Positions 1 to 14,795 of a stretch of DNA of 14,795 nt are shown piece by piece. The position numbers and the translations under genes are program-made. The notes beneath the pieces were generated by a model. The model had not been told where the DNA came from. It did no database searches and worked only from the letters and a program-made list of their open reading frames with translations. The DNA lies in NCBI GenBank assembly GCA_048939765.1, contig JBHLPF010000011.1, positions 1 through 14,795 of the forward strand, in the 5' to 3' direction. The DNA is from Promethearchaeota archaeon (GTDB lineage Archaea > Asgardarchaeota > Thorarchaeia > Thorarchaeales > Thorarchaeaceae). Position 1 is the first letter of the stretch. Each line of letters opens with the position of its first letter.

Positions 1-435
1 TTGCGACGAGAAATGGTGCCTAGTCATGGGAGGAACACGGGAGAAACTCTGCGTTGTACGTTCGAAACTGAATTGGATCCAATACATGTAAAGACCATGA
101 TGCTGGGTTTGCAATATCTTGACTCCAAAAAGGTACCATATAATGTTCCTATAGATGATGACAAAGACCTGTTTAGATTCGCGACCTTCGACGTGGTAGA
201 AGTAATGGAGAAGGGAGTAGAAGAAAAGGGCCGATTCATAAGCAGGAGGAGGCAACCTGAGAGGAAGATTGAGCTTTCAGACTTGGAGTTCATTGGAGAG
301 GCTAGAGTCTTCATCAACGCTTGTAGGGATCGGCTCATCGAGAATTTAGACAACTCATTACGAGAAAAGCTATTTGGCATTGAACAGCTGATTCTGGACA
401 AATTACAGGCTGCTGAGGAACCAGAAAGACGCTGA
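1..435 (+). CDS. hypothetical protein (start uncertain, may extend upstream of the window)
   Basis: Open frame from the window edge to TGA at 433-435, with a protein-like, charged helical C-terminal half. No family recognised. Confidence 0.6.
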   Translation: MRREMVPSHGRNTGETLRCTFETELDPIHVKTMMLGLQYLDSKKVPYNVPIDDDKDLFRFATFDVVEVMEKGVEEKGRFISRRRQPERKIELSDLEFIGEARVFINACRDRLIENLDNSLREKLFGIEQLILDKLQAAEEPERR

Positions 436-552
436 TAAATAGCGATAATTAAGCCCAATGAACTGTTTTGAACTTTCATAAAGCTTCGAATGCTAAATAA
501 CAGGATATAGGCCCCATATCAGATGCCGATTCACAATAGTGCATAATCGTCA

Positions 553-585
553 CTATAAATACTCAGGAGAAGGGCATCTTGGTGA
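553..585 (+). promoter_or_regulatory. putative TATA box (TATAAAT 554-560) and RBS (GGTGA 581-585) for the surface-protein gene
   Basis: TATAAAT lies about 30 nt before ATG 591 and GGTGA lies 5 nt before that ATG. Confidence 0.45.
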
Positions 586-590
586 ACCAA

Positions 591-1685
591 ATGAGAAAGC
601 GTCACCTGTTCGAAAAAGCATTGCTACTGATGGTATTTGCCCTGCTCGTTTCGTCAATCCCTCCTGTGATTGCACAGGATAACGGTGATGATGATAGCTC
701 GACCGAGGATGATACCACTACTGACGATGGAGTGTCAAGTGATGACAATCACAATGACAATGATGATGATGGCGTAAGTGACGACAATGAGGATCGAAAC
801 AGACGCCAGCTGGATATCTCTGCTTCTGCAGATCATGTTGAGATCGAGTCACAGCTTGAATCAGGCGGTACAGAAGACTCCTTCAAGATTGAAGTGAGCA
901 CTAGCCCTGATGGTGTGGAGTTCAAGGTAGGATTTGACACGGAGAACTTGACTGCAGAAACTGAGCGCGAGTTCGAAGTGCAGTTCGAAAAGATTGTAGA
1001 GTATATTGACGACAACAGCAATGGACTCTATGATAAGGAGACTGACACCGAGGTGCAGACTCTGCGACTAGAGAGCTTCAATCCAATAGCGTACAGTGTT
1101 GAGAATCATACAGACGGTAAGATTCACATACTGAAGGTCACAACGACAGACGATGTCTTCAGTGCTGTGATCTATGCAGCCGGTGAGTTTGCGGACATTA
1201 ACGGGACTGTCATTGCGCCGACTCAAGTGAAGATTGATGTCATCATTCAGGACTTCAATTACTTGGAGAATGACTCTCAGCTGGCACTTGAGGTCAAGCT
1301 TGAGGCATCCATGGAAAAATCCTATGAGGACATCACAGAGGATGAAGAGGATGGAAGAGCTACTGAAGAGGCAGCCGTTGATGTGATTATGGATGAGGTC
1401 TCAGGATTCTTCTCATGGAAAGAAACCGCAGAGATTGATGGAATCACATACCCAATCAACGCCAGCATTGTCGAGGTCAGTCCAACTCAACAGAAGATCT
1501 ATCTCAACTATGTCCGAGGCGATGTTATCATCCATGATCCTAAGGTCGGGTTTGAGAACCTCCTAGTAGGAACCAGTGGAATAATGGGAATTGGCGAGTT
1601 GCTAGCAGACAATTTTGTCCCTGTTGCCGCAATTGCAGCAATTGCAGTCTTAGGGATGATTGTATTAGTGAAGCGCAGATCATAG
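591..1685 (+). CDS. secreted Asp-rich cell-surface protein with C-terminal membrane anchor
   Basis: Signal peptide (MRKRH...LLLMVFALLVSSIPPVIA-Q) and a low-complexity Asp-rich N-terminus. Dx[DN]x[DN]G-like motifs (DNDDDGVSD, DDNSNGLYD), N-glycosylation sequons, and a C-terminal TM helix followed by KRRS. ATG 591 is preferred over TTG 579 because of the GGTGA RBS. Confidence 0.85.
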   Translation: MRKRHLFEKALLLMVFALLVSSIPPVIAQDNGDDDSSTEDDTTTDDGVSSDDNHNDNDDDGVSDDNEDRNRRQLDISASADHVEIESQLESGGTEDSFKIEVSTSPDGVEFKVGFDTENLTAETEREFEVQFEKIVEYIDDNSNGLYDKETDTEVQTLRLESFNPIAYSVENHTDGKIHILKVTTTDDVFSAVIYAAGEFADINGTVIAPTQVKIDVIIQDFNYLENDSQLALEVKLEASMEKSYEDITEDEEDGRATEEAAVDVIMDEVSGFFSWKETAEIDGITYPINASIVEVSPTQQKIYLNYVRGDVIIHDPKVGFENLLVGTSGIMGIGELLADNFVPVAAIAAIAVLGMIVLVKRRS

Positions 1686-1702
1686 TGTGATCATGTCGCT
1701 TG

Positions 1703-1753
1703 TCTCTGGAGTTGAGAGGACGACCTCTCCTCCAGAGAGTTTCTGTTTTTGTT
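1703..1753 (+). terminator. hairpin plus U-rich tract after the surface-protein gene
   Basis: TCTCTGGAG-TT-GAGAGG-ACGA-CCTCTC-CTCCAGAGA forms a 15-bp stem with a 2-nt bulge, followed by GTTTCTGTTTTTGTT. Confidence 0.65.
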
Positions 1754-1825
1754 GATACCGCTAAGAAGAGGCGCACAGTGCATCAGACTTAAGAAGATGA
1801 AGCATTCGACAAATCGAAGGATGAA

Positions 1826-2959
1826 ATGAAACTTAGAAGGACTGAGAAAGAAACAGCCAAGCAATTCGACTTCCCGGCACCAATGTACTTCATCGCCAAG
1901 TTGGTTCATCAATTTCCTACAATGGCCAATTTGATGAACAAGACAGAGTCACTCATCCTCAAAAGGCAGATTGCAGATTATGCAATTGACCGTCCAATTT
2001 ATGTGACTGGGATGGCCCGGGCAGGAACAACTATTACACTGGAGATGCTGAGTCAGCATCCCAGCGTCGCAACTCATCGATATCTACACATGGTCCTACC
2101 CTATACCCCCCACTTCATCCAATTGGCGGCAAACGTGCTCCCCCTTATGAAGTCGCCAGTCGAACGCCTACACAAAGACCGACTTCTAGTCACTCGCGAT
2201 AGTCCTGAAGCGGTGGAGGAAATAATCTGGCAGAGATTCTTCAGCAGCATCGTGGATGAATCCCAGTCAAATATCCTCGATTCGACGACTAGTAATCCAG
2301 ATTTCGAGATGTTCTACATGGAGCATCTTCGGAAACTGCTTTTCAACCAGAACGCGACTCGATACGCGGCAAAGAACAACTACAACGCTTCTCGAATGGA
2401 ATATTTGCAGAAGATGTTTCCTGATGTTCGATTCGTTGTTGTGATTCGCAATCCATTTGACCACATAGCCTCACTTGCTAAACAGGACATAATCTTGAGG
2501 AGTTTCGAGAGTGCCGATCCTCGACTTCTTGACTGGACTAAGATCATTGGACACAGGGAGTTCGGTTCCGCGAAAATATGCATTAATTTTGGAAACTCCA
2601 AAACTGTGGAGATGATTCGAAATCTCTGGTCGAGTCCAGGAACATATGCGCAGGGCTGGGCTGTCTATTGGAATGAGGTATACTCATACTTATTCGAAAA
2701 ATTAGATTCGAATCCAAATCTCGCTGATGCTACCATTGTAGTTCGTTATGAAGACTTGTGCGAATTCCCTGAGAAGACAGTCGATGCGATTGTTCAGCAC
2801 GTAGAGATTGACCCTGAGAGCTTCCGTCCAATCAAGGAATACTACAGCTCTCGTCTTACTATGCCCACGTACTACAGGACAGAGTACACCGAGCAAGAAC
2901 AGCAAGATATCCTCCGAGAAACTGAGGAAACTGCTAGTAGATTTGGCTATTCGCTCTGA
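1826..2959 (+). CDS. PAPS-dependent sulfotransferase (Sulfotransfer_3 / P-loop sulfotransferase family), cytoplasmic
   Basis: 5'-PSB motif PIYVTGMARAGTT, PEAVEE, AKNNYN, 3'-PB motif VIRNPFDHIAS and the VRYEDLCEFPE motif. No signal peptide or TM helix. Confidence 0.9.
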   Translation: MKLRRTEKETAKQFDFPAPMYFIAKLVHQFPTMANLMNKTESLILKRQIADYAIDRPIYVTGMARAGTTITLEMLSQHPSVATHRYLHMVLPYTPHFIQLAANVLPLMKSPVERLHKDRLLVTRDSPEAVEEIIWQRFFSSIVDESQSNILDSTTSNPDFEMFYMEHLRKLLFNQNATRYAAKNNYNASRMEYLQKMFPDVRFVVVIRNPFDHIASLAKQDIILRSFESADPRLLDWTKIIGHREFGSAKICINFGNSKTVEMIRNLWSSPGTYAQGWAVYWNEVYSYLFEKLDSNPNLADATIVVRYEDLCEFPEKTVDAIVQHVEIDPESFRPIKEYYSSRLTMPTYYRTEYTEQEQQDILRETEETASRFGYSL

Positions 2960-3021
2960 TGCCCACTGGTAGCTCTATGTGAGCTACAGCTTCACAGAAG
3001 ATTATTATCTGAATCCCAAGG

Positions 3022-5118
3022 ATGCCAGAGAACATGAGAAGAAGGGTGAAGGTTCTCATAGGCCTAGCCATCGTGCTTCTGATAACGGTCCCTGCGGTGT
3101 ATCTTGTCTTCAACATACTTCTAACGCCACCTGAGGCTGAACCATTCAGCCTCGATGATGCACCACAGTACATCAGGGATGCACAGGAAGAACTGAAAGC
3201 GAAACTGGAGGGTGAAACTCTCTCTTGGGACGATATGCCCCAGTTTGTTGAATTCTCGCAATACTTGGCAGACTACAGCCCGGAGATTCAAGAGTTAACC
3301 GAGGGGTGGGATGTGACCGTCCTATTTGAGATAGGTGATACAGACTACATGTGGTTCTTCGTTGAGGACGGTTCAATAGACATTCAGATTGGGACCGAAC
3401 CTCCTCAGGACTACGGAATTCGAGTGTCCTTATCATTTGAGACCTTTGCCGATATATTGCAGCAAGATGAGACCCCACTGTCCGCCTTTCAAAAGGGAAC
3501 CCTGCAGTTTGAGGGGCCATTTGGTCAGGTTCTGACAATTGCTCAGATAACCGGGATTGTCAGTGCGACCATAATGGGCACTCATTCTGGGAGTGTAGGA
3601 GGGCCAGAATTCGTGGTCACAGTGAACCAAAGAGACAAGTATTTGGAAGGAGGACTCACTGTATTCTCCCTCTTTGAGGTTACAATCGTTCCAGAATTTC
3701 TTGGACAACACCACATGTCACAAATTGGACCCGGTTCTGTATACATTGTGGACGATTACGGTACGGTAGTTGCACAACTCGAGAGTTCGGCACATACTGT
3801 CACTGAGTTCATTAATTCAACTACGATGATGATGGGCGGGCAGGAGGGTTCTATGCAGCTATGGAACTATGTGACGGATACACTTGAAACTCTGCCAGTG
3901 CCAGCGGGCCATCACGAGATTGAATACAATCCAGCAACTGACACATTCATGGTATTGGAATATGCCCTCTCCGATGAGCAGTGGGACGGTAAGAATGTGA
4001 CGTACGATGTCATCTCAGAATATGATAGAGAGGGCCAATTGGTTTGGCAATGGGATGGTCGAGTATATTTCCCATTCAACTCAACTCGTCATACAAGCCT
4101 AGGACTCAACGAGACGTTCAGGGGCGGTGCAGATTGGATGCACTCCAACAGTTTCGTATGGGATAAGGCAGGTGGTTTCATCTACCTCAACGTTCGCAGT
4201 GTTGACGCCATCCTCAAGATCGATTATACTACCAAAGCCGTTCTGTGGGACGCGGGTCGCAATGGAGAATTCACACTTCTCAACAAGGATGGCATTGAGG
4301 TGGAGTCTCTATTTCATCATCCTCACAGTCTGGAACAGATAAGCAGCAATCGATTCATCATCTATGACAATGACTTGTATAACACATCGAATCCTTCTAC
4401 AATGACTCTGGAGAACTCGACAGGACACTCAAGACTGTTGGAGTTGGAGATTGACGAGACAGCTCGAATTATGAGAGAGGTGTGGTCATGGACTCCTTCC
4501 AATGACTCATACTACTTCCCTGAATCGGGAGGTGATGCGAATCGCCTGCCGAACGGAAATACCCTTGGAACATTCGGAAACAAAGGACTAATCCTCAATG
4601 TTCGTGACCCAGTTATACTGACGGAAGTCACAGCTGAGGGCGAAATTGTATGGGAACTGCAGGTCCCATGCATAAACAATACTTGCTACTGGGTTCAGCG
4701 GGTTGACCGCTTCTACGAAGCCCCCATAATAGAGGTCAATGACTATACACTTGATCTTGACAGTGGCGATTTGTGGCTCAATGTATCAGCTTGGAATTCG
4801 TTCAAGCTGGATGCCAATTCAGCTGCTACAGTGAAGGTGGTTGCAGACGGACAAGAGGTCTATCAGGATTCGTTCGAGTTCCCACGACAATGGCAAGATG
4901 CAAGTGTACAATTTACTGTGAGCGGACTGTCTTCAAGTACGGAATTCATTGAGATAATAGTTGAGAACAGCGATGGGGTTGAGGGCCATTTCACTCTATA
5001 CGATGAGAGAGTCCCCGCACCTCAGTTGAGCTTGCCTCTACTATTAATCATAGGGTCTGTAGCCGTGGCAGTTCCAGTAATTATCTGGTACGCGAGATAT
5101 CGAAGGCTTCTAGCTTAA
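3022..5118 (+). CDS. aryl-sulfate sulfotransferase (ASST/AssT family) fused to an N-terminal SCP2 lipid-binding domain, with N- and C-terminal TM anchors
   Basis: ASST motifs GHHEI, DWMHSNS, LNVRS, FHHPHS, IYDND and GGDANRLPNGNTL. SCP2-like segment at about aa 75-178 (VSLSFETFADILQQDETPLSAFQKGTLQFEG). TM at aa 11-34 after RRRVK, and a C-terminal TM before RYRR. Alternative start at ATG 3034. Confidence 0.88.
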   Translation: MPENMRRRVKVLIGLAIVLLITVPAVYLVFNILLTPPEAEPFSLDDAPQYIRDAQEELKAKLEGETLSWDDMPQFVEFSQYLADYSPEIQELTEGWDVTVLFEIGDTDYMWFFVEDGSIDIQIGTEPPQDYGIRVSLSFETFADILQQDETPLSAFQKGTLQFEGPFGQVLTIAQITGIVSATIMGTHSGSVGGPEFVVTVNQRDKYLEGGLTVFSLFEVTIVPEFLGQHHMSQIGPGSVYIVDDYGTVVAQLESSAHTVTEFINSTTMMMGGQEGSMQLWNYVTDTLETLPVPAGHHEIEYNPATDTFMVLEYALSDEQWDGKNVTYDVISEYDREGQLVWQWDGRVYFPFNSTRHTSLGLNETFRGGADWMHSNSFVWDKAGGFIYLNVRSVDAILKIDYTTKAVLWDAGRNGEFTLLNKDGIEVESLFHHPHSLEQISSNRFIIYDNDLYNTSNPSTMTLENSTGHSRLLELEIDETARIMREVWSWTPSNDSYYFPESGGDANRLPNGNTLGTFGNKGLILNVRDPVILTEVTAEGEIVWELQVPCINNTCYWVQRVDRFYEAPIIEVNDYTLDLDSGDLWLNVSAWNSFKLDANSAATVKVVADGQEVYQDSFEFPRQWQDASVQFTVSGLSSSTEFIEIIVENSDGVEGHFTLYDERVPAPQLSLPLLLIIGSVAVAVPVIIWYARYRRLLA

Positions 5119-5576
5119 CCAGAATAGGAAGAGTACTGTCTATGAGAGAGGGGGCACCTTCTTCTGACAAACAGGACTATTACGGTCACAAGCAAGAGGG
5201 CAGACGCTGTGTCCAGTAATTAGTGGAGATTAGCCAACTGTAATTGCATTGTCGACCACGGCATTGTAGACTTTCAGTTTCGAACCCGGCATCAATTTCC
5301 GAACCTGTCTCTTCGGTTTCTTGCCATTTTGTGGGCTCTGGGTGCACAAATTGGAAATCAACGGCTAACGCCAATTGATATTCTTTCTCAACAATACGAA
5401 TCTTGGTGTTAGAAAGTTGGCATTTGCAAAGATTCGTCGGAAACCCAAACCTGAGCCCTCTTTTGAAGGTCATCACCGTCTGAAGGGGCAAGTGAGGGTT
5501 GAATTGTACAAAACCTCTTTCCGGAGGTAGAACCCCTGCCGCTATCAGTGGGTATGGATTCAACTTCTCTCCTTTC

Positions 5577-5610
5577 GGCCGTGCCTGAGGTACGGCCCAT
5601 CTCCTTTTTC
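5577..5610 (+). terminator. GC-rich hairpin followed by a pyrimidine/U tract
   Basis: GGCCGTGCC-TGA-GGTACGGCC (9 bp with one G-U pair) then CATCTCCTTTTTC. It lies about 20 nt beyond the stop of the convergent LRR gene. Confidence 0.45.
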
Positions 5611-5616
5611 TACTGA

Positions 5617-6231
5617 CTATTTCCAGTTGATTCTACTCACTAGTGATTTTAGCGCTAAAGGCGGTTTCACTTTCTTGAGTTTGGATGATGCAGACATACT
5701 CACGTCTGAGTCAAGACCCAATTGGACAAGACGGCGACAATAATAGAGCGAAGATAAGTCAGCAGAGGTTATTTCGTTCTTAGTAAGGGTTATGTTCCGC
5801 ATCTTCTTGCATTTGCGGAGAGGAGAGAAATCTATCGCTTCAAGCTTATTCTCGTAGAGATGGAGCGCTTTCAATTCTGTGCAATGCGCTAGGGGCGCTA
5901 GGTCAATTGAACGCAATCTATTGAAGGAGAGATCCAGGTGCATCAGACTTGCACACCCTTCAAGAAATGACAAATCAAGGGTTTCGAATTGGTTTCCGCC
6001 AAGATAGAGCTCAAGCAACGTAGAATTGCCTTGTAATTTCGAGAGGTCAACAGATTGTATCTCATTGCCGGAAAGAGTAAGCACCTCTAGGTTTTGAAAC
6101 TGATCAAGTGACGAAAGGTCGGTCGTAGCAATCCGTCTATCACTGAGGTTAATCTCTGTTGCATCTGTATCAAACTGCTCTACAACTTTGCCGCCCGTCT
6201 TTGTTTCACTCCAAATGACAATCTCCGTCAT
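5617..6231 (-). CDS. leucine-rich repeat protein
   Basis: About six 22-aa repeats LxxLxLxxNxLxxIDLSxL (e.g. LEVLTLSGNEIQSVDLSKL, LMHLDLSFNRLRSIDLAPL). TTATTAAG TATA-like box at 6275-6268. Confidence 0.92.
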   Translation of the reverse strand: MTEIVIWSETKTGGKVVEQFDTDATEINLSDRRIATTDLSSLDQFQNLEVLTLSGNEIQSVDLSKLQGNSTLLELYLGGNQFETLDLSFLEGCASLMHLDLSFNRLRSIDLAPLAHCTELKALHLYENKLEAIDFSPLRKCKKMRNITLTKNEITSADLSSLYYCRRLVQLGLDSDVSMSASSKLKKVKPPLALKSLVSRINWK

Positions 6232-6341
6232 CTATGACAAACCCTAGAGTTGCGTACAGGGTCTCCACTTAATAACTACGATTGCAGGCTCAACTATGAT
6301 TTTGTTGTTCAGATCCATTCTATGATGGATAGAATTGCAGA

Positions 6342-6869
6342 CTATGATAGTTTCAGTTTGAACACTTTCTCAAACTTGTCAAGTTTTGGTCGAATTACGT
6401 ATTGACAATACTGCTGGCTTGGGTTGTTCTTGTAGTAATTCTGATGATAGTCCTCTGCACGATAGAACTTGGTGAAAGGAACTATCTCAGTTACCACCGG
6501 ATTCTTCGAAGCTCCACTCTCTTCGACTTTGGACTTGGCTTGCTCAGCAGCCTTCTTCTGTGAATCATTATGATAGAATATGGCTGAACGATATTGAGTT
6601 CCTATATCGTTTCCTTGGCGATTGAGTGTGGTAGGATCATGAGTCTCAAAGAACACCTCAAGCAGATCTTCGTAAGTGATTTGTTCTGGATCAAATTCTA
6701 TCTGGCATGCCTCAGCATGACCAGTCCTTCCTGTAAGGACATCTTTGTACGTAGGATTGTCTGTGTTTCCGCCTGTATAGCCAGATACAACCGAAGCTAC
6801 ACCTTTGAGTTGCTGGAACACAGCCTCAACACACCAAAAGCAACCTGCTGCAAACGTCGCGGTCTCCAT
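6342..6869 (-). CDS. msrA: peptide-methionine (S)-S-oxide reductase MsrA
   Basis: GCFWC active site, TGHAE, HDPTTLNRQGNDIGTQYRSAIF, AEDYHQNYY and a resolving YC. Confidence 0.97.
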   Translation of the reverse strand: METATFAAGCFWCVEAVFQQLKGVASVVSGYTGGNTDNPTYKDVLTGRTGHAEACQIEFDPEQITYEDLLEVFFETHDPTTLNRQGNDIGTQYRSAIFYHNDSQKKAAEQAKSKVEESGASKNPVVTEIVPFTKFYRAEDYHQNYYKNNPSQQYCQYVIRPKLDKFEKVFKLKLS

Positions 6870-6931
6870 ACACTAACCAAGTAGCGAATGCAAATCAATA
6901 GCTAGGAAGAGGCACAACATGTCTCTACCAG

Positions 6932-7327
6932 TCAACCCAGGTTGCTTAATCTGAACCAGTGTTCAATGAAGAGAATACCAAGCAGAAGGTCACCTGCAAC
7001 GAAAGCAAGTACCAAGATGGATGCCTCTCCGATTATGAAGTAGAAGAAGCCCACGACAAAGATCATGACTTTCTCGAATATCACAACGGGAATGAATCTC
7101 TGGCTGACCTCGAAGTTGATGCTGATGACATAGAGAAGTAGGCCCACCACGAATACCAACAGGAAGAAAGAGTCGGCCCATAGCATTGTCGGGGGAGGAG
7201 GCACATCACCTGCTAGGGAGAAATAGGCAATATCAATTCTAGGCAACACTGCAAAAGAGATGGCCAGTATCATGTTCCAGAAGGCTGCTAGTTTGAACAA
7301 CAGACTGTGATATCGTTCTCTATCCAT
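6932..7327 (-). CDS. small integral membrane protein (about 4 TM), function unknown
   Basis: Four hydrophobic segments with buried EK and GD motifs. ATG 7327 is preceded by an AGGTG RBS. The longer start at 7432 overlaps the divergent gene. Confidence 0.8.
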   Translation of the reverse strand: MDRERYHSLLFKLAAFWNMILAISFAVLPRIDIAYFSLAGDVPPPPTMLWADSFFLLVFVVGLLLYVISINFEVSQRFIPVVIFEKVMIFVVGFFYFIIGEASILVLAFVAGDLLLGILFIEHWFRLSNLG

Positions 7328-7426
7328 GAAATCTGCACCTTTGCAGCTTCTGCAGGAATCGTGCATATAACTCCGACGACTCCAATGAAGGAAGTTCCTA
7401 TATGGAGAGGTACGTCTTGGCTCAGT

Positions 7427-8581
7427 ATGCAAACCAAACCTAATTACACTGGTCGGGGAATCACGAACCTGATGAGCTCTATTGCATCAGCCGTTGGGAC
7501 AGAGAGCCCATATCCTGAGCTAGCGGAAACATGGCTATCGGGAATAGAAGAATTTGGGAATATAGTTCTGATGGCAGTTGATGGTTTGGGGTACGACTAC
7601 CTGAAGAAGCATGGAAGAGGCACGTTACTTGCATCATCAATGAAAGGTTCGCTCACTTCGGTGTTTCCACCATCGACGGGTTCTGCGATAACGACCTTCA
7701 TCACAGGATTGCCGCCGCAACAGCACGCTGTGACGGGATGGCATGTTTTTCTGAAAGAATACGGAATAATGTCACGTATTCTGCCCTTCACCAGCGTTGT
7801 AGACTGGAATGTGATAGGCACAGACATTGCCAATGTGGTCAATGTTGAATCACTCTTCTGGGAGATAGAGCGTGAGCGCATTGTGGTAGCAGGAAAACAG
7901 ATTGTCGACTCGACTTTCTCCCTATACACAATAGGCCCGTCAGCAAAGAGAGTCGGATACGAAGGACTTCAGAACTTCTTTGAGAGTGTCGAGGAGGCAA
8001 TTTCGTCAGATGAAAATGCGAGCTATATCTACTCATATTGGCCAGAGCTCGACTCAATCGCTCACATTCTTGGGATAGAGAGCGCTGATGCACGTGAACA
8101 TCTGAAATCCTTTGACCAAGCTCTCATGGAATTCGTTGAAAGAATTGAAGGAACTGATACTGCACTCATTATCACGAGCGATCATGGCTTGCATGATGTA
8201 GAGCCCGAGGGTCTTATCAAGACTGGTGATCACCCTGACCTGATGGAGTCCCTTACACTCCCCCTATGTGGTGATACTCGGTCTGCTTACTGTTATGTGA
8301 GACCTTCAAGAATCAGAGAATTCGAAGAGTATATCGAATCTGCGCTAAGTCATGCCTGCTCTGTCCACAAGAGTGAGGATTTGGTCAACGACAATTGGTT
8401 TGGCCTCTACGAGGAAAATCCAAGGCTATCTGGTCGAGTCGGAGATTATACGTTGATCTTTAACGATGGGTATGCGGTTCTAAATAGCTTCCCAGGACAA
8501 GAACCTCCATCGCTTATAGGACATCATGGAGGCACATCCAGTGAGGAGATGAATGTTCCACTCATACTTATCACCTGTTGA
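7427..8581 (+). CDS. alkaline phosphatase superfamily protein (type I phosphodiesterase / nucleotide pyrophosphatase)
   Basis: VDGLGY, TSVFPPST...ITG.PP.QH, YWPELDSIAH, ITSDHG and GHHGG.S.EEM.VP metal-binding and nucleophile motifs. Start trimmed to MQTKPNY. Confidence 0.92.
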   Translation: MQTKPNYTGRGITNLMSSIASAVGTESPYPELAETWLSGIEEFGNIVLMAVDGLGYDYLKKHGRGTLLASSMKGSLTSVFPPSTGSAITTFITGLPPQQHAVTGWHVFLKEYGIMSRILPFTSVVDWNVIGTDIANVVNVESLFWEIERERIVVAGKQIVDSTFSLYTIGPSAKRVGYEGLQNFFESVEEAISSDENASYIYSYWPELDSIAHILGIESADAREHLKSFDQALMEFVERIEGTDTALIITSDHGLHDVEPEGLIKTGDHPDLMESLTLPLCGDTRSAYCYVRPSRIREFEEYIESALSHACSVHKSEDLVNDNWFGLYEENPRLSGRVGDYTLIFNDGYAVLNSFPGQEPPSLIGHHGGTSSEEMNVPLILITC

Positions 8582-8782
8582 TTCTCTTTTTGTAGGTGCT
8601 TATAAGGGTCCCAAAGGACGGATATTTGATGTGATGAGCCCGATGTCATGGGGTTGTAGGCTGTCCCTTGTTGACATCGGGACTCTCCTCCTAATTCTCT
8701 GACACTTGCTCACTAGCTTGAATTGTAATGCGTATTCCTCTCCTGACAGGAAATTCGCCGCCAGCGGGCTTGGAGCGTCACC

Positions 8783-9676
8783 CTATGAGAAGACCTGCAT
8801 CTCTTTCGCAGTGCCCATGTTCTTCTTGACTATATCGAGCTCAGAATCCAGTTCCAGGGCTTTTTGATAGCACTCAACAGCCCGTTTTACATCTCCCTTC
8901 TCTCTTAGAGCAACTCCAAGATTATTCCATCCGCGCGGATCATTAGGCAACAGTTCAGTATACTTCTCAAGTATTGGTATCGCTTCTATCCATTTGTCAA
9001 GAAACCAAAGGGTAGTTCCATATCTGAACAGAATGTCGGGCTGCTTCCTCTTCACTGAAAGACTTGACTCGTAGAACTCAGCTGCTCTCTCGTAATTTTG
9101 GGCATCATAGCAGAGATTTCCAACTGTGTTTATTGAACTGAGAGCTCTAGGATTCAAGTCTATGGCGGCGTTAAGGCTCGTACATGCAGCATTGTATCGA
9201 CCAAGTTGGGCCTGGCACATTCCTAGCATTTCCCATACTTCATAGAGGCCAGAATGCATTTCTAGGATATAGGAGGTGACAGTGAGCACGCTTTGGCAGT
9301 CATTAGCTTGGACGGCAGCCTTAGCCATTGCCAAGAGTGTATCCAGCTCAGTCCCTCCTAGTTCAAGATATTTGGTGAGGGTTACTACTGCTTCCTCATA
9401 CATTTCTTCAGAGTATTGAAGCATCCCCGCATTTTCAATCGGTTCAGTCCATTCCGGATCGATTTCCATGGCCTTGATGAAGCACTCCAATGCTTCTGCA
9501 GACTTCTCAGCATCTTGATAGACTAATCCCAAACGGTTCCATGCCAGCACAAATGATTCGTCCATCTCAATAGCTGCCTTGAGGGATTCTATTGCTGCGT
9601 TGAACTCTCCAAACCTCTGAAAATGCTCACCACGACGATATAGGGACATTGCTTCGTCAGATGGGGCATTTGGCAT
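8783..9676 (-). CDS. tetratricopeptide repeat protein
   Basis: Multiple 34-aa TPRs (AWNRLGLVY...ALECFIKAMEIDPE; GWNNLGVAL...AVECYQKALELD). ATG 9676 is preferred over TTG 9703. Confidence 0.92.
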   Translation of the reverse strand: MPNAPSDEAMSLYRRGEHFQRFGEFNAAIESLKAAIEMDESFVLAWNRLGLVYQDAEKSAEALECFIKAMEIDPEWTEPIENAGMLQYSEEMYEEAVVTLTKYLELGGTELDTLLAMAKAAVQANDCQSVLTVTSYILEMHSGLYEVWEMLGMCQAQLGRYNAACTSLNAAIDLNPRALSSINTVGNLCYDAQNYERAAEFYESSLSVKRKQPDILFRYGTTLWFLDKWIEAIPILEKYTELLPNDPRGWNNLGVALREKGDVKRAVECYQKALELDSELDIVKKNMGTAKEMQVFS

Positions 9677-9852
9677 TGTAGACCGCTTCCATGAGATACT
9701 CAATTATGAATTATTCCTTGGAAGACATGAGGCTCGGTGTCTTTTGAATCCTTATCGGTCATACTGTGATATTGTATGAGAAGACAAAGGAGGCAATCGT
9801 CCATACGTCTACGACAATGTGGACTTCCCCCCCGCAGCCAGATTGAACGCGT

Positions 9853-9966
9853 TTAGGATTGTGCCATATAGTACCTCCAGAACGTTTCCAATTCTGATAC
9901 ATCTATGCCATGTCGTTGCGTTTCATTCTTCTTTTTGGAGGCATCCTTCTTGGAAACTAGATTCAT
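9853..9966 (-). CDS. putative small protein (37 aa; 39 aa from TTG 9972), not in the ORF track
   Basis: MNLVSKKDASKKKNETQRHGIDVSELETFWRYYMAQS*. Strong GAGGAGGT RBS at 9988-9981, 8 nt before the in-frame TTG 9972. Confidence 0.5.
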   Translation of the reverse strand: MNLVSKKDASKKKNETQRHGIDVSELETFWRYYMAQS

Positions 9967-10127
9967 GCACAATTTAGCTGACCTCCTCGACCTGACTATC
10001 GTGCTAGTTGATAGAAGTCATCCCTAGTGACCTGAGCCTCTGCAGAAGCAGCATTATGCCTTTCCGGCTACGCCATGTGAAAATGCACATAAGCGCCGCG
10101 ATGACTATGAAAGAGCGGAGAGGACCG

Positions 10128-10595
10128 ATGACAAAGACGATCATTATCTATGAAAGCATTTATGGAAACACGAAGAAGGTGGCTGATGCAATAGCGGAGG
10201 GCATTAGAGAGTCAGGTGCGATTGATTGCACTGTTGTCAAGACGGGAGAGGTGCATCATACTGATGACCTAGCCAAATTTGATGCCATTCTCTTCGGTAG
10301 CCCCAACCATAATCAGGAACCATCACGTAACATGCTGAAGTTCATTGAACGGGCGAGTATTGTGGACCTCGATACCAAAATGGGTGCGGCATTTGATACC
10401 TACACTGGTGGAAATAAGGGAATTGCCGTGAAAAAACTGGAACAGGTAATTCGCCAAAAACTGTCTTGTATCACATTTGTCATTGATAGCTTTTCAGCTC
10501 AGGTGGAGGACAGAAAGGGTCCTTTGGTTGAAGGAGAGATTGATAGGGCTATTGAATATGGGAAACAGGTGGCCGCCAGAGTTCTAGGCAAGTGA
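10128..10595 (+). CDS. flavodoxin family protein
   Basis: FMN-binding loop IIYESIYGNTKKVA, DAILFGSP and GAAFDTY. GGAGAGG RBS before ATG 10128. Confidence 0.9.
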   Translation: MTKTIIIYESIYGNTKKVADAIAEGIRESGAIDCTVVKTGEVHHTDDLAKFDAILFGSPNHNQEPSRNMLKFIERASIVDLDTKMGAAFDTYTGGNKGIAVKKLEQVIRQKLSCITFVIDSFSAQVEDRKGPLVEGEIDRAIEYGKQVAARVLGK

Positions 10596-10610
10596 TGGAG
10601 AACAAGTCTA

Positions 10611-11804
10611 TTATCCAATCTCATATCGATCAGGGGCATTCGATAAGGAGCGATTGCCAGAGCTTGTAATGGCGTATGTGTCCTCGATCCCCAAGACTTT
10701 GCGACCAGGTGTAATGATTTTTGGCTCACAAGCAAGTACATTGCCCTGCTCCAAGTCAGGACCTTTCGAGTAGAATACGGGCAACTCATCCAACTCAAGC
10801 CCGACTCCATGTCCAATGAATGATACTTTGTTATCATCTATGCCCATGAAATTGTCTTGAATACCGAGCTCGATGCTGAGTTCAATCACTTCGCCATAGA
10901 GAGTTCCTAGATTGACTCCCGGTCTCATCTTTTTGAGAAGGAGGCTTTTCACCTCCGACAGGCTATCAAGCTTGGCGCTTAGATCATCATCGAACTTGCC
11001 GCATATGAAGGTGCGAGTCGTATCAGAATGGTATCCTCTCATATTTCCGCATGAGTCAACGAGAAATGGCTGATTTCTACCAAGCTTCTGACGTGTTGGT
11101 CCCAGCGGATATTTCAACGACAGACCAACTCCAGACACAGGAGTGAAAAAGGTGTTCAATGTAGAACCCCTACTTGATACAACATAGGAATAGATCAGCA
11201 TTTCAGATGTGAAAGACCGCGTTGTGATGAAGCCAGCATGTCCATTCTCCACCATATAGGCATCTAGACGCATTGATAATGCAATCTCGGTCATTTCAGG
11301 AGTAGCTATCTCCGTACAGTACTCGTAAGATTGGTCGACGATTTTTGCGGCTGCTTCAATCAGTTCAATCTCGTAGTCTGTCTTCCTTGAACGCAGCATT
11401 CTCAGCAATTCACTACCATCAGAGAGCGTGATCCCATCCGCCTTTGATTGAAGAAATCTCATCAAAGAATAGGGTACAACATCTGCCTCCATCCCTATTG
11501 TGGCACCAGATGGTACACCGAGTGTCTGGAATAACTGCGACATGCGTCCCATTGGCTTGATTTCGGGTATCAACGAGTATGACTTGACCAAGTCCAAGTT
11601 ACGCTCAACCAAACGGATTGGCTCACCCTCAACTGGTATGTAGACGGCACCACCAGTTCCAATTCCTGAGTAGTAGTATAATTCAACGGTAGTCATCAAG
11701 AACGCGCCATCAAGCTCAGCACTCCTGAGATGGTCCTTGAGTCTGGATATACGACCATCTACCTCCTCTTGTGGAAGTCTGGAATACACCTCTGACATAG
11801 CCAT
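10611..11804 (-). CDS. Xaa-Pro peptidase family (M24B) protein with creatinase-N domain
   Basis: Metal ligands in VDSCG...GYHSDTTRT, GHGVGLELDE, EPK and GIEDT. LRSRKTDYEI linker. Confidence 0.92.
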   Translation of the reverse strand: MAMSEVYSRLPQEEVDGRISRLKDHLRSAELDGAFLMTTVELYYYSGIGTGGAVYIPVEGEPIRLVERNLDLVKSYSLIPEIKPMGRMSQLFQTLGVPSGATIGMEADVVPYSLMRFLQSKADGITLSDGSELLRMLRSRKTDYEIELIEAAAKIVDQSYEYCTEIATPEMTEIALSMRLDAYMVENGHAGFITTRSFTSEMLIYSYVVSSRGSTLNTFFTPVSGVGLSLKYPLGPTRQKLGRNQPFLVDSCGNMRGYHSDTTRTFICGKFDDDLSAKLDSLSEVKSLLLKKMRPGVNLGTLYGEVIELSIELGIQDNFMGIDDNKVSFIGHGVGLELDELPVFYSKGPDLEQGNVLACEPKIITPGRKVLGIEDTYAITSSGNRSLSNAPDRYEIG

Positions 11805-11859
11805 CAGTCATTCATAGCACAATATGACTCCTCCGCCAGTGACCCAATAGAAGAAGAAA

Positions 11860-11945
11860 GGGACTTAATAGGGCAATCAAGGCAAGATTATGAGGATAAT
11901 AGATAACCGTATAATATATTAAGGTATACTATGTAATAATATCTG
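11860..11945. promoter_or_regulatory. AT-rich divergent promoter region between the M24 peptidase and thioredoxin-like genes
   Basis: TATATTAAG (11915-11923, +) and CTATTAAG (about 11871-11864, -), with the palindrome TAATATATTA at 11912-11921. Confidence 0.45.
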
Positions 11946-11973
11946 AGTGTGTTGTTAGAAAGGGGCCGAGCCA

Positions 11974-12321
11974 ATGACGGATGTCATACCTACCACTAGG
12001 AACTCCATAAAGCCCTCGTGCGGGCGTTGCGGATGCATTATAGTCTATACAGGGAAATTATGCTTGTTTTGCGATGCTGCAAAGGAGATTATTGAAGAAG
12101 CAATCAATAATTATGGTGTTTCTGATGACGTAATCTGTCAGATTGATGTCGACTCGGGTGAAGAAGAAGGGTGCGGTTGCGAGGATGTAGTGACAAGCCT
12201 GCCTACCATCCGAATCTGCGAAATTGTCCTAGAGGGCCTTCCAGACGAGGGCCAAGTAACAGATGCTGTTCTTCGCGCACTCATGATGGACTGCTTCTGT
12301 GACAGCCCAGCTTTGGTTTGA
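11974..12321 (+). CDS. cysteine-rich thioredoxin/glutaredoxin-fold protein
   Basis: IIVYTGKL-CLFC-DAAK active-site context, IDVD, cis-Pro motif SLPTIRI and EGLP. 11 Cys in 115 aa. Confidence 0.82.
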   Translation: MTDVIPTTRNSIKPSCGRCGCIIVYTGKLCLFCDAAKEIIEEAINNYGVSDDVICQIDVDSGEEEGCGCEDVVTSLPTIRICEIVLEGLPDEGQVTDAVLRALMMDCFCDSPALV

Positions 12322-12337
12322 ACAATTTCTTGAATCG

Positions 12338-12796
12338 TTAGGTCAATCCCTGTAGAGGATTTTCTGCATGAGCTTTGATGTTGTCTTCTTGTCCTTTGGT
12401 TTCAACAGCACACGGGCGACTCTTCCGTACAGATTCGATTGCATCAAGACCATTCGTCTGACCATAGAGATAGATCTCGGCGATGGCAAGCATTGTGCCT
12501 GTTCTACCACAGCCAGCAAGACAATGAACTAGCACCGGTTTCTTTTGGTGTAGGGCGGTCTTCACAATGTTCACGAACTCCCTCACGTTCGGCTCTGAGG
12601 GAATGTCAAAGTCTGGAATTGATATCTGATGATGCTCTAAGTCAAACTCCGAGAAGTCTGGAAATCCAAACCTTGATTCCAGCGAAATGACCACTCTGAT
12701 GCCCGCATCAACGATTTGCTGAAGATCATTGATGGTTTCAGGTAGTGACGCCCCCCACAGCTCACCTGGCCTATGTTCGAATAGCTGAAACAACAA
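12338..12796 (-). CDS. dual-specificity / protein-tyrosine phosphatase family protein
   Basis: CX5R signature VHCLAGCGRTG, general-acid loop IPDFDIP and C-terminal VRKSRPCAVETKGQ. TTG start with AAGGT RBS. Confidence 0.92.
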   Translation of the reverse strand: MLFQLFEHRPGELWGASLPETINDLQQIVDAGIRVVISLESRFGFPDFSEFDLEHHQISIPDFDIPSEPNVREFVNIVKTALHQKKPVLVHCLAGCGRTGTMLAIAEIYLYGQTNGLDAIESVRKSRPCAVETKGQEDNIKAHAENPLQGLT

Positions 12797-12820
12797 TTGG
12801 CATGACCTTTGACGGGCAAT

Positions 12821-13276
12821 TCAGAGATCGACTCTAATAGTCTCCCATTTGACTCTGCCTGCTTCCACAGCCTCTTTGATCTTGCGTTCGGTTCGGTTCA
12901 GCTTCGCGTCACCCGTCTTGATGTCAGCTAGAACTACCGTGACGGGACGGTCGAATGAACTGTCCTTCACTTCGGTGTAGCCATCGAAAATCAGATAGTC
13001 AATGGGAGCGCCTATGAAACGTGCATCTGCAGGATTGTATCTAAAGACGTCACTCATCAATGGGACCATATGCTCTGCAATCTTCCCCTTGATGACGTAG
13101 CGACTTCTCTGTGCCGCATCTTTTCTAATGTCACCCTCCTGCTCAGCCCACGTCTTCTCAAACTCAGCAGTCACCATTTCTATTCTGTGTCTAAGACGCC
13201 AGTTCATGACTAGATATACAAGGACTGCAAAAAGCAGTCCAATCCCCAAACCGAGGAGCACATCTTCTAATGCCAT
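12821..13276 (-). CDS. Holliday junction resolvase-like PD-(D/E)xK endonuclease (Endonuc_Holl type) with N-terminal TM helix
   Basis: SRYVIKGKIAEHMVP, DARFIGAPIDYLIFDG, ADIKTG and ERKIKEAVEAGRVKWE. Hydrophobic aa 6-24. Confidence 0.88.
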   Translation of the reverse strand: MALEDVLLGLGIGLLFAVLVYLVMNWRLRHRIEMVTAEFEKTWAEQEGDIRKDAAQRSRYVIKGKIAEHMVPLMSDVFRYNPADARFIGAPIDYLIFDGYTEVKDSSFDRPVTVVLADIKTGDAKLNRTERKIKEAVEAGRVKWETIRVDL

Positions 13277-13477
13277 AGAAATCTATTCATTCTATAGGAT
13301 ATATGCGCGGGTAATCGCTGGGTATTGCGTCATGGAAACCAATAGACTGAATTGGCCTGACCGGATCCATCATATGAAGGATGGAAGTAATGGCTCACCA
13401 GGCTGAAGCTGTAACTCCACACTATCGAGGCGGGAAATTCATTAAGTGCTAGCTCAGATTCAGAGAAGCTGAGAGCG

Positions 13478-14515
13478 ATGACGAAACGACTGTTCGATAC
13501 GCTCAAGACATTGAGCGAAACCCCAGGACCTGTCGGGCGAGAGGGCCTAGTTCAGGAGAAGGTCAAGAAACACCTGATGAACCTAGGATTACAGGTTTCA
13601 CAGGACAGAATTGGGAATCTCACAGCAACAATGGCAGGGACCAATAGACACTATGCTTTGGTTGCGCATGCCGATGAAGTGGGTTTCCTGGTAAGCAACA
13701 TCGACTCCTCTGGATTCATTCGTGTCAAGTGGAACACAACAGGATACATGCCTGATCTAAGACTATTACCCGGTCAACATGTAGTGCTAATGACCGACGA
13801 TGCAATGGTCCCAGGAGTTTTCTGCGTAAAGACTGCGCATATTGCAGGTCCAGAAGGCAAGAATAAGCTACCAGAATACAATGAGATATTCTTGGACATC
13901 GGTGCCGCCTCAGCTGAAGAAGTAGGAGAGAGGGGAGTACACATCGGTACGCCTGTGCTCTACGACACCATACTGAGGCAGAACGGTCGCAATGTCGTTG
14001 GTAAGTCAATGGATGACAGAGTGGGCCTCACAATGATGATGGCAATAGCAGAGGAGTTTTCTAGGATTCCAGAAAACGACCGCCCTACATTGACATTCGT
14101 CTCCACTGTCATGGAAGAGCTGGGAGCCAAGGGGGCTGCATCTGTTGCTAGGGAATTGGATGTGGAGGGAGTGATCATTCTTGAAATTGGACTGGCCGAC
14201 GACTTTCCGGGAACAGACGGGGAGGCAGGTGTGGCTCTTGGAAAAGGCCCCGTGGTTGTTGTCAAGGATACGCAGCTGCATTATTCTCAAGAGATGATTG
14301 AGAAATTCATTGAAACAGCAGCGAAGAAGGAAATTCCTGTTCAGCGAGCGGTATATCACAACTACGCTACAGACGGGCTTCAGATGGTAATGCAAGGACT
14401 GCTGGTTTCAACTCTGGCCATACCTTGCAGATATTCGCATAGTAGCTTTGAGACTCTGAATCTTACAGACGTGGAGAATGCGATTATGCTTCTCATGGAG
14501 TTTCTGAATGAATAG
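13478..14515 (+). CDS. M42 family (TET-like) metallo-aminopeptidase
   Basis: PGPVGRE, AHADEVG, KSMDDRVG, VMEELGAKGA, LGKGP, TDG and IPCRYSHS. TTCATTAAG TATA-like box at 13438-13446. Confidence 0.93.
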   Translation: MTKRLFDTLKTLSETPGPVGREGLVQEKVKKHLMNLGLQVSQDRIGNLTATMAGTNRHYALVAHADEVGFLVSNIDSSGFIRVKWNTTGYMPDLRLLPGQHVVLMTDDAMVPGVFCVKTAHIAGPEGKNKLPEYNEIFLDIGAASAEEVGERGVHIGTPVLYDTILRQNGRNVVGKSMDDRVGLTMMMAIAEEFSRIPENDRPTLTFVSTVMEELGAKGAASVARELDVEGVIILEIGLADDFPGTDGEAGVALGKGPVVVVKDTQLHYSQEMIEKFIETAAKKEIPVQRAVYHNYATDGLQMVMQGLLVSTLAIPCRYSHSSFETLNLTDVENAIMLLMEFLNE

Positions 14516-14520
14516 ATGGG

Positions 14521-14795
14521 TCATTCGTCCTCCATTACAGTTGGAACCACGACGACATTCATCTTATCTCGTGAAATGATTGTGACACTTTTTCCAACCT
14601 CAATTCTTCCCACATCACATCGAGCTTCCCAAATCTCGGCACCGACTTTTATCTTGCCAGCGCTGATGGTAACTTCTTCAATGACTCTACCTCGCAAGCC
14701 TTCAAGTTCATAGAATGAGTATGAGCTTTCTAGTAGGCTTGGATATACTAGGTAGTACTTGGCAATGACAAAAACAGCAGCTCCAATTATCAGCA
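14521..14795 (-). CDS. NfeD-family protein, 3' part (5' end outside the window)
   Basis: Manual translation from 14793 gives LIIGAAVFVIAKYYLVYPSLLESSYSFYELEGLRGRVIEEVTISAGKIKVGAEIWEARCDVGRIEVGKSVTIISRDKMNVVVVPTVMEDE*. This is a TM helix followed by the NfeD OB-fold pattern G..G.V...G.IKV.GE.W.A. Confidence 0.85.
   Translation of the reverse strand, partial: LIIGAAVFVIAKYYLVYPSLLESSYSFYELEGLRGRVIEEVTISAGKIKVGAEIWEARCDVGRIEVGKSVTIISRDKMNVVVVPTVMEDE

Follow-up and report, generated by a model that had tools for sequence, protein, structure and literature searches.

The window analysed here, the whole stretch of 14,795 nucleotides from a Promethearchaeota archaeon, carries two sulfotransferase genes in the same orientation, an open reading frame at 1826-2959 (377 aa, P0001) and a second one at 3022-5118 (698 aa, P0002), with 62 bp between them. 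All feature coordinates below refer to the plus strand. At 1704-1751, 3' of an upstream surface-protein gene, we read from the sequence a putative terminator-like hairpin (CTCTGGAG...CTCCAGAG) with a T-run at its 3' side, and a new transcription unit probably starts after it. The spacer between the two genes (2960-3021) contains a 7-bp hairpin (2969-2987) and an A/T-rich box (3000-3009), and its letters include no T-run; across five tandem pairs, taken from this genus and g48, the spacers measure 50-74 bp and have no T5 run. Co-transcription of the two genes is plausible from these layouts.

The first gene (1826-2959) was assigned to a cytoplasmic PAPS-type sulfotransferase (ST) by Pfam, by its lack of TM segments, by its AF2 model and by Foldseek. 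The protein matches Sulfotransfer_3 with 75.1 bits (cut-off 27) and Sulfotransfer_1 with 29 bits, and no hydrophobic or TM segment was found by hydropathy. A 5'-phosphosulfate-binding (5'-PSB) loop, GMARAGTT (residues 62-69, 2009-2032), and a 3'-phosphate-binding (3'-PB) motif, RNPFDHIAS (residues 208-216, 2447-2473), were recognized as motifs and by alignment with TPST1; R65, G67, and T69 of the loop and R208, P210, H213, and S216 of the second motif are invariant across 40 ST homologs (alignment A3). The AF2 model (pLDDT 91) gave Stf9, Stf1, and TPST1/2 as its best Foldseek matches (E 3e-8 to 1e-5). Mycobacterial Stf1/Stf9 and TPST1/2 are the nearest solved folds and profiles and have both motifs in common with ST, whereas identity is 13-17% and the acceptor-binding parts are not alignable. 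P0001 is confirmed as a soluble PAPS-type sulfotransferase that has kept both PAPS-binding motifs. Many ST relatives outside our genome set carry an N-terminal extension of at least two (mostly 2-4) TM-like segments without any Pfam domain, which fits with a membrane-bound substrate. A Rosetta-stone search among proteins related to ST returned no fusion with a polyketide synthase (PKS) and one with a methyltransferase. A second Sulfotransfer_3 match in the genome, on contig C55, is truncated at the contig start, and no arylsulfotransferase (ASST) comes after it.

The second gene (3022-5118) was assigned by Pfam, AF2, and Foldseek to a surface protein that has two membrane anchors besides its SCP2 and ASST domains. 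Its AF2 model (pLDDT 90) runs from a TM helix (residues 3-33) through SCP2 (49-185), a propeller (198-565), and a beta-sandwich (569-661) to a second TM helix (671-697). By hydropathy, the N-terminal membrane anchor or signal anchor covers residues 7-37 (3040-3132) and the C-terminal membrane anchor covers residues 664-693 (5011-5100), the latter followed by RYRRLLA. The SCP2 lipid-binding domain (3166-3576) was identified by Pfam (25.9 bits, cut-off 21.3, residues 80-175), by profile matches to SCP2 structures (E 0.0015-0.05), and by its modelled alpha/beta fold of helices and a five-strand sheet. The ASST beta-propeller (3613-4716) matches Pfam Arylsulfotrans (PF05935) with 94.4 bits (cut-off 24.2) over residues 204-549, and the beta-sandwich (4726-5004) was delimited from the AF2 model. 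In a profile alignment to E. coli AssT (3ELQ), H374, N376, R392, and H435 correspond to His356, Asn358, Arg374, and His436, which are active-site residues listed in PMC13426309. Both ASST family alignments (A1 and A2) show H374, R392, and H435 as invariant; N376 does not vary in A1 and reaches a conservation of at least 90% in A2. Invariant and aligned to AssT His436, His435 (codon 4324-4326) is the predicted sulfo-histidine nucleophile. H297 and H298, candidate equivalents of AssT His252, are also invariant and lie in a stretch that aligns only weakly to 3ELQ.

From sequence and model, the SCP2 and ASST domains are both predicted to be extracellular, and PAPS is absent from that side of the membrane. 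The first-pass annotation had described two co-oriented sulfotransferases 62 bp apart, one soluble with intact PAPS-binding motifs and the other an ASST predicted to face outward, and our analysis bears out each of these points: the two reading frames lie as described, GMARAGTT and RNPFDHIAS are present in a protein free of hydrophobic segments, and P0002 has RRRVK before the first anchor, RYRR after the second, its catalytic residues kept, and nine N-x-S/T sequons, all within residues 265-589.

The adjacency of the two genes, whose conservation in relatives had been named as a check, is kept in 22 of the 29 Asgard genomes that carry both ST and SCP2-ASST, and it takes three arrangements. The tandem order ST->ASST occurs in 7/7 genomes of this genus, in 6/6 of g48, and in G030 (with a 1-kb gap), the order ASST->ST in G068, and a head-to-head layout in G074, G076, G084 (twice), G087, G094, and G027. 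The two genes are 4.4 kb apart in G137, with an ASST paralog in between. Genes flanking the pair vary from locus to locus. Within this genus, the 10 genomes without ST are also without an ASST ortholog. The two genes are not linked in genus g5 and in 2/3 of the g12 genomes, and ST is present without an SCP2-ASST ortholog in 59 genomes. A search of five Loki-type genomes for ASST domains of any kind came up empty in three, including two of 100% completeness (G254 and G281); the ST family therefore has a role for which no ASST is required. The truncation of the ASST in the one-contig genome G120 is a run of N and hence uninformative. In metagenomes, about 20 ST/ASST pairs were seen on contigs of equal size, their contexts being judged by size match only.

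Gene order in relatives supports a tie between ST and PAPS synthesis. In G371, G383, and G373, ST belongs to a tight sat-cysC-ST operon; the order in G030 is TauE x3-sat-NPP-cysC-cysQ-ST-...-ASST; and in G014, which belongs to this genus, ASST<-ST lies beside ->TauE-sat-cysC-cysQ. Neither sat nor cysC was found in the present assembly, which is 88.5% complete. Contig C83 opens inside the gene located after cysQ in G014, at its residue 24, and a contig of a sister genome (G005:C30) opens inside cysQ, at residue 6. Because the breaks here and in the sister genome coincide with the position of the module in the relative, an assembly gap is likelier than gene loss, and loss of PAPS synthesis was rejected as the first explanation, since the contig breaks fall exactly at the sat-cysC-cysQ module. 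The first-pass annotation had taken a lack of PAPS synthesis to speak against its reading; this assembly does formally lack it, with contig breaks as the best explanation, and the expected link is present in the operons of relatives. Other candidates were discarded. Pfam APS_kinase matched the genome only once (C71, 26 bits), in a KTI12-type protein and not in cysC; the best PAPS_reduct match (C35) is a PUA-PAPS_reduct-ferredoxin protein, those on C64 and C94 are weak, and none is CysD-like. The NPP gene of the window (7307-8581) gave no BLAST match to the NPP gene between sat and cysC in relatives and is not its ortholog.

The closest solved relative of P0002 is Cpz4, which ranked first in both the profile search (E 8e-18) and Foldseek (E 2e-23, followed by E. 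coli AssT with E 6e-15); by profile and fold its structures (9KF4 and 9KF6) are nearest to the ASST domain. The caprazamycin system Cpz6/Cpz8/Cpz4 of Streptomyces sp. MK730-62F2 combines, as does the locus here, genes for a PAPS-dependent ST and for a PAPS-independent ASST, and the carrier that supplies Cpz4 with sulfate is charged by Cpz8, a PAPS enzyme (PMC4257720). In many Asgard lineages the pair co-occurs with a Cpz6-like type III PKS, which is in some cases its neighbour, and the analogy with Cpz8/Cpz4 is closer than the first-pass annotation had proposed. Among 400 Asgard genomes, 22 encode a type III PKS, and 18 of these 22 also have SCP2-ASST; the PKS is present in 18/38 SCP2-ASST genomes as compared to about 2 expected by chance, and it adjoins the pair in G084:C102 and G137:C126. 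However, the pair studied here is archaeal and stands outside an antibiotic cluster, whereas the caprazamycin system is actinobacterial, and P0002 is predicted to be an extracellular protein with an anchor at either end and an SCP2 fusion, while Cpz4 (472 aa) has none of these three features. Unlike in the caprazamycin system, PKS is missing from this genome (a 58-bp relic remains at the syntenic site on C14), from g48 (0/22 genomes, one of them 99% complete), and from g12; pairs without PKS are found in g12 and in most of this genus.

Extracytoplasmic sulfation requires activated sulfate beyond the membrane, and eukaryotes meet this need with PAPS transporters into the Golgi. To our knowledge, no prokaryotic solution for the supply of extracytoplasmic sulfate has been established. 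We propose that the two genes may form one conserved module for two-step sulfation at the cell surface. Inside the cell, the soluble ST would take a sulfuryl group from PAPS, which the neighbouring TauE-sat-cysC-cysQ set would make in relatives, and load it onto a carrier that is hydrophobic and either phenolic or enolic; where a lineage has a linked type III PKS, this carrier would probably be an alkyl-pyrone or alkyl-resorcinol. The sulfated carrier would arrive at the outer face of the membrane and be captured there by the SCP2 domain of P0002. The Cpz4-like propeller would then accept the sulfuryl group on His435 and hand it to an envelope acceptor, which may be a glycan, a lipid, or a protein tyrosine. 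In this scheme we infer what the carrier is, that it crosses the membrane, what SCP2 does, which way the sulfuryl group moves, and what accepts it.

That ST and SCP2-ASST are functionally coupled is, in our judgement, highly probable. A trans-membrane sulfuryl relay by the pair is more tentative, although it could well be right, and we hold with a shade more reserve the fuller proposal that Asgard archaea sulfate their surface without a PAPS transporter, by a home-made lipophilic carrier (a polyketide where PKS is present) which an outward Cpz4-like SCP2-ASST discharges to the envelope. We counted for the relay the adjacency, co-absence, the link with PAPS genes, ASST chemistry, the likeness to Cpz4, PKS, location, and the ST relatives; we counted against it ST without ASST, the NeuB operon, PKS-less pairs, unlinked cases, the lack of an exporter and of an ST-PKS fusion, and the missing sat/cysC. 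ASSTs are also able to use environmental aryl sulfates, which counts against the relay, and no conserved flippase or exporter was found. Of the relay reading in the first-pass annotation, the conserved and functionally linked pair stands, while the strict relay is weakened by the ASST-less STs of Loki type and by the PKS-less pairs.

Several other explanations deserve consideration. The two enzymes may share a pathway without a relay, each decorating a common envelope glycoconjugate or lipid at its own stage: ST would sulfate a nucleotide- or lipid-linked precursor in the cytoplasm directly from PAPS, and the outer SCP2-ASST would later add or move sulfate on lipid-anchored material with any available aryl sulfate. 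We consider this unlikely but worth serious attention, as the neighbours of Loki-type STs are glycan genes (UDP-galactopyranose mutase, polysaccharide deacetylase, and hexapeptide transferase) and the G087 operon that contains ST also encodes NeuB and a CMP-sugar synthetase, a setting suggestive of a glycan acceptor. The complete genomes with ST and without any ASST agree with it, as do the further ASST paralogs that cluster around the pair and the presence of GtrA near it in G137. However, a shared pathway leaves unexplained why the ASST is so close to Cpz4 and why type III PKS tracks it and even adjoins the pair in two genomes; moreover, sugar sulfates are poor ASST donors according to general knowledge of ASST chemistry and donor lists (PMC13426309). 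In the simplest case, two unrelated sulfotransferases would be neighbours by accident, and nothing favours this beyond the fact that neighbours can be unrelated. We give it next to no credence, because the adjacency recurs in five Asgard families and in three arrangements, and from this comparison it is not due to chance.

A looser association was also considered, in which SCP2-ASST acts on phenols or aryl sulfates from the environment, to detoxify them or to salvage sulfate, biochemically uncoupled from ST, and travels on a mobile accessory island with other sulfur-metabolism genes. The genes are indeed patchy within genera (6/16 in this genus), and ST and ASST of g48, which belongs to another family, are nearer to those of this genome than the copies of same-family genera are, suggesting that they were transferred as one block; bacterial ASSTs, in addition, have no known physiological roles (PMC13426309). 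We nevertheless find such an island improbable, as exactly these two genes stay adjacent through at least three rearrangements while their flanks change. The genome also encodes a second SCP2-ASST, on contig C5 (47% identity to P0002), which has no ST neighbour, and only one SCP2-ASST subtype is thus tied to ST. Cytosolic sulfotransferases are capable of the reverse reaction with aryl sulfates, and the outer ASST might load sulfuryl groups from environmental aryl sulfates onto a lipophilic carrier that goes back into the cytoplasm, with ST working backwards there from PAP to PAPS and saving ATP. This would suit an assembly with neither sat nor cysC, but we judge it very improbable, given that ST shares operons with both genes in relatives and that contig breaks best explain their absence here.

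A carrier-mediated relay in Asgard archaea, if true, would be a second solution to surface sulfation besides PAPS transporters, and a small one, needing two or three genes plus those for PAPS. It would amount to a membrane-spanning version of the two-step sulfation of caprazamycin, serving cell-envelope biology; ASSTs would gain a physiological role, and the relay would point to sulfated surface molecules in the archaeal lineage nearest to eukaryotes. Our literature search found no description of an arylsulfotransferase in Asgard archaea, of a sulfotransferase in Thorarchaeota, or of a type III PKS in Asgard archaea.

Two further systems resemble parts of P0002. E. coli AssT (3ELQ) is likewise an extracytoplasmic beta-propeller with the same conserved set of four residues, whereas its identity to P0002 is about 15% and it is a soluble periplasmic dimer with no SCP2 domain, anchors, or paired PAPS enzyme; the natural substrates of AssT are not known, and neither are most of those of ASSTs in general (PMC13426309). 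As for the SCP2 domain, SdsA1-type alkylsulfatases are metallo-beta-lactamase-fold hydrolases and not transferases, with a domain order other than that of P0002. They nonetheless carry a C-terminal SCP2-like domain on an enzyme for sulfate esters with a hydrophobic tail, a resemblance only, in which an SCP2-like domain is again joined to a sulfate-ester enzyme.

The sulfotransferase pair lies in a window covering the first 14.8 kb of contig C78, in an assembly of 3.37 Mb and 88.5% completeness; close homologs are annotated as Thorarchaeota. The first gene (1826-2959, + strand) encodes a 377-aa PAPS-type sulfotransferase (ST) matching the Pfam families Sulfotransfer_3 (75 bits) and Sulfotransfer_1. 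The first-pass annotation described a soluble enzyme with intact PAPS-binding motifs, and both features hold: the protein has no hydrophobic segment, and the key residues of its two motifs, GMARAGTT (residues 62-69) and RNPFDHIAS (208-216), which match the TPST1 PAPS-binding loops in alignment, are invariant among 40 homologs. Its AF2 model (pLDDT 91) shows a sulfotransferase fold, nearest to the mycobacterial Stf9 and Stf1 and to the TPSTs.

The second gene (3022-5118, + strand) begins 62 bp downstream, confirming the co-orientation and spacing reported earlier. It encodes a 698-aa protein with SCP2 (residues 80-175) and Arylsulfotrans (residues 204-549) Pfam domains, here SCP2-ASST, and its AF2 model (pLDDT 90) comprises a TM segment (3-33), the SCP2 domain (49-185), a propeller (198-565), a beta-sandwich (569-661), and a second TM segment (671-697). 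The outward orientation proposed for it agrees with the predicted topology, as both anchors carry positive charges on the cytoplasmic flank and all nine sequons fall within the predicted outside part. In a profile of 20 family members, H374, N376, R392, and H435 align with His356, Asn358, Arg374, and the sulfo-histidine His436 of E. coli AssT (active-site residues as listed in PMC13426309); of the four, H374, R392, and H435 do not vary in either family alignment (A1 or A2), nor does N376 in A1; in A2 its conservation is 90% or higher. Among solved structures, the closest is Cpz4, the caprazamycin ASST, rather than AssT (profile E 8e-18 for Cpz4; fold match E 2e-23 for Cpz4 vs 6e-15 for AssT). 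The ~700-aa architecture occurs Asgard-wide, under the depositors' names Thor, Hod, Hermod, Odin, Loki/Promethearchaeota, Heimdall, and Sif; matches in bacteria begin only near E 1e-9 and have no SCP2 domain.

Conservation of the pair, which the initial reading proposed to test, was borne out in 400 Asgard genomes. ST orthologs are present in 88 genomes and SCP2-ASST orthologs in 38; both genes occur in 29 genomes and are adjacent in 22 of these. The tandem ST-to-ASST order is found in all seven genomes of this genus with ST, in six of six genomes of g48, a genus of a different family (spacers of ~57-60 bp), and, with a 1-kb gap, in G030. The order is ASST-to-ST in G068 and head-to-head in G074, G076, G084 (two copies), G087, G094, and G027, and in G137 the genes are 4.4 kb apart with an ASST paralog between them. 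All-against-all BLAST of eight loci showed that only ST, the ASST group, and PAPS genes recur, with the other neighbours varying. All ten genomes of this genus without ST are also devoid of an ASST ortholog, although these genomes are kin and hence not independent. The two genes are unlinked in genus g5 and in two genomes of genus g12, and about 20 metagenome pairs, from contigs of equal size, some below 9 kb, give only a hint of linkage. We consider it very probable that ST and ASST are functionally linked; a literature search found no published description of the pair.

Co-occurrence with sat and cysC was likewise found in relatives. Genus g5 has a tight sat-cysC-ST operon with ST as third gene. 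On one strand in G030, three TauE genes are followed by sat, an NPP-type phosphodiesterase, cysC, a cysQ-like phosphatase, and ST, then an alpha/beta hydrolase on the other strand and SCP2-ASST. The same PAPS set lies 6 kb from the head-to-head pair in G027. In G014, of this genus, ST and ASST run divergently from TauE-sat-cysC-cysQ and a 309-aa gene for a secreted protein, and cysC abuts ASST in G006 and G126. Within the Thor family, 15 of the 19 genomes with cysC (85 genomes in total) carry ST. In family f5, an APS-kinase domain lies inside open frames of 579-586 aa, 11-15 kb from the pair on the same contig (G087:C15:161977-162420, G094:C43:3947-4390, G084:C32:17168-17611); these frames are probably sat-cysC fusions.

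A genome without PAPS synthesis had been named as evidence against the original proposal. The genes are indeed absent from the assembly under study, G000, where sat, cysC, cysQ, and cysDN were not found at 88.5% completeness, but the contig breaks suggest a gap. In G014, cysQ precedes a 309-aa gene; contig C83 of G000 (3-857, L053) opens at residue 24 of the ortholog of that gene (76% identity). Contig C30 of the sister genome G005 (1-1744, L052) opens within cysQ, at residue 6 (90% identity), with an ortholog of the same gene next. Since two related assemblies break at the same sat-cysC-cysQ module, the likelier explanation is a gap in assembly, not loss of the genes; some feature of the module presumably resists assembly or binning in both genomes.

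Where a type III PKS accompanies ST and SCP2-ASST, the set corresponds in make-up to the caprazamycin set Cpz6/Cpz8/Cpz4 (PMC4257720). We searched all 400 genomes for the carrier-making enzyme of that system (PF02797) and found this PKS in only 22, of which 18 are among the 38 with SCP2-ASST (~2 expected). In g5, 7 of 28 genomes have PKS, all seven with ASST; in genus g41, 10 of 25 have it, seven with ASST. On contig C102 of G084 the order is ASST paralog, a 204-aa gene, PKS, SCP2-ASST, and ST, and PKS abuts ST in G137. The same search found no PKS in g48 (0/22), g12, most of this genus, or G000, so a polyketide cannot be the universal carrier. G005 has an intact PKS. At the syntenic site on contig C14 of G000, orthologs of its neighbours remain, but of the PKS itself only 58 bp of the 3' end survive as a relic (9961-10018; 83% identity to the G005 PKS, E 1e-10, 16/19 residues); apparently G000 lost or replaced the gene. 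In G027, a UbiA-family prenyltransferase gene (L033:14470-15366) directly follows ST, overlapping its end by 14 bp, in this one genome only, and a prenylated aromatic compound would be a plausible membrane-bound aryl carrier there.

The best single explanation, which we hold tentatively, is the two-step relay of the first-pass annotation, in which cytoplasmic ST would charge a lipophilic carrier that crosses the membrane, and the outer ASST would discharge the sulfate onto an envelope acceptor. This relay accounts for the resemblance to Cpz4 and the association with PKS, and also for the fusion to SCP2 and the predicted outward topology, and conservation of the pair speaks for it as well; we infer the carrier, its passage, and the acceptor. 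In the main rival, which we rate as less likely, the two enzymes would work on the same envelope molecules independently of each other. What weighs against the relay is that our search turned up no conserved exporter or flippase, and that ST also occurs alone. Fifty-nine genomes, mostly of one Loki-type family, encode ST (43-48% identity) but no ortholog of SCP2-ASST, and three of five ST-only genomes searched have no ASST domain of any kind, two of the three being 100% complete. Neighbours of the Loki-type ST include genes for UDP-galactopyranose mutase, polysaccharide deacetylase, hexapeptide transferase, and B12-radical-SAM proteins, and in G087 NeuB and a CMP-sugar synthetase/GT28 fusion are encoded in the same operon as ST. 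The absence of ASST from complete genomes and these glycan-gene neighbours thus indicate an ASST-independent role of the ST family, probably in glycan work.

Many ST relatives in a library of 1.8 billion proteins have an N-terminal extension with at least two, mostly 2-4, hydrophobic TM-like segments, which fits a membrane-bound substrate without naming which. Such relatives (P0244, P0247, P0248, P0303, P0311, P0318-P0321, and others; E below 1e-75) are 570-630 aa long, and the extension of ~230-260 aa has no Pfam domain. One protein, P0234 (738 aa), is an ST-methyltransferase fusion; no ST-PKS fusion akin to the window ST was found.

Co-transcription of ST and ASST is plausible from the local signals. 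The spacer between them lacks a T5 run in five genomes, but its A/T-rich box might serve as an internal promoter. Downstream of the preceding gene lies a long hairpin and T-run (1704-1751). The product of that gene (579-1685, + strand), directly upstream of ST, is a surface protein, acidic and rich in Asp, that carries a signal peptide and a C-terminal anchor; its counterpart in G005 is 93% identical and in the same position, and PAPS genes take its place in G014.

Several further genes were observed around these loci. The ~309-aa secreted protein after cysQ (L048:6653-7582 in G014) has no Pfam domain and resembles both the C-terminal extension of ~1000-1100-aa ASST paralogs and a 559-aa protein beside the pair in G128. 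Three genomes carry the phosphodiesterase/NPP gene (type I, 459-477 aa) as an insertion separating sat from cysC (L032:4142-5521 in G030, L033:1766-3199 in G027, L049:3349-4743 in G006); the window NPP gene (7307-8581) belongs to a different subfamily. SCP2-ASST of G027 is split by ~0.5 kb (L033:10325-12947, contig C16), with residues 5-91 and 78-695 in different frames 524 bp apart; either pseudogenization or an inserted sequence is possible. G000 itself has a second SCP2-ASST (C5:607-2700, - strand, L003; 697 aa, 47% identical) without an ST neighbour, followed by a gene for a protein with a weak CrtC/lipocalin-like match.
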